64,000 nt of DNA from an uncultured Paraprevotella sp. (GCA_944321975.1 CALUNJ010000002.1:1680-65679), one strand, 5' to 3'; counted from the first letter of the stretch, positions 1-64,000 are shown. The notes: generated by a model not told the origin, from the letters alone. Translations and numbers: made by a program.

Positions 1-1424
1 TCCACGGGACATTTCACCACGGCCACGTCGTATTTGTCGATCATGGCGCGGCGGTCGGTCACCTGGGCGATGATGCATCCTTGTGCGAACTCTATCTTTT
101 CCGTCGTGTGGGCCGGCATGTTCGTGATGGTGCGGATGAACTTCAGGTTGTCGGCATCAAGGGTTGCCCCCTCGTAGTTGCGTGAGGTGATCCACGTCTT
201 TTCGCCCGTCTGGTTGTATTTTTTGGCGATGGAATCAAAGGCGGCTCCATTGCGGAGGGCCGTCATGATGCTGTCGGCGGTCTTCCTCACGGCCTCCATG
301 TCGGCTCCGGCCACTTGGATCTGGCGCAACTGGATGGAGTCGGGCGCGGAAACCTTGTTGATCATCTTGATGATGTTCATCGTGTTGTCGCCGGCATTGA
401 AATAGGGTGCTCTCATCTGCCCCACGGCAATCGTGTCCAGCTGTGAGGCGATGTCGGCCGGGAAGATGTTCTTGCTCACCGGTATGGGGCTGTAGGGAAT
501 GGCCGACTGGCTTTCGCGCACGATTTTGGCGATGTCGCCTCCTGCGGCCAAAGCCTTGGCCGTTTCAGCCATTTCCTTGTCCAAAGCAGCCTTGTCGGCC
601 GCGCTGGCTTTCACTTGCACGGCGATGAATTTGATGTCGCGGCTTTCGGCCGTTTGCTTGAATTGCTCCTTGAGTTCCTCGTATTTGGCTTTCAGGTCGC
701 TTTCTTCCACTTTCACGTCGTTGTCGTTGACGGTGGAGTAGGGCAGTGCGGCCATGAGCACATCGCTTTCTTGGGTGCGCTCGTTGAAAGCGGCCTGATT
801 GGCCACCTTGTTGCCCATCATGGACTTGGCCAACAGGGTCTGGTATTTTTGTGCGAGGCTTTCCTGGCGCAGTGTCTTCTCGATGAACATCCAGAATTTG
901 TAGAGATTGTCATAATATTCCATGTATTCGGCCGGCATCTGGCTGCTGTTGGCCTTCATGCTTTCGTAGTCGGTGAGGAACTTTTTGAGCACGTTGGCAT
1001 CGAAGCGTCCGGTCTGCTCGTTGCGGAACGGCGTTTGCATCAGGACGGGGCTGGTTCCTTCGGTGATGACGGCCTGCACCTCGGCGTCGGTCACCGTCAG
1101 TCCCAGTTTCTCGGCTTCGTGTGCGATGAGTTTGTTGTTCACATAGTTGTTCCACACCTGATCCCGGAGTTGCGTGAGCTGTGCGTCGTTCAGGGCGTTG
1201 TTTCCAGTGGTGAACTTCACCACTTCCGCATATTCGTCCACTAAATCCTGGAACTCATGCACGGAAATGCTTTTCCCGTAAACTTCACCGACTTGCTGCC
1301 GGCTTTCGTTGGCTGCCGATTGGATGGAATTCATGACATCCCCGGCGATGAACGCGAAAAGAGCCAAGCCGACGATGATGACCAGCAAAGGCCCCCTGTT
1401 TCTGATTTTCTGTAATGTTGCCAT
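1..1424 (-). CDS. PpiD/SurA-like peptidyl-prolyl isomerase (5' part; runs off window start)
   Basis: Manual reverse translation from ATG at 1424 gives MATLQKIRNRGPLLVIIVGLALFAFIAGD..., the typical N-terminus of Bacteroidales SurA_N/rotamase proteins. It lies downstream of the hemolysin gene, as in the usual cluster. It is absent from the ORF track because the stop lies outside the window. Confidence 0.85.
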   Translation of the reverse strand, partial: MATLQKIRNRGPLLVIIVGLALFAFIAGDVMNSIQSAANESRQQVGEVYGKSISVHEFQDLVDEYAEVVKFTTGNNALNDAQLTQLRDQVWNNYVNNKLIAHEAEKLGLTVTDAEVQAVITEGTSPVLMQTPFRNEQTGRFDANVLKKFLTDYESMKANSSQMPAEYMEYYDNLYKFWMFIEKTLRQESLAQKYQTLLAKSMMGNKVANQAAFNERTQESDVLMAALPYSTVNDNDVKVEESDLKAKYEELKEQFKQTAESRDIKFIAVQVKASAADKAALDKEMAETAKALAAGGDIAKIVRESQSAIPYSPIPVSKNIFPADIASQLDTIAVGQMRAPYFNAGDNTMNIIKMINKVSAPDSIQLRQIQVAGADMEAVRKTADSIMTALRNGAAFDSIAKKYNQTGEKTWITSRNYEGATLDADNLKFIRTITNMPAHTTEKIEFAQGCIIAQVTDRRAMIDKYDVAVVKCPV

Positions 1425-1521
1425 TGTTCTTGATTATTGTTTTTTCTTATAATACTACGTTTAAGCGCACGAAGTTACGAAAATCTTGGCACATACACGC
1501 CGCTCCGTGCTTAATTTTTGC

Positions 1522-2793
1522 TCAATCTGTGATTTTCAGGCGTACTAATTCGATTTTTGTCGTTGTGTTTTTGACGATTTTGAATTCGAAATGCCCGAAC
1601 CGGACGATTTCGTTCAGTTTCGGGAAACTTTGGTACTGGTGGAGGATGAGCCCGCTCACCGTCATGTACTCTTCGGATTCCGGCAAGTCGATGCCCAACA
1701 GTTCGTTGGCCTTTTCGATTTCCAACCGGCCGGAGAGGACGTATTCTTTTTCCCCGACCTGCTTGGCGACATAGTTCGTGTTGTCATGTTCGTCTTCGAT
1801 GTCGCCGAAGATTTCTTCCACCAGGTCTTCCATGGTGACGAGTCCGGAGGTGCCGCCAAATTCGTCGACCACGATGGCCAGCGACTTCTTTTGCTGCATG
1901 AATTTCTTGAGGAGCTTTTGGGCCGACATGGTTTCGGGCACGACGGGCACTTCTTTGATGTGCGCGGTCCAGTCGGCGGGATTGCGGAACATTTCGGACG
2001 AATGGATGAACCCCACGATGTGGTCGATGTCTTCCTTGTAGACGATGATTTTTGAATTGCCGCTTTCGATGAAACGGTTTTTCAAGGTTTCAATGGACGA
2101 TGTGGACTCTATGGCCTCGATCTCCGTGCGGGGCACCATGCAGTCGCGCACCTTGATTTCGGAGAAATACAAGGCGTTTTGGAAAATCTTGATTTCCTCG
2201 TTCAGCTCATGTTCGTCTTCGGTGGATTCGAGGCTCGACTGGATGAGGTTGTCCAGGTCTATCTTGGTGAAGGCCTGCTCGGAAGCCTGGCGGTTCACCC
2301 GGATGCCCACCAGGCGCAGCATGCCGCGCGCCACGGCATTGATGCATTGGGCTATGGGGCAGAGGACGGCGTAGAGCAGGAACGCCGGGATGGCGAAGAT
2401 CCTCAGCATGCGGTGGGGGTTGATCTTGAACAAGGTCTTGGGCAGCAGTTCCCCGGTGATGATGACGATGAAGGCCGTGACGGCGACCTGCAGCGTCAGT
2501 TGCACGGCATCGTTCCTGCACACAGGCAGGGAAACGCCTGAAAGCATTTGGCTGACCACTCCGGCCATGAGCAGGGAGTAGACCACTAACGAGATGAAAT
2601 TGCCCACCAGCATGGCGGAAATGAAGTCGTTGGGCTTCCCGTAGAAGAGCGACAGGATCCGGGAGGTGAGGCCCGTGTGGTGGCGGTCCAGTTCGGCCCT
2701 TAGCTTGTCGGAGGCCCTGAAGGCCATTTCTATCCCGGAAAAGAAAGCCGAAAACAGGAGGACGATGGCAATATTGAGGAGGGCTTGCGTCAT
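1522..2793 (-). CDS. Hemolysin/CNNM (HlyC/CorC, GldE-like) membrane protein with CBS pair
   Basis: FSAFFSGIEMAF transmembrane start, GELLPK, VRDCMVPRTEI, IVVDEFGGTSGLVTMEDLVEEIFGDIEDEHD. Confidence 0.92.
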   Translation of the reverse strand: MTQALLNIAIVLLFSAFFSGIEMAFRASDKLRAELDRHHTGLTSRILSLFYGKPNDFISAMLVGNFISLVVYSLLMAGVVSQMLSGVSLPVCRNDAVQLTLQVAVTAFIVIITGELLPKTLFKINPHRMLRIFAIPAFLLYAVLCPIAQCINAVARGMLRLVGIRVNRQASEQAFTKIDLDNLIQSSLESTEDEHELNEEIKIFQNALYFSEIKVRDCMVPRTEIEAIESTSSIETLKNRFIESGNSKIIVYKEDIDHIVGFIHSSEMFRNPADWTAHIKEVPVVPETMSAQKLLKKFMQQKKSLAIVVDEFGGTSGLVTMEDLVEEIFGDIEDEHDNTNYVAKQVGEKEYVLSGRLEIEKANELLGIDLPESEEYMTVSGLILHQYQSFPKLNEIVRFGHFEFKIVKNTTTKIELVRLKITD

Positions 2794-3455
2794 GGCTGGT
2801 CGGGTTTGGTGGGTGCCGTGCGGACGACGGAATCGTTGGCGGAAGCATTCCCGCTGTCGCTGAATGGCGTTTCTGCATTGGCGTTGGTCACGGAATAGCG
2901 TGTCATTTGCTCATTGGAACGGAAATTGTAACCTTGCAGGAACTCGTCGGGTTTGCGGATGGTCATGAAGAGGTTGGAGTACATCTCATGACGATCCATG
3001 TCCCAAAACAGTTCTTCGCTGGTGAACACGGTGCCTTCCTGGTTGCGGATGACGACCCGCCCGCGCAGTTCCCACAACTGCTGGTTGTGGCAATAAGCCG
3101 TGTCGGCCTGCACGAACCAGTCGATGTGGAAGGTGGAGTCGAATTTTTCCAGCAGAATGCCCTTCAGGAAGGTCCATTTAGGCGGGTTGGTGGTGTTGTA
3201 GATGTTCCATTCCTCGGCGACGATTTTGTAGCGGATGACGCCGGAATCCGAGATGAGGGTGGAAATGCCGCGGGATTGCATGAAAGGCAAGGAGTCTTTT
3301 TCGGCAATGGCGGGCGCGTGGCGTTTTTCCTCTTCCGTGCAGGAGAAGGGCAAAATGAGCATGACAACCGCCCCCAGGACGACTGTGAGGTGGGTCAGGC
3401 GGTCGAGCCTGTTCTTTTTCCTCGTGCGGAAAAGGAAATGGAGGCTGCGCATCAT
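2790..3455 (-). CDS. lptC: LPS export periplasmic protein LptC
   Basis: ISDSGVIRYKI...W, ADTAY, LWELRGRV, F.SEELFWD motifs. Start chosen at 3455 because it gives an ATGA overlap with the upstream stop. Confidence 0.8.
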   Translation of the reverse strand: MMRSLHFLFRTRKKNRLDRLTHLTVVLGAVVMLILPFSCTEEEKRHAPAIAEKDSLPFMQSRGISTLISDSGVIRYKIVAEEWNIYNTTNPPKWTFLKGILLEKFDSTFHIDWFVQADTAYCHNQQLWELRGRVVIRNQEGTVFTSEELFWDMDRHEMYSNLFMTIRKPDEFLQGYNFRSNEQMTRYSVTNANAETPFSDSGNASANDSVVRTAPTKPDQP

Positions 3456-4759
3456 TGGATTCTCCATTTCATGAACCAGCGTTCGTTGAATGTGACGCCG
3501 ACGTTCAGCCGCAGGCTGTTTTCCGTGATCAAGGAGTTGGTAGACGGCGCGTTTCTTACCCATTGGAATGACACGTTGATCACCGAACGGTTGCTGATGT
3601 TGTTGGACACCGGCAAACCGAATCCCGCCGTCAGACTGTATTCCATGGGGCCATTCTGCCCGTTCACTTTATAATAAGGAGTGGCAAAAGACGCTCCGAT
3701 GCGGTAACGCACGCGCCGGAGGTATTTATTGTGATAGCGGTCGGGCTGGAATTCGCCTCCGACGGCAATCTTGGTCCGGTTTTCATAATTTTCAGCCGTG
3801 CTGACAAACTCGTTGTCGATGATTTGCGGCGTGCGGGCGTCGGCCCACCTTTGATGTGTCACGTCCAACCCCGCTTTCCATTGCGTCTTGTAGGCCCAGG
3901 CCAATCCGATGCCGAAAGCCGTGGGCAGGTCGAAAGCCTTTTTGATCGTGGCACGCGTGGTGTCTCCGTTTGCCACGAAACTGTTGTAATGCGCCGCAGA
4001 AGGGATGGCATGGCCGATCGTGTAAGTGGCGCCGATGGTCAGGAGGCTTTTGGCGTTGAGCTTGATGGGATATTGTGCGCCGATGTCTATCTTATAAGAG
4101 TGCAGGTTGGCATTGATTTGCCGTCTCAACCCATTGCTGGAACTGGTGGCCGTGCCGTCTTCGTAAAATGTTTGTGTGGTGTTTTGGGAATAATTGCCCC
4201 ACAAGTAACCGAAATTCGCGCCGATGGACAAGTCCGCGAATGGATTCCACCCCAGACCTATGTAGACTTCATGGAGGCCTCCGTCTCCGGAATAAGTGTT
4301 GGTGTAAGTCATGGTCGACCCGCTGTTGAAATGGTTGCCCAAGAAGCGGCTTTCCGAATAGTTGTAGCCGATAGTGGAATAGGGCACGAAACCGAAGGCA
4401 AAGCCTAATCCGGGAGCCAGGCGGAAACCGGCATGCACATAGTCCAACGAGGTGTTGTGCGCATTGACGCTGCTGTTCCCGCTCTTGAAATTCGTGTTTT
4501 GCAGGGTGATACCCACATCAAAGAGGAAAGACAAAGAGTCGATGGCGGAATAAGATGCCGGGTTTTGCATGTTCAGGCAGTTTCCTTCGCGGAATCCTAA
4601 AGCCACGCCCCCCATGCCTTTGTTGAATCCTTGCGACTGGTCTTTCAGGCTTCCCAATCCAAAGCGGGAATAAGGAGAATTGGAGCCATTCGTCTGCGCA
4701 GAGGCACATAAAGTGGCCATCGCCAGCCACAGGCAGAATATGATTTTATGGTTGCTCAT
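3452..4759 (-). CDS. Outer-membrane beta-barrel protein (FadL/long-chain fatty acid transporter-like)
   Basis: Signal peptide; NSPYSRFGLG, GMGG, NPASYS motifs; C-terminal FNERWF. Confidence 0.75.
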   Translation of the reverse strand: MSNHKIIFCLWLAMATLCASAQTNGSNSPYSRFGLGSLKDQSQGFNKGMGGVALGFREGNCLNMQNPASYSAIDSLSFLFDVGITLQNTNFKSGNSSVNAHNTSLDYVHAGFRLAPGLGFAFGFVPYSTIGYNYSESRFLGNHFNSGSTMTYTNTYSGDGGLHEVYIGLGWNPFADLSIGANFGYLWGNYSQNTTQTFYEDGTATSSSNGLRRQINANLHSYKIDIGAQYPIKLNAKSLLTIGATYTIGHAIPSAAHYNSFVANGDTTRATIKKAFDLPTAFGIGLAWAYKTQWKAGLDVTHQRWADARTPQIIDNEFVSTAENYENRTKIAVGGEFQPDRYHNKYLRRVRYRIGASFATPYYKVNGQNGPMEYSLTAGFGLPVSNNISNRSVINVSFQWVRNAPSTNSLITENSLRLNVGVTFNERWFMKWRIQ

Positions 4760-5477
4760 TATTAAACGCTAAAATTCGGTTCAGTCCTCTCGGCACGATA
4801 TATCTATCTGCAAAGATGAGGTTTTTTATTTTCTTATCAAAGTTAAAAATGTCACCGCCGGTTAAAAAAACCAAAAGAGAGGGATATTTTTCCTGGAAGT
4901 ATTTGATGCGTCCTTCTATTTCGAACTTCATGCCTTGGATGACTCCGCTGCGGATGCAGGTCTCGGTGTCATTGCCGATTTCCGGTGCCGGTCCTTCGCT
5001 GTCTATGAGCGGGAGCTTGGCCGTGAAGGCCCGCAAGGCTTTGAGGCGCATCTGGAGTCCCGGCGAGATGCACCCTCCTTTGTAGTGCCCGTTGCGGTCG
5101 ACGAACTCATAGGTGAGACACGTGCCGGCATCCACAATCAAGATGTCGTGCCCCGGATGTTGGGTGTAAGCCCCCACGGCTGCGGCCAGCCGGTCGGCTC
5201 CCAAGGTGTCGGGCGTGCGGTAGTCGTTGATAATGGGAATGGGAGTGCTTGAATTAAGGTATAGGAGAGGGAAGTCCAACTTTTTGAGTTGGCGTTCGGC
5301 TTCGACCGTGATGCCGAACACCGTGCCTACAATGCCCCGTTTGAAAGAATATTTGCGCGCAAATTCCGGCAATCGTTCCAAAGTCTCGTTGGAGGTCTTG
5401 ATTTCTTCCACTGGGGTGTCTCCCTCGAACGCCACCAGCTTGGCCAGCGTGTTTCCTATGTCGATGATTAAATTCAC
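4746..5477 (-). CDS. coaX: Type III pantothenate kinase
   Basis: IDIGNT, TLGADR, VDAGTC, GG.ISPG, LTGGD; GTG start. Confidence 0.95.
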   Translation of the reverse strand: MNLIIDIGNTLAKLVAFEGDTPVEEIKTSNETLERLPEFARKYSFKRGIVGTVFGITVEAERQLKKLDFPLLYLNSSTPIPIINDYRTPDTLGADRLAAAVGAYTQHPGHDILIVDAGTCLTYEFVDRNGHYKGGCISPGLQMRLKALRAFTAKLPLIDSEGPAPEIGNDTETCIRSGVIQGMKFEIEGRIKYFQEKYPSLLVFLTGGDIFNFDKKIKNLIFADRYIVPRGLNRILAFNNEQP

Positions 5478-5598
5478 GTGTTCATGCTTTGCGGCTGCAA
5501 AGTTAATTAAAAAAAGGCAAGGAATGCGAAAACCTTACTAAAAAGATGTCCGGACGGCTTTTTTTATGCGCAAGTGTGGGAGTCCCGGGAAAATGCAC

Positions 5599-5606
5599 TA
5601 CCTTTG
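5599..5606 (+). promoter_or_regulatory. Bacteroidota -7 promoter element (TAnnTTTG); divergent partner at 5498-5505 on the - strand
   Basis: TACCTTTG upstream of 5629; CAAAGTTA (rc TAACTTTG) upstream of coaX. Confidence 0.6.
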
Positions 5607-5628
5607 TGCGGTAAAAAATGAGGAGAGA

Positions 5629-6807
5629 ATGAGAAGCCTGAAGCTATTGTGCCTGTTCACCTTTTTATTATATGCAAACGCAATTGCCCGTGCGGTGGCG
5701 GAAGATTCGATGGAAGTCAGTTTGCTGACGTGTTCGCCGGGAACCGAAGTCTACGCCTTGTATGGGCATACGGCCATTCGGATATGCAACGAGACGACGG
5801 GAGAGGATTGGGTGTTCCATTACGGCGTGTTCAGTTTCAGCCAGCCTCATTTCATATGGCGCTTCGCGTTGGGGGAGTGCGACTATCAGGTGGGCGCGGT
5901 GCCGTTTGCTTATTTTGCGAAGGAATATGAGGCACGAGGTTCGTCGGTCTATCAGCAGACGCTGAACCTGACTTCGGCGGAGAAACGTCGGCTTTGGGCC
6001 TTGCTGTTGGAAAACATGCAGCCGGAAAACAGGGAATACCGTTATAACTTCTTTTATGACAACTGCACGACACGGGCGCGCGACCGGATAGAAGAGGCTG
6101 TGGACGGCGAGGTGGTTTATCCCCGGGCAGACACCGTGCATACTTACCGGGAAATCATACATCAATACACCGGGCATTATCCCTGGGCTGAATTGGGCAA
6201 TGACTTGTGTCTGGGCGCGGAGGCCGACCGTCCGATTACGGAACGCCAGGAGATGTTTGCGCCCTTTTACATGTTGCATTATGCCGACGGGGCTGTGATT
6301 CGTGATCCGGAGGGGCATGAACGTCCTTTGGTGTCGGGCAAGTCGAAGGTGGTGGCCGGACGGGGTGTAGGCGTTCAGGAGGAGTTTCCCCTGTCGCCTT
6401 GGGCTTGCGGGTGGTTGCTGTTCGCTTTGGTTGCTTTGTTGACGGCCGCTGAGCGGTGGAAACACGCTTGTTTCTGGTGGATGGACATGGTGCTGATGTC
6501 TTTGGTCGGGATTATGGGGCTGGTGCTGACGGCCTTGTTCTTCTTTTCCGATCATCCCACGGTGGGGTCAAACTGGCAAATCTGGGTGTTCAATCCGATT
6601 CCGCTTGTGGCAATGCCGTGGGTGGTGAGGTGTGGCGTAAAAGGGCGCAAAACCGTTTATCATGCCTTTAACGCCCTTGTTTTAATATTTTTTATAATTT
6701 TTTCCGCCTTTATACCGCAAGATTTTTGTGTCGTAGTTGTACCTTTGGCACTGACTTTGCTGCTACGTTCATGCAGCTATGTGGTAAGCTATCAGAAAAG
6801 GCAATAG
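5629..6807 (+). CDS. DUF4105 protein (Lnb-type lipoprotein N-acyltransferase-like)
   Basis: SLLTCSPG, YGHTAIR, YRYNFFYDNCTTR and C-terminal TM helices. Start moved to MRSLKLL, downstream of the promoter motif. Confidence 0.8.
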   Translation: MRSLKLLCLFTFLLYANAIARAVAEDSMEVSLLTCSPGTEVYALYGHTAIRICNETTGEDWVFHYGVFSFSQPHFIWRFALGECDYQVGAVPFAYFAKEYEARGSSVYQQTLNLTSAEKRRLWALLLENMQPENREYRYNFFYDNCTTRARDRIEEAVDGEVVYPRADTVHTYREIIHQYTGHYPWAELGNDLCLGAEADRPITERQEMFAPFYMLHYADGAVIRDPEGHERPLVSGKSKVVAGRGVGVQEEFPLSPWACGWLLFALVALLTAAERWKHACFWWMDMVLMSLVGIMGLVLTALFFFSDHPTVGSNWQIWVFNPIPLVAMPWVVRCGVKGRKTVYHAFNALVLIFFIIFSAFIPQDFCVVVVPLALTLLLRSCSYVVSYQKRQ

Positions 6808-8397
6808 ATGAAGAGGAACATGCATCACAGGAACTACCGTTTCTTGACCCCGTTGATTATGGCATTGGCTTGGGCTAACATGGAAGCCCAGACGGCCAGT
6901 CCTGTGCCGCGTTTGGTGGTCAATGTGATGATTGATCAATTGCGTACGGACTATGTGGAAGCCTTTTCGACGTTGTTTGGCACTGGGGGGTTCAACCGGA
7001 TCATGCGCGAAGGGCGTACTTATGTGGATGTGTCCTATCCGTTTGCCCATGTCGACCGTGCTTCGGCCGTGGCTTGCGTCATGACGGGGACTGTGCCCTA
7101 CGATAATGGCATTGTGGGCGAAAGGTGGATGGACCGCAAGACCTTGCGTCCGGCATATTGTGTGGATGACGCTTCATGCCAGGGATGGCTTACTTCTGAG
7201 AAATATTCTCCTGCTTCGCTGAACGTGTCCACGATCACGGACGAACTGAAGATGGCCACGGGAGGACGCGCGCTGGTCTACAGCGTGGCGCCCGAGGCTG
7301 ACGCCGCGATTTTGGGCGCGGGACATGCGGCGGACGGGGCTTTCTGGATTGACGATGCTTCGGGGCAGTGGAGCAGCACTTCATACTATGGCGAATATCC
7401 CAATTGGGCCTTGAGCTATGACCGGTTGGGACATCGGATTTCGGATTTGTCATGGACACCCGTGAGTCCTATCGTGGGGAATTTCAATTTCTTTATCTCT
7501 CCGGACGAAGGCAAGGATTTCCGGCATGGGTTCTCCGGCGATGGGAAGTTCCGCGACTTCAAGACCAGCGCTTGTGTGAATGCCGAGGTGAACCGTTTTG
7601 TGCGCCATTGTCTGGATCACACGGATTTGGGAGCGGACAAGGTGACGGATTTCTTGTCCCTGACTTACTATGCCGGCACGTTCCAGCACAAGCCTGTGGG
7701 GGAATGTCCTGTGGAACTGCAGGACACGTATGTGCGTCTTGACCTTGATTTGGCCGAATTGATCAAGATGTTGGAGAAAAAAGTCGGCGCAGGACGTTTC
7801 CTGCTGGTCGTGACTTCCACCGGATATACGGACGACGAGATTACGGATTTTGCCAAATACCGCATTCCCACGGGCACATTCAGCGTCACCCGGGCCTCGG
7901 CCTTGTTGAATATGTACCTGATGGCGGTCTATGGCGAGGGAAAATACGTGGAGACGGAATTCGGTTCCCAACTATTCCTGAACCAAAAACTGATTGAAGA
8001 CAAGCAACTGAACCTGGCGGATGTCTTGACACGTTCTGAGGCCTTCTTGATCCAGATGGCAGGCGTGAGAGACGTTTTCACGTCTCAGCGTTTGGCCCTT
8101 TCGGCGGGCATGCCCAGCATGAGCCGTCTGCGCAACAGTTTCAATCAGACCCGTTCGGGCGACATTTTCGTGGAGGCGTCGCCGGGTTGGAAAATCGTGA
8201 ATGAGATCACCCATGAGCAGTCTTTGCAGAATGCTTCTTATGTGGGATTCCCCCTTGTCTTTTTCGGTTGCAATGTGCGTTCGGAGACGGTCAAGACGCC
8301 GGTGACGGTCGATTGCATTGCCCCCACTGTGGCGCGTTTCATGCGCATCCGTGCGCCCAATGCCTGTGCCGCGGCTCCTTTGTCGGCTGTGCGCTGA
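6808..8397 (+). CDS. Alkaline phosphatase superfamily (PafA-like) protein, probably catalytically degenerate
   Basis: PRLVV..IDQLR, GGF.R, TG..P..NGI, DTY.RLD, RSGD motifs. Confidence 0.8.
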   Translation: MKRNMHHRNYRFLTPLIMALAWANMEAQTASPVPRLVVNVMIDQLRTDYVEAFSTLFGTGGFNRIMREGRTYVDVSYPFAHVDRASAVACVMTGTVPYDNGIVGERWMDRKTLRPAYCVDDASCQGWLTSEKYSPASLNVSTITDELKMATGGRALVYSVAPEADAAILGAGHAADGAFWIDDASGQWSSTSYYGEYPNWALSYDRLGHRISDLSWTPVSPIVGNFNFFISPDEGKDFRHGFSGDGKFRDFKTSACVNAEVNRFVRHCLDHTDLGADKVTDFLSLTYYAGTFQHKPVGECPVELQDTYVRLDLDLAELIKMLEKKVGAGRFLLVVTSTGYTDDEITDFAKYRIPTGTFSVTRASALLNMYLMAVYGEGKYVETEFGSQLFLNQKLIEDKQLNLADVLTRSEAFLIQMAGVRDVFTSQRLALSAGMPSMSRLRNSFNQTRSGDIFVEASPGWKIVNEITHEQSLQNASYVGFPLVFFGCNVRSETVKTPVTVDCIAPTVARFMRIRAPNACAAAPLSAVR

Positions 8398-8537
8398 CGG
8401 GGGAGCTTTGTTCCCCTTTTTGTGAAGGCCGGGAACGCTTGGATAATTCCTTTTTTACTTATTAATTAATGGTTTTCGTCGTGTTTGCGCCGGAAGGCGT
8501 GAAGCGGCATAATGCGAATTTAAAACAAAACGAACAT

Positions 8538-11500
8538 ATGGATATCAACAAGTTTTTGAGTAAGCTCTTCGGCAACAAGTCCACCCGCGACATGAAACTG
8601 ATTCAGCCTTTGGTGGAGGAAGTGAAGAAGGCTTATCCTGCCATCCAGGCTTTGAGCAACGACGAATTGCGGGCCAAGACGCAGGAAGTGAGAAAGTACG
8701 TGCAATCTTCGGCCGACGACATCAAGGCCAAGATCGCAGAGGTGAAAGCCAAAGTGGAAGAAACGCCGATTGAAGACCGTTCCTCGCTCTTCTCCCAAAT
8801 CGACAAGTTGGAGAAAGAGGTGCTGGAGCGTTACGAGAAAGCCCTGAACGAGGTGATGCCGGTGGTGTTTTCCATCGTGAAGTCCACGGCCGAGCGGTTT
8901 GCCACCCATGAGGAGGTGTGCGTCACGGCCAATGATTTCGACCGCGAATTGGCGGCCAAGCATGATTTCGTGGACATACAGGGCGACACGGCGCACTATC
9001 ATAACCATTGGATGGCAGGAGGGAACGACACCGTCTGGAACATGGTCCATTACGACGTGCAGCTCTTCGGCGGCGTCGTGTTGCATCAAGGCAAGATTGC
9101 CGAAATGGCCACGGGTGAAGGCAAGACCTTGGTGGCCACCCTTCCGGTGTTCCTGAATGCCTTGACGGGCAATGGCGTGCATGTGGTCACGGTGAACGAC
9201 TATCTGGCCAAGCGTGACTCCGAGTGGATGGGGCCGCTTTATATGTTCCACGGACTGAGCGTGGATTGCATCGACAAGCACCAACCCAACAGCGAGGCGC
9301 GCCGGCGGGCTTACATGGCCGACATCACGTTTGGAACAAACAATGAGTTCGGCTTTGACTACTTGCGCGACAACATGGCCACGAACCCGAAAGACCTGGT
9401 GCAACGCGCCCATAATTATGCCATCGTGGACGAGGTGGACTCCGTGTTGATCGACGATGCCCGCACGCCGCTGATCATTTCCGGCCCAGTGCCCAAGGGC
9501 GACGACCAGCTTTATGAGCAATACCAGCCGTTGGTGGAACGCCTGGTCGGCGTGCAGCGCCAACTGGCCACCCAATACTTGGCCGAAGCCAAGCAACTCA
9601 TCGCTTCCGGCGACAAGGAGAAAGTGGAACAGGGCTTCCTGCAGCTTTACCGCAGCCACAAGGCGTTGCCCAAGAACAAGCCGTTGATCAAGTATCTTTC
9701 CGAGCAGGGCATCAAGTCCGGCATGCTGAAGACGGAAGAAATTTACATGGAGAACAACAACAAGCGCATGCCGGAGGCTGTGGAACCGCTCTATTTCGTG
9801 GTGGACGAGAAGCTGAACAGCGTCGACCTCACCGACAAGGGCTTTGCCTGGCTGGCCAATGCCACGTCCGATCCGGACTTGTTCGTCATGCCGGACATCA
9901 CGTCGGAGATGGCGGCCCTGGAAGCCGACAAGTCCTTGAACGACGAAGAGCGCGTGATCAAGAAAGACCAGCTCTTCTCCGATTACGCCGTGAAGAGCGA
10001 GCGCATGCACACCCTTCAACAGCTGCTGAAAGCCTACACGATGTTCAACCGAGACGACGAATATGTCATTATCGACGGCGAAGTGAAGATCGTGGACGAG
10101 CAGACGGGACGTATCATGGAAGGCCGCCGTTGGAGCGACGGCTTGCACCAGGCCGTCGAGGCGAAGGAGCACGTGAAGGTGCAGGCGGCCACGCAGACCT
10201 TTGCCACGATCACTTTGCAGAATTACTTCCGCATGTACCACAAGTTGGCCGGCATGACCGGTACGGCGGTCACCGAGGCCGGCGAGTTCTGGAGCATTTA
10301 CAAGCTCGACGTGGTGGAGATTCCCACCAACCGCCCCGTGGCCCGCATCGACATGAACGACCGCGTCTACAAGACACAGCGCGAGAAATACAAAGCCGTC
10401 ATCGAGGAAATCGAGAGCCTGATCAAGGCCGGACGTCCTGTGCTCGTCGGCACGACTTCGGTGGAAATCTCTGAAATGCTGAGCAAGATGCTCCAAATGC
10501 GCAAGATTCCCCACAACGTGCTGAACGCCAAGCTCCACCAGCAGGAGGCCGACATCGTGGCCAAGGCCGGACAGAGCAGCACGGTGACCATTGCCACCAA
10601 CATGGCCGGCCGTGGTACGGACATCAAGTTGAGCGACGAAGTGCGCAAGGCCGGCGGTTTGGCCATTATCGGCACGGAGCGCCACGAGAGCCGGCGGGTG
10701 GACCGTCAGTTGCGCGGTCGTGCCGGACGCCAGGGCGACCCGGGCTCGTCGGTGTTCTTTGTTTCGCTCGAGGACAAGCTGATGCGCCTGTTCGCCAGCG
10801 AGCGCATCGCCAAGGTGATGGACCGCCTCGGCTTCGAGGAAGGCGAGATGATCGAGCACAAGATGATCAGCAACGCCATCGAGCGGGCACAGAAGAAGGT
10901 GGAGGAGAACCACTTCGGCGTGCGCAAGCGTCTGTTGGAATACGACGACGTGATGAACAAGCAGCGCACCGTGATCTACGAGAAGCGCCGCCACGCCTTG
11001 ATGGGCGAGCGCATCGGAATGGACATTGCCAACATGATCTGGGACCGTTGCGTGCACATCATTGAAAACAACGACTATGAAGGCTGCAAGGAAAGTTTCA
11101 TCGAGGTGATGGCCATGGAAGTGCCCTTTACCGAGCAGGAATACAACGACACGAAGCGCGAGGATTTGTGCGAGAAGGCTTTCCAGGCTGCCATGGAACG
11201 TTTCCGGCAGAAAACCGACATGCTGGCCGCCGTGGCCCAGCCGGTCATCAAACAAGTCTACGAGGCTCAAGGCCACATGTACGAGAACATCATGGTGCCC
11301 ATCACGGACGGCCGCCGCATCTATCAGATTTCCACGCCGCTCAAGGAAGCCTATGAGACGGAGAGCCGTTCCATCGTGAAGGCGTTTGAGAAGGCCATCA
11401 TGTTGCACACCATCGACGAGGCCTGGAAAGAGAACCTCCGCGAGTTGGACGACCTGAAGCATTCCGTGCAGAACGCCAGCTACGAACAGAAGGACCCGCT

Positions 11501-11834
11501 CTTGATCTTCAAGCTGGAGAGCGTGAAACTCTTCGACGCGATGGTGGACAAAATCAACACCCAGACCGTGAGCGTCCTGATGCGCGGACAGATTCCCGTG
11601 CAGCAGCCCGAGCAAGTGCGCGAGGCCGCGCCGGAGCAGCCGCGCCGCCAGGAGAAGTACGTGGAGTCGCGCGAAGACCTGACCGACCCCAACCAGGAAG
11701 CAGCCGCCGCACAAGACACGCGCGAACCTCAAAAGCCCCAGCCCGTGGTGGCCGAGAAGCTGCCGGGACGCAACGATCCTTGTCCTTGCGGGAGCGGGAA
11801 GAAGTTCAAGAACTGCCACGGCCGTGGATTGTAA
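8538..11834 (+). CDS. secA: Preprotein translocase subunit SecA
   Basis: [42 protein letters not shown] motif [13 protein letters not shown]. Confidence 0.98.
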
Positions 11835-11869
11835 AAGTGGGTTTGTAACGTCTTATTTTGTATTTCTTG

Positions 11870-11909
11870 CAGGAGTGTGCTTGTTGATGTTGCATGCTCC
11901 TGTTTTTTT
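11870..11909 (+). terminator. Rho-independent terminator of secA
   Basis: CAGGAGTGTGC...GCATGCTCCTG stem followed by T7. Confidence 0.75.
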
Positions 11910-11957
11910 GTTATATTGGCGGCTGTTTTTTGAAAAGCGTTTTTCGTAGAATTTAAA

Positions 11958-13547
11958 ATGATGTTTATGAGAAGTTTTATTATGCGTTTGGTGATTTTGC
12001 CAATGTGGCTTTTATTTCTAATACCAGGTACAGTTTCTAGCTTTGAAGTGGATGGTATTTGGTATACTCCGCATCTTGATAATGAAAATGAGGTGCTTGT
12101 TGGTTCGATGAATAAGATGTTTTGGGGTGATGTGCTGATTCCTGCTACGGTATCTTATGAAGGAAAAAGTTACACGGTAACTGGTATTGCTGAATGGGCT
12201 TTTGATGGGTGTGTGGGTTTGACTTCGGTGGAGTTGCCTCCTACTTTGGAAGTCATAGGTCGTCATGCTTTTGCCGGGTGCATTCGTTTGTCTTCATTGG
12301 AGTTTCCTTCTTCTTTGAAATGTATAGATGAGTATGCTTTTTCTAATTGCAGCAGTTTGACTTCTTTGGCGCTACCTTCCACACTGGATAGTATTGGTGA
12401 TTATGTTTTTTCCGGTTGTTCGGGGCTGACTTCATTGCAATTGCCTCATGGCTCAACAAAGATGGGAGATGAGGTCTTTTTGCATTGTACAGGTTTGACT
12501 TCATTGGAAATACCGTCTTCGTGGGACGTAATCACGGCTGGTGCTTTTTCCGGTTGTACTGGATTAGCTTCTTTGAAATTACCTTCTACTTTGGTGGAAA
12601 TCAAAGAAAATTCTTTTAGCGGTTGTACAGGGTTGGTTTCATTAGAACTGCCTCCTTCTTTGAAATCTATTAGAGCAAATGCTTTTGGTAATTGCAGAGG
12701 TCTGACTTCGGTGAAAATGCCTGATTCACTGATTTCAATTGGGGCGTATGCTTTTACTGGCTGTATCAGTTTGATTTCAATGAAACTGCCTCCTGTTTTA
12801 AGAGAGATTGGTGAAGGTGCTTTTTATGGATGTTCTGCATTGCAATCCATTGTAATTCCTGCTTCAATAGAAAAAATGGGATTATGGGTCTTTAGATATG
12901 ATTCAGCACTGAAAGAAATGGTTGTATTATCAAAAGATGAAGAGGTCATCTCAAATTTGCAATGGGGCTTGAATCCATGCACAATTTATGGCGTTCCTGA
13001 AATGGATATATCCAATATGGAGAAGGTGAACTTGTTGAACGTCAAGGAGGTGGAGTTAGTTCGAAATCGTTTGTCTTTTGCTTTGGCGGATGTGGTAGAC
13101 ATTATGCAAATTCGTTCATTGGAAATGGAAGGGCAATATATGGAGGCAAATAAAAGTTCTTTTTATACTTTTAAGAATGTACTCCACAAAGAAGAATATG
13201 AATTGACTGTATATGCAGATATTTATGGGGAAATATATCCGTTTAGTCTTAAGATTACGTCACAGGAAAGTACAGACGTACCGGGGAAAAAGTTGGAAGT
13301 AAATGGTTTGCAGGTCGATTTGTGTAAAAAGAGCATAGGTAATGACATTTGGTTACGCATAATGGGTAACGGTGAAGACGTGAAATGGAGTTTGGTAGGT
13401 ATTGGAGGCGAAATCATTGAAACTGGGACGGTTTCGGCCGATAGCAATTGGCATATGTTGAATAATATATTTCCTTCTGGCGGTTTTTATTTGTTGAGTA
13501 TATGTAATGGACAAGAGACGAGGAGTTTTAAGTTGTGTTCTTATTAA
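11958..13547 (+). CDS. BspA-type leucine-rich repeat surface protein with T9SS-like C-terminal domain
   Basis: About ten 23-aa repeats (AF.GC..LTS..LP.SL..IG), FEVDGIWY N-cap, signal peptide, C-terminal GFYLL...SFKL; visibly AT-rich. Confidence 0.88.
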   Translation: MMFMRSFIMRLVILPMWLLFLIPGTVSSFEVDGIWYTPHLDNENEVLVGSMNKMFWGDVLIPATVSYEGKSYTVTGIAEWAFDGCVGLTSVELPPTLEVIGRHAFAGCIRLSSLEFPSSLKCIDEYAFSNCSSLTSLALPSTLDSIGDYVFSGCSGLTSLQLPHGSTKMGDEVFLHCTGLTSLEIPSSWDVITAGAFSGCTGLASLKLPSTLVEIKENSFSGCTGLVSLELPPSLKSIRANAFGNCRGLTSVKMPDSLISIGAYAFTGCISLISMKLPPVLREIGEGAFYGCSALQSIVIPASIEKMGLWVFRYDSALKEMVVLSKDEEVISNLQWGLNPCTIYGVPEMDISNMEKVNLLNVKEVELVRNRLSFALADVVDIMQIRSLEMEGQYMEANKSSFYTFKNVLHKEEYELTVYADIYGEIYPFSLKITSQESTDVPGKKLEVNGLQVDLCKKSIGNDIWLRIMGNGEDVKWSLVGIGGEIIETGTVSADSNWHMLNNIFPSGGFYLLSICNGQETRSFKLCSY

Positions 13548-13727
13548 TATTTTTGGTATGGTAGTTTGATTAAAAATATTAGATTGAGTTTTCATAGGTT
13601 TTATATTGCAAAAAAACTCCTATGAAGGTTAGGCGAAAAGATGGCTTTCCGGAAGAGTGGAGGCATGCCGGCTGGAGCGGTGTGCCTTCACTCTTTCTTT
13701 ATGGGTGTTTCCGAATCTGGAATGAAG

Positions 13728-13823
13728 CTCAAGAAGCGTGCGGATTTTCCTCTTGAGATTCACATTTTTTATTCAAGCGAGAAAAAGATTTTTCGCTTGA
13801 GGAATTTTTTCCTTCTTCAGACA
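13728..13823. repeat. 22-bp-period box element, copy 1
   Basis: Boxes at 13728 CTCAAGAA, 13750 CTCTTGAG, 13772 TTCAAGCG, 13794 CGCTTGAG and a degenerate one at 13816; spacer ATTCACATTTTTTA. Confidence 0.8.
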
Positions 13824-14178
13824 GGCTGTGGATGACTTTCGGATTGTGGCGTTTTGCGTGGTTTGTTCTATTGGTAAATCCTTGTTTTATAAATGGATGA
13901 TGGCCCTGTGGTTTTTGATTTTTGAATCTGCTGTGCTTTTATGGTCATGACTTCGGGAGGTTGCCTTGGAGCGTGGGTCGTAAAAGGAGTGTGGAAGGGT
14001 TGGCCGGAATGGCGGAATCGGTGTGTGTGGCGGCGCCCTGGGCGCAGTGGCCGAAATGTTTTTTGTGCGTCTTTTTTCTGCAATCCGGATAAAATCCGTA
14101 TCTTTGGGCGTGGAATGGCGAAGAGGGGTGCGGGGTGCGTGCTGCGGAAAAACGAACAGGAAAACTTTAGTTTGATTC

Positions 14179-14928
14179 ATGGATATGCGAAAAATCTTTT
14201 TACTTGCCGCAACGGCTTTGTGGCTGGCGGGATGCAGTCCTGATGACGGGAACGGGGTGCCGGCCGACGAACTCCTGGCCGGGACGGAGTGGAAATACGG
14301 GACGCTCAGTGGCGATGACCGTCTCTATCCTGAGGACAATATCGGAACCGTGGTGGTCTATGACCCGGTGAGCGAATATTTCCCGGACGTGGAATACACC
14401 GGGGGGGAGGTGCGCAAGACCTGGGAACGGACCAGCGACACGGTGTGGGTGTCCGATGAACTCTATGGTGCCACGTTGTCTTTCGATGGCCGCCAGTGTG
14501 TGTTCCATGAGGAATATTGCAAAGACTTCAAGGTGACCCGCGAGGTGAGTTACGCGCAGACCCTCACTTATGTGCCGCGGAAGTATGTGAGCACGATAGG
14601 GCCGGTTCTCAGCCTGGAAGTCACGAGCGATGCCATCGTGATTTACCGGATGGATCCGGAGACGGGCCATTCGAGCGGAAGCGTGTACCGCCCGCTGAAG
14701 GATTTCCAATACACTTCCGTCTGGACCGAGAATGAGCCGGCGGATTATGGGACGGTGTTGCTCAGGCAGCACACTGAGACTTTCGGCTACCAACGCACGG
14801 ATCGCGAAGTGGTGCTCACCGGAGACGGCAAGAAGTGGGTGGGGACGATCGACTGGGACGATTGGACGGTGGATTTCATGCAGATCGTTCCGGAAAAGAA
14901 GGAAATGCCCACGTTCAGCCTGAAGTAG
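14179..14928 (+). CDS. Hypothetical lipoprotein
   Basis: MRKIFLLAATALWLAG|C lipobox followed by acidic SPDDG; TATCTTTG promoter motif at 14099. Confidence 0.75.
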   Translation: MDMRKIFLLAATALWLAGCSPDDGNGVPADELLAGTEWKYGTLSGDDRLYPEDNIGTVVVYDPVSEYFPDVEYTGGEVRKTWERTSDTVWVSDELYGATLSFDGRQCVFHEEYCKDFKVTREVSYAQTLTYVPRKYVSTIGPVLSLEVTSDAIVIYRMDPETGHSSGSVYRPLKDFQYTSVWTENEPADYGTVLLRQHTETFGYQRTDREVVLTGDGKKWVGTIDWDDWTVDFMQIVPEKKEMPTFSLK

Positions 14929-14978
14929 TGTCCGGCAGGGCTTCCTGCAGATTCTGCCGGTGGAGAGCGTGGAACGGC

Positions 14979-15024
14979 GAAGGCCGCCCCCGTGCGTGGG
15001 AGAACCACGCCGGGAGCGGCCTTC
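14979..15024. terminator. Stem-loop between convergent genes
   Basis: GAAGGCCGC...GCGTGG/CCACGC...GCGGCCTTC inverted repeat. Confidence 0.55.
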
Positions 15025-15079
15025 TCTTCTGGTGATAGAAAAACAATCTTTTTTTTGAGGAGGCTTTAGCGTCTTGCCG

Positions 15080-18000
15080 TCAAAGGGCGACCTTGAGCGT
15101 GGCCGAACGGCTGCCTTTCGTGGCCGAGATCATGTAGATGCCATGCACCAGCCCTCCGAAAGTGCCTTCCCCGTCGGCTTGGAACCGTGCCAGCTCCACT
15201 CCTGCGGCATCCGTGATGACGAGGGTCGTGCCGGCTTCCGCGCGATAGCGGATCTGTCCTTTTTCGGCATGGGCTTCGAAGCCGTCGAGCTTGGTGGCCG
15301 CGATGTGGCTGGCCGAGGGGACGAAGGAGGAGAGGGCGAACGCGCCGCCTTTCTTCCCGTTGTCGATGGCTTGCACGCCCCATTCGTAGGTGGCATCGGC
15401 ATCGTCGACATGCATGGAATAGGTCGTGGTGGTGATTTGCCCGGAAATCTCCCCGACTTTGACAAACCCGGTCTGCAGGTCGGCGGGCACGGTCATGAAG
15501 TAACCGTCCGTGCCGGCTTTTTTCAGATAGAGGTTATACTGCAGGGCGGCTTGCGGGGTCACGTCGTCGGTGGCAGCCTCCCAGGAGAAAGTGGCCATGC
15601 CCGTGGCCTTGTCGTAGGTGGCCTTCAGCCCTTTCGGTGCCGAGGGGGCCTCGTTGGCGGCTATGCCCGCGTCGGCCGACGTGTTGCGGTAAATTTCGGT
15701 GGCACATTCGTTCGAGCAGACATCGCTGTGCGCCCAGCCCATGTTCCAGGCGTCAAGGAACCCGTCGTTGTCAAAGTCGATCAGGTGGTTGTTGCCGTGC
15801 GAGATGCGGTGGAAGGTCCATGGCGCGCCGGTGTCGTAGTAACCGCCGCAGGACTTGAACGCGAAGTCGCCCCGGTTCAGATAGAGCCATGTGGTGATCT
15901 CGTGTGTGTCCCCGTGTCCGCCGGCCAGGATGTCGGGCAACCCGTCGTGGTTGACATCGCCGAAGGATGGCGTGCAGCCGTCGACTCCCTCGAAGCCGCA
16001 GAAGAGGTCGTCCAGCATCTCGAACGTGCGGTTGCCCAGGTTGCGGTAGATGTAGAACGACTTGCCGTTTTGGCCCTTGGTGGCGGAAAATCCGGTGACG
16101 AGGATGTCCATGTGCCCGTCGGCATCCAGGTCGCAGGGGAAACAGGACGAGTCATACGAGCCGTAGAAATATTGTCCGTTCTCGGAGAAAGTCCCGTCGC
16201 CGTTGTTCCAATAGATGCGCAGGTTGCCTTCGCCAGGCCCGTAGCCGGAGGAAACGATGTCCAGCCAGCCGTCGTTGTCCATGTCCGCGAAGTGCACGGA
16301 GCCTCTCGAAAGCCCGGTGAAAGGCTTCTCGCCGTCCAGCGGGGTTTCCTGGCGGATGAATCCTTTGCCTTGGTTGTTTTTGTAGAGGTAGAGCACGCGG
16401 CGGTCGTGGTGTACCACGGGCTTCCCGTTGTCGCCCACGAGGCCTTCGGTGTCTTCGTAATCATCCAGCCCGGCTATGACGAGGTCCAGCCAGCCGTCTT
16501 TGTCATAGTCGCCCACGGAGACGTAGTGGCGCGAACGCCCGCCGCCGAGTGAGCCATAGATGGGTGAAATGCCCATGAGGTTGCTTTCGGGCGTGGCTGC
16601 GTTCACTTCCTCGAAGACATATTTTCCGTCTGTTCCCGGCCCTTTGTTCTCATACAGATATGCGGCCACCTCGCTCAGGTCGTTGTCGTAGTCCATGGAT
16701 TTCACGCCCGGGAGGAAAAGGTCCATGAGCCCGTCGTTGTTGTAGTCGAACCACGTGGGGCAGGCATAGTACACCACGTCGAACGGGCTGGAGAGGCTGG
16801 TGAAAGAGCCGTCGCCGTCGTTGTCATAGAGGGCGGTGAACTTCTTGCGCGAAGTGATCCGCTCGTGTTCGTTGTTGCCGGAATAGGTCACTTCCAAGTA
16901 GCCGTCGTTGTCGAAGTCGCCCCACGCCGCGTTGGAACGGTCGGTGGAGTGGAGGAACTGTCCGCGGGAGACGGCCATGGCGGCCGGCTCGGCGGGCACG
17001 GGAAATTCCACTTGTTCGAAGGAGGGCACCGTGGGGTTGCCCGGTTCTGGCAGGTCGGCAAAATCCCTGTTGTTATATTCGTCATAGACTTCCTGGTATT
17101 GGAAATCCTTTTCGGAGAAGGCGGATATGCCTACGTCCACGATCTGTTCCCCGCTTCCCTGCACGCATTTCACGGCAATCAGGTTCCAGCTGTTGGGCTT
17201 GAGGGTCTGGCGTGCTTCGTCCGAGATGTCGTAGGGGATGTAGTTGGACACAGAGCCTTTCTTTGTGGCGGCCCACACGCCGTTGATGTAGATGTAGATG
17301 TCATCGTCATGATAAATCATGAAACGCATGCAGTCGATCATTTCCTGGGTGACATCGCCCAGGTAGAACCAGCGGCGCAGGTAGATTTGCGGGGTGGTCC
17401 AAGGAATGGAGATGAGCCCTTTTGTGTTTTCTAACGAACTCTTGCCGAACGCGGCCGTGCCTTTGACCCAGCGGAGGTCGTTGAACTCCTTGGCGAACCA
17501 GCGGCGGGGAGCGTCGTCGGTGGTGAGGAACCGCCACTTGTATTTATGCTCCTTGGCCGTGGAGACGATGGTTTGCGGGCGCACTCCGTTGTGCGGCATG
17601 CGGATGCACTCCTCGATCTTGGCCTTCAGTTCGCCGGTGGGCGAGTAGGGCTTCAGCACACGGCGGTCGTAGGTGTAGATGCCGTTTTTCTCGATTTCCA
17701 CGTCGGAAAGCTGGGTGTAGACGGCTGCGTTCATCCCGTAGTAGTAATAATCCTGGATCTGGTCGGCCAGCCTGTTGAACATGGCGGTGAAGTCTTCCGG
17801 ACGTTCCACCTCCGTGTAGCCGAAATCACCGCCCGGCCAGATGTGTCCCGGCACTTTCAGCGTGATGCCGCCATATTCCCCGCACACGGCGGCGCGGTCT
17901 GCGTCGAGCGGGCAGGAGGGGTAGGGGTAGCTGTGCGAGTCCTTGATGTCGCCGATGGCCGCGTCGTTCCATCCGCTGGCGCAGCAGACGAGGCTCTGGG

Positions 18001-19375
18001 GGCTGACCTGGTCAATGACGACTTGCGTCATGCGCTCGGTGTCGAATTGTCCCCATCCTTCGTTGAACACCACCCATTGCACGATGCTGGGATGGTTCTC
18101 GAAGGCGTCGATGATGCGGAGCGTCTCGTCCTCGAAGTTTTCCCGGGCAAAGGCTTCATATCCGGTGGGAAGTCCGGGGCTGGGCAGGTCTTGCCAGACG
18201 AGGATGCCCTCGCGGTCGCAGTGCATGTACCATCTGGAGGGTTCCACCTTGATGTGCTTTCGGATCATGTTGAATCCCAAGTCTTTCATCCCTTTCACGT
18301 CGAAAAGTAGTGCTTCGTCGCTCGGGGCGGTGTAGAGCCCGTCGGGCCACCAGCCCTGGTCCAAGGGACCCATTTGGAAAATCTGCGTGCCGTTGAGGAA
18401 GATGCGCGGGGTGCCATCCACCTTTTTCACCTCGATCTTGCGCATGCCGCAGTAACTCTTCACCGCGTCTGTCTCCGTGCCTTCCCGGGAAAGCCTGATG
18501 TCGAGGTCATAGAGGTAGGGATCGTCCGGCGACCATAGGTGTGGAGACTGCAGGGGCAGGCTGAGAGGTGTGTTGACAGCCACGCCTTGCATGGAGGCGG
18601 CCACATTGCCCTCCGCGTCGGTCAGCAGGACGTCGGCCGTGGCGCCTTCGGCAGATGTGGCGTTGACTTGGAGCTTGAAGCAGGAGTTGTCCACATCCGG
18701 TTCAATGGACAGCTTGGTGATGTGCGTGGCATTCACCGGCTCGAGCCACACGGTTTGCCAGATTCCGCTGACGGGAGTGTACCAGCATCCCCATTTGTTC
18801 AGGGCTTGTTTGCCTTTGGGCTGGCCTTCGGCACCGGTGTTGTCATGGATGTACACTTCGAGTTCCTGTTCGCCTTCTTCTTTCAGGAAAGGCGTGATGT
18901 TGAAAAAGAAGGGGTCGTAGCCTCCGGTGTGGCTTCCAACCTGTTTGCCGTTGACATAGACGATGGTTTCCCAGTCCACGGCATCGAAATGCAGCAGTAT
19001 GTTTTTTCCGTTCATGCTTTCGGGGATGGTCAAGGTGCGGCGGTACCAGTAGCATTGGTTGTCGCTCTCTTCCATGACACCGGAAAGGGCTGACTCGATG
19101 GGGAAGGGCACCAGGATCTTCCGGTCATAGACGAAGTCCGGGTCATAGGTTTCGTCTTCCGCGCCCTTTCTCAAGTCCCACACTCCGTTGAGGTTCATCC
19201 ACTCTTCGCGTTCCATTTGTGGGCGCGGGTACTCTCCCAGCACGTTGTCGGGATCGAGTGTTTCGCCCCACGGGGTGGTCATGGGGCCTTGTTTCGCTTG
19301 CCATTCTTGGGCACTTGCCGTCTGGAACCCGGAGAGGCACAGAAGGCTTGTTGCAATGATCTGTTTGATTTTCAT
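15080..19375 (-). CDS. Secreted GH2 glycoside hydrolase with FG-GAP/VCBS propeller, FN3-like domain and T9SS-like C-terminal domain
   Basis: EYPRPQM, LDQGWWPDGLYTAP, NHPSIVQWVVFNEGW, CGEYGG; seven D-x-[DN]-x-D-G-x-x-D repeats; C-terminal GIY...TLKVAL. Confidence 0.9.
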   Translation of the reverse strand: MKIKQIIATSLLCLSGFQTASAQEWQAKQGPMTTPWGETLDPDNVLGEYPRPQMEREEWMNLNGVWDLRKGAEDETYDPDFVYDRKILVPFPIESALSGVMEESDNQCYWYRRTLTIPESMNGKNILLHFDAVDWETIVYVNGKQVGSHTGGYDPFFFNITPFLKEEGEQELEVYIHDNTGAEGQPKGKQALNKWGCWYTPVSGIWQTVWLEPVNATHITKLSIEPDVDNSCFKLQVNATSAEGATADVLLTDAEGNVAASMQGVAVNTPLSLPLQSPHLWSPDDPYLYDLDIRLSREGTETDAVKSYCGMRKIEVKKVDGTPRIFLNGTQIFQMGPLDQGWWPDGLYTAPSDEALLFDVKGMKDLGFNMIRKHIKVEPSRWYMHCDREGILVWQDLPSPGLPTGYEAFARENFEDETLRIIDAFENHPSIVQWVVFNEGWGQFDTERMTQVVIDQVSPQSLVCCASGWNDAAIGDIKDSHSYPYPSCPLDADRAAVCGEYGGITLKVPGHIWPGGDFGYTEVERPEDFTAMFNRLADQIQDYYYYGMNAAVYTQLSDVEIEKNGIYTYDRRVLKPYSPTGELKAKIEECIRMPHNGVRPQTIVSTAKEHKYKWRFLTTDDAPRRWFAKEFNDLRWVKGTAAFGKSSLENTKGLISIPWTTPQIYLRRWFYLGDVTQEMIDCMRFMIYHDDDIYIYINGVWAATKKGSVSNYIPYDISDEARQTLKPNSWNLIAVKCVQGSGEQIVDVGISAFSEKDFQYQEVYDEYNNRDFADLPEPGNPTVPSFEQVEFPVPAEPAAMAVSRGQFLHSTDRSNAAWGDFDNDGYLEVTYSGNNEHERITSRKKFTALYDNDGDGSFTSLSSPFDVVYYACPTWFDYNNDGLMDLFLPGVKSMDYDNDLSEVAAYLYENKGPGTDGKYVFEEVNAATPESNLMGISPIYGSLGGGRSRHYVSVGDYDKDGWLDLVIAGLDDYEDTEGLVGDNGKPVVHHDRRVLYLYKNNQGKGFIRQETPLDGEKPFTGLSRGSVHFADMDNDGWLDIVSSGYGPGEGNLRIYWNNGDGTFSENGQYFYGSYDSSCFPCDLDADGHMDILVTGFSATKGQNGKSFYIYRNLGNRTFEMLDDLFCGFEGVDGCTPSFGDVNHDGLPDILAGGHGDTHEITTWLYLNRGDFAFKSCGGYYDTGAPWTFHRISHGNNHLIDFDNDGFLDAWNMGWAHSDVCSNECATEIYRNTSADAGIAANEAPSAPKGLKATYDKATGMATFSWEAATDDVTPQAALQYNLYLKKAGTDGYFMTVPADLQTGFVKVGEISGQITTTTYSMHVDDADATYEWGVQAIDNGKKGGAFALSSFVPSASHIAATKLDGFEAHAEKGQIRYRAEAGTTLVITDAAGVELARFQADGEGTFGGLVHGIYMISATKGSRSATLKVAL

Positions 19376-19394
19376 ATAATAGTAGGTTTTAGAG

Positions 19395-19428
19395 AAAAAA
19401 GCGGGTGCGGCCGCCGGCCCACACCCGC
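19395..19428 (-). terminator. Rho-independent terminator between the CBM gene and the GH2 gene
   Basis: - strand GCGGGTG...CACCCGC followed by T6. Confidence 0.65.
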
Positions 19429-19456
19429 CAGATGGTCTTTTTATTATTGGTGTCGT

Positions 19457-22400
19457 TTATTTCACAGCAAACTTCATGGTCTTCACGCCTTGTTGCCCGT
19501 CTGTGGCTTTCAGGATGTAGATGCCTTGCTTCAGGTTCTGTATGGTCGTTGTGCCGGCCGGGATGCTTTGGCTGGCCACCATCGTGCCGTCTGCGGCATA
19601 AAGCTCTACTTGGGTTTCCGTTGCCGTGCGGACTACGATCTGTCCGTTTGCCACGTAAGCCTGGATGTTTCCGGCTTCGTCGGTTGCCGAGCCGATTCCT
19701 TGCGGTCCTTGTCCTTCTTCCGGGTCGAGGTAGAGTCCGTAGATGTTGGATCCGATGTTGTCGCGGTCGGGCAGGTTGTAGACGATGTACAAGTCATGCA
19801 CGCCGGTCACGGTGGCCAGGTCTCCTCCGGTGGTCAGCTTGTTGCCCCAACTTCCGGTACCCTGTGCCCTGACTACGGCCACGGGCTCGTGTCCTTCAAG
19901 GGCGGCTGCCAGTTCGCTGACGTTGGTCACGTTGGCCCAGTCGATGTCGTCCAGGTCGATATAGAGCGAGTAGTTGGCTTCTTCCACCGTGCTGCCGATG
20001 TACGTCTTGTCGCAAGAGGCGTTGATGTATACCCGTTTGTAGTCGCCGTCCTTGAAGTCGATGCCGCGCCATGCCACGACCACTCCGGCCTTGGTGTACC
20101 CGATGTTGCTGCCTTCGCAGTGTGCGTCGCCGCTGACGGGCTTGATGATTTCCCATGCGGCTCCGGTCGTGGTGTCTACGCCCGAAGCGGCTCCCGATTC
20201 GCCGGTGGTGACAAACAATACCGCATGTTCAGAGGGCTGCTCGTTTTCGTATACGACTCCGCAGTCCGGGTTTTCGAACCATACGGAATCTTTCACCAGT
20301 TCGATCTTTTGCAGGTTGGTGGCGTCGCCCCACTTGATGAGCAGGTGATGGCTGCCCGTCACTTGTTCCAGCGCGGTGGCCACGGGGGCGAACTTGTTCC
20401 ATTCAGAGAGATTGATACCCATCCACGTGCGTGCGATCATGTTTTCCGGTTTCACCTCGTCGATGTAGAATTCCATGTATTCCGTGTAGCGTTCTCCTTC
20501 GTGTCCGACATAGGCCACCAGCTGTTTGTAATCGCCGTTTCCGAAGTCCACGGGATCAACAGATTTCACCACAAAACCTGCATTTGTAGCACTCCAGCAG
20601 CCCGTTTCGGTGTCGTAGCCTGCGTCTTTGTAGGGATCCTCTTCCGGATTCTCAGGCGTTTCCACGGCACGTGCGAACTTTGAACCGTCTATGGCGGTTG
20701 AGATGCTTGCATAGTCTTCCAGTTCGCTTGGCCAAGGCTGCAGGCCTTCGTTTTCTTCCGCCAGTGCGTCTTTATAGAACTTCACGGAACGCAGGTTGCC
20801 ATTGCCGTCGCGGAACGTGAGCCATACCTTCTGCACGCCCGTGGGCCGGGTGAAGCCTTCGCCTGTTTTCATGTTTTCGGCGAACATGTCAAACTGATGG
20901 TAACCGTAGGTCCTGTTCACTCGTATTTCAGTGAACGGCACGGCCTCTTCCGGTGTGGCTCCGGCACTGAGCACGACATACTTGGCTTCATCATATCCGC
21001 CCCAGCCGTTGGCATATTCCACGCCGGCGGCCTGGTAGGCGTTGCCGTCTGCGCCAAAGTCTATTTCACCCAATCCGATGACGGTGGTGTTGGATGTGTT
21101 CCCGATATTGCCGTATCCCACGTCGAATGTGGCATCCTGCACGATCTCGATGCGGCCGGCATTGTCTTTCATGAGCGAAATGTAGAGGTCGCCTGCTTCC
21201 GGTTGGGGTTCTTCCTGCTGTCCGCCTTCCGGGTCGAGGTAGAGTCCGTAGATGTTGGATCCGATGTTGTCGCGGTCGGGCAGGTTGTAAACGATGTACA
21301 GGTCATGCACGCCGGTCACGGTGGCCAGGTCTCCTCCGGTGGTCAGCTTGTTGCCCCAACCTCCGGTGCCCTGTGCCCTGACTACGGCCACGGGCTCGTG
21401 TCCTTCAAGGGCGGCTGCCAGTTCGCTGACGTTGGTCACGTTGGCCCAGTCGATGTCGTCCAGGTCGATATAGAGCGAGTAGTTGGCTTCTTCCACCGTG
21501 CTGCCGATGTACGTCTTGTCGCAAGAGGCGTTGATGTATACCCGTTTGTAGTCGCCGTCCTTGAAGTCGATGCCGCGCCATGCCACGACCACTCCGGCCT
21601 TGGTGTACCCGATGTTGCTGCCTTCGCAGTGTGCGTCGCCGCTGACGGGCTTGATGATTTCCCATGCGGCTCCGGTCGTGGTGTCTACGCCCGAAGCGGC
21701 TCCCGATTCGCCGGTGGTGACATACAACACTGCTTGTTCTGAGGGTTGCTCGTTGTCGTATACGACTCCGCAGTCCGGATTCTCAAACCACAGCGATTCT
21801 TTCACCAGTTCGATCTTTTGCAGGTTGGTGGCGTTGCCCCACTTGATGAGCAGGCGATGGCTGCCCGTCACTTGTTCCAGCGCGGTGGCCACGGGGGTGA
21901 ATTTGTTCCACTCTTGAATGTTGATGCCGGTCCACGTGCGTGCGATCATGTTTTCCGGCTTCACCTCGTCGATGTAGAATTCCATGTATTCCGTGTAGCG
22001 TTCTCCATCGTGTCCGATATAGGCCACCAATTGTTTGTAATCGCCGTTCCCGAAGTCGATTTCCTCCGTAGATTCCAGGATGAGGCCGTCGTTCGTGCCG
22101 CCCCAGCATTCTGTGTTGGTGTCATATTTCGCGTCCTTATACGGGTCTTCTTCCGGGTTTTCCGGTATTTCGCCCGAGCGCACGAATTGGGAACCGTCTA
22201 CGGCCGTGGCCAGTTGGTCGTAGCCTTCCATTTCGTTCACCCAAGGTTGTTTGCCTTCCTCTCCTTCGGCGAAGGCTTCTTCGTAGAATTTCACGGAGCG
22301 CAGGTTCCCGTTGCCTTCACTGAATGTGAGCCACACGTTCTGCACGCCCGTGGGCCGGGTGAATCCTTCGCCTGTTTTCATGTTTTCGGCGAACATGTCA

Positions 22401-22765
22401 AACTGATGGTAGCCATACGTGCGTGTGGCCGTGATTTCGTTGAACGGCACGGCTTCTTCCGGTGTGGCTCCCGCGCTGAGCACGATGCGTTTGGCTTCAT
22501 CATACGAGCCCCACCCTTGTGCGAATTCCACCCCCGCGGCCTGGTAGGCGTTGCCGTCGGCCCCGAAGTCTACCTGGCCCAGTCCGATGATGGTGTTTGC
22601 ACTGGTGTTCCCGATGTTGCCGTAGCCCACGTCAAAGGCTGCGTCCTGCACCAATTCAATGTTTGGCGCGTTGCTTTTCATTAGGTCGATGACCAAGTCT
22701 TCGGCCGTCGCCTGCCCTGTCCCGAGGAAGGGCAGGATTCCCATGAGTAAAGTGCTTTTTCTCAT
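19457..22765 (-). CDS. Secreted non-catalytic protein with six CBM6-like modules (2 x 3) and T9SS-like C-terminal domain
   Basis: Repeated (I/W)G.T..G......(V/I)DF..G.Y and TG.(H/Q).(L/V)(Y/W) motifs; signal peptide; C-terminal QGIYILK...KFAVK. Confidence 0.75.
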   Translation of the reverse strand: MRKSTLLMGILPFLGTGQATAEDLVIDLMKSNAPNIELVQDAAFDVGYGNIGNTSANTIIGLGQVDFGADGNAYQAAGVEFAQGWGSYDEAKRIVLSAGATPEEAVPFNEITATRTYGYHQFDMFAENMKTGEGFTRPTGVQNVWLTFSEGNGNLRSVKFYEEAFAEGEEGKQPWVNEMEGYDQLATAVDGSQFVRSGEIPENPEEDPYKDAKYDTNTECWGGTNDGLILESTEEIDFGNGDYKQLVAYIGHDGERYTEYMEFYIDEVKPENMIARTWTGINIQEWNKFTPVATALEQVTGSHRLLIKWGNATNLQKIELVKESLWFENPDCGVVYDNEQPSEQAVLYVTTGESGAASGVDTTTGAAWEIIKPVSGDAHCEGSNIGYTKAGVVVAWRGIDFKDGDYKRVYINASCDKTYIGSTVEEANYSLYIDLDDIDWANVTNVSELAAALEGHEPVAVVRAQGTGGWGNKLTTGGDLATVTGVHDLYIVYNLPDRDNIGSNIYGLYLDPEGGQQEEPQPEAGDLYISLMKDNAGRIEIVQDATFDVGYGNIGNTSNTTVIGLGEIDFGADGNAYQAAGVEYANGWGGYDEAKYVVLSAGATPEEAVPFTEIRVNRTYGYHQFDMFAENMKTGEGFTRPTGVQKVWLTFRDGNGNLRSVKFYKDALAEENEGLQPWPSELEDYASISTAIDGSKFARAVETPENPEEDPYKDAGYDTETGCWSATNAGFVVKSVDPVDFGNGDYKQLVAYVGHEGERYTEYMEFYIDEVKPENMIARTWMGINLSEWNKFAPVATALEQVTGSHHLLIKWGDATNLQKIELVKDSVWFENPDCGVVYENEQPSEHAVLFVTTGESGAASGVDTTTGAAWEIIKPVSGDAHCEGSNIGYTKAGVVVAWRGIDFKDGDYKRVYINASCDKTYIGSTVEEANYSLYIDLDDIDWANVTNVSELAAALEGHEPVAVVRAQGTGSWGNKLTTGGDLATVTGVHDLYIVYNLPDRDNIGSNIYGLYLDPEEGQGPQGIGSATDEAGNIQAYVANGQIVVRTATETQVELYAADGTMVASQSIPAGTTTIQNLKQGIYILKATDGQQGVKTMKFAVK
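19717..22700. repeat. Intragenic tandem duplication, 1509-bp period
   Basis: 19717-21191 vs 21226-22700; 19860-20213 appears identical to 21369-21722, and the ORF track has identical 86-aa shadow ORFs at 19896 and 21405. Confidence 0.95.
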
Positions 22766-22983
22766 TTTGGTTTGATTTTGATGGTTAATTATGGCAAGAA
22801 GTCGAGCTCCTTTCCGGGGTTGAAATTACGCTTTCTTTAATAAGGTGTGTGGAAAGCCTTGCTTCAAATAATGCCACATTTGCTTCATGACGAGTTTAGG
22901 GCGAGAAACTGACGAAAACACGCGGGGCTTATTTTGTTTTTTAGCCCTTATGTGCTAACTTTGGCGGAAAAAGAGGAGCGGAC

Positions 22984-23655
22984 ATGAGAGAAAAGATGGA
23001 TTGCATGCTGAAGTTCCTGGCGGATGTGGCGGCCCATAATGACCGGGAATGGTTTGCCGCCCATCGCGGGCAGTATGAAGAGGCGAAAGGGGTTTTTGAG
23101 GAAATGGTGGCGATGCTGATACACCGCATTGCGCTTTTCGATCCGGGCGTGGCCCATTTGTCTGTGGGCGATTGCACCTACCGTTTTTACCGCGACACGC
23201 GCTTTTCGGAGGACAAGTCGCCTTACAAGCGTCATTTCGGCGCTTACGTGAATGCGCATGGGAAAAAGTCGTGGCACAGCGGTTATTATCTCCACATTCA
23301 GCCTGGCGGGTGTCTGTTGGCCGGAGGATCCTGGTGTTTGCCCTCGCCCCTCCTGAAAGCCGTGCGGCAGTCTATTGTGGACGAAACAGACGAGTTCCGC
23401 GGCATCGTGGAGTCGGCGGATTTCAAGGCCGCTTTTCCCGTCATCGGGGAGACACGCCTGAAGACGTTGCCCAAGGGCTTCCCCAAGGATTTTCCTTTTC
23501 CGGAATACTTGCGCCCCAAGGATTATTCCGTGAGCCATGCCGTGCCGGATGATTTCTTCCGGGAGGAGGATTGGCTGGAACGGGCAGCGGGGATTTTCAT
23601 GCTGATGAAGCCTTTTAATGATTTTGTGAACTATACGATTGACGAGTGTGAATGA
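22984..23655 (+). CDS. DUF2461 (TIGR02453) family protein
   Basis: NDREWF, YRDTRFS.DKSPYK, GYYLHI.P, LK..PKGF; TAACTTTG promoter motif at 22956. Confidence 0.9.
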   Translation: MREKMDCMLKFLADVAAHNDREWFAAHRGQYEEAKGVFEEMVAMLIHRIALFDPGVAHLSVGDCTYRFYRDTRFSEDKSPYKRHFGAYVNAHGKKSWHSGYYLHIQPGGCLLAGGSWCLPSPLLKAVRQSIVDETDEFRGIVESADFKAAFPVIGETRLKTLPKGFPKDFPFPEYLRPKDYSVSHAVPDDFFREEDWLERAAGIFMLMKPFNDFVNYTIDECE

Positions 23656-23685
23656 GGAAAAAACGTTTTTAAAAAACAGAATGTC

Positions 23686-24141
23686 ATGATGAACGTAGGA
23701 GACAAGGTGCCCGATGTGTTGGGCACGGACGAAAACGGCGAACAGGTCCGTTTGAGCGACTACCGAGGGAAAAAGGTGGTGCTTTATTTTTATCCGAAGG
23801 ACAACACGGCGGGTTGCACGGCCGAGGCTTGCAGCCTGCGGGATGATTATGAGGCCTTGAAGGCAAAAGGCTATGAGGTGGTCGGGGTCAGCGTGGACAG
23901 CGCGGAGTCGCACCGGAAATTCATCGCGAAGCATGCGCTTCCGTTCACGTTGGTGGCCGACACGGACAGGGTCTTGGTGAACGAGATGGGCGTGTGGGGA
24001 GAAAAGAGCATGTACGGGCGGAAGTACATGGGGACTTTCCGCACTACTTTTATCCTGAACGAAGAGGGAGTGATTGAGAAAATCTTCCTGCCCAAGGAAA
24101 TCAAGACCAAGACGCACGGCAGCCAGATTCTCGGCTTATGA
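23686..24141 (+). CDS. bcp: Thioredoxin-dependent thiol peroxidase (BCP)
   Basis: LYFYPKDNTAGCTAEAC, VWGEKSMYGR.YMG..RTTF. Confidence 0.95.
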   Translation: MMNVGDKVPDVLGTDENGEQVRLSDYRGKKVVLYFYPKDNTAGCTAEACSLRDDYEALKAKGYEVVGVSVDSAESHRKFIAKHALPFTLVADTDRVLVNEMGVWGEKSMYGRKYMGTFRTTFILNEEGVIEKIFLPKEIKTKTHGSQILGL

Positions 24142-24185
24142 GCCTTGGTGCCTGAAAGGGAGATTCCCTTTGGCCGGACGAGGCT

Positions 24186-24224
24186 GCACGCCCCCTTTCC
24201 TTGAAGCAGGGAAAGGGGGCGTGC
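24186..24224. terminator. Stem-loop between convergent bcp and SulP genes
   Basis: GCACGCCCCCTTTCC / GGAAAGGGGGCGTGC, perfect 15-bp inverted repeat. Confidence 0.7.
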
Positions 24225-24229
24225 GGGAT

Positions 24230-25921
24230 TTATGTCGTCGGGGCGTCGTGTCCCAAGTAGTGGCGGGCTACGTCCAAGGCGGTGTGGATGTTGTCGCAAA
24301 TGTTTTTCTTGCCCAGGATTTCATAGAAACCGCTTTTCCGGAGTGCTTCATGCACTTTGGGGTTCACTCCGGAAAGAATGATGTGTACTCCTTCGCGGTG
24401 GCTCATCTCGCACAGGTTGGTCAGGTTGTGGATGCCCGTGGAGTCGATGAAGGGCACTTTCCGCATGCGGATGATGCGCACTTTGGGCTGTTCTTTGGTC
24501 TGGAGCACGACTTCTTCAAACCGGTTGGCGATGCCGAAGAAGTAGGGCCCGTTGATTTCATACACTTCCGTGTGGCCGGGGATGTGGAGGTGTTCTTCGG
24601 AAGGGGTGCTGCCGTCGGCATCTGTGGGCACGATCTCGTCTTTGAACAAGTTTACTTCCGTGGTTTCCATCACCCGTTTGATGAACATCAGGCAGGCCAG
24701 CACAAGCCCGAATTCGATGGCGATCGTAAGGTCGAAGATCACCGTGAGGAAGAACGTGATGAGCAGGACGGCCACGTCCGCTTTCGGGTTGCGGAGCAAT
24801 TGCGCGAAGGTCCGCCAGCCGCTCATGTTGTAGCTGACGATGACCAGCACGCCGGCCAGGCACGCCATCGGGATATATTGCGCCAGCGGCATGAGCAGCA
24901 GGAAGATGAGCAGCAACACGCCGGCATGCACGAGGCCGGCCACGGGGGTGCGCCCGCCGTTGTTGATGTTGGTCATGGTGCGTGCGATGGCTCCCGTGGC
25001 GGGGATTCCCCCGAAGATGGGCGAGAGGAGGTTGGCGATGCCTTGTCCCACGAGTTCTTGGTTGGAGTCGTGGTGGTCGCCGATGACTCCGTCGGCCACG
25101 GTGGCCGAGAGCAGCGACTCGATGGCGCCCAGCACGGCGATGGTGATGGCGGGCGACACCAATTGTTTCACGCTTTCCCAGTTCAGGTCGGGCACGTTCA
25201 TGCCCGGGAGTTCGGCTTTGATCATGAAGCGGTCGCCGATCGTTTCCACCTGGGTGGCGATGCCATATTGTTTCAGCACATAGACGCCGGCGGTCATGAT
25301 GACGATGGCCAGGAGCGAGCCGGGGATTTTCCGGGTGAACCTGGGCGAAAGGGCGATGAGGGCCACACTGGCGATGCCCACGCCCGTGGACCAAGGGTCG
25401 AGGGTGCCGAAATGGCGGGCGTATGCCACCCATTTCTCGATGAAGTCGGCCGGCACCTGGCCGATGGACAGGCCGAACAGGTCTTTGACTTGGGTGGTGA
25501 AGATGGTGACGGCGATGCCGCTGGTGAACCCCACCACGATGGGATAGGGGATGTACTTGATGATGGTGCCCAGGTGGAACACTCCCAAGAGGATCAGGAA
25601 CACGCCGGCCAGGATGGTGGCTATGAGGAGCCCGGCCTCGCCGTATTGCTGGATGATGCCGTAGACGATGACGATGAAGGCGCCCGTCGGCCCGCCGATC
25701 TGCACCCGGCTGCCGCCGAAGAGCGACACGGCCAGCCCGGCGATGATGGCCGTGATGATGCCTTTCTCCGGGGTCACGCCCGAGGCGATGCCGAATGCGA
25801 TGGCCAGCGGGAGGGCCACGATGCCCACGATGGTTCCGGCCATGAGGTCGGCAGCCAGCTTTTCCTTGTTGTAGTCTTTCAAGTCGAGAAACAGTTTGGG
25901 CTTGAACGCAAATTTGTCCAT
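24230..25921 (-). CDS. SulP family anion permease with STAS domain
   Basis: VALPLAIAFGIASG, QIGGPTGAF, ESLLSA.VAD, ATGAIART, GPYFFG; start moved to MDKFAFKPK. Confidence 0.93.
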   Translation of the reverse strand: MDKFAFKPKLFLDLKDYNKEKLAADLMAGTIVGIVALPLAIAFGIASGVTPEKGIITAIIAGLAVSLFGGSRVQIGGPTGAFIVIVYGIIQQYGEAGLLIATILAGVFLILLGVFHLGTIIKYIPYPIVVGFTSGIAVTIFTTQVKDLFGLSIGQVPADFIEKWVAYARHFGTLDPWSTGVGIASVALIALSPRFTRKIPGSLLAIVIMTAGVYVLKQYGIATQVETIGDRFMIKAELPGMNVPDLNWESVKQLVSPAITIAVLGAIESLLSATVADGVIGDHHDSNQELVGQGIANLLSPIFGGIPATGAIARTMTNINNGGRTPVAGLVHAGVLLLIFLLLMPLAQYIPMACLAGVLVIVSYNMSGWRTFAQLLRNPKADVAVLLITFFLTVIFDLTIAIEFGLVLACLMFIKRVMETTEVNLFKDEIVPTDADGSTPSEEHLHIPGHTEVYEINGPYFFGIANRFEEVVLQTKEQPKVRIIRMRKVPFIDSTGIHNLTNLCEMSHREGVHIILSGVNPKVHEALRKSGFYEILGKKNICDNIHTALDVARHYLGHDAPTT

Positions 25922-26167
25922 GATGTGTCTTTTTTTGTATTTGTTATTCTTTCTTTTGTTTTTTTTGGAGGTGCAAAGATACTGCAAGTCAAGTGGAATA
26001 CAAAACAAAAACGCATGAAAACGCATCTCCGCCTTCATCCCCGCATGCCCATGGGGTGGGGTTGCAGGTTTCCAAGGGGGAATGGCCATGTGGTCCGGGC
26101 GATTCCGGAGGGGGGCTACTGCCTTGCGGCGGGTAGGATGCGTGTGTGAAAGATAGGACAAAAAACG

Positions 26168-26263
26168 CTCAAGCGGAACGCAAATTTCCCTCAAGCGATT
26201 CACATTTTTTTCTCAAGCAAAAAAAATGTGAATCGCTTGAGAAAAATCCGGGCCTTTCAAGGG
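26168..26263. repeat. 22-bp-period box element, copy 2 (contains long palindrome)
   Basis: Boxes at 26168, 26190, 26212, 26234, 26256; CTCAAGCGATTCACATTTTTTT...AAAAAAATGTGAATCGCTTGAG. Confidence 0.85.
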
Positions 26264-26548
26264 CCTTTTTCATCTTGTTGGTTATTAGCAGTGTGGCATT
26301 CCTTTCAACCGCGGGACAATCTGGGCTTGTTCACCTCCGGCCTGTCCGCCTTTTCCCCGTGTCGGGGGGGCATACTGGATGTGTGGCCCCCGGAGGTCGG
26401 TCTTTGGGCTGAATATGTCCCGGGCAAGGCGGAATGCCATGAAAAACGCATGCAGGGCGACAGAAAAGCGTTTCGGAAGGCGGAATGCGGAATTTAAATG
26501 TTATCTTTGCGCTTAGATTTATTCACTATTAAAAACAGTTATACGATT

Positions 26549-28213
26549 ATGTTTGAAGGACAACCAAAAGGTCTTTATGCGTTGGCTTTGGCCAACACGG
26601 GCGAGCGGTTCGGATATTATACGATGCTGGCCATTTTTACCCTGTTCTTGCAGGCGAAGTTCGGCTATTCCGCAGCCGACACTTCTACCATTTTCTCCTC
26701 GTTCCTGGCTGCGGTCTATTTCATGCCGTTCCTGGGCGGCATCCTGGCCGACAAGTACGGCTTTGGCAAGATGGTGACGCTGGGCGTGTTCATCATGTTT
26801 GTGGGCTACTTGCTCCTGGCCATTCCCACGGGAGCCGATGCGGCCGGGAAGGCCATGATGTTCGGCGCGCTGGCCCTGATTGCCTGCGGCACGGGACTGT
26901 TCAAGGGCAATTTGCAGGTGATGGTGGGCAATCTCTACGACGCGCCTGAATATAAGGACAAGCGCGACACGGCGTTCAGCCTTTTCTACATGGCCATCAA
27001 CATCGGTGCGCTTTTTGCTCCGACAGCCGCCACGAAAATGACCAATTATGTGTTGGGCATGCACGGCTTCACGTATAACGCGCAGATTCCGGCTTTGGCC
27101 CATCAGTATCTGGACAATGCGGCTGGCATGACGGCGCAGTCGGCATCCACGTTGGAGTCGTTGAAGGCGGCTCAAGGCTTTGCGGGCGATACAGCCACCT
27201 TCTGTCAGGCCTACATTGAGAAACTCTCCGAGGCTTATAACTATGGTTTTGCCGTGGCTTGCGTTTCGCTCATCGTGTCTATACTTATTTATTATGGATT
27301 CCGCAGCACGTTCAAGCATGCCGACTACAACGCGCAGACGGCTGCGTCCGACGGCCATGTGGCGGCAGAGGAACTGACGCCGGCCGAGACGCGGCAGCGC
27401 ATCACGGCCCTTTGCCTCGTGTTCGCCGTGGTGCTGTTCTTCTGGATGGCTTTCCATCAGAACGGCTTGACGCTGACTTTCTTTGCACGGGATTACACGC
27501 AGGCTTCGGCTTCCGGCTTGCTGGGCATGACGTTCAATGTGTTCAACCTCGTGTTGTTGGCCGTTTTGGTCTATGCCGTGTTTGCGGTGTTCCAGAGTCG
27601 TACGGGACGGGGCAAGACGGTGGCCGGAGTGGTCTGCCTGGCCGTGATTGCCGCCTTGGGGGTTCAGTATGTGAACCGCGACGGGACGGTAGAAATCCTG
27701 CCCCAGATCTTCCAGCAGTTCAATCCCTTCTTCGTGGTGGCCCTGACGCCGGTTTCGTTGGCCATCTTCGGGGCTTTGGCCAAGAAAGGCAAGGAGCCGT
27801 CGGCTCCGCGCAAGATCGGGTTGGGCATGCTCATCGCCGCCTGCGGTTTCGCCCTCATGGCCTTTGGTTCTGTGGGTTTGCCCACCCCGGATGCCTTGTC
27901 CAAGGGGGCAGAGGTCGACTTGGTTTCGCCAAACCTCCTCATCTCCACCTATCTGGTGCTGACGTTCGCCGAGTTGCTGTTGTCCCCCATGGGCATTTCG
28001 TTTGTGTCCAAGGTGGCGCCTCCGAAATATAAGGGGATGATGATGGGCGGCTGGTTCGTGGCCACGGCCATTGGCAATTACATGGTGGCCATCATTGGTT
28101 ACTTGTGGGGCGGCATTGAGTTGTGGATCGTGTGGAGCGTGCTCATCGTGCTGTGCCTGCTTTCGGCCTTGTTTATCTTCTCCATCATGAAGAAACTGGA
28201 AAAAGTGGCCTGA
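26549..28213 (+). CDS. POT/PTR family di-/tripeptide:H+ symporter
   Basis: ERFGYY, GTGLFKGN, FYMAINIG, AELLLSPMG.SF; TATCTTTG promoter motif at 26502. Confidence 0.93.
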   Translation: MFEGQPKGLYALALANTGERFGYYTMLAIFTLFLQAKFGYSAADTSTIFSSFLAAVYFMPFLGGILADKYGFGKMVTLGVFIMFVGYLLLAIPTGADAAGKAMMFGALALIACGTGLFKGNLQVMVGNLYDAPEYKDKRDTAFSLFYMAINIGALFAPTAATKMTNYVLGMHGFTYNAQIPALAHQYLDNAAGMTAQSASTLESLKAAQGFAGDTATFCQAYIEKLSEAYNYGFAVACVSLIVSILIYYGFRSTFKHADYNAQTAASDGHVAAEELTPAETRQRITALCLVFAVVLFFWMAFHQNGLTLTFFARDYTQASASGLLGMTFNVFNLVLLAVLVYAVFAVFQSRTGRGKTVAGVVCLAVIAALGVQYVNRDGTVEILPQIFQQFNPFFVVALTPVSLAIFGALAKKGKEPSAPRKIGLGMLIAACGFALMAFGSVGLPTPDALSKGAEVDLVSPNLLISTYLVLTFAELLLSPMGISFVSKVAPPKYKGMMMGGWFVATAIGNYMVAIIGYLWGGIELWIVWSVLIVLCLLSALFIFSIMKKLEKVA

Positions 28214-28242
28214 CGCGCGCAGGCCGGAACGCCATGAAGGAA

Positions 28243-28282
28243 AAAGGCGCCCCGTCGGGATCATGTTCCCCGGGGCGCCTTT
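28243..28282. terminator. Stem-loop between convergent genes
   Basis: AAAGGCGCCCCG / CGGGGCGCCTTT inverted repeat. Confidence 0.7.
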
Positions 28283-28292
28283 GTCTGTGCGG

Positions 28293-28802
28293 TCATCGGT
28301 CTTCCCAAATGTCTGCCATGGGTTTTCGCTTTTTCTCCGGAATCTCGGGCGTGGCGGGATAGCCTATCGGGATGATGGCCACGGGACATAGCCCGTCTGG
28401 CAACCGGAACAGCTCGCGGCAGCGTTCCACGTGGAAGTTGCATACCCAGCAGGTGCCCAAGCCTTGTTCGGCGGCGGCCAGGCAAAGGTGTTCGATGGCG
28501 ATGGCCAGGTCGATGTCGGCGTGGCTCTTGCCGTCTTCGCGGCGTGTCCAGGCCTCGGGGAGGCAGGCGCAGGCCAGCACGTAGGCGGGCGCTTCGCGGA
28601 ACCAGTCGCGGTCGTAGCATTGCTGCATGCGCGACCGGTCTTCCTCGCGGGTGAACAGGAAGAATTTCCACGGTTGCTTGTTGACGGCCGAGGGAGCCAG
28701 GCGCGTGCATTCCTTGATGTATTCCATCTTTTCGGCCGGAATGGCGTCCGGCTTATAGGCACGCACGGAATAACGTGCGTGGCAGAGCTTTTTGAAGTCC
28801 AT
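28293..28802 (-). CDS. Nitroreductase family protein
   Basis: RYSVRAY, APSAVNKQPW, GLGTCW, IGYP. Confidence 0.93.
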   Translation of the reverse strand: MDFKKLCHARYSVRAYKPDAIPAEKMEYIKECTRLAPSAVNKQPWKFFLFTREEDRSRMQQCYDRDWFREAPAYVLACACLPEAWTRREDGKSHADIDLAIAIEHLCLAAAEQGLGTCWVCNFHVERCRELFRLPDGLCPVAIIPIGYPATPEIPEKKRKPMADIWEDR

Positions 28803-28880
28803 AATCTACTATTTTTATTGTTCGGTGAACAAATGTACACAAAAAAGCCAAGTTCCAATTGCACCAATAGAAAAAAAACG

Positions 28881-28888
28881 TATATTTG
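28881..28888 (+). promoter_or_regulatory. Candidate -7 promoter element of the Sel1-FtsK-WXG operon; divergent TACATTTG at 28830-28837 (-)
   Basis: TATATTTG matches TAnnTTTG, 21 nt before ATG 28910. Confidence 0.55.
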
Positions 28889-28909
28889 TATGCTGTAATA
28901 TCTATTATT

Positions 28910-31276
28910 ATGATGAAACATGCCGCATTGGATTCGATTTGCAATACGATAGACTGCGCGATGGGCGTGGGGTTGCCGGGCGGAGCCGGTCTCGGCGTGG
29001 TGCTCCGGGTGGATGACGTGCTGTCGCCCGAACCTTTGGTGCGGAAAAACGGAGCCAAGGAGTTCAGGGCATATCCGCGGGGCAACCCGGATTTGCGCGA
29101 AAGCCTCAAGAGGTTCCGTTCCTGGAATCCGCAGTTGGCAGATGCCGTTACGGCAGTGCTTGACGTGAGGGATGGCGAGAATCTGAAAGGAGTGCGCAAG
29201 GCGTTGGACCCATTCAAGAATGAAAGTCTTGCCTGCCGCGTGGCTTTGGCCAAGTGTTATCTGAGAGGGTTGGACGGGACAAAGGACAAGCCTTTGGCGA
29301 TGAGTTTGTTGGCAAAGGACGGGCAAGGCGATTCGGTGGAGGACATGGAGCGTGCCTGCCGCAGGACGGTCTTTTCCCCGGAAGAGTTGCTCAACGAGAT
29401 AGGGGCTTACCATTATGAAACCGGGAAAAGTGAAACGGCGCAGAAGTTTTTCAAACGCGCCATGGAACTTGACCCGAAGGAGAAGAACTTTGTTCATAAC
29501 TATTGCGTGGCGTTGGTCACTTTGGGATGGTACGCCACCGCTTTCCCCTACTTGTGCGAACAGTGCGAGCAGGGGGATGAGGATCTTTATTATAATTTAG
29601 GCTACGCTTACTATTACTACCACCGGCACGGGCATGGTGTGTTGTACAAGCCATTGCCGGACGAAGAGCCGCGCATGGCCGAAGATGTGGCCGAGGCGGC
29701 CAAATGGCTGTCCAAGAGCCGCGACACGCGGCGTTTCCCGTTGTTGTCGAAAATCTATTTCAATCATTACAGGTATAAGGACAAAGGGGGCGCAATCCAA
29801 AAAAGAGGTCATGGGCTTTTCGATGCCGGGGAGGCTTTCAAGGTTTGCATGCGGGGAGCCGAAAGCGGCGACTGTTATTCCATGGCTTGTGTGGGACTCC
29901 TTTACGGCTTGGGGCACGGTTGCGTGGGCAATCACCATGAATTGCTGAAGTGGTTGGGCGAAAGTGTGGACAAGTGCGGGCGGGAAAAACACGGTTTGTA
30001 CAAGGACGCTTTGTTCCTGTTGGCCGTAGTGGGCATGCCTGACCAGGGCAAATGGATGCGTTATTTGGAGAAATACACGAAAGAGTGTCCGGACGGGGTG
30101 CCTCTTGCCGATTATAAGTTGGCCAAGGTGTCTTATGCAGTCGAGAATTATGAGGTTGCTTCTTCTTTGTTTGTGTCCGCCTTGGACAAAATGAAAAAAT
30201 CCCCTCGCAAGATGCTTTTGCATAAACTCATGCCCTACATTTGGTTTTATGCCGGGATGAGTGCCTATAAGATGAAACATTGGGAGGCAGCCAAGACATT
30301 TTGGGATGAAGCTGTCCGGCAGGAGGGCGATGCCGCTGCGGCTTATTTCATCGGCAAGATGTACATGGACAGGCTGGTGGGCGCGTCGCTCTCCAAGGAT
30401 GAAGCCAACGACCAAGCCATTTCTTATTTCGTGGCATCGGCCGAGATGGGGGATAAGGATGCCCCGCGCATGGCTTTCGAACGTTTGTTCTATAAGGATC
30501 GTTATAAGTATCCCGACCAGCGTACCAAGACCGTGGATTACGCTTTCCTTGCGGCTTCGACGGGGTATGCCCCGGCGCAATTCTACCTTTATGCCCATTT
30601 CTGTACGGTGAGCGACTCCTATTATAATAAGGAATACCAGAAAGAGAACTTCAGCATACGGGTGGGCGGGAAGCTCCGGACGTTTTCCACGAACCCGGAG
30701 CACTATCTGGCCTTGTCGCGCGAAGCCGGCTATAAAGAAGCGCGTTATGTTTGCGCTTTATATTACAAGCGTCCGCTTGAAGAGGTGGTCAGTACGCTGA
30801 ATGAAATGATGACCGATTACGGGTATGATGGGACGATAGGAAAAATATTGAGTCGCAAGTATGTAGAACTTAATGCGGCGAAAGCGCATTATGAGTTGGC
30901 CTATGCCTTGACACGGCGTGGAGGCGAACGTCACATGATGACGGGCGTGAACTGCATGAGGATGTACCTTGACCGTGAAGAAAACCGTACGAGATTGAGG
31001 TATAAAAACTCGTTGGGCAAGGATTGTGTGTATGTATATCCTGTATCTAATTGGTATGCTGCGAAAGGCTTGAAGTGGCTACTGGAAACGTTGGTGAAGG
31101 CCGGGAAAATGGAAGAGGCCGCCAAGGACGTGGGGCGTTATTATGCATTGAAAAACCGTTCCGGCGTAGATGAAGAATGGTTGGAAAAACATGCTTCCGG
31201 TATTAAGCATTTGGTGTTTCAGATAGAACATCCCAAGGCTTCAAAGATGTTGGACAAGATATTCAGAGGGTTGTAA
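28910..31276 (+). CDS. Sel1/TPR repeat protein
   Basis: LAKCYLRG.DG, YNLGYAYY, AAKWLSKS, VGLLYGLGHG, AYFIGKMY, A..GY.PAQF.L; no obvious signal peptide; start placed after the promoter motif. Confidence 0.8.
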   Translation: MMKHAALDSICNTIDCAMGVGLPGGAGLGVVLRVDDVLSPEPLVRKNGAKEFRAYPRGNPDLRESLKRFRSWNPQLADAVTAVLDVRDGENLKGVRKALDPFKNESLACRVALAKCYLRGLDGTKDKPLAMSLLAKDGQGDSVEDMERACRRTVFSPEELLNEIGAYHYETGKSETAQKFFKRAMELDPKEKNFVHNYCVALVTLGWYATAFPYLCEQCEQGDEDLYYNLGYAYYYYHRHGHGVLYKPLPDEEPRMAEDVAEAAKWLSKSRDTRRFPLLSKIYFNHYRYKDKGGAIQKRGHGLFDAGEAFKVCMRGAESGDCYSMACVGLLYGLGHGCVGNHHELLKWLGESVDKCGREKHGLYKDALFLLAVVGMPDQGKWMRYLEKYTKECPDGVPLADYKLAKVSYAVENYEVASSLFVSALDKMKKSPRKMLLHKLMPYIWFYAGMSAYKMKHWEAAKTFWDEAVRQEGDAAAAYFIGKMYMDRLVGASLSKDEANDQAISYFVASAEMGDKDAPRMAFERLFYKDRYKYPDQRTKTVDYAFLAASTGYAPAQFYLYAHFCTVSDSYYNKEYQKENFSIRVGGKLRTFSTNPEHYLALSREAGYKEARYVCALYYKRPLEEVVSTLNEMMTDYGYDGTIGKILSRKYVELNAAKAHYELAYALTRRGGERHMMTGVNCMRMYLDREENRTRLRYKNSLGKDCVYVYPVSNWYAAKGLKWLLETLVKAGKMEEAAKDVGRYYALKNRSGVDEEWLEKHASGIKHLVFQIEHPKASKMLDKIFRGL

Positions 31277-34200
31277 TGGCAAGGAAAGAGACATATGAAA
31301 TGAAGGCACGGTTGGAACAGTTTGGCCGTGAGGCAGTGCATGCGGATTGGTTGAAAGAGAACTGCGCGTGGCTCAACAAGTTCTTCCGGGTCTGGATGGA
31401 AGTGTACCGGGAATGTTATTATCTGCGTGCCTTGGAGAGCCGTCCCAAAAGCGGAAAGGTCAAGGTCGACCTGACGGATGCGAATGCATTCATATACTGT
31501 GAAATTTTGGATCGGTTGGAGAAATGCCTGGAAAAGGAAGCGTTTTTTGATGCAGACGTGGTGGAAGAATTGTGGAACAAACGGTTGCCTTGTCCCGTAG
31601 AGCAGACGGCGGCTTTCAAGAAAGCCGTGTGCGAGGTGCTCGAAAAACGGCAGGCTGCGGCGCTGGCCGCAGGGCGGAAACAGCAGGAGTCGTTACAGGC
31701 GGAATTGGATCGCATGGGAAGCGGTATGGCTTATTACAAACCGGTGGACACGGATCTCCTGTTCGACGCGTGGCGGAGCGAGGCTGCCGGCCACGTGGCG
31801 TGCGCAGGTTTCCCTTGGGAATACGACAGCACGACGGTGGCTTTCAGCGGAGTGCCAACCGAAGTCTTTACGCCCCGCTTCGTCGACTGGCAAAAGAAAG
31901 GGGCACCGCCCCATTTCGTGATTTCAAAAGGCCGGGATGACGTGGCCGTTGCGCGCCGGATTGTGCTGTCGATGTTGTTGTCGCTTCCGGTAGGCAAACT
32001 GAAAGTGACGTTTATAGACCTGGGCTTTTCCGACAAACTCACGGCTTTCCGCGACAGTCTGGACAAGGCTTTCACCAAGAGCCTTGTGCTTACGGCCGAG
32101 TCCTTGTCGGAGTGGACGAGGGAACGGACCCGTTGGTTCTGTGACACGTTTGCCGCATGCGGCGACGTGGTGGACTTCAACCGTGCGCAAGGACGCATCG
32201 TGCACGGTTACGAGGTGTGTGTGGTGAACGGCCTGGGCGGCGACATGGCGGATGTGACCTACTCCGCCGCATTGGCGCGCTTGGTGAACGAGGGATATAA
32301 AGCGGGCATTTATTTCGTGGTGATAGGCGATTTGTTGCGCAAGTGGGACAGCCGCCTGTTCCGTCCCATGAAGGCGGTTGAGGTTTACGCACGCAAGCAA
32401 TGTCCCATACCGCTGTGGTCCGAGTCCGGCTATGCCCGCTTGATGGATAGGATGAACGGCAGTGTTTCGGAACAAGAACAGCAAAACAAAGCGGTAAAGA
32501 AACGGCAATTGGAGACACGGCGGCAAGCGGCCTTTGAGGCCCCGTTCCTTGATGCCACGCAAGATTTCGACATCGAAATCGGTGAGATGTTGGACGGAGT
32601 GGGGCGAGGGCATTTCAAACTTGACGAGGAAACGCATACGCACGCTTTCGTGCTCGGAAAGACGGGATCCGGGAAGTCGGTGTTCCTGCACACCTTGCTG
32701 CATCAGGCCATGCTCAAATATTCCCCCCAGACCCTCCAGTTCTACCTGATGGATTTCAAAATAGGGGGCGTGGAATTGAACCGTTACCGCAACTATCCCC
32801 ACGTGAGGGCTTTGATGGCGGATCAGGGCGACCTGAAAGTGATGCTCGAAATCCTGCGCGACCTTGAAAGGCTGATGGCCGAGCGCGGCCGCGCCTTGCG
32901 CGAGGCGGGATGTACCAAACTGAAAGATTATAACGCCAAGCACTCCGGCAAGCCGATGCCTCGGCTCGTGTTGCTGGTGGACGAATGCCAGGAACTGTTT
33001 AAGGAAGGGCGTTCGGGCATGCAGGGCGAAATAGACCAGATCGTGACGAAGATAGCCAAGCAGGGACGAAGCCAGGGCGTACACATTATTTTTGCCACCC
33101 AGACGCTTTGCGGTTGTGTGGTGCCGCGCGACTTGCCCAGCCAAATCACCGACCCCTACTTGCTGTTGTGCGAAATGGCAGACGCGCAGCGCTTCATTAA
33201 GAATCCCGAACGGGTAATGGAGGCGATGGTGCCGCACAGCCTGGTGCATGTGAATGCGTATGAACAGAAAGCGGAGAAAATATTGCCGGACTGCCTTGAG
33301 GCGGTGATGGACGACTACCAGCATGCCATCGTGGAGAAGAACGGTGGGGCGGACACGGGCTTTGATTCTTTCTATTTTTCCGGGACGCAACAATACAGTT
33401 TGATAGACGACCTGAGGGAGTGCAGCTATCGCCGCCGTCCCGAGTTGACGTTGGGGCGCAGCCTCCAGGTGCGTTCGGAGAATGGGAATTTCAGGCTGTT
33501 GAGCGAGATGTCGCAAAACATATTGGTTTTGGGAGACAACAGGAAGTGCCAAGGGCTGCGCGTGATGCTGGTGGCTTTGCTTGCGCTGATGCATTATGAC
33601 CGTAAGAAGAATACGGGAGCACGCTTCATCCTGTTCCTCAATGGCGACCTTTCGGATTTTCCCGATATGGAAGATTACATTTACGGCCTTGAGGATTGGG
33701 GGCTGGAAATCTATGATAACCAACGCCAGCGTGAGACTGCGTTGGCAGAACTTTATGGAGAGATGCAGCGCGAGGACGAGTGCCCCATCTTTGTGTTCGT
33801 GGCCAACCAGGATTATTATTCCGAATTGAGGATGGATGTGAACCTCAAAGTGGAGGCTCCGAGAAAGGGGGAGGGAGCGGCTTCAGGGCGCGAACTTTAT
33901 GAGGCCAACATGTTTTATAACGGCAATGTGGAATTTGCCAAAGCGGACGCAAGGGGGAAGGCCTCTGTCACTGTGGCCGATGCGTGGAGGGAACTGCTTC
34001 GCAACGGTCCTGTGCGCAACATCTTCACCGTGTGGCAAGTGCAGCGGTTGGCCAATTTTATGTTCAAGCCCGGCGGGGTATTCGCTTCCGATGTGAGCGA
34101 GCTGTTCCTTTACATGGCATGCCTGCCTACAAAGGAGGGCGTGGAAAACAAGTTCGATTTTGAACGAGAGGTGAAGTTGGCAGAACTGCATGGGGAAGAT

Positions 34201-34320
34201 GACAATCTTCAACTCTATTTCTATCACATTGCAGACAGTGAAGGGCGTGTGCTCTCGGCCTATGCCCTGCCAGCCCAAGAAGAATGGGAAGATTTTATGC
34301 CTAAAAAAATGAAAAAATAG
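31276..34320 (+). CDS. FtsK/SpoIIIE-family ATPase (EssC/YukB-like multi-domain)
   Basis: HAFVLGKTGSGKS (Walker A), YLMDFKIGGVE, RLVLLVDECQELF (Walker B), KQGRSQGVHIIFATQ; TAATG overlap with the upstream gene. Confidence 0.9.
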   Translation: MARKETYEMKARLEQFGREAVHADWLKENCAWLNKFFRVWMEVYRECYYLRALESRPKSGKVKVDLTDANAFIYCEILDRLEKCLEKEAFFDADVVEELWNKRLPCPVEQTAAFKKAVCEVLEKRQAAALAAGRKQQESLQAELDRMGSGMAYYKPVDTDLLFDAWRSEAAGHVACAGFPWEYDSTTVAFSGVPTEVFTPRFVDWQKKGAPPHFVISKGRDDVAVARRIVLSMLLSLPVGKLKVTFIDLGFSDKLTAFRDSLDKAFTKSLVLTAESLSEWTRERTRWFCDTFAACGDVVDFNRAQGRIVHGYEVCVVNGLGGDMADVTYSAALARLVNEGYKAGIYFVVIGDLLRKWDSRLFRPMKAVEVYARKQCPIPLWSESGYARLMDRMNGSVSEQEQQNKAVKKRQLETRRQAAFEAPFLDATQDFDIEIGEMLDGVGRGHFKLDEETHTHAFVLGKTGSGKSVFLHTLLHQAMLKYSPQTLQFYLMDFKIGGVELNRYRNYPHVRALMADQGDLKVMLEILRDLERLMAERGRALREAGCTKLKDYNAKHSGKPMPRLVLLVDECQELFKEGRSGMQGEIDQIVTKIAKQGRSQGVHIIFATQTLCGCVVPRDLPSQITDPYLLLCEMADAQRFIKNPERVMEAMVPHSLVHVNAYEQKAEKILPDCLEAVMDDYQHAIVEKNGGADTGFDSFYFSGTQQYSLIDDLRECSYRRRPELTLGRSLQVRSENGNFRLLSEMSQNILVLGDNRKCQGLRVMLVALLALMHYDRKKNTGARFILFLNGDLSDFPDMEDYIYGLEDWGLEIYDNQRQRETALAELYGEMQREDECPIFVFVANQDYYSELRMDVNLKVEAPRKGEGAASGRELYEANMFYNGNVEFAKADARGKASVTVADAWRELLRNGPVRNIFTVWQVQRLANFMFKPGGVFASDVSELFLYMACLPTKEGVENKFDFEREVKLAELHGEDDNLQLYFYHIADSEGRVLSAYALPAQEEWEDFMPKKMKK

Positions 34321-34325
34321 AAGAT

Positions 34326-34604
34326 ATGTCTGACGTAATAGTACATTCGCAGGAAGAGCTTCTGCATTTTGCCCAGGGGTTGTCCAACCTGAGTGAAAGG
34401 TTGGTGGCAAGTTTTGAACAGGCCAATGCCGAGATGAATCGAGTGAACGAGGGCTGGCACGACGACCAAAACTTGCGCTTTATGAACGAATTCCGGCACG
34501 CCACTGCGGCCATCCACAACATTTCCGACATGATGCAGGCTTATAGCGCCTATATCCGTCGCTATGCGGCCGCATTGGAGGCAGCTAAAAATATCAGGAT
34601 ATGA
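34326..34604 (+). CDS. WXG100/Esx-like small helical protein (W-x-D variant)
   Basis: 92 aa, two amphipathic helices around a central EGWHDDQ, N-terminal EEL..FA..L. Confidence 0.7.
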   Translation: MSDVIVHSQEELLHFAQGLSNLSERLVASFEQANAEMNRVNEGWHDDQNLRFMNEFRHATAAIHNISDMMQAYSAYIRRYAAALEAAKNIRI

Positions 34605-35113
34605 CAGCCGACTTCCATGTGCGCGACATCCAGGCTTTGGGGAGCTATGTAGATAGGGCGATGGCGTGGGTGTCGGATGTGCGGGGCGCGGTTGCCGTGG
34701 CCATGCAGCGTCTCGGCCTTATCCTTCAGAATGGACGTATGGCGGTACACAAGATAGAGTGCGACGTGGCTGAAATCGAGGGAGAACTGGAGGACATCGA
34801 GAGCGAACTTGCCTCGTTGAACTATGAAATGGACTGTTTGTATGACGGCACCGACGGGCAGCGGCGAGCCTCGCTGCAATGTGAAATCAACCGGGTACGG
34901 GCGCAGCGCAGAGAAGTGCAGGCCAAACTTGTTGAGCGCAAAAGCGATTTGAGGCGGGCGCAAGGATGCCTCACGGAGATGGAAGCATGTTGTGAAAAAG
35001 GGATGGCACTGTTGGCCGACTTGCAGTCTGGCACGGAGAATGCCGTAGACTCGTCTGTGGCTTTTGTGCGTCGTTACATGCTTTTCCTTCAGGACGCCAG
35101 CCGGGTGAGATAG
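34601..35113 (+). CDS. Coiled-coil hypothetical protein (possible Esx partner/substrate)
   Basis: 170 aa heptad-rich sequence; ATGA overlap with the upstream gene. Confidence 0.7.
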   Translation: MTADFHVRDIQALGSYVDRAMAWVSDVRGAVAVAMQRLGLILQNGRMAVHKIECDVAEIEGELEDIESELASLNYEMDCLYDGTDGQRRASLQCEINRVRAQRREVQAKLVERKSDLRRAQGCLTEMEACCEKGMALLADLQSGTENAVDSSVAFVRRYMLFLQDASRVR

Positions 35114-35142
35114 GAAACAGGGAACAGGAAAACGGAAGATTT

Positions 35143-35367
35143 ATGATGTCGGAACAAATAGACATGGCCGCGTTCAGGAGCCTGGAGGGGAAACTCCGGA
35201 AAGCGGCACATGGTTTGAATGCAGTGTGGAACGACCGTCAATATGATTACTTCGAGCAGGCATACGTGGGTGAAGCGGAAAGTTTTGTCCGCAATAAGGT
35301 GGATGAACTGGACGAAGTGAATGACATGTTGTATGCGTGCCAGAGTGAGTTGGGCGGCTTGGTGTGA
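35143..35367 (+). CDS. Second short WXG100-like protein (W-x-D)
   Basis: 74 aa helical, LNAVWNDRQYDYFEQ; co-oriented, last gene of the operon. Confidence 0.6.
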   Translation: MMSEQIDMAAFRSLEGKLRKAAHGLNAVWNDRQYDYFEQAYVGEAESFVRNKVDELDEVNDMLYACQSELGGLV

Positions 35368-35527
35368 CCCCGTGAATGTATAAAAGACGTATTTTATTGA
35401 TAATAAAACAATAAAATATTTGTGTGGATGAATTTTATTTCTATCTTTGTATTTGCGATTCCTATGATGTGAGAGGTGGGAAGGAGGCAAGCTAAACCAT
35501 TGTATAATTTGAAAAGATGAAGAAATC

Positions 35528-36154
35528 ATGTTGACGCAAAGAATCATCACTTCTATGGCAGCCGTGTTCTCGCTGCCCCGGTTGCCTTACGAGGCCAATG
35601 CCTTGGAGCCTGTCATGAGCAAGGAAACCATAGATTACCATTATGGGAAACATCTACAAGCCTATGTGAACACTTTGAATGCCCTGGTAAAAGGCAGCGC
35701 CGGGTTTGAAAAGATGAACCTGGAGGAGGTCGTACGCCATGCGCCTGGCGGCCCATTGTTTAACAATGCCGGCCAAGTGCTCAACCATACACTGTTTTTT
35801 GAACAGTTCCGCCCGGTGGGGGCTGAAGGCACGGGGAAGCCCCGTGCTCGCCTGGAAGAGGCGATGCGGGATTCTTTTGGCAGTTTTGAGCAATTCAAGG
35901 AGCAGATGGCCGCAGCCTCCACCGGTTTATTTGGTTCGGGATGGGCGTGGCTGGCGCAAGACGGGCAAGGGGAACTGAAGATCGTGCAATGCCCGAACGC
36001 AGGAAATCCCGTGACGGAGGGCATGGTGCCCTTGTTGGGGTTTGATGTGTGGGAACATGCTTATTATGTGGACTATCGGAACCGTCGCGCCGACTACATC
36101 ACGGCCTTGTGGCAGATTGTGGACTGGGACGTGGTGGCGGCGCGGATGAAATAG
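35528..36154 (+). CDS. sod: Fe/Mn superoxide dismutase
   Basis: HYGKH, NNAGQ.LNH, FGSGWAWL, DVWEHAYY; alternative start 35555; TATCTTTG at 35442. Confidence 0.96.
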   Translation: MLTQRIITSMAAVFSLPRLPYEANALEPVMSKETIDYHYGKHLQAYVNTLNALVKGSAGFEKMNLEEVVRHAPGGPLFNNAGQVLNHTLFFEQFRPVGAEGTGKPRARLEEAMRDSFGSFEQFKEQMAAASTGLFGSGWAWLAQDGQGELKIVQCPNAGNPVTEGMVPLLGFDVWEHAYYVDYRNRRADYITALWQIVDWDVVAARMK

Positions 36155-36429
36155 GGAAAGAAATGCTTCATCGTTATGAGAAGTGTTTATTGATAGTTAA
36201 GGTTTTTTGTAGGGCGGATGTTCCAGTGATGAAGTGTCCGCCCGTTTGATATGGGGCGGTGAAAGGATGTGCCGGTGCCGCGGCGGTAGAAGTTTTGTGG
36301 GGAACTTTTGCCCCGTCGGATCCCATGCGGCCTTGCCACTTCCCCTTTCCGTAAGCTCCCTTTCCAAGTCCATTTTGTTATATTTTGAAACAAGATCTTA
36401 TTTTGTTCATAACCAGAAAGATAAGTCAT

Positions 36430-36525
36430 GCCTTGAAAAGCGTGGGTTTTTCTCGGGCGATTCACATTTTTTTTGCTTGAGAAAAAAATGTGAATCTCAA
36501 GAGGGAAATTTGCGTCCCTCTTGAG
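36430..36525. repeat. 22-bp-period box element, copy 3 (inverted relative to copy 2)
   Basis: Boxes at 36430, 36452, 36474, 36496, 36518; reverse complement aligns closely with 26168-26263. Confidence 0.85.
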
Positions 36526-36598
36526 GGCGGTTTTGTATGATACCGCCAATACTGTTTCAGCTTTGGGAAAATGGCGGGGTCGGAATCCTGCGGCAATT

Positions 36599-38563
36599 TC
36601 ATTGGGCCGGGGGCGTATGTACATAGTCATACAGCCGCCGGTAGAATGCCGTGCGGCAGAGGGTGTGGCTGTCACCTACCAGGATGAGTTTCATCCGTGC
36701 CCGTGTGATGGCCACGTTCATGCGGCGCAGGTCGTGGAGGAAGCCGATTTGCCCTTCGGCGTTGCTGCGGACCATGCTGATCAGGATGATGTCGCGTTCC
36801 TGTCCTTGGAACCCGTCCACGGTGTTTACGCTGAGCAGGTGGCGGTAGGGCTTGAAGAACTCGTCGCGGCGCAGCAGGACGCGCAGCAGCCTCACTTGCC
36901 CTTTGTAGGGCGAAATGATGCCGGTGTCGATTCTTTCTTCCAGTATGCGTCCCTTCCCGATTTTCTGGAAATAGTGTTTCAGGATGTCCAGGGTGAGCCG
37001 GGCTTCTGTGGGGTTGGCGCGGCTGGTGCTGTCCGGGCTTTGCGTTTCGCCGGAATCATGGTCGGGGACACGTCCCTCACGTTCTTCTTCAGGAGGCAGG
37101 AAATGGGCGGTTTGGGTCGGGTCTGCCGTGTCGATCCATTCCATGGGGCTTTCCCAATCCAGTATGCCGCGGTATTTCACTTCCGGGGCGCTTTCCACCT
37201 TGCCCCCGTAGAAGCATTCGCTGGAGAAGCGCATGATTTGTTCGTTCATGCGGTACTGGGTGCGGAGCAGGCAGACGGCAGCCGGCTGGCGGCTGGCGAC
37301 GGATTCCATCAGGGTCTGTCCCAGCCCGCCTTTGAGCGCTTCGGGGCATTTCACGGTGGGCGGCAGCTGCCGGTGGTCGCCGGCCAGGATGACCCGGCCC
37401 GCCTTCTGGATGGCGATCCAGCAGGCGGCCTCGAGGGCTTGGGCGGCTTCGTCGATGAAAAGGGTGGTGAACTTTTTCCCCATGAGCACGCGATGGGCGC
37501 TTCCGGCGAGGGTGCAGGCGATCACGCGGGCGTCATTGAAGAGGTTCTCGTTGATGCTGATTTCCAGTTCGGTGGCCCGGTCGCGAAGCCGGGCTATCTT
37601 TTGGTGGAAGGCTTCTCGTCCCGTGGCCGGGCGGTGGGCGTAGAGTTCACGTATGGTTTTCCGGATGGCCCAGAGTTGCGGATAAGAAGGGTGTGCTTCG
37701 AAGCGCCGCTCATAGGTGAAGGACAGCATCTTGTCGTTGACGCGCGATGGGTTGCCGACGCGCAGTACGGACACGCCGCGGTCGGTGAGCTTTTCTGCGA
37801 TCCAGTCCACGGCCATGTTGCTTTGGGCGCACACGAGCACTTGGCTTTCGCGGTGGAGGGTTTCGTGGATGGCTTCCACGAGGGTCGTGGTCTTTCCGGT
37901 GCCCGGGGGGCCGTGTACGACCATCACGTCTTTTGCGCGCAACACTTCGTTGACGGCTGTTTCCTGTGTGGGGTTCAGCCAGGGGAAGCGCATGGGCGGG
38001 AGGTGCAGTTTCCCGGCCATGGCTGTGCCGTGGAAAATTTCCCGCAGTTCCGCCAGCCTGCCGTGTTTGGCTGCGGCGGCCTTTTCCAAGGCCTCGAACA
38101 TCAGCCGGTAGGTTGTTTCATCCAAGGCCAGTTGCACGCCGGCGCGTTCGCTTTCGCGCAAGAGGGCCAAGGCTTCGGCCCCGGGCAGTGCGGCCACCAT
38201 CAGGTTGCCGTCCACGAAACTCACGGTGGCCGTGAAGTGGAAATAGTGCAACCGCCCTCCCTGCGTGCCGTTTCTGCGCAGTTCTCCTGAAGCGTCCTGG
38301 GTGAAGAAGCACACTTGCTTGCCCGGTTCGAAGCCGTGCTCCTCATCGGTGTATTCCGTGCGTTCGGCCTCGACGACCAACTGGTTGAGCGAGTTGTAGT
38401 AGCTCTTTCCGAACCGGACCGGATACCAGCACAAGCCTTGTTTTACTTTCCGGGCCACTCCGGCGGCTTCGGTCTGTTGCCGGAACTGGGCTTTTTCATA
38501 TTCGTATTCCAGTTTCAGCAACTGGCGTTGACGTTGCAGCCATGATAAGGAAGAGGCAGGCAT
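36599..38563 (-). CDS. Superfamily 1 (Upf1/IGHMBP2-like) helicase
   Basis: GPPGTGKTT, IDEAAQ, GDHRQLPPT, QYRM, TVDGFQGQE, RRMNVAITRAR. Confidence 0.93.
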   Translation of the reverse strand: MPASSLSWLQRQRQLLKLEYEYEKAQFRQQTEAAGVARKVKQGLCWYPVRFGKSYYNSLNQLVVEAERTEYTDEEHGFEPGKQVCFFTQDASGELRRNGTQGGRLHYFHFTATVSFVDGNLMVAALPGAEALALLRESERAGVQLALDETTYRLMFEALEKAAAAKHGRLAELREIFHGTAMAGKLHLPPMRFPWLNPTQETAVNEVLRAKDVMVVHGPPGTGKTTTLVEAIHETLHRESQVLVCAQSNMAVDWIAEKLTDRGVSVLRVGNPSRVNDKMLSFTYERRFEAHPSYPQLWAIRKTIRELYAHRPATGREAFHQKIARLRDRATELEISINENLFNDARVIACTLAGSAHRVLMGKKFTTLFIDEAAQALEAACWIAIQKAGRVILAGDHRQLPPTVKCPEALKGGLGQTLMESVASRQPAAVCLLRTQYRMNEQIMRFSSECFYGGKVESAPEVKYRGILDWESPMEWIDTADPTQTAHFLPPEEEREGRVPDHDSGETQSPDSTSRANPTEARLTLDILKHYFQKIGKGRILEERIDTGIISPYKGQVRLLRVLLRRDEFFKPYRHLLSVNTVDGFQGQERDIILISMVRSNAEGQIGFLHDLRRMNVAITRARMKLILVGDSHTLCRTAFYRRLYDYVHTPPAQ

Positions 38564-38569
38564 GGCGGA

Positions 38570-39508
38570 TCAGTTTTTTCCGGTGGTTTGCTGTGCTTCT
38601 GCTTTCATGTCGGCCCGGCTTTTGCTTTGTGTCACGAGCCATACGCCTCCGAATACCAGGACCACGGCCAGTCCCTGGCTCCATCCGAACACGCCCAGTC
38701 CGGCGGCCACGCTGACGATGCAGGCCACGATGGGTTGCACGTAGTTGTACATGCTCACGATGGTGGGGCGCAGCAGTTTTTGTCCCGTCATCATCATGAT
38801 GTAGGCCAGATAGGTGGCCACGAACACGATGAAACCTGTTTCCAACCATGTGGAGACGGGGATTTCCGCCCAAGGCAGCACGGCCAGTTCGTTGTAGGTG
38901 AACGGCAGAATGACGATGGAAGCATACGTGAACATCCATTTCATGCAAGTGACGACCGTGTACTTCTGGATCAGCTTCTTGAAGATGGTCAGGTAGACGG
39001 CGAAACTGCATTGTGCCGTGAGGCACAGCAGGTCGCCCGCGAGGTGGCCGCCGCCTTTCTGTGCGGCCTGCCCGTTGCCCATGATGAGCAGCAAGGCTCC
39101 CACGGCTCCGCAGAAGATTCCGATGACCTTCTTGTTGGTCACCGGCTCTTTGAGGAACAAGGCAGCCAACACCATGGTGACAATGGGGAGCGTGGTGGTG
39201 ACGATGCTGGCGTTGACGGGCGACGTGATGGACAGCCCGATGGTGAAGCAGCATTGGTTGAACACGATGGCCAGCATGCCGGCGAAGAAGAAAAGGAGAA
39301 GGTCGTGCGGGGGGACGTTCTCCTGTTTGCGGCCCAACAAAGAGGTGAGCCAGAAGCAAGCGGCCGCGCCCACGACCCGGAAGCTCACCAAGTCCAATCC
39401 ACTGATGCCGTGAAGCATGGCATCTTTGCCCAACGGGGCCATCAGGCCCCAAGCCGCACAGGCTCCGAACATGCAGAGGTGGCCCGTAAGATTCTTGTCT
39501 TTATACAT
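38570..39508 (-). CDS. DMT/EamA family transporter
   Basis: Ten hydrophobic segments, FLKEP, YNYVQP. Confidence 0.9.
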   Translation of the reverse strand: MYKDKNLTGHLCMFGACAAWGLMAPLGKDAMLHGISGLDLVSFRVVGAAACFWLTSLLGRKQENVPPHDLLLFFFAGMLAIVFNQCCFTIGLSITSPVNASIVTTTLPIVTMVLAALFLKEPVTNKKVIGIFCGAVGALLLIMGNGQAAQKGGGHLAGDLLCLTAQCSFAVYLTIFKKLIQKYTVVTCMKWMFTYASIVILPFTYNELAVLPWAEIPVSTWLETGFIVFVATYLAYIMMMTGQKLLRPTIVSMYNYVQPIVACIVSVAAGLGVFGWSQGLAVVLVFGGVWLVTQSKSRADMKAEAQQTTGKN

Positions 39509-39648
39509 TTTCTTGTGATAGTTGCCTTGTGCTTGAAAATTGCGGCAAAGTTACGTTTTTTATCACAATTTTTAGCATCATTCCGTTGCTTCTTTCTGTG
39601 GGAAAGGTTATCTTTGTCTGAAGAGACGAGGAAAAGGAGGTGCAGGTC

Positions 39649-40467
39649 ATGGGAAAGGTCGGCGAATATATTCAGCGCATAGAGATAGACTCGCTTTGGA
39701 GCGGGCAGAAGCACATCGTGTGGGATTTGCACCGCAAGGTGAATATCCTGAGCGGGGTGAACGGAGTGGGGAAAAGCACGATCCTGAACAAGGTGGTCCT
39801 GAAATTGCTTGAGGCCATGAAGGAAAACACGCCTGTCAGGCCGGAAGTGGAACTTACTTATTATCCGGAGGATGCCACGACGGTGCGGTTCGACGTGATA
39901 CGCAGCTTCGACCGCCCGCTGGTGCAGGGCGATTTGTTGGAGAAACTGGCCGATGCCAGGGTGGCCACGGAGCTGGATTGGCAACTTTACCAGCTGCAGA
40001 GACGTTTCCTGGACTATCAGGTGAACGTGGGCAACCGCATGATCGCCATGCTGACGAGCGGTGCTCCGGATGCCCGGGAAAAGGCCCAGCAGGCCGCACA
40101 GGCTCGCCTCCAGTTCCAGGACATCGTGGACGAACTGTTCTGTGAGACGGGGAAAAAGATAGTCCGCACCAGCAATGAAATCCAATTGGAGCAATTCGGG
40201 GAGGTGTTGTCGCCCTATAAACTGTCTTCGGGCGAGAAGCAGATGCTGGTCATCTTGCTCACGGTGCTGGTGGAGGACAGGTTGCCGTATGTGCTCTTCA
40301 TGGACGAACCGGAAGTGAGCCTGCACATCGAGTGGCAGCAGAAGTTGATCAGCCTGATCCGCCAGTTGAACCCGAACGTGCAGATCATCCTGACCACGCA
40401 TTCGCCTGCCGTAATCATGAACGGATGGATGGATGCCGTGACGGAAGTGACCGACATTACTCTGTGA
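39649..40467 (+). CDS. ABC-type ATPase (AAA_21/AAA_15-like)
   Basis: GVNGVGKST, LSSGEKQ, FMDEPEVSLH, TTHSP; alternative GTG start 39640. Confidence 0.9.
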   Translation: MGKVGEYIQRIEIDSLWSGQKHIVWDLHRKVNILSGVNGVGKSTILNKVVLKLLEAMKENTPVRPEVELTYYPEDATTVRFDVIRSFDRPLVQGDLLEKLADARVATELDWQLYQLQRRFLDYQVNVGNRMIAMLTSGAPDAREKAQQAAQARLQFQDIVDELFCETGKKIVRTSNEIQLEQFGEVLSPYKLSSGEKQMLVILLTVLVEDRLPYVLFMDEPEVSLHIEWQQKLISLIRQLNPNVQIILTTHSPAVIMNGWMDAVTEVTDITL

Positions 40468-40489
40468 GCGGAGGAAAGGAGGACGGGCT

Positions 40490-41542
40490 ATGGCCAAACG
40501 TTTGTCGGAAAATCTGACGTCCCTCTATCTGGGAGCCGCACAGAAACTGAAATCGAAGACGGCGCGGAAGAAAGTCGTGGCCTATGTGGAAAGCTACGAT
40601 GACATTTTTTTCTGGCGCACTGTTTTGGACGAGTTTGAAAATGAGACGTGCTATTTCGAGGTCATGCTGCCTTCAAGGGACACGTTGGGCAAGGGAAAGA
40701 AACTGGCTTTGACCAACCGGCTGGGCCCGCAATTGGGCAGCTATATGATTGCTTGTGTCGATGCCGATTATGATTACCTTTTGCAGGATTCCACGCCGAC
40801 TTCGCAACTTGTCAACCGGAATCCTTATGTGTTCCACACTTATGTTTACGCCATTGAGAATTACCAATGTTATGCCGGCAGTTTGCATCGGGTTTGCGTG
40901 ATGGCCACGCTCAATGACCGGCAAGTCGTGAATCTGGAGGAATTCATGCGGAGGTATTCCTTGATCATATGGCCCTTGTTCGTGTGGTCGGTGTGGGTGT
41001 ATCGCAGCGACCGTTATCGGGAGTTCACCTTGTCGGAATTCGGGGCGGCTGTTTCGTTTAATGATTTCAATGTCTACCACCCGGAACAGACGCTGGACTA
41101 TGTCCGCCGGAAGGTGAACCGGAAAATGTCGTGGCTGCAGCGGAATTTCCCTGAGGCGCGAAAGGAATATGGCCCCCTGAAGGCGGAACTCCTGCGGTTG
41201 GGCGTGACACCTGAGACCACGTATCTCTATATCCAGGGGCACACGCTATTCGACAATGTGGTGTGCCCGTTGTTGAATCCGGTTTGCGTGATTTTGCGCA
41301 AGGAGCGTGAACGCGAGATCCGGAATTTGGCTGAACATGAGATTCAGCGGCAGAATGAATTGTCGTGTTACCAGCATAGCCAGAACCCTGTGGAAGAGAT
41401 GTTGCGCAAGAACATGGGCTTCAAAGACGCGCCTCCTTACCAGCTCCTTCGCCGTGATTTGGCCCGTTTGGTGGAGAGCGTGGAGCAAGGCGGGAATGGA
41501 GGCAGAGGAGATGAGGCGGGACAGGCGGGGGAAAAGGCGTAG
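40490..41542 (+). CDS. DUF4435 (TOPRIM-like) protein
   Basis: VAYVESYDD..FW, ACVDADYDY, YAIENY, QGH. Confidence 0.85.
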   Translation: MAKRLSENLTSLYLGAAQKLKSKTARKKVVAYVESYDDIFFWRTVLDEFENETCYFEVMLPSRDTLGKGKKLALTNRLGPQLGSYMIACVDADYDYLLQDSTPTSQLVNRNPYVFHTYVYAIENYQCYAGSLHRVCVMATLNDRQVVNLEEFMRRYSLIIWPLFVWSVWVYRSDRYREFTLSEFGAAVSFNDFNVYHPEQTLDYVRRKVNRKMSWLQRNFPEARKEYGPLKAELLRLGVTPETTYLYIQGHTLFDNVVCPLLNPVCVILRKEREREIRNLAEHEIQRQNELSCYQHSQNPVEEMLRKNMGFKDAPPYQLLRRDLARLVESVEQGGNGGRGDEAGQAGEKA

Positions 41543-41563
41543 TTGGAAGACCGGGGAAAATGT

Positions 41564-41605
41564 CCGCCTGCAAAGTTGTCGGGAAAGGCCTTGTCTTGCA
41601 GGCGG
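41564..41605. terminator. Stem-loop between convergent genes
   Basis: CCGCCTGCAA / TTGCAGGCGG. Confidence 0.55.
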
Positions 41606-41663
41606 TGGCTTTAAATTTGTGTATGGATGTCCCTTGGCGGCGAGAGGGCGGGGACTTTTAGGC

Positions 41664-43007
41664 TTAAACGAAATATTTGTCCAGCTTCTTGATGAACAGG
41701 TTTTGGCAGAAGACCACCACGCTGTCGCCTTCCTGGATTTGCGTCATGCCGTTTACGTGCATGCCTTCTCCTTTTCGCACCAGTCCGCCGATGGCCACTC
41801 CGGGAGGCAGGCCAAGGTCTTTCACAGGTTTCTTGGTGACCCGTGCGCCGGGCTTGACCTCGAATTCGGCCACGTCGGCGTCTGCCACGGTGAGGCATTT
41901 CACGTTGCTCACGTCTGCATTCAGCATCATTTGGTAAATATGGCTTGCTGCGATGGTCTTTTTGTTGATGATGGTTCCGATGTCCAGCTTCTCGGCCATG
42001 GACACATAGTCGAGGTTGTCCACCAAAGCCACCGTTTTCCTCACTCCCATCCGTTTAGCGGTGAGGCAGGCCAGGATGTTGCTCTCGCTTTGTCCTGTCA
42101 GGGCTACGAAGGCTTGGGTGTGCTGTATGCCTTCGCTCATGAGCAATGAAGAGTCGCGTGCGTCGCCGTGGATGACCATCACGTCTTTGTCTCCCAAGGC
42201 TTCGTTAAGTTCGTCGCAACGCAGAGGGTCGCTTTCGATGATTTTCACCTCCATATATCCCGGAACGTTTAGCGCCGTGTGCATGGCCGTGCGTCCTCCT
42301 CCCATGATCATCACATTCTTCACGTCCTCATAATGTTCTTTTCCTACGATTTTGCGGATGTATGGAATATATTTTTTTGTAGTCATGAAGTAGGCGATGT
42401 CGTTCAGTTGGAGCGAGGTTTCGCCGTTGGGGATGATGGTGGTTTCGTCCCGCTTGATTGCCACGATGTGGTAGCTGGTATCTGGCCCGCATAAGGTTTT
42501 CAGGGGAATGTTGAGGATTTCTGCTGTTTCTCTCAATTTGATGCCCAGCATGACGAGTGCCCCGTTGTGCACTTCCCACCATTGTCTCACCCAACTGTGC
42601 TTGATGCCTTCGATGATGTCTTTGGCAGCCAGGATTTCGGGAAAGATGAGCGAGTCGATGCCTATGTTCCGAAAGAAATCCTTGTATTCGGCGTTCAGGT
42701 ATTCGGCGTTGTCAATGCGGGCCACGGTCTTTTTGGCGCCGAGGCTGTGTGCCAGCATGCAACTGGTGATGTTTTTCATTTCATCGGGCGTGACTGCGAT
42801 AAACAAGTCTGCGTGTGCGGCTCCTGCGTCTTTCAGTCCACGTATGGAGGTGGGCTTGGTGTTGAGCGTCATGAGATCCACATGGTCGGCCACTTGGGAC
42901 AGCTTGTCTTCGCTTTCGTCCATGAGGGTGATGTCTTGGTTTTCTTTGGCCAGCAATTGGGCCAGATGGGTGCCTACAGCTCCGGCACCGGCTATGATGA
43001 TTTTCAT
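41664..43007 (-). CDS. trkA: Trk potassium uptake NAD-binding subunit
   Basis: IIIAGAGAVG and second RCK motif IMGGGR. Confidence 0.95.
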   Translation of the reverse strand: MKIIIAGAGAVGTHLAQLLAKENQDITLMDESEDKLSQVADHVDLMTLNTKPTSIRGLKDAGAAHADLFIAVTPDEMKNITSCMLAHSLGAKKTVARIDNAEYLNAEYKDFFRNIGIDSLIFPEILAAKDIIEGIKHSWVRQWWEVHNGALVMLGIKLRETAEILNIPLKTLCGPDTSYHIVAIKRDETTIIPNGETSLQLNDIAYFMTTKKYIPYIRKIVGKEHYEDVKNVMIMGGGRTAMHTALNVPGYMEVKIIESDPLRCDELNEALGDKDVMVIHGDARDSSLLMSEGIQHTQAFVALTGQSESNILACLTAKRMGVRKTVALVDNLDYVSMAEKLDIGTIINKKTIAASHIYQMMLNADVSNVKCLTVADADVAEFEVKPGARVTKKPVKDLGLPPGVAIGGLVRKGEGMHVNGMTQIQEGDSVVVFCQNLFIKKLDKYFV

Positions 43008-43016
43008 TTTGTTTGT

Positions 43017-44942
43017 TTACGAATTATTGGAGATGGAACCTAATTGGGCGATGACGCCGTCAGTGTCTATGCCGACGATGTGTCGCAGTTCGGGGATGGA
43101 GCCGTGTTCCACAAACAGGTCCGGCAACCCCATGCGCTTGACCATTGGCGTAAATCCGTGGTCTGCCATATATTCCAGTACGGCTGTCCCAAGCCCCCCC
43201 CTGATTACGCCGTCTTCGAGCGTGACGATTTTTGAGAAACGTGTGCCCACTTCGTGCAGGATGCTTTCATCCAATGGCTTGAGGAATCGCATGTCGTAGT
43301 GGGCCACCGTGAGCGGAAGCCCTTTTTCTGCTTGTTGTTGCTCGAACAAATCAATCGCCCGGGCTGCCAGGTTGCCGATGGGACCCAAGGAGAGCAGTGC
43401 GATGTCTTTGCCGTCTTTCAGCAGCCGTCCTTTACCGATTTCGACAGGTTCGAGCGGGCATTTCCAGTCCTGGTGCTCTCCGCGCCCGCGTGGATAGCGG
43501 ATGACGAAAGGCCCCATGTCCGGTAGCTGGGCCGTGTACATGAGGCGGCGCAGTTCCCGTTCATCGAGCGGCGAAGAAATCGTCAGGTGGGGGATGGGGC
43601 GCAAGGCGGCCAGGTCGAAAGCTCCGTGGTGGGTCGGGCCGTCTTCGCCCACCAAGCCCGCCCGGTCGAGGCAGAATATGACGTGGAGGCGTTCAATGGC
43701 GATGTCATGTATGATGTTGTCATATGCCCGCTGGGCGAATGAGGAATAGATGTTGCAGAAAGGCACGAGGCCGTCCTGGGCCATGCCTCCTGAGAACGTC
43801 ACGGCATGGCCTTCGGCGATTCCTACGTCAAAGGCGCGGTCGGGCATGGCTTTCATCAGAATGTTCATGGAACAGCCTGAGGGCATGGCTGGCGTGACGC
43901 CGACGATCCGTGGATTCTTTTGGGCCAGTTCGAGCAGGGTTTCCCCGAACACGTCTTGGTAGCGTGGCGGGAGGTTGCTTGTGTCCACTTCTATGCGTTC
44001 GCCCGTTTCCTTGTCGAATTTTCCAGGCGCATGCCACACGTCCGCCGCTTTTTCGGCGGGTTTGAATCCTTTGCCTTTGATGGTGTGGATGTGGAACAGC
44101 TTTGGGCCTTTCATTTCTTTCAGCGTGCGCAGGGTGTGCACCAGTTCGATGACATTGTGCCCGTCGCTGGGGCCGAAGTAGCGGATGTTCATGCCTTCGA
44201 ACACGTTCTGCTGTTTGCTGATGAGCGATTTCAGCGAATTGTTGAAGCGGATGAGGCTTTTTCGGCGTTCGTCGTCGAGCCATCCCCAGTTGAACAGTTT
44301 TTGCGAGGCTGCAAACCGCAGGCGGTTGTAGAAGTCGCTCGTGTGGAGCTGGTGGAAGTAATGTGCCATCCCTCCCACGCTCCGGTCTATGCTCATGTTG
44401 TTGTCGTTCAGGATGATGAGGATGTCGTTCGGAGTCGAAGAGGCATTGTTCAGTCCTTCGAATGCCAGCCCGCCGCTCATGGAGCCATCGCCGATGACCG
44501 CCACGATGTGGCGGTCCTTTTCGCCTTTGTTGGCCGAGGCTACGGCCATGCCCAATGCCGCGGAGATGGAATTGGAGGCATGCCCGCAAGTGAAAGTGTC
44601 GTATTCGCTTTCTGAGGGCGAGGGGAAGGGTCTCAGTCCGTGCAGTTTCCTGTTGGTGGAAAAGCGTTCCCGCCGTCCCGTCAGGATCTTGTGCCCGTAG
44701 GCTTGGTGTCCTACGTCCCACACGATGCGGTCATAAGGGGTATGATACACATAATGGAGGGCCACGGTCAGTTCCACCACGCCGAGACTGGAGGCGAAGT
44801 GGCCGGGGTTGTCGGCCAGTTCGTCTATGATGTCTTGCCGCAATTCCTTGCAGACTTGCGGAAGTTGCTCGACGGGTAAACGCCGCAAGTCTTCGGGGGA
44901 ATTGATTTGAGATAAAAGACGATATGTATTTTTGTCGTTCAT
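43017..44942 (-). CDS. dxs: 1-deoxy-D-xylulose-5-phosphate synthase
   Basis: [49 protein letters not shown]. Confidence 0.97.
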
Positions 44943-45025
44943 CAGCCTGATTTAGTTCATGCAAATTTAGCATAATTTCGTATATCTTGCGTACTTTTGC
45001 AAGAAAAAATGCCATTTTGCAATAT

Positions 45026-46027
45026 ATGGGCAAGGATATGAAGTTTCGTACGACGGTAGAATGCGGCATGCCGGGGCTGGCCATCAGCCCTGGCCACCAG
45101 GTCACTCTTTTGGGGTCTTGTTTTGCCGACCATGTGGGGCGGCGGATGTCCGCTTCCGGTTTGGATGTGCATGTCAATCCCTTCGGGGTGCTGTATAACC
45201 CTTTGAGTATTTCCACGATGTGTATGTCGCTGACGCTCGAAGGCGAGTTTCCCGACGATTGTTTTTTCGAATCCGGAGGGATGTGGCACAGTTGGTTGAA
45301 CGACAGCTCGTTTTCGGCTACGGGCCGTGAAGCCTGCCGGGCGCGGCTGGAGGCGGCGCGCAGGGCGGAGAAGGCGCGTTTGCAGACGTTGGATTTCTTG
45401 TTTCTCACTTTGGGCACGAACCGTTACTACGCCTTGAAAGAGGGAGGCAGGGCGGTCGGCAACTGCCACAAGCAACCCGACTGCTTGTTTGTTGAGCGGC
45501 AAATGGATGTGGACGAAGCCATGGCCGCTTTGGGCCGCGCGCTGGAAGCCTTGTGGGGTGTGAATCCCGCTTTGCAGGTTGTGTTCACCGTCAGCCCTTA
45601 CCGATATGCCAAGTATGGTTTCCATGGAAGCCAGTTGGGCAAGGCGGTGCTGCTTTTGGCAGTCGAGGGGTTGTGCCGTCGTTTTTCCGGGCGTTGCCAT
45701 TATTTTCCTGCCTATGAGATCGTGTTGGATGAGTTGCGCGACTATCGCTTTTATGCCGATGACATGCTCCATCCCTCCGATTTGGCGGTGGCCTACGTGT
45801 GGGAGCGGTTTTCCGACTCCTGTCTTGCGCCGGAGACACGGGCTTTTATGTCCGAGTGGAAAGCGGTGGGGAAGGCTTTGGCCCATCGGCCGCTTCATCC
45901 CGAATCTGAGGCTTACCGGAACTTCCTGCGTCAAACTATGTTAAAGTTGCAGCGACTTACTGAAAAATATCCGAAATTAGCATCCACTCCTGAGTATGAA
46001 AGGCTGGAAAGCCTCTTAAAAGATTGA
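45026..46027 (+). CDS. GSCFA domain protein
   Basis: LGSCFA, NPFG.LYNP, TLGT, NCHK, TVSP, YFPAYE...DELRDYRFY. Confidence 0.92.
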   Translation: MGKDMKFRTTVECGMPGLAISPGHQVTLLGSCFADHVGRRMSASGLDVHVNPFGVLYNPLSISTMCMSLTLEGEFPDDCFFESGGMWHSWLNDSSFSATGREACRARLEAARRAEKARLQTLDFLFLTLGTNRYYALKEGGRAVGNCHKQPDCLFVERQMDVDEAMAALGRALEALWGVNPALQVVFTVSPYRYAKYGFHGSQLGKAVLLLAVEGLCRRFSGRCHYFPAYEIVLDELRDYRFYADDMLHPSDLAVAYVWERFSDSCLAPETRAFMSEWKAVGKALAHRPLHPESEAYRNFLRQTMLKLQRLTEKYPKLASTPEYERLESLLKD

Positions 46028-46033
46028 GAAATT

Positions 46034-48505
46034 ATGGCTTATACATTAGAGCAAGTGGCTTCGTTCGTCGGAGCACATCTTTGGGGCCGGGAAGAAACGG
46101 AGGTCAGCTGGTTGCTGACGGACAGCCGTTCCTTGTGTTTTCCGGAAGACACCTTGTTTTTTGCTTTGGAAACGCGGCGCAACGACGGGCATCGTTATGT
46201 GCCCGAATTGTACCGGCGCGGGGTGCGTTCGTTCGTGGTCGGCCGTTTGCCGAAAGACCTGCCTGCTTATCCTGGCGCAAATTTCTTGCAGGTCGTCAGT
46301 CCGCTCAAGGCGTTGCAGCGCCTGGCCGAACGCCATCGCGAGGCTTTCGGGGTTCCTGTGGTGGGCATTACGGGCAGCAACGGGAAGACGGTGGTGAAGG
46401 AATGGCTCTATCAGCTGCTTTCGCCGGACAGGGTGGTCACCCGTTCCCCGCGGAGCTATAATTCGCAGATCGGAGTGCCTCTTTCCGTGTGGGGGATGAA
46501 CGAGCAGACCGATGTGGCACTGTTCGAGGCCGGCATTTCGATGCCGGGCGAGATGGAAGCCTTGCAGCCCATCGTGCAGCCCACGGTGGGCGTGTTCACG
46601 AACCTGGGCGGGGCGCATCAGGAAAACTTCACTTCGGCAGAGCAAAAATGTCTGGAGAAGCTGAAATTGTTCAAAGACGCGCGGGTGCTGGTCTATGGCA
46701 TTGACGATCCTTGCGTGGCCGGCTGCGTCAATATCTCGGCCTTCAAGGGGGAATACATGGCTTGGTCCATGCAGCGGAGAGATGTCCCGGTGGCTGTGAC
46801 CGGGGTGGAAAAGGACGGAGGCATGACACGTGTCTCCTATGTTTATAAGGGCGTGTCGCACACCTATGCCATTCCCTTCATCGACGATGCCTCGTTGGCC
46901 AATTCCGTGTCGTGCTTGTGTGTCTGCCTGCAACTCGGGCTGGAGCCGGATGTGATTGCCGTGCGGATGGCCCGCCTGGAGCCGGTGGCCATGCGGCTGG
47001 AAGTGAAAGAAGGGCGGGCGGGCTGCACGCTCATCAACGACAGTTACAATTCCGATTTCAATTCGCTCGACATCGCGCTCGATTTCATGAACCGCCGCCC
47101 GGAACATGCCGGACGGAAACGCACGCTCATCCTGAGCGACATCGCACAGACGGGCGAGGAACCTTCGGTTTTCTACGGTAAGGTGGCGCGGCTGGTGGCT
47201 TCGCGCGGCGTGGAAAAGTTTATCGGGGTGGGCCCGTGCCTGCTGGCGGAAAAGGATGCCTTCGCGGGCATGGAGGCTTATTTCTTCAATACGACGGAGG
47301 ATTTGTTGGCCGGTTCCTTGCCCGAAAGCCTGCGCGACGAGGTGGTGCTCGTCAAAGGGGCGCGGGACTACCGGTTCGACCAACTGACCGAGCTGCTGGC
47401 TTTGAAGGTGCATGAGACGACGTTGGAGGTCAACCTGAATGCAGTGGTGGACAATCTGAACTATTATCGCAGTTTCATGAAGCCCGAGACCAAAATGGCC
47501 TGCATGGTGAAGGCTTCGGCCTATGGGGCCGGTGCGGTGGAAATCGCCAAAACGTTGCAGGACCAGCGGGTGGATTACCTGGCCGTGGCCGTGGCCGACG
47601 AAGGCGTGGACTTGCGCCGGGCGGGCATTACGGCCAATATCATGATCATGAATCCGGAGATGGGAAGCTTCAAGACGCTTTTCGAATACGACCTGGAACC
47701 CGAAGTGTATAGTTTCCGCTTGCTGGACGCTTTGGTGCATGCGGCCGAGAAGGAAGGCATCACGTATTTCCCCATCCATGTGAAGCTGGACACGGGCATG
47801 CACCGCCTGGGGTTTGACCCGCTGAAGGATATGCCTGCGCTCGTGGAACGGCTGAAACGGCAGACCGCCGTGATTCCCCGTTCGGTGTTCTCCCATTTTG
47901 TGGGGAGCGACAGTGATGATTTCGATGCCTTCTCCGCCCGGCAGTATGCCTTGTTCCTGGAAGGGAGCGCACAGTTGCAACAGGCCTTCCGCCACAAAAT
48001 CCTGCGCCACATCTGCAACAGCGCGGGGATAGAGCATTTTCCCGGGCGCCATTTGGACATGGTGAGGCTGGGCTTGGGGCTGTATGGCATCAATTCGCGC
48101 AACAATGCCGTCCTGCACAATATCAGTACGCTGAAGACCACGATCCTGCAAATCCACGAGGTGCCCAAGGAAGACACCGTGGGTTATAGCCGCAAGGGGC
48201 GTTTGACCCGTGACAGCCGCATCGCGGCCTTGCCCATCGGGTATGCCGACGGATTGGACCGCAAGTTGGGGTGCGGCCGGGCTTATTGCCTGGTGAACGG
48301 GCAGCGTGCGCCCTACGTGGGCAACATCTGCATGGACGTGTGCATGATCGACGTGACAGACATTGACTGCAAGGAAGGCGACACGGCGGTCATCTTTGGC
48401 GACGACTTGCCGGTGACGGTGTTGAGCGATGCCGTGGGCACGATTCCTTACGAGATCCTCACGGGGGTCAGTTCGCGGGTGAAGCGGGTCTATTACCAAG
48501 GGTAG
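46034..48505 (+). CDS. alr: Bifunctional MurF / alanine racemase
   Basis: TGSNGKT, INDSYN (MurF); MVKASAYG, KLDTGMHRLG, GYADG, ICMD (Alr). Confidence 0.95.
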   Translation: MAYTLEQVASFVGAHLWGREETEVSWLLTDSRSLCFPEDTLFFALETRRNDGHRYVPELYRRGVRSFVVGRLPKDLPAYPGANFLQVVSPLKALQRLAERHREAFGVPVVGITGSNGKTVVKEWLYQLLSPDRVVTRSPRSYNSQIGVPLSVWGMNEQTDVALFEAGISMPGEMEALQPIVQPTVGVFTNLGGAHQENFTSAEQKCLEKLKLFKDARVLVYGIDDPCVAGCVNISAFKGEYMAWSMQRRDVPVAVTGVEKDGGMTRVSYVYKGVSHTYAIPFIDDASLANSVSCLCVCLQLGLEPDVIAVRMARLEPVAMRLEVKEGRAGCTLINDSYNSDFNSLDIALDFMNRRPEHAGRKRTLILSDIAQTGEEPSVFYGKVARLVASRGVEKFIGVGPCLLAEKDAFAGMEAYFFNTTEDLLAGSLPESLRDEVVLVKGARDYRFDQLTELLALKVHETTLEVNLNAVVDNLNYYRSFMKPETKMACMVKASAYGAGAVEIAKTLQDQRVDYLAVAVADEGVDLRRAGITANIMIMNPEMGSFKTLFEYDLEPEVYSFRLLDALVHAAEKEGITYFPIHVKLDTGMHRLGFDPLKDMPALVERLKRQTAVIPRSVFSHFVGSDSDDFDAFSARQYALFLEGSAQLQQAFRHKILRHICNSAGIEHFPGRHLDMVRLGLGLYGINSRNNAVLHNISTLKTTILQIHEVPKEDTVGYSRKGRLTRDSRIAALPIGYADGLDRKLGCGRAYCLVNGQRAPYVGNICMDVCMIDVTDIDCKEGDTAVIFGDDLPVTVLSDAVGTIPYEILTGVSSRVKRVYYQG

Positions 48506-48734
48506 CCCCATCGTCCGGAGGGGCTGCGCGGGTCCGGAAGTGTCTTTTCCCGGATTCCGTTTGCGGCGCCATGCGAAACGTCGGGATGTGCGGTTCCCCG
48601 GCCGGGTTCCCGTTTCGTTCCTTTCGGGGCGGATAAAGAAGTTTCTTGTATGGATTTTTTGCGTGTCCGTGACGGTGTTCCCAAGGCTGTTTCCTGCCGG
48701 GGCGGGGAGAAGGGCAGGGAATGCGCCAGGAGGC

Positions 48735-48830
48735 TTCAAGAAGGGCGGGAATTTTTCTCAAGAGAAAAACAAACGGATCTCAAGCGTAAAAAATGTGAAT
48801 CGCTTGAGAAGAAAGAAGAGCCGTTTTGAC
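48735..48830. repeat. 22-bp-period box element, copy 4
   Basis: Boxes at 48735, 48757, 48779, 48801 and a degenerate one at 48823; spacer TAAAAAATGTGAAT. Confidence 0.8.
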
Positions 48831-48884
48831 CGCATGTCTTGATGAGAAAGCGGGCATGCGGGTTTCGTCGGGCCGATGGGACGG

Positions 48885-48931
48885 AACGAGCCTCCCCGGT
48901 GTGGCATTCTTGCCGTCCGGGGAGGCTCGTT
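48885..48931. terminator. Stem-loop downstream of GH97
   Basis: AACGAGCCTCCCCGG / CCGGGGAGGCTCGTT, 15-bp inverted repeat. Confidence 0.7.
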
Positions 48932-49007
48932 ATATTGATTTTTCGTGTGCCGGCTTCTGTTCCGCCCGCCGGTTCTTTGTGGGGGAATCTTGCTTTTTCC
49001 TTGTGGA

Positions 49008-50996
49008 TTATCGGGCTGTGCCTTTCAACACTGCGCCGCCGTCGGGAGCCAGTTCCATCTTGAACCGTCCGTTTTTCCCGACCTTGGCTTCGTCCAGGCT
49101 GGGCGTGCGGCCGTCTTTCCCGTCATGGTAATAGGCCACTTCCTTTCCGGCCAGCATCGGCAGCTCCACTTCCAGCTTGAGCGTTTCCTTGCCCGCGTTC
49201 ATGGCGGCCACGTACCAATCCGTGCCGTGGCGGCGTGCCACGACGACGTAGCGGCCCGGATAGCCGTCGATGAACTGCACCTCGTCCCATTCCGTGGGCA
49301 CGGCCTTCATGAAGTCTATCTCGAAGGCGGGTTGTTCCGTCAGGTTGTTGGGCGTGAGGGCAAAGTTCTGCACGGGGTTCTGGAAGGCCACGGCCGTGGC
49401 CAGTTCGAAGATGTCGGTCGTGCGGCGTGTCGTGCCGCCGTCGTTGCCGCGGTTGAGCCGCCGGTTGAGCACCGTGCCGCCAAATTCCATGCAACCCACG
49501 GTGTTGCGGATGAAGGGATGCAGGCAGGCGTTGAAGGCTTCGTCGTCGCAGAAGTTTTGCCCGAACACGAGGTTTTCGGAGGCCAGCACGGCTTCGCTGC
49601 CCACATAGTTGGGGTACATGCGTTCCCAGCCGCGCGGCAGTGTGCATCCGTGGAAGATGACCATCAGCCCGTGGTCGTCCGCGTCGCTCAGGATGGCTTC
49701 GTAGAGGCGCATCGTCTCCTGCTTGTCGCCGCCGAAGAAGTCAATCTTCACGCCCCTCACGCCCTGCTGCTGCAACCAGCGCATCTCCCGTTTCCGGGCG
49801 ATGGGGTCGCACATGATGTTGATGGGGCCTTGCTCGATGTCGTTCCAATAACCGCTCGAACTGTACCACAAGAACAGCTCCACGTTCTTGCTGCGGGCGT
49901 AGCGGATGAGTTCTTCCATGTGCCCGCGGCCGATGTTCGTGTCCCACCAGTTGTCCACCAAGGTGTATTCGTAGCCCATCGCGGAGGCCAGGTCGATGAA
50001 GCGCACCTGGTCGTCGTAGTTGATGCTGGCGTCCTGCCACAGGATCCAGCTCCACGTGCCGCGTCCGCCTTTGTATGAGTGTGTCGTTTCGAAGCGTGGT
50101 TCCACCACGTCCCACGGAATGGTGGTCTCTACCACCGGTTCCAGCGTCCGTCCCAGCGTCAGCGTGCGCCAAGGCGTGTGCCCCGGCAACCCGAAGGCCG
50201 GCTCGACCGTGCCGTTGCCGTTGTTCTCTTCCGGCATGGGGAAGGCGATGGTGTAAAGCCCGTCCTTCGCGTCGCTCAGGTGCGAGGCGCAGTAGCGGCT
50301 GTCCACTCCCGTCTCGCTCACCAGCACCCAGCCGTCGCCGCCCACGCGGAACAGTCCGGGGAAGGTGTAGCCGTGGCCGTATTGCGACCGCTCGCCCATC
50401 GGCGCGTCGGCCTTGTAGTGTTCCTCGTAGCTGGGTTTTGTGCGTTTCCAGCCGATCATGGCGTCGCTTTGCGGCGTGAGGAACGTGGTGGTGCGCTCAG
50501 GGAAGCGGAATCCCGTGGCCTCGGCCATCACGCGCACGCTGCCCGTCTCGCCCGCCTTGGGAAGAAAGTAGCGGAAAGCGATGTTTTCGTCCTCCACCAC
50601 GAATTCCACTTCCATTTCCTGTTTTTGCGCGTTAGCGAGGCGTACGGTGAATTCGTTGGCTTTTTTGTCTACCCGGCTGGCCTTGCTCCGGCTCAGGTCG
50701 TAGCGGATGTCGCGCGCGCCGGTGCGGTCGGCCACCCAGGTCAAGCCTTGGCTGAAGTCGCCGAAGTTGGCTACCAGCCCGAGTGGGGATTCTTCCACAA
50801 GGGTCATTTCTTGGTTCTTCCCGTCCTTTTCAGCCTGGTAGTAGCCCGCCGCATAATAGGCGCGGCCGTCTTTCAGGCCCACCTTCAGGAAGGTCTGTCC
50901 GTCGGGGCTGGTCACGGTCTTCTCCGTGGCCTGCCCCGATGCGGAAAATGGCACTATTGCGGCCATCGCGAGAGCCGCCCAAAAGTTTTTCTTCAT
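49008..50996 (-). CDS. Glycoside hydrolase family 97
   Basis: SPDG N-terminus, TPWR, WSW, GVKIDFF, FHGCT.PRGWERMYPN. Confidence 0.92.
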   Translation of the reverse strand: MKKNFWAALAMAAIVPFSASGQATEKTVTSPDGQTFLKVGLKDGRAYYAAGYYQAEKDGKNQEMTLVEESPLGLVANFGDFSQGLTWVADRTGARDIRYDLSRSKASRVDKKANEFTVRLANAQKQEMEVEFVVEDENIAFRYFLPKAGETGSVRVMAEATGFRFPERTTTFLTPQSDAMIGWKRTKPSYEEHYKADAPMGERSQYGHGYTFPGLFRVGGDGWVLVSETGVDSRYCASHLSDAKDGLYTIAFPMPEENNGNGTVEPAFGLPGHTPWRTLTLGRTLEPVVETTIPWDVVEPRFETTHSYKGGRGTWSWILWQDASINYDDQVRFIDLASAMGYEYTLVDNWWDTNIGRGHMEELIRYARSKNVELFLWYSSSGYWNDIEQGPINIMCDPIARKREMRWLQQQGVRGVKIDFFGGDKQETMRLYEAILSDADDHGLMVIFHGCTLPRGWERMYPNYVGSEAVLASENLVFGQNFCDDEAFNACLHPFIRNTVGCMEFGGTVLNRRLNRGNDGGTTRRTTDIFELATAVAFQNPVQNFALTPNNLTEQPAFEIDFMKAVPTEWDEVQFIDGYPGRYVVVARRHGTDWYVAAMNAGKETLKLEVELPMLAGKEVAYYHDGKDGRTPSLDEAKVGKNGRFKMELAPDGGAVLKGTAR

Positions 50997-51011
50997 ATTT
51001 TTTTTAGTTTA

Positions 51012-52979
51012 TTATTGGGTTAATAAATTGTTTTTCTCTTTGCTGAACGGGAATCCCCTGAAGAGCCTGCCGCTGCCTTCCAGGTCTGGTCCGAAGTAGA
51101 ACCCGGGTTGAGTGGGCTGGTTGTAGGCCACGTTCTGTGTCGCCACGCTGAGCCGGTAGGGACGGTCTTCCAGGAACGTGTGGAACCGGTAGGACGTGGG
51201 GCAGGGTGACACGTAGATGCGCAGGGCGCGGCTGTCTGCCGTGCGGGTCACCACTTCTTCGCGCCAGTCGCCCAACAGGTCGGCCTGCAGGCAAGGGTTG
51301 CTCTTGGAACCATTATTGAAAAGGCAACCCCCGAATCGTGCCAGCGGGCGGCAAGTCTGCGTTTTCCAGTCGTATTTGCTCACGGTCTCGTGGTCCAGCA
51401 TTTCCCGGAGCAGGTCGCCGTCCCACCACACGGCCATGTTGGCCGGAAGTCCTTTGGGGGCGGCACACACCACTTCCCCCCTGATGTTGCGGATGCCGCC
51501 CGAAGCCGACGACCACATCTCCACGCCATAGTTCGTGGGGTCGATGTCGGCGGCCATGCAGCGTCCCACGTCCTTGTCCGAAGGGATCTGGAAGATGACC
51601 TTTCCCGTGGCCGCGTCCCGGAAATCGCTGCCGTCGCGGCGGTTCTCATGGCAGTCCCACACTTGCAGGCGGTCGGACGAGGGGTCGAACGCCGTCAGGT
51701 GCATCGCGTCGCCGTGGCCGAACCGGGTGTTGTAAAGCCCCGTGCCATCGTGGTCGATCGCGCAGGAGCCATAGGTGATTTCGTCGCATCCGTCGCCATC
51801 CACGTCTGCTACGCGCAGGTTGTGGTTGCCCTGTCCGGCATAGGAAGCCCAGCGGGCGGAATCGGTGTCGAAGACCCAGCGGGAAGTCAGCCGCCGTCCG
51901 TCCCAGTCAAAAGCTGCCACCACAGTCCGGGTATAGTAGCCACGGCACATGACGAGGCTCGGCTTGCGGCCGTCCAGATAGGCCACTGCGGCCAGATAGC
52001 GCTCGCTGCGGTTGGCATAATTGTCGCCCCAGCCTTCCACCCGCCCTCGGGGGGGCACATAGTCTGTCGTGTGGAGCGCTTCGCCCGTTTCGCCGCTGAA
52101 CACGGTGAGATACTCCGGCCCCGAAGCCACGTAGCCTTTCCGGGCGGGGGACGTGTCTCTTGCACCTTCGCGATAGTCGGCCGCGGCATTGCCGATCACC
52201 GTGCCGCGCCCGTCCACCGTGCCGTCGGCGGTCTTGGCCGCCACTTCGGCCCGCCCGTCGCCGTCCAAGTCGTAGACCATGAATTGTGTGTAGTGTGCTC
52301 CGGCGCGGATGTTTCGCCCTAAGTCGATGCGCCACATGCGACGGCCGTCCAATTTGTAGGCATCGAGGAATACGGTTCCCGTGAATCCGCTTTGGGAATT
52401 GTCTTTGGCATTCGTCGGATCCCATTTCAGCACGATTTCCATTTCGCCGTCGCCATCCAGGTCGGCCGCCGAGGCGTCGGCCGCCACATAGGCGCATGAT
52501 TCCCCGTCCGGCATGGTCTGCCGCCCTGGTTGTTCCAAGGGGATTTCCAGATAACCGCAAGGTGCGTCGGGCGGCAGCGTGTATAGTCCGTGTGCCAAGC
52601 TTTGGTCTTCTTTGCCGTTCACCACGGGCCGCACTTCATACCGCGTGGCTGCGGATGAGGGGTTGCGGTCGAAAAACTGGGTGGAAGTCCTGACAGGCTC
52701 GGGGGTGAGCAAGTGGCCGTCGCGGTAGACATTGAACCCCACCTGCACCGGGTCGGCAGAGAGATAGCGCCACCCCACCATTACGGTGTCGGTCGAAGTG
52801 CGGATGGCCACCACGCCTCGTCCGAGCTGTTCGCCGGTGGTGTTTGCCGGATTTTCTTTGTCCGGTGAAAGCTGTAGCTTTGCCATGTGTGGGAGTCCTT
52901 GAGCCTCCACTGCTGCGGCTGGCCATGCGCTCCACAGGAAAAGAAGGCCTCCGAGAATTGTTTTCCAATCGTTTTTCAT
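51012..52979 (-). CDS. Rhamnogalacturonan lyase, PL11 (YesW-like)
   Basis: E.L.RGVVA, DLDGDGE.EI..KWDP, NIRAGAHYTQ, RGYYTR, GHGDAMH, QNVAYNQP. Confidence 0.93.
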   Translation of the reverse strand: MKNDWKTILGGLLFLWSAWPAAAVEAQGLPHMAKLQLSPDKENPANTTGEQLGRGVVAIRTSTDTVMVGWRYLSADPVQVGFNVYRDGHLLTPEPVRTSTQFFDRNPSSAATRYEVRPVVNGKEDQSLAHGLYTLPPDAPCGYLEIPLEQPGRQTMPDGESCAYVAADASAADLDGDGEMEIVLKWDPTNAKDNSQSGFTGTVFLDAYKLDGRRMWRIDLGRNIRAGAHYTQFMVYDLDGDGRAEVAAKTADGTVDGRGTVIGNAAADYREGARDTSPARKGYVASGPEYLTVFSGETGEALHTTDYVPPRGRVEGWGDNYANRSERYLAAVAYLDGRKPSLVMCRGYYTRTVVAAFDWDGRRLTSRWVFDTDSARWASYAGQGNHNLRVADVDGDGCDEITYGSCAIDHDGTGLYNTRFGHGDAMHLTAFDPSSDRLQVWDCHENRRDGSDFRDAATGKVIFQIPSDKDVGRCMAADIDPTNYGVEMWSSASGGIRNIRGEVVCAAPKGLPANMAVWWDGDLLREMLDHETVSKYDWKTQTCRPLARFGGCLFNNGSKSNPCLQADLLGDWREEVVTRTADSRALRIYVSPCPTSYRFHTFLEDRPYRLSVATQNVAYNQPTQPGFYFGPDLEGSGRLFRGFPFSKEKNNLLTQ

Positions 52980-53134
52980 GAATTTTCAGTTCCAGAACAT
53001 GCAAAATTAGGAAAAAACCGAAAAGAAACCGACATGTCCGACTTATAAAATCTATTAAAAACTTCAGCCTCGTTCATAGAAAAGGCTGGCAAAAGGTCGG
53101 TTCATAGCTGAAAATCTATTATATTTGCATCAAA

Positions 53135-54379
53135 ATGGAACAGAACAAGAAGATAAGGCTGTTTTTTACGCTCTTGGCATTCCTCGCGGCGTGTTTCATG
53201 GGCGGGCAGGCGGTTTGTGCCGCTGTGGCACAAGATGCGGACGGCAAGTTCACGCTGGTGATCGACGCCGGGCATGGCGGGCGGGATCCGGGTGCCATCG
53301 GGCGCTTTTCGAGGGAAAAGAACATCAACCTGTCCGTGGCCAAGGCTTTCGGCAAATTGGTGGAGCGGAATTGTCCTGACGTGCGGGTGATTTATACGCG
53401 GACCACGGATGTGTTTGTTCCCTTGGGGGAGCGTGCAGAGATTGCGAACAAAGCCCGTGCCGACTTGTTTGTGTCCATCCACACGAACGCGCTTCCGGGA
53501 AAGGCTGTCGGACGCGGGGCGGAAACCTACACGCTCGGAATGGCGCGGGCGGACGAGAACCTGGAAGTGGCCAAACGGGAAAATTCCGTCATTCTCGTGG
53601 AAGAGGACTATCAGACACGTTATGAGGGCTTTGATCCGAAATCGTCGGAAAGTTACATCATCTTCGAATTGATGCAGGATCAGTACATGGCGCAGAGCGT
53701 GGAGTTTGCCAAAATGATACAGAAGGAGTTCCGCACCACGGGCGGGCGGCAGGACAAAGGCGTTCATCAGGCTGGATTCCTCGTGCTGAGGGAGACCAGC
53801 ATGCCCAGCGTGCTGATAGAGTTGGGCTATATTTCCACCCATGATGAAGAAGCCTTCCTGAATTCGCAGAACGGCATCCGGAAAATGAGCCAAAGCATTT
53901 ATAATGCCTTTGTCGATTACAGGCAACAACATGGGAAGGGCGGGGCTGGCCAACCGTCGCCGCAAGAACCGGAACCGCAGCCGGACGACCATGCGGCCGT
54001 CGAAGGGGCTGCGGAAAGCGACATTGCTGTGCTGACGGGGGAAAAAGAGGCTTCGGAGGGGCAGGACGCACGGCCTGAGGAGGCTCATGCGCCAGCGGAA
54101 AAGGCCGAAGCACGGCTGGTGTTCAAAGTGCAGCTCTTGGCTGCTACGCGGCAAATACCAGCGGGAAGCAAACGTTTCAAAGGACTTTCTCCGGTGGAAT
54201 TCTATAAGGAAGGAGGCTATTATAAATATACTTACGGGGCGACAGGCGACTACCAAGAGGCTCTTGAATTGCGCGAAAAGGCGAAGGAGTATTTCGAGGG
54301 CGCATTTATCGTGGCTTTCAAGGGGGAACAGAAAGTGCCGCTCAGCGAGGCAATCAAGGAATATAAAAAGAATAAATAG
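53135..54379 (+). CDS. N-acetylmuramoyl-L-alanine amidase (Amidase_3)
   Basis: IDAGHGG.DPGA, FVSIHTN, MPSVLIELGY; TATATTTG at 53120. Confidence 0.93.
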   Translation: MEQNKKIRLFFTLLAFLAACFMGGQAVCAAVAQDADGKFTLVIDAGHGGRDPGAIGRFSREKNINLSVAKAFGKLVERNCPDVRVIYTRTTDVFVPLGERAEIANKARADLFVSIHTNALPGKAVGRGAETYTLGMARADENLEVAKRENSVILVEEDYQTRYEGFDPKSSESYIIFELMQDQYMAQSVEFAKMIQKEFRTTGGRQDKGVHQAGFLVLRETSMPSVLIELGYISTHDEEAFLNSQNGIRKMSQSIYNAFVDYRQQHGKGGAGQPSPQEPEPQPDDHAAVEGAAESDIAVLTGEKEASEGQDARPEEAHAPAEKAEARLVFKVQLLAATRQIPAGSKRFKGLSPVEFYKEGGYYKYTYGATGDYQEALELREKAKEYFEGAFIVAFKGEQKVPLSEAIKEYKKNK

Positions 54380-54387
54380 AAGAACTT

Positions 54388-55278
54388 ATGAAATATTTTA
54401 CGAAAGAAGTCAAAATCGGGCTTACCGGCATCGTGGCCATCGCCGCGCTCTTCTTAGGGCTCAATTTCCTGAAGGGGGTCAATTTGTTCAAGTCCAGCAA
54501 TTCCTATTATATAGAGTTTTCGGACATAAAGGGGCTGGCCAAATCCGGCCCGGTGTACGCCAACGGATATAAGATAGGTGTCGTGCGCGACATCCAGTAT
54601 AATTACCAGAATCCAGGCCATGTGGTGGTGGAAGTCAGCGTGGAAGAGGGGATGCGGTTGCCCAAAGGCACTGAGGCGAATTTGGTGACGGCCATGCTGG
54701 GCGGTTGTGACCTTCATCTGACATTGCCCACGCAGGCCGCGGAACATTATGTGCCGGGCGACACGCTCAAGGGTGCAGACACGGACGGACTGATGGACAA
54801 GGCGGAAGACATGTTGCCCCAGGTGGAACAGGTGGTGAGCAAGGTGGACACGTTGATTTCCACGCTCAATGCCTTGGCATCAAATCCGAACTTGGCGGCT
54901 ATTATGAGCAACGCCAACGAAATCACGGCTAACTTGAGCGAAAGCAGCCGCCAGCTCAATGCGATGCTGCACAAGGACATGCCGGCCCTGACGGGGAAGA
55001 TGAACCAGATCGGCGATAATGTGATCACGCTGACGAACCACATGAATGAACTGGATTTGCAGGGCACGCTTGCCAAGGTGGACACTACGCTGAACTACGT
55101 GCAGCTCATGACGGAGAAACTGAACAGGGATGATAACACCTTAGGGCTGTTGCTGAACGACAGCACGCTGTATAACAACTTGAGTAACACGGCAGGAAGC
55201 GCCAATAACCTGCTTATAGACCTGAAGGAAAACCCCAAACGTTACGTTCATTTCTCTCTCTTCGGGCGTAAGGATTAG
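54388..55278 (+). CDS. MlaD/MCE family protein
   Basis: KEVKIG TM anchor, GL....PVY.NGY.IG.V, DLKENPKRYVHFS. Confidence 0.9.
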   Translation: MKYFTKEVKIGLTGIVAIAALFLGLNFLKGVNLFKSSNSYYIEFSDIKGLAKSGPVYANGYKIGVVRDIQYNYQNPGHVVVEVSVEEGMRLPKGTEANLVTAMLGGCDLHLTLPTQAAEHYVPGDTLKGADTDGLMDKAEDMLPQVEQVVSKVDTLISTLNALASNPNLAAIMSNANEITANLSESSRQLNAMLHKDMPALTGKMNQIGDNVITLTNHMNELDLQGTLAKVDTTLNYVQLMTEKLNRDDNTLGLLLNDSTLYNNLSNTAGSANNLLIDLKENPKRYVHFSLFGRKD

Positions 55279-55334
55279 GCTGAAAAAGACCTTTTATTTT
55301 TTATTTTTTTTCTCCGCTGAATACAAGGATTTTA

Positions 55335-55376
55335 AGCCTGCCTGCTGTTTCCGCCAGCAGGCAGGCTCTTGTTTTT
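55335..55376 (+). terminator. Terminator after mlaD-like gene
   Basis: AGCCTGCCTGCTG / CAGCAGGCAGGCT followed by a T-rich tail. Confidence 0.65.
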
Positions 55377-55449
55377 ATCGCGGAATATTCCGAAATTTGC
55401 AATGTAGAAGCAAGGGTATTTTCATAAGGACGAAACATCTATCGAAAAA

Positions 55450-56853
55450 ATGGAAGGGTCAGCTCAAACGCGTTGGGAGAGTTGTCTGCAACTCATTCGG
55501 GGAAGGGTGAACAAGAAAGATTATGAAACGTGGTTTGAACCCATTCAGATCATTTCTTACGACGGGCAGACACTGACGTTCGGACTGCCAAGCAAATACT
55601 TCTATGAGTTTCTTTCGGAGCACTTCGGCGGACTGATTTATCAGGCCGTGAGGCGAGTGTTCGGGGAGCGCACGCAATTGAAGTATAGCCTGACAGACCA
55701 GACGAGCCATGTCACAGTCAATATTGAACCGGTCAGGCAAACGGTTCCGCCCCAGCATGTGGCTATGGCGGAGGAGGCGGCGGAAAGAGGCGATCGCCAA
55801 GTGCGTGTTTCCCTTCCGCAGGGGCTTGATCCCCAGTTGAATCCGAATTATAGCTTTGACAATTTCATCGAGGGGGCCAGCAACAAGCTGCCTCGTTCGG
55901 TGGGACAAGCCATAGCGGAGCATCCCCGGCAGTCTACTTTCAATCCGCTGTTTATCTATGGTGCTTCCGGAGTCGGAAAGACTCATCTGGTAAATGCCAT
56001 CGGTGCGAAAATCAAGGAACTGCATCCGGAAAAACGGGTGTTGTACGTGTCGGCGCATCTGTTTCAGGTGCAATACACGGATTCTGTGAGAAAGAACACG
56101 GTGAATGACTTCATCAATTTCTATCAGACGATCGATGTGCTCATTATCGATGATGTGCAGGAATTCGCCAGCCTGACGAAGACGCAGAATACGTTTTTCC
56201 ACATATTCAATCATCTGCACCAAAACGGGCGCCAGCTGATCCTGACATCCGACCGTCCTCCCACAGCCTTGCAAGGCATGGAAGAAAGGTTGCTGACCCG
56301 TTTCAAATGGGGATTGCTGGCTGAGATTGAAAAACCGAACCAACAATTGCGGCATGACATTTTGGAAAGCAAGGTGCAACGCGACCATTTGAAAATGCCG
56401 GAAGAGGTGATTGACTATGTGTCGGAAAACGTGAACGACAGCGTTCGCGAGCTGGAAGGGGTCGTCAATTCCCTGATGGCCTATTCCGTGGTGTGGAACC
56501 GTGACATTGACCTGCCTTTGGCTGAGCAAATCATCAAGCGTGCGGTCAAGGCGGAGAATAAGCCGGTCACGATAGATCTCATTCTTGACACGGTTTGTAA
56601 CTTCTTTAATGTGAAACGGGACGACATTTTCACCAAAAGCCGGAAGCAGGCCATTGTGCAAGTGCGGCAAATCGCCATGTACCTGGCGCAGAAATACACC
56701 AAACTTTCTTCGGCGCGCATAGGTGCGCTCATCGGTAACCGTAACCATGCCACGGTGTTGCATTCCTGCAAGATTGTGGAAGACCGCCTGCATGTGGACA
56801 AAGCGTTTAAAGCCAAGGTGGACGAAATCGAGAAATTGCTGAAGAAACGTTGA
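55450..56853 (+). CDS. dnaA: Chromosomal replication initiator DnaA
   Basis: FNPLFIYG.SGVGKTHL, IDDVQ, VRELEG, RQIAMYL, NHATVLH. Confidence 0.98.
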   Translation: MEGSAQTRWESCLQLIRGRVNKKDYETWFEPIQIISYDGQTLTFGLPSKYFYEFLSEHFGGLIYQAVRRVFGERTQLKYSLTDQTSHVTVNIEPVRQTVPPQHVAMAEEAAERGDRQVRVSLPQGLDPQLNPNYSFDNFIEGASNKLPRSVGQAIAEHPRQSTFNPLFIYGASGVGKTHLVNAIGAKIKELHPEKRVLYVSAHLFQVQYTDSVRKNTVNDFINFYQTIDVLIIDDVQEFASLTKTQNTFFHIFNHLHQNGRQLILTSDRPPTALQGMEERLLTRFKWGLLAEIEKPNQQLRHDILESKVQRDHLKMPEEVIDYVSENVNDSVRELEGVVNSLMAYSVVWNRDIDLPLAEQIIKRAVKAENKPVTIDLILDTVCNFFNVKRDDIFTKSRKQAIVQVRQIAMYLAQKYTKLSSARIGALIGNRNHATVLHSCKIVEDRLHVDKAFKAKVDEIEKLLKKR

Positions 56854-56990
56854 TGACGCGCCGCGATGCGGTGGAAGGCAGGAAGCCTTGCCGTCAACCT
56901 GCCTATGGCCTGCCGGGCAAGGATGCTTCCCCTTCGGACGGGAGGCGTTCGCTTTTTTTCTCTTCACTTTTCGTCATCCCGTATTAACAT

Positions 56991-57038
56991 GAAAAATCCG
57001 CGTATCCCTTGGCCCAGGCCGGGAGACGCGGATTTTTC
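56991..57038. terminator. Stem-loop between convergent dnaA and surface-protein genes
   Basis: GAAAAATCCGCGT...ACGCGGATTTTTC. Confidence 0.65.
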
Positions 57039-57127
57039 TATGGGATTCCCCTGCTTTCCTGAGGCATATTGGCGGAATGCCGGGAAGGGTTTGCACTCAT
57101 GTGTGTAGAGTAATCTCTCAAAAGGGA

Positions 57128-59650
57128 TTATCTTTTGATTACTTTGATCGTCTTGCGGATCACGCCGTCGTTCATGGTCAGCAAGTAAAGCCCCTTGCGC
57201 AGCCCTTCGACCGGAATCACGGTCGTGCCCTGGCCGGCTTCCATGCGCTCCAGCGTCTCGCCGCTCAGGCCGATGAGAGCCACGTTCCATGTCTTTCCCG
57301 TTTCGTTGCGGATGACAATTTGGCGGTTCACCACCGTGCGTTCTACGGTCAGTGCGCTGCTTTCTGTCGATTCGATGCCGCTTGGGCGGTCATCGGCCTG
57401 GAGTACGATTCTTATATACGCTCCGCCGGCCAGTTCTAGAACTTTGTTCAGCCGGTAGATTTTCTCACATGGTAAATAGCCTGGAGCCTCCGCCCGCAAT
57501 AAAATTTCGTCGTCTGAGATGTTGAAGATGCTCACGTAACCGTAGGCGTCCGTCTCGTAAACCTTGCCGTTCACCGTGATTTTCGCATGCCCGATTTCTT
57601 CTCCGGCAATGTTTTCCACATCTATCTCAAACAGGACCCCTTCAAGCGGTTGGTCTGCCTTCAAATTCACATTTACGGTCTGCCCGGCCACAAGGGTCAC
57701 GTTCGTCTCCGGAGAAAGATGTATGTGGAAGCCCTCATAATCGGCAGCCTCGGCCACTAAAGTATAAGTGCCGGGAAGTGCTATGAAATAGATTTCGCCC
57801 TCGGAAGACAGTTCACCGTCATCAAATTGGCGTCCCTCTTGAAACATGTTGAGGAAATTCGCCTCCAATCCTTCTGGTGCCGAAACTTGGATTTTCGCAA
57901 TCCCCATCTTTGCGAAGTCGGGGCCTAAGGTCATGGACGTGCCGGACACGTCCTGCTTTTCCTGATAGTTGAAGGCCACAGGTGCATCGGAAAAATAGTA
58001 GGCTTCTATTTCCCAATCAAACGAAAAGTTCCCTTCCGGCAAGCGTACCACCAGAGGATTCCCCGAATAATTATTCGCCAGATTTATGTCTGCCAATGAC
58101 AATACTTGTGCGTATTTCACTTCGCAAGAAAGTTCCTGGTTTACAATGAACTCCGGCGTGTTTTGCGCTGCTAATGTCACTTCCGTCACGGGGCAACGGT
58201 CGAAGTCCACCGTGATTCGCCGGTCTTCTTCTCCGACCACTAAAGTGTCGATGGTCCAGAAATTATACCGTCCGTTCCATGGTTCCGCACTTTTCACCGC
58301 ATACACATACGTCCCGGGGAGCAGGTGGGTGCCACATTCCAGCGGTTCGGCGGAACGGGTGGCTCTTCCGCTTTCGGACATCCCCTCCTCCGGAATTTCC
58401 GGGTTGTTCTGATAAGCCACGTAGCAGTCTGCCACTTCCGCATTGTCGCGGAAAATTACCACCGAAAGATTTCCGGCGTCGTCCGGCTCGTTCACCAATT
58501 CGAAATCCACGGCCGAATAGTCCGTGCGGTTGAAAGAAAGTTTCACTTCCTGCGTGGTGGTAGAGTTCATGATGCCTTCGGCTGGCAGATAGGAGAACTG
58601 GTAGTCGTCCACTTCGAAACGGTATTTATATTCGCCCTCAGGCATATAGACTTCGAAATAGGGCTGGTCCGCATCTTTGTAATATTCGTCATATGCCACG
58701 CCGATGCATTTTAGCTCCAGTCGGGCACTCGAAGGATTCTCCATGTCAGCGGAGAATACTACTTTCTTCCATCTTTGTTCCTTATAGGAGAAATCCACGT
58801 TCGTCTCCTTCCCCGAAGCCACGAATGCGAAATCTTCCTCCACATCCCCCATGTTGATATAGTTCTCCCCTATATAAATGGAATAGATATAGGAGCCGGG
58901 GTTCAGGTAAACTTGCAGTTTGCCGTCTGCGTCCGTATAGAAGTCCGCGTCCGTGGGATGCAGGTAGATGGCTGCCCCTTCGGCAGGCTGCCCCTCGGCA
59001 TCCTCTATCGTGAAAGTAGTAAGGGACATCTCGGCCAACGGTTTTCCGACCGTCACGGCCACATCCCGATCCTCCACCGTCACCGTGCCGCCGTCAAAAG
59101 CCACGGTCGTCCCGTCGGGTGTATGTCCGGTCACTGTGTAGACGTATTCATCAGCCAGTTTATACATCCCGTCCGGCATCATGGTGGTGTTTACGCTCAA
59201 CGGGCCGCTTCCAATCTCATCCCCGCTTTTCACATACAAATCCTGCAAGATGGCTTCATATTCCGAAGGGCTGGCCGACGTGAAACTCACATAATGATAA
59301 GGGGAGAAGTCTGCTTTCACGTTGACCGAGCTGACCTCCGGGTTGGAAAAATCCACAAGAACCTGAAGCGGCCCTTCGAAAGAGATGGAGCCGTCCGGCA
59401 TCCTGAGCGAAAGGTAATTCAGGCTCTCATAGGTATAGGTTACTTTGCCGCGGAACGTATGAGTGGCCGCATCCCATGTGAATCCGTTGTCGGGCATTCC
59501 CACCCCGTCCAGCGTCAGTTCCAGCTGGGACAGGTCAAAACGTTCGGAGGCAGACGGAATCACTTCGATGGCCGTGGGAAGTGTCCGTGCCTCCTGTGCC
59601 TGGAGTGTGACCGTCCACAGCGTACACAAAAGGAATAGAATTTTTTTCAT
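57128..59650 (-). CDS. Large acidic secreted protein with beta-sandwich (carboxypeptidase-regulatory-like) repeats and T9SS-like C-terminal domain
   Basis: Signal peptide MKKILFLLCTLWTVTLQA; TDADG, L.PG.Y motifs; C-terminal KGLYLL...KTIKVIKR. Confidence 0.75.
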   Translation of the reverse strand: MKKILFLLCTLWTVTLQAQEARTLPTAIEVIPSASERFDLSQLELTLDGVGMPDNGFTWDAATHTFRGKVTYTYESLNYLSLRMPDGSISFEGPLQVLVDFSNPEVSSVNVKADFSPYHYVSFTSASPSEYEAILQDLYVKSGDEIGSGPLSVNTTMMPDGMYKLADEYVYTVTGHTPDGTTVAFDGGTVTVEDRDVAVTVGKPLAEMSLTTFTIEDAEGQPAEGAAIYLHPTDADFYTDADGKLQVYLNPGSYIYSIYIGENYINMGDVEEDFAFVASGKETNVDFSYKEQRWKKVVFSADMENPSSARLELKCIGVAYDEYYKDADQPYFEVYMPEGEYKYRFEVDDYQFSYLPAEGIMNSTTTQEVKLSFNRTDYSAVDFELVNEPDDAGNLSVVIFRDNAEVADCYVAYQNNPEIPEEGMSESGRATRSAEPLECGTHLLPGTYVYAVKSAEPWNGRYNFWTIDTLVVGEEDRRITVDFDRCPVTEVTLAAQNTPEFIVNQELSCEVKYAQVLSLADINLANNYSGNPLVVRLPEGNFSFDWEIEAYYFSDAPVAFNYQEKQDVSGTSMTLGPDFAKMGIAKIQVSAPEGLEANFLNMFQEGRQFDDGELSSEGEIYFIALPGTYTLVAEAADYEGFHIHLSPETNVTLVAGQTVNVNLKADQPLEGVLFEIDVENIAGEEIGHAKITVNGKVYETDAYGYVSIFNISDDEILLRAEAPGYLPCEKIYRLNKVLELAGGAYIRIVLQADDRPSGIESTESSALTVERTVVNRQIVIRNETGKTWNVALIGLSGETLERMEAGQGTTVIPVEGLRKGLYLLTMNDGVIRKTIKVIKR

Positions 59651-59759
59651 AAGCGTAGTTTTTAAGGGTGAATACTTGTCTTGTTCTCTTTTCAAAGATA
59701 AGCATTATCCTCTGCGCTGTGAATACTCCCCCAATTTATTTCCTTGGCGTTAATAACCT

Positions 59760-60515
59760 TTAACGCTTCGGCCAGTCCAAGAAGCCTTGCCTTCTCAAGG
59801 CCTGTAGTATTCCTTCGCTCATAGCCTCGTTATCTTTCTTCGTATAGCGGATGTCCGTGAAGACTTGGGCCAGCGTTTCCTTGTGGTTGATTTCCACAAA
59901 ATGGCGGTTCTCGGGCAGCTCCTCTTTTTCTTTATAGTAGCGGTCTATGTCGTTTGGGGAATAGTCTTGGTAGACTTCTTCGTGTGTGATGGATTCCAGG
60001 GGCAGGCGGTCGGTTTGCGGCGGTTGCTCGTCGGGCCATCCCACAGTCAGCGTGGCTACGGGCATTACCAGGCGCGGCAGTTTCAGGATGTCGATGATCT
60101 GCGACGGCATGTAGAGGGTTGTGCCAAGGTAGCATATGCCCAGTCCTTCCGCTTCGGCCAGATTGCAGAATGTCTGGGTGAAGAGCAAGGCGTCGGTTGC
60201 CGCATTCAGGAATGAAAGGAAATTGTCATATCCGGGGACGGCGTCGCGCTGCTCCGCCCATCGCACGGTGCGGTTGAAGTCCGCGCAGATTGTGAGCACC
60301 ACCGGGGCCTGCGTGACCATGGGCTGGTTGAAATGTGCCGGGGCCAGCCGTCGTTTCATTTCCATGTCGCGGGTCACGACGACGCTGTAGAGTTGCATGT
60401 TGCCCATGGTTTGTGTGCGTTCCGATGCGGCCAGCAGCCGGTTCAAAAGTTCTTTGCCGACGGGCTTGTCGGCGTATTTCCGGATGCTTCTCCGTTTTTT
60501 CAGTGAATCTATCAT
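59760..60515 (-). CDS. NfsA/Frp-like NADPH-dependent nitroreductase
   Basis: RRSIRKY, QLYSVV, CADFNR, GLGICYLG, RLP. Confidence 0.9.
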   Translation of the reverse strand: MIDSLKKRRSIRKYADKPVGKELLNRLLAASERTQTMGNMQLYSVVVTRDMEMKRRLAPAHFNQPMVTQAPVVLTICADFNRTVRWAEQRDAVPGYDNFLSFLNAATDALLFTQTFCNLAEAEGLGICYLGTTLYMPSQIIDILKLPRLVMPVATLTVGWPDEQPPQTDRLPLESITHEEVYQDYSPNDIDRYYKEKEELPENRHFVEINHKETLAQVFTDIRYTKKDNEAMSEGILQALRRQGFLDWPKR

Positions 60516-60825
60516 TTTACTTGCGTTTTTATTTCATGCAAAGATACATAAAATGTTCCATAAACAGCTATTCTACAAAACATTTTGTTTTCCCGGATTT
60601 ATGTTTTTGGAAACTTTTTTGCGGTTTTAAAAATGTAAAATGCTTGTTTTTAATACAATAGCTGTTTGAAGCGGAAAACTTTCCGTTTTGATGGAAGATT
60701 TTAAGTGTTTCTTTTGGCCATATCGGAAAACATGTGTAGCTTTGCACCGAGATGAGGACAGACCGCCATTGCTTCTACAAAACGAATGACGGAATCATAT
60801 AAGAATAACCCTAAAACAAACCGCA

Positions 60826-63363
60826 GTGGAACAGAACGTGTACAGTTATGAGGACGCTTTCGAGGCTTCTCTCAAGTATTTCAATGGAGACGAACTGGCC
60901 GCGAGAGTCTGGGTGAACAAATACTCCATGAAAGACTCTTACGGGCACATTTACGAGAAATCGCCGGAAGACATGCACTGGCGTATCGCACGAGAAATCG
61001 CCCGCATTGAAAACAAGTATGAAAACCCGATTCCGGCCGAAGAAATATTCGGACTTTTGGATCATTTCAAGTACATTATTCCAGCCGGAAGCCCCATGAC
61101 GGGCATCGGCAACAATTACCAGATTGCTTCGCTTTCCAACTGTTTCGTCATCGGGCTGGACGGGCCGGCTGATTCCTACGGCGGCATCATACGCATCGAC
61201 GAGGAGCAGGTGCAACTGATGAAACGGCGCGGCGGCGTGGGGCATGACCTTTCGCACATCCGTCCGAAAGGTTCCCCGGTGAAAAATTCCGCGCTGACTT
61301 CTACCGGCCTTGTTCCTTTCATGGAGCGTTACAGCAATTCCACCCGCGAAGTGGCCCAGGACGGGCGGCGTGGCGCCTTGATGCTTTCCGTGAGCATCAA
61401 GCATCCTGACGCGGAGGCTTTTATCGACGCGAAGATGACGGAAGGCAAGGTGACGGGGGCCAATGTATCGGTCAAGATCGACGACGAGTTCATGGCGGCT
61501 GCCGTTGAAGGCAAGCCTTATGTGCAGCAATACCCCATAGACAGCGCGTCGCCGATGGTTTCAAAGGAAATCAGTGCGCGGGATTTGTGGCGGAAAATAG
61601 TGCATAATGCATGGAAAAGCGCGGAACCGGGCGTGTTGTTCTGGGACACCATCCTGCGTGAGTCTGTGCCGGATTGCTATGCCGACCTGGGTTTCCGCAC
61701 GGTCAGCACGAATCCGTGCGGGGAGATTCCGCTCTGTCCGTATGACAGTTGCCGTTTGCTGGCTATCAACCTTTATTCTTATGTGGTGAATCCTTTTACG
61801 CCTGATGCTTATTTCGACTTTGAGCTGTTCAAGAAGCATGTGCGGCTGGCCCAGCGTCTGATGGACGACATCATCGACCTGGAGCTGGAGAAGATAGAAT
61901 TGATCCTGCAGAAAGTCGATGCCGACCCGGAGTCTGAGGAAGTCAAAGGCACGGAACGCCATCTTTGGGAGAAAATCTATCGGAAGAGCGGGCAGGGGCG
62001 CCGCACGGGGGTGGGGATCACGGCCGAAGGCGACATGCTTGCCGCGCTGGGACTGCGTTATGGCACCCAGGAAGCCACGGATTTCGCCGTGGAAGTCCAT
62101 AAGACCGTGGCCTTGCAGGCTTATCGTTCCTCGGTGCAGATGGCCAAGGAGCGGGGCGCCTTTAAGATCTTCGATGCGGAAAAGGAGAAAAACAATCCTT
62201 TCATCAGCCGCTTGCGCGAGGCCGACCCGGGACTTTACCGGGATATGGTGAAATATGGGCGCCGCAACATTGCATGCCTCACCATCGCTCCCACAGGCAC
62301 AACCAGCCTCATGACACAGACCACCTCGGGCATCGAGCCGGTGTTCATGCCCGTGTATAAGCGTCGTCGCAAGGTGAACCCCAACGATCCGGAAGTGCAT
62401 GTGGATTTCACGGATGAAACGGGCGACGCTTTCGAGGAGTATATCGTCTATCACCATAAATTCCTCACGTGGATGAAGGTCAATGGCTATGACGTCCACA
62501 AGAAATACACGCAAGAGGAAATCGACGGGCTGGTGGCGAAATCTCCTTATTATAAAGCCACGGCCAACGACGTGGATTGGCTCATGAAGGTGAAGATGCA
62601 GGGTGCCATACAGAAGTGGGTGGACCACAGCATCAGTGTCACGGTCAATCTTCCGGCCAACGTGGACGAGGAACTTGTGGATCATCTTTACGTGGAAGCC
62701 TGGAAGTCGGGGTGCAAGGGGTGCACGATTTATCGCGAAGGCTCGCGTTCCGGGGTGATGATTGCCATGAAGAACGAAAAGAAACCGGAGGAAGTACCCT
62801 GCAAACGTCCTGAAGTGGTGGAAAAACGTCCGCAAGTGCTTGAGTGCGACGTGGTGCGTTTCCAGAACAACAAGGAAAAGTGGGTGGCTTTCGTGGGCTT
62901 GCTCAACGGTTATCCTTATGAGATTTTTACGGGATTGCAGGATGACGACGAAGGCATCGTGTTGCCGAAGAGCGTGACCAAGGGGCGCATCATCAAGAAC
63001 GTGGACGAGGAGGGCAACAAACGCTATGACTTCCAGTTCGAGAATAAAAAGGGATATAAGACGACCGTCGAAGGCCTTTCCGAGAAGTTTAACAAGGAAT
63101 ATTGGAATTATGCCAAATTGATTTCAGGGGTGCTGCGCTACCGGATGCCGCTGGATCATGTCATCCGGCTTGTCAGTTCCCTGCAATTGGAAAGCGAGAG
63201 CATCAACACGTGGAAAAACGGCGTGGAGCGTGCGTTGAAGAAATATATCACGGACGGGACTGAAGCCAAAGGAATGAAGTGCCCGAACTGTGGGCATGAG
63301 ACACTGGTTTACCAGGAAGGGTGCCTTATTTGCAAGTATTGCGGTGCCTCGCGTTGCGGATAG
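60826..63363 (+). CDS. nrdJ: Adenosylcobalamin-dependent (class II) ribonucleotide reductase
   Basis: SNCF, TNPCGE, TIAPTGT, DHSISVTVN, C-terminal CP.CG...EGC..C..CG; GTG start; TAGCTTTG at 60737. Confidence 0.95.
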   Translation: MEQNVYSYEDAFEASLKYFNGDELAARVWVNKYSMKDSYGHIYEKSPEDMHWRIAREIARIENKYENPIPAEEIFGLLDHFKYIIPAGSPMTGIGNNYQIASLSNCFVIGLDGPADSYGGIIRIDEEQVQLMKRRGGVGHDLSHIRPKGSPVKNSALTSTGLVPFMERYSNSTREVAQDGRRGALMLSVSIKHPDAEAFIDAKMTEGKVTGANVSVKIDDEFMAAAVEGKPYVQQYPIDSASPMVSKEISARDLWRKIVHNAWKSAEPGVLFWDTILRESVPDCYADLGFRTVSTNPCGEIPLCPYDSCRLLAINLYSYVVNPFTPDAYFDFELFKKHVRLAQRLMDDIIDLELEKIELILQKVDADPESEEVKGTERHLWEKIYRKSGQGRRTGVGITAEGDMLAALGLRYGTQEATDFAVEVHKTVALQAYRSSVQMAKERGAFKIFDAEKEKNNPFISRLREADPGLYRDMVKYGRRNIACLTIAPTGTTSLMTQTTSGIEPVFMPVYKRRRKVNPNDPEVHVDFTDETGDAFEEYIVYHHKFLTWMKVNGYDVHKKYTQEEIDGLVAKSPYYKATANDVDWLMKVKMQGAIQKWVDHSISVTVNLPANVDEELVDHLYVEAWKSGCKGCTIYREGSRSGVMIAMKNEKKPEEVPCKRPEVVEKRPQVLECDVVRFQNNKEKWVAFVGLLNGYPYEIFTGLQDDDEGIVLPKSVTKGRIIKNVDEEGNKRYDFQFENKKGYKTTVEGLSEKFNKEYWNYAKLISGVLRYRMPLDHVIRLVSSLQLESESINTWKNGVERALKKYITDGTEAKGMKCPNCGHETLVYQEGCLICKYCGASRCG

Positions 63364-63373
63364 TGGTTGGGCC

Positions 63374-63742
63374 ATGAGGATAAGGACGCAAACCATATTG
63401 CTGCGCCGTGTGCGGGTCTTTGCCTGCCATGGCGTGGATCCGCAGGAACGCCTCACCGGGGCTTATTTCTATGTCGACTTGGCGGTCGGGACAGACTATG
63501 AGGCGGCCATGCGTGCCGACAGGCTGGAGGCTACGGTCAGTTATGCCGACTTGTTCCATTGCGTCAAGGAAGAGATGGCCGTGCCTTCGCTCTTGCTGGA
63601 GCATGTGGCCGGGAGGATCCTGGAACGGATCTTCCGCGATTTCCCGGCCGTGAGCCGTGTCCGTCTCACGTTGACAAAGGAGAACCCGCCCATGGGAGCC
63701 GATTGCCGGGAAGCCGGCGTGGAGGTGGAGGCTGAAAGATGA
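63374..63742 (+). CDS. folB: Dihydroneopterin aldolase
   Basis: HGV.PQER, D.L..TVSY, LLEHVA, K.NPP. Confidence 0.92.
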   Translation: MRIRTQTILLRRVRVFACHGVDPQERLTGAYFYVDLAVGTDYEAAMRADRLEATVSYADLFHCVKEEMAVPSLLLEHVAGRILERIFRDFPAVSRVRLTLTKENPPMGADCREAGVEVEAER

Positions 63743-63812
63743 GCGGGCATCTTCTTTCCCCTGTTTGGTGAAATCTGCCGGGAGGTGCTTCCTCCCGCTG
63801 CTCCATAATGAG

Positions 63813-63854
63813 GCCGTCTCCGGACTCTCCCCTTGGGGAAGTTCCGGAGACGGC
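63813..63854. terminator. Stem-loop between convergent folB and asnA
   Basis: GCCGTCTCCGGA / TCCGGAGACGGC. Confidence 0.65.
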
Positions 63855-63889
63855 TCATATATGGTGGCCGGTGCGTGTTGCGTGCGGGG

Positions 63890-64000
63890 TCAGATGAGCA
63901 ATATGCCATTCTCTTTGCATTCGCGGCGCATCTTCTCTGGCCAGATGCTCGATTGGGTCTCGCCCACGTGGGCCTTGTGGAGCAACACCATGCACAGACG
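63890..64000 (-). CDS. asnA: Aspartate-ammonia ligase, C-terminal end (partial)
   Basis: Manual translation RLCMVLLHKAHVGETQSSIWPEKMRRECKENGILLI*, matching the AsnA C-terminus. Confidence 0.8.
   Translation of the reverse strand, partial: RLCMVLLHKAHVGETQSSIWPEKMRRECKENGILLI

Follow-up and report, generated by a model that had tools for sequence, protein, structure and literature searches.

Gene content and layout of the cassette

The window analysed here is a 64,000-nt stretch of DNA from an uncultured Paraprevotella sp. (GCA_944321975.1, CALUNJ010000002.1:1680–65679), and coordinates are counted from its first nucleotide. Five same-strand, closely packed genes in the order TPR–ATPase–S1–S2–S3 occupy positions 28910–35367, with the following features.

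28847–35400, + strand: inserted cassette of ~6.55 kb (approximate borders), within the divergent nitroreductase–sod intergenic region
28881–28888, + strand: TATATTTG, putative Bacteroidetes −7-type promoter motif, assigned by its position 22 nt 5′ of the first ATG
28910–31276, + strand: TPR/Sel1-like repeat protein, 788 aa from ATG 28910 (Pfam TPR_2, 28.2 bits against a cut-off of 27)
31276–34320, + strand: soluble EssC/EccC-like FtsK-family ATPase, 1014 aa (Pfam FtsK_SpoIIIE, 1e-28)
31276–31725, + strand: N-terminal all-helical domain of the ATPase, aa 1–150 (secondary structure of the model), in the place of the FHA and TM parts of EssC/EccC
31783–32415, + strand: P-loop domain 1, aa about 170–380, degenerate (SKGRDD at the P-loop position, no Walker B DE; model and sequence)
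32563–33345, + strand: middle ATPase domain, aa about 430–690, intact (Walker A GKTGSGKS at 32656–32679, Walker B LLVDE at 32968–32985)
33373–34317, + strand: P-loop domain 3, aa about 700–1014, degenerate (P-loop GDNRKCQG, ANQD at the Walker B position; model and sequence)
34326–34604, + strand: S1, 92-aa WXG100-superfamily helical hairpin with W44-x-D46 (Pfam WXG100_2, 27.6 bits against a cut-off of 27; WXG100, 7e-4)
34601–35113, + strand: S2, 170-aa single long helical hairpin (helices 2–79 and 86–169) with no enzymatic domain (AF2 pLDDT 93.4)
35143–35367, + strand: S3, 74-aa shortened WXG100-like hairpin with W29-x-D31 (hhalign to the S1 family 93%, E 2.4e-7, W-x-D core aligned)

Re-reading of the sequence recovered the five ORFs and all junctions of the original prediction: the TPR stop overlaps the ATPase start (TAATG at 31276), a 5-nt gap separates the ATPase from S1, S1 and S2 share an ATGA overlap at 34601, and S3 follows S2 after 29 nt. 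One part of the five-gene reading was revised. Gene 1 most likely starts at ATG 28910 and not at TTG 28886; 28881–28888 is the promoter motif itself. Nor is TAnnTTTG a single motif fronting the operon, as had been proposed; three further + strand copies lie inside genes (30236, 30746 and 33087), and 32 copies were found in the window against 21 expected. Because the motif is only mildly enriched and not unique, the promoter assignment relies on position.

The reading frames of the five genes are all unbroken, and the ATPase has invariant catalytic motifs. The five-gene set is kept at loci whose ATPases are only 25–44% identical, and by this measure of conservation the genes are real rather than chance ORFs. 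Operon fragments, including one contig spanning the TPR/ATPase junction, were present in metatranscriptome assemblies of three studies, as contigs for which DNA carry-over is possible.

A hydropathy scan revealed no transmembrane-grade hydrophobic stretch in any of the five proteins, and the cassette contained no signal peptide, T9SS C-terminal domain or conserved membrane or outer-membrane component. Membrane genes and a toxin–immunity pair, both reported missing from the window copy, were indeed absent (no Pfam/NCBIfam matches and no hydrophobic proteins for the former). Nor was an enzymatic effector recognised in the window copy, and the rest of its genome yielded no S1, S2 or S3 homologue.

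The product of gene 1 consists of a conserved ~110-aa N-terminal domain followed by repeats, and it has neither signal peptide nor TM segment. A full-length orthologue (26% identical, 4e-69) is encoded at locus L004. The N-terminal domain is common to the upstream proteins of L011 (1e-7) and L006, the latter being a 10-repeat Sel1 protein (4e-111), and the rearranged locus L045 also contains a TPR protein. As far as sequence comparison goes, the TPR/Sel1 protein is a conserved fifth member of the module.

Insertion site and distribution

As predicted, the neighbours of the cassette are a − strand nitroreductase gene (Pfam 1e-29) and a + strand Fe/Mn sod (7e-40). The corresponding site is empty in eight genomes of the genus, reading POT–nitroreductase(−)–about 235 bp–sod(+)–helicase(−) with nothing between, and alignment of these empty sites to the window put the cassette borders at about 28847 and 35400. 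Flanking repeats (direct or inverted), a GC anomaly and an integrase were looked for at the cassette and not found; the integrase had already been noted as missing.

Of 24 genomes searched within the genus, a single one apart from the window's own genome gave a match, to a distant version inserted at a different site. Insertion into a synteny kept in eight congeners, together with this single match, shows that the cassette is laterally acquired, mobile and patchy in distribution. An order-level draw returned matches at E ≤ 1e-30 in 8 of 400 further genomes, mostly confined to the ATPase domain. Among gut metagenome contigs the same gene set is found many times, with ATPase identities as low as 25%, and an identical S1 protein is present on 243 contigs. 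Related cassettes occupy unrelated housekeeping sites as a self-contained unit, and most Bacteroidales copies have housekeeping genes rather than defence islands around them. Searches of PLSDB plasmids and INPHARED phages yielded no full-length copy. In the window, a PARIS system (AriA 7e-57, AriB 2e-61) lies 4.3 kb downstream of the cassette.

A soluble ATPase related to EccC and EssC

The best fold match of the ATPase (AF2 model, pLDDT 85.7) is 4nh0, the three-ATPase cytoplasmic part of EccC (4.6e-24 over 989 columns). Intact GKTGSGKS and LLVDE motifs are confined to domain 2 of the three P-loop domains, for which the best PDB sequence match is EccC domain 1 (4.6e-31); residues G461, G464, G466, K467, S468, D569, E570, R598 and Q609 are invariant in 80 relatives. 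Domain 1 retains conserved non-catalytic residues, and Foldseek aligned domain 3 to ATPases 2–3 of EccC/EssC. Among NCBIfam models the protein matched EccCa (3e-29) and EssC (1e-22). Both scores fall far short of the equivalog cut-offs (102 against 509 bits in the T7SSa/ESX comparison) and mark it as a distant relative.

The T7SS kinship put forward in the original prediction is borne out, as EccCa/EssC models and EccC structures outscore FtsK, TcpA, TraB, TraD and VirB4. Identification as a chromosomal FtsK or a conjugative coupling protein was rejected on model scores (FtsK 2.7e-7, TraB 9e-4 and TraD 0.04, against 3e-29 for EccCa), and an FtsK/TcpA identity on PDB profiles (FtsK 4e-20 and TcpA 6e-16, against 4.6e-31 for EccC). 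No DNA-binding gamma domain or HTH was detected in the cassette ATPase, and hydropathy scans revealed no TM segment in it or in ~120 family ATPases. A separate 838-aa FtsK-like ORF is located elsewhere in the window's genome.

Three paralogous hairpin proteins

The small proteins proved to be of the kind predicted. S1 belongs to the WXG100 superfamily: it reaches the WXG100_2 cut-off, and its family profile matches solved structures over the full length (SAG1039, 3.3e-8; EsxA/EsxB, about 6e-5). It is also the most conserved cassette protein, far above the ATPase, S2, S3 and the TPR protein, sharing 76% of residues with the L004 copy, against just 44% for the ATPases of the two loci. S2 was modelled as one long hairpin. 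Motifs at both of its ends are similar to S1 motifs, the first 39 residues match the S1 profile (hhalign 93%), and the two proteins share a [FY][IV][RK][RK]Y-type tail. An exhaustive search yielded 213 members of the S2 family; the majority form is toxin-less (156–173 aa), and some members carry C-terminal extensions, one of which is Endonuclea_NS_2.

S3, expected to be a W-x-D helical protein, is a shortened S1 paralogue. Three of eight members of its family match Pfam WXG100 (best 1.9e-4), and the ESM Atlas clusters closest to it consist of 70-aa proteins from Verrucomicrobiota and Planctomycetota. The S1 and S3 families each have an invariant W-x-D, and in the alignment S1 tails do not keep a conserved YxxxD/E export signal. 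S1, S2 and S3 are all conserved together with the ATPase, an outcome that the original prediction had named as a test.

Comparison with known systems and related loci

The novelty implied for this class of module does not hold. Zhang et al. 2012 (PMC3482391), in note 6 to Table 1, list a membrane-less EssC/YueA-like ATPase with solo WXG100 proteins, active in the middle domain only, present in Bacteroidetes among others and judged mobile. The passages on the module in Bell et al. 2024 (PMC11090510), a work of comparative genomics, concern the same class as a CoCoNuT type III-A extension, with N-terminal coiled coils and an REase-like fusion, and deem a mechanism different from that of EssC likely. 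The same membrane-less class is attributed to Anantharaman et al. 2012, as cited in PMC11090510. Each of the three is a comparative-genomics work that touches on the module briefly and reports no experiments on it.

All four features given in those passages recur in the cassette: three FtsK/HerA domains of which only the central one is active; no TM segment, with a helical or coiled-coil N terminus replacing FHA and TM; a coiled-coil protein together with two small proteins of WXG100 type, of which one departs more from the canonical pattern; and a patchy, mobile distribution. The cassette differs in standing alone rather than within a CoCoNuT/TerY-P operon, in a coiled-coil protein (S2) without the nuclease domain of the CoCoNuT-linked form, in both small proteins having W-x-D, not W-x-G, in its TPR–ATPase–S1–S2–S3 order and in the conserved TPR/Sel1 fifth member, which those passages do not mention. 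Given the three-domain ATPase, EccC/EssC as its nearest kin, the S1, S2 and S3 assignments and the agreement with the published class, we are highly confident that the locus is a laterally acquired, self-contained, membrane-less 'EssC-like ATPase + solo WXG100' module, in a five-gene Bacteroidales form with three paralogous hairpins.

The label 'type VII operon' is not supported, as a search for its membrane anchor and membrane partners found neither. With T7SSb of Bacillota the cassette shares ATPase kinship (YukB 1.8e-26; EssC D2–D3 fold 6.8e-21) and a WXG100 partner, and its relatives share the long helical N-terminal carrier, variable C-terminal toxin and small helical flanking proteins. 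By contrast, the cassette ATPase has no FHA or TM and is pseudo–active–pseudo rather than active in D1 plus D2/D3; EssA/EssB/EsaA/EsaB, a Pfam LXG match and a toxin are absent, and the host is diderm. With T7SSa/ESX it shares the best ATPase sequence and fold matches (EccC, the fold over all three domains), a degenerate domain preceding the active one, like the EccC 'DUF' domain, and TPR domains, which in ESX are found in the cytosolic accessory ATPase EccA; it lacks EccB/D/E, MycP, TM and a conserved YxxxD/E tail. A canonical T7SSa or T7SSb was accordingly rejected: the ATPase and WXG100 features are there, whereas the membrane anchor, the membrane partners of either type (EccB/D/E/MycP; EssA/EssB/EsaA) and W-x-G with YxxxD/E are not. 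An LXG toxin/Lap complex was also rejected, with no LXG (PF04740) match in S2 or its family and no toxin domain in the S2 of the window.

The parallel drawn with Helicobacter agrees with the literature, in which HP0062 (WXG-like, solved) and HP0066 (FtsK-like) form a minimal WxG/FtsK set (PMC4978471). Both systems pair an FtsK-family ATPase with a W-x-D-type partner (89 aa in Helicobacter), and the small protein of a Helicobacter plasmid copy matches the S1 profile (hhalign 94%). HP0062 itself matches that profile weakly (E 0.16), the ATPases align over the active domain only (36%), and the gene order of the Helicobacter cluster and its plasmid relatives is WXG–nuclease–immunity–small–ATPase, the HNH nuclease toxin being followed by a SUKH/SMI1-KNR4 immunity protein.

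Nucleases appear at other related loci too. In relative P0290 an S2-like carrier is fused to Endonuclea_NS_2 (3.8e-26) and followed by small unannotated genes, the whole lying directly behind a type III restriction enzyme (PADLOC 1e-198). A Caballeronia plasmid copy sits between VWA/TerY genes and adjoins a CARF-PD-DExK nuclease (9e-271), a PP2C and a kinase. No membrane protein is conserved across the related loci.

The ATPases of SspH, DndH, MADS mad8 and HerA-Sir2/DUF4297 belong to the same superfamily as that of the cassette and are likewise patchy, and some relatives of the cassette lie beside restriction genes. In PADLOC-DB 2.0, however, matches to the cassette ATPase cover a single P-loop domain (SspH 2e-22, mad8 1.5e-16, HerA 1e-10), those HerA/FtsK-type anti-phage systems have no WXG100, and the rest of their genes are absent from the cassette. 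The full gene set matched no system in that database, and the TPR protein, S1 and S3 had no match at all.

Possible functions

Two functional readings remain live, a conflict module and non-canonical export, and both were raised by the original prediction. We tentatively lean towards the first, in which the cassette may act in the cytoplasm as a conflict module (against mobile elements or in toxin control) and not in trans-envelope secretion. The cytoplasmic site is suggested by the lack of TM segments in the five proteins and ~120 ATPases, the lack of a conserved membrane protein and the self-contained movement of the cassette. The conflict role is suggested by its patchy distribution, the nuclease-fused S2 and the type III restriction and CARF/TerY neighbours of relatives, and the nearby PARIS system. 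Several points count against it. To our knowledge, every characterised EccC/EssC–WXG100 pair is a secretion system. The Helicobacter HNH and SUKH layout also weighs against the reading, as do PADLOC matches limited to generic FtsK/HerA domains and the location of most Bacteroidales copies at housekeeping sites. Moreover, no recognisable enzymatic effector in this copy, and no further S1, S2 or S3 homologue elsewhere in the genome, defines an output.

As a conflict module, the cassette could work as follows. The soluble ATPase would form an FtsK-type hexamer, and the S1/S2 tails of the hairpin bundle may attach to its degenerate C-terminal domain, much as EsxB binds ATPase 3 of EccC. Input would come through the N-terminal helical domain and the translationally coupled TPR/Sel1 protein, in the role of sensor or adaptor. 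By hydrolysing ATP, the middle domain would remodel or thread the bundle in the cytoplasm and release the output. That output would be a nuclease or peptidase domain fused to an S2-type carrier in relatives, and the hairpins themselves in the toxin-less window copy. With rather guarded confidence, we propose a non-secretory life for EssC and WXG100 proteins, in which a T7SS-derived soluble hexamer of a diderm, fed by a TPR/Sel1 sensor, remodels hairpins to unleash an effector on invading DNA or on the infected cell. The effector would be a tethered nuclease in relatives; in the window copy the hairpins could play this part, perhaps at the inner membrane, much as ESAT-6 acts on host membranes. 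If true, WXG100 proteins would gain a first intracellular, defence-type role, widespread among gut Bacteroidales.

Export is a serious but doubtful alternative. The cassette would be a 'mobile minimal T7SS' whose ATPase loads S1/S2/S3 (and, in relatives, S2-carrier toxins) onto a host-provided or unrecognised exit route, against neighbouring bacteria, with the TPR/Sel1 protein as substrate chaperone. Motor and clients are both homologous to T7SS, and the carrier–toxin–small-gene layout of relatives mirrors the LXG toxin, Lap partners and immunity of T7SSb. The HNH nuclease and SUKH immunity of the Helicobacter plasmid point the same way, a nuclease with SUKH/SMI1-KNR4 being the classic layout of toxins delivered between cells. 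In other secretion systems TPR proteins act as chaperones or adaptors, the EccA TPR domain and SycD/LcrH being examples. The class has, moreover, been read as a mobile or stand-alone T7SS in the passages concerned of PMC3482391 and PMC4978471 and by Anantharaman et al. 2012, as cited in PMC11090510. Such a system would, however, have two membranes to cross. No TM anchor was found in ~120 family ATPases, S1 tails do not keep the YxxxD/E signal, and the cassette encodes neither a signal peptide nor a T9SS C-terminal domain nor a conserved membrane or outer-membrane protein. The window copy lacks a toxin or immunity gene, and Bell et al. 2024 (PMC11090510), where they treat the module, favour a mechanism other than that of EssC.

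A DNA-directed motor is improbable. Here the hexamer would pump DNA like FtsK, HerA–NurA or the FtsK-like domains of SspH/DndH, with hairpins tethering nucleases or other factors, as a restriction-like machine that has lost its nuclease in the window copy. The FtsK-like parts of SspH, mad8 and HerA are indeed the best PADLOC matches, and relatives pair the module with nucleases (Endonuclea_NS_2, HNH and the REase-like fusion described in PMC11090510) or adjoin type III restriction and CARF nucleases. Against this, E-values favour the protein-handling EccC/EssC over FtsK as kin of the ATPase by about 11 orders of magnitude, and its three-domain architecture is also closer to theirs; it shows no gamma domain or HTH, its WXG100 partners are specific to protein-translocating relatives, and the cassette has no nuclease.

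An inert or decaying, toxin-less leftover of a polymorphic-toxin cassette, without present function, is very improbable: S2 lacks the toxin domain found in some relatives and the window's genome has no partner genes elsewhere, but the frames and catalytic motifs are intact, toxin-less S2 is the family majority, the five-gene set persists across 25–44% ATPase identity, S1 recurs exactly on 243 contigs and, more weakly given possible DNA carry-over, metatranscriptome contigs contain operon fragments.

For the conflict module, the conservation of S1 beside the faster-evolving ATPase, S2, S3 and TPR protein agrees with a design in which a fixed hub is joined to sensor and effector parts that evolve quickly.

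Organization of the cassette

All five plus-strand ORFs of the original prediction are present where it had placed them, and its account of the anatomy is right.

Genes of the cassette, from ORF reading, and its neighbours (window coordinates)
28886/28910–31276, + strand: TPR/Sel1-type gene
31276–34320, + strand: ATPase gene
34326–34604, + strand: S1 gene
34601–35113, + strand: S2 gene
35143–35367, + strand: S3 gene
Neighbours: POT transporter; nitroreductase (− strand); Fe/Mn superoxide dismutase, sod (+ strand); SF1 helicase (− strand)

The TPR/Sel1-type and ATPase genes overlap by 1 nt (TAATG); S1 follows after 5 nt and overlaps S2 by 4 nt (ATGA), and 29 nt separate S2 from S3. For the first gene, ATG 28910 is the most likely start; it comes 22 nt after a TATATTTG motif read at 28881–28888. 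Three more same-strand copies of this motif type lie within the cassette genes and the window holds 32 against 21 expected; given these intragenic copies and the mild enrichment, it is position only that backs the motif as a promoter. In a Bacteroidales genome such as this, a scan for sigma-70 promoters and terminators was not informative. At 35042–35061 (+), towards the 3′ end of the S2 gene and before S3, it marked a terminator-like hairpin and T-run that could be relevant for S3 expression; terminator-like sites were rarer in the scan than in shuffles, so the hairpin is probably a chance occurrence. Metatranscriptome contigs (Logan) from three studies match stretches of the operon, with low depth and gaps, and one of them bridges the TPR/ATPase junction; we take this as weak evidence of expression. 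The hydrophobicity of all five products revealed no transmembrane-grade segment.

A soluble EssC-like ATPase

The 1014-aa ATPase contains one Pfam FtsK_SpoIIIE domain (1e-28). Its best NCBIfam matches are T7SS models (EccCa 3e-29, EssC 1e-22, EccCb 7e-19), followed by weaker ones to FtsK (3e-7), VirB4 (8e-5), TraB (9e-4) and TraD (0.04), every one of these scores lying far below the curated cut-off. The AF2 model (pLDDT 85.7; 80 relatives in the alignment) comprises an all-helical N terminus (residues 1–150) and three P-loop domains. Walker A (GKTGSGKS, 461–468) and Walker B (LLVDE) motifs, invariant across the family, occur in the middle P-loop domain only; the domains on either side are degenerate. 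With Foldseek, the whole protein aligned to the three-ATPase cytoplasmic part of EccC (4nh0, 4.6e-24 over 989 columns), ahead of EssC D2–D3 (6.8e-21), single-domain FtsK (~3e-13) and TcpA (~2e-11). The family profile ranked PDB sequences in much the same way: EccC 4.6e-31, YukB 1.8e-26, FtsK 4e-20 and TcpA 6e-16. Conjugative coupling proteins and chromosomal FtsK scored lower, and a separate FtsK-like ORF is present in the genome; we rejected both identities, as well as a STAND/NLR-type ATPase, for which NACHT/nSTAND P-loop matches were weak.

WXG100-like proteins and the repeat protein

S1 (92 aa) reaches the Pfam WXG100_2 cut-off (27.6 versus 27 bits), and its family profile aligns end-to-end with solved WXG100 proteins (SAG1039, 3.3e-8; Staphylococcus aureus EsxA and Bacillus anthracis EsxB, ~6e-5), its invariant W44 and D46 mapping to the W-x-G turn. 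S3 (74 aa) is a shortened S1 paralogue (hhalign 93%, 2.4e-7) with W29-x-D31. S2 (170 aa) is predicted to form a single hairpin of two ~80-residue helices (pLDDT 93.4); motifs at its N terminus (hhalign 93%) and in its C-terminal tail are shared with S1. Searched against the PDB with Foldseek, the S2 model hit generic antiparallel coiled coils only (E ≥ 0.01), with no specific relative, LXG domains included. The predicted complex of S1, S3 and S2 scored 0.81, no better than a control with chain 1 swapped out (0.82), so the score speaks neither for nor against binding. The first gene encodes a repeat protein of TPR/Sel1 type whose ~110-aa N-terminal domain is conserved. S2 has an annotated Paraprevotella orthologue that is 84% identical. 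At 90% clustering, the 92-aa S1 (protein cluster of P0003) is filed with 170-aa S2-type proteins of Paraprevotella, to which it bears only a short tail likeness; the joint cluster is probably an artefact of the overlapping genes.

Conservation and lateral acquisition

A word-indexed search recovered 360 relatives of the ATPase. In every neighbourhood examined, down to 25% ATPase identity, the ATPase gene is followed by S1-, S2- and S3-type genes, usually with a TPR/Sel1-type protein upstream; the relatives' ATPases span 875–1307 aa, none with a transmembrane segment. Judged from sequence identity, S1 is conserved far better than the other cassette proteins: in a comparison with 44% identity between the ATPases, S1 reaches 76%, against 37% for S2, 38% for S3 and 26% for the TPR protein. 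The exact S1 protein occurs on 243 contigs of public assemblies. An order-wide search (the window's genome and 400 others) gave mostly partial matches to the FtsK domain; at least three related loci were confirmed by searching genome contigs. We found no full-length ATPase relative or cassette in catalogued plasmids or phages, and no further S1, S2 or S3 homologue elsewhere in the window's genome (86% complete).

Within the genus, 1 of 24 other genomes carries any version, a distant one at another site next to rpoA. Eight congeners have the order POT–nitroreductase–~235 bp–sod–helicase, the intergenic region being free of the cassette; by this comparison, 6.55 kb has been inserted there in the window. 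No integrase, repeats or GC anomaly (0.531 versus 0.552) was found at the cassette, so the mode of insertion is not indicated.

Two other Bacteroidales arrangements were observed. The distant version in the same genus, a second type of the system, is L041 (G014:C24, 5328–14589), where genes for a 386-aa protein, a 1208-aa ATPase and proteins of 93, 166 and 77 aa directly follow rpsD/rpoA and precede one for a 1082-aa DUF6055 protein; the nitroreductase–sod site of that genome is empty. The variant at L042 (G355:C2, 3087–8438, −) encodes a 933-aa ATPase followed by four proteins: one of 194 aa that is Fib_succ_major-like, a WXG100 protein of 91 aa (Pfam 27.5/27.1 bits), one of 418 aa giving a weak GNAT signal, and one of 74 aa.

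Membership of a recognized class

In textbook accounts, the T7SS is confined to Actinomycetota and Bacillota. The cassette departs from a canonical T7SS in its membrane anchor, membrane partners, W-x-G motif and export signal, all of which it lacks. It clearly belongs to the membrane-less EssC-like/WXG100 class. The same module, attached to CoCoNuT/TerY-P systems, features in Bell et al. 2024 (PMC11090510), who list an N-terminal coiled coil where FHA and TM would be, a pair of WXG100 proteins and a coiled-coil–nuclease fusion; on the lack of TM domains they state that ‘a different mechanism appears likely’. There, Anantharaman et al. 2012 is cited for the operon as a mobile element that also stands alone. 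HP0062/HP0066 has been termed a minimal WxG/FtsK set (PMC4978471). In the literature, coverage of the membrane-less derivative amounts to a table note (Zhang et al. 2012, PMC3482391) and brief passages; it is recorded from Proteobacteria, Planctomycetota and Verrucomicrobiota, and the phylum-level range of the module given here rests on that literature, not on a census of our own. Our literature search found no publication on the Bacteroidales form, nor any experiment on the module. The cassette is real, well conserved and laterally acquired, and of a kind already recognized computationally; the novelty implied by the original prediction was set too high.

Effector fusions in relatives

An exhaustive profile search found 213 members of the S2 family, the majority toxin-less and 156–173 aa long; in about 16, an N-terminal S2 domain is followed by a C-terminal extension of 30–250 residues. 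Of twelve extended proteins (275–406 aa) that were scanned, a single one has an Endonuclea_NS_2 nuclease (3.8e-26) and a second gives a weak zincin/SprT-like signal; in most, no domain was recognizable in the extension. Locus L045 encodes a WXG100 protein (S1-type, hhalign 98%), a carrier with extension, proteins of 138 aa and 75 aa (W-R-D), an FtsK ATPase and a TPR protein; the S3 profile matches the 75-aa protein at an E of 1e-3 only. On two metagenome contigs (L043, 3382–8351, and L044), which stop before any ATPase could appear, a type III restriction enzyme (PADLOC 1e-198; N6/N4 methyltransferase nearby) directly precedes a WXG100 protein, a carrier fused to an Endonuclea_NS_2 nuclease, and 99-aa and 70-aa proteins. 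The core recurs on two plasmids of Proteobacteria: a Helicobacter plasmid has the order S1-type–HNH nuclease–SUKH immunity–small protein–ATPase, and a Caballeronia plasmid has the core set among VWA/TerY, CARF-nuclease, PP2C and kinase genes. The S2 profile was not significant against the Helicobacter HNH protein or the Caballeronia 436-aa protein, nor was the S3 profile against the small proteins of these loci. By these fusions, the S2 slot serves to carry effector domains that vary between relatives; the window's S2 is the common toxin-less form.

In a Prevotellaceae MAG (L013, 7376–8542), the S1-type gene is followed by one for a protein of 388 aa, a possible non-hairpin effector, in which an acidic N terminus of low complexity is combined with a C-terminal alpha/beta-hydrolase (UPF0227, 1e-8).

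Proposed function

The cassette combines a soluble three-domain motor having one active site with a coupled repeat protein and three paralogous hairpins, one a highly conserved hub; it was gained laterally, and its relatives show effector fusions and restriction/CARF neighbours. We suggest that a hairpin bundle docks on the degenerate C-terminal domain of a hexameric motor, which would remodel the bundle under the control of the TPR/Sel1 protein. A conflict module and non-canonical export, the two roles offered originally, are the right alternatives to weigh. Because the self-contained cassette lacks a passage across two membranes and its relatives are built into operons of restriction type, we tentatively rank a cytoplasmic conflict role first. 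Second comes non-canonical export, possible though less probable, to which all precedent for an ATPase/WXG100 pair points, as does the HNH–SUKH layout of the Helicobacter plasmid. We consider it unlikely that the motor is a DNA-pumping, nuclease-tethering machine, and most improbable that the cassette is an inert remnant.

Among the Bacteroidales of human and animal guts, this membrane-less T7SS derivative is common. The role of a soluble EssC-like motor with WXG100 hairpins would reveal either a new route of protein exit from diderm cells or recruitment of the T7SS core for intracellular immunity. Being compact, five-gene and toxin-less, the Bacteroidales form should be an easy entry for genetics and biochemistry, with two comparative handles: the 170-aa hairpin, the slot where relatives bear nuclease domains, and the TPR/Sel1 protein as conserved fifth member.

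Defence-type genes near the cassette

The SF1 helicase (AAA_11/AAA_12; 36599–38563, −) resembles Mokosh MkoA over the helicase part of the latter (4.7e-83); at least ten genomes of the genus have it in synteny beside sod, so it looks like a resident gene and not a component of a defence island. Further downstream, 4.3 kb from the cassette, is a PARIS pair (39640–41539, +), consisting of an AriA-like ABC ATPase (PADLOC 6.8e-57) and an AriB-like DUF4435/TOPRIM protein (2.4e-61).
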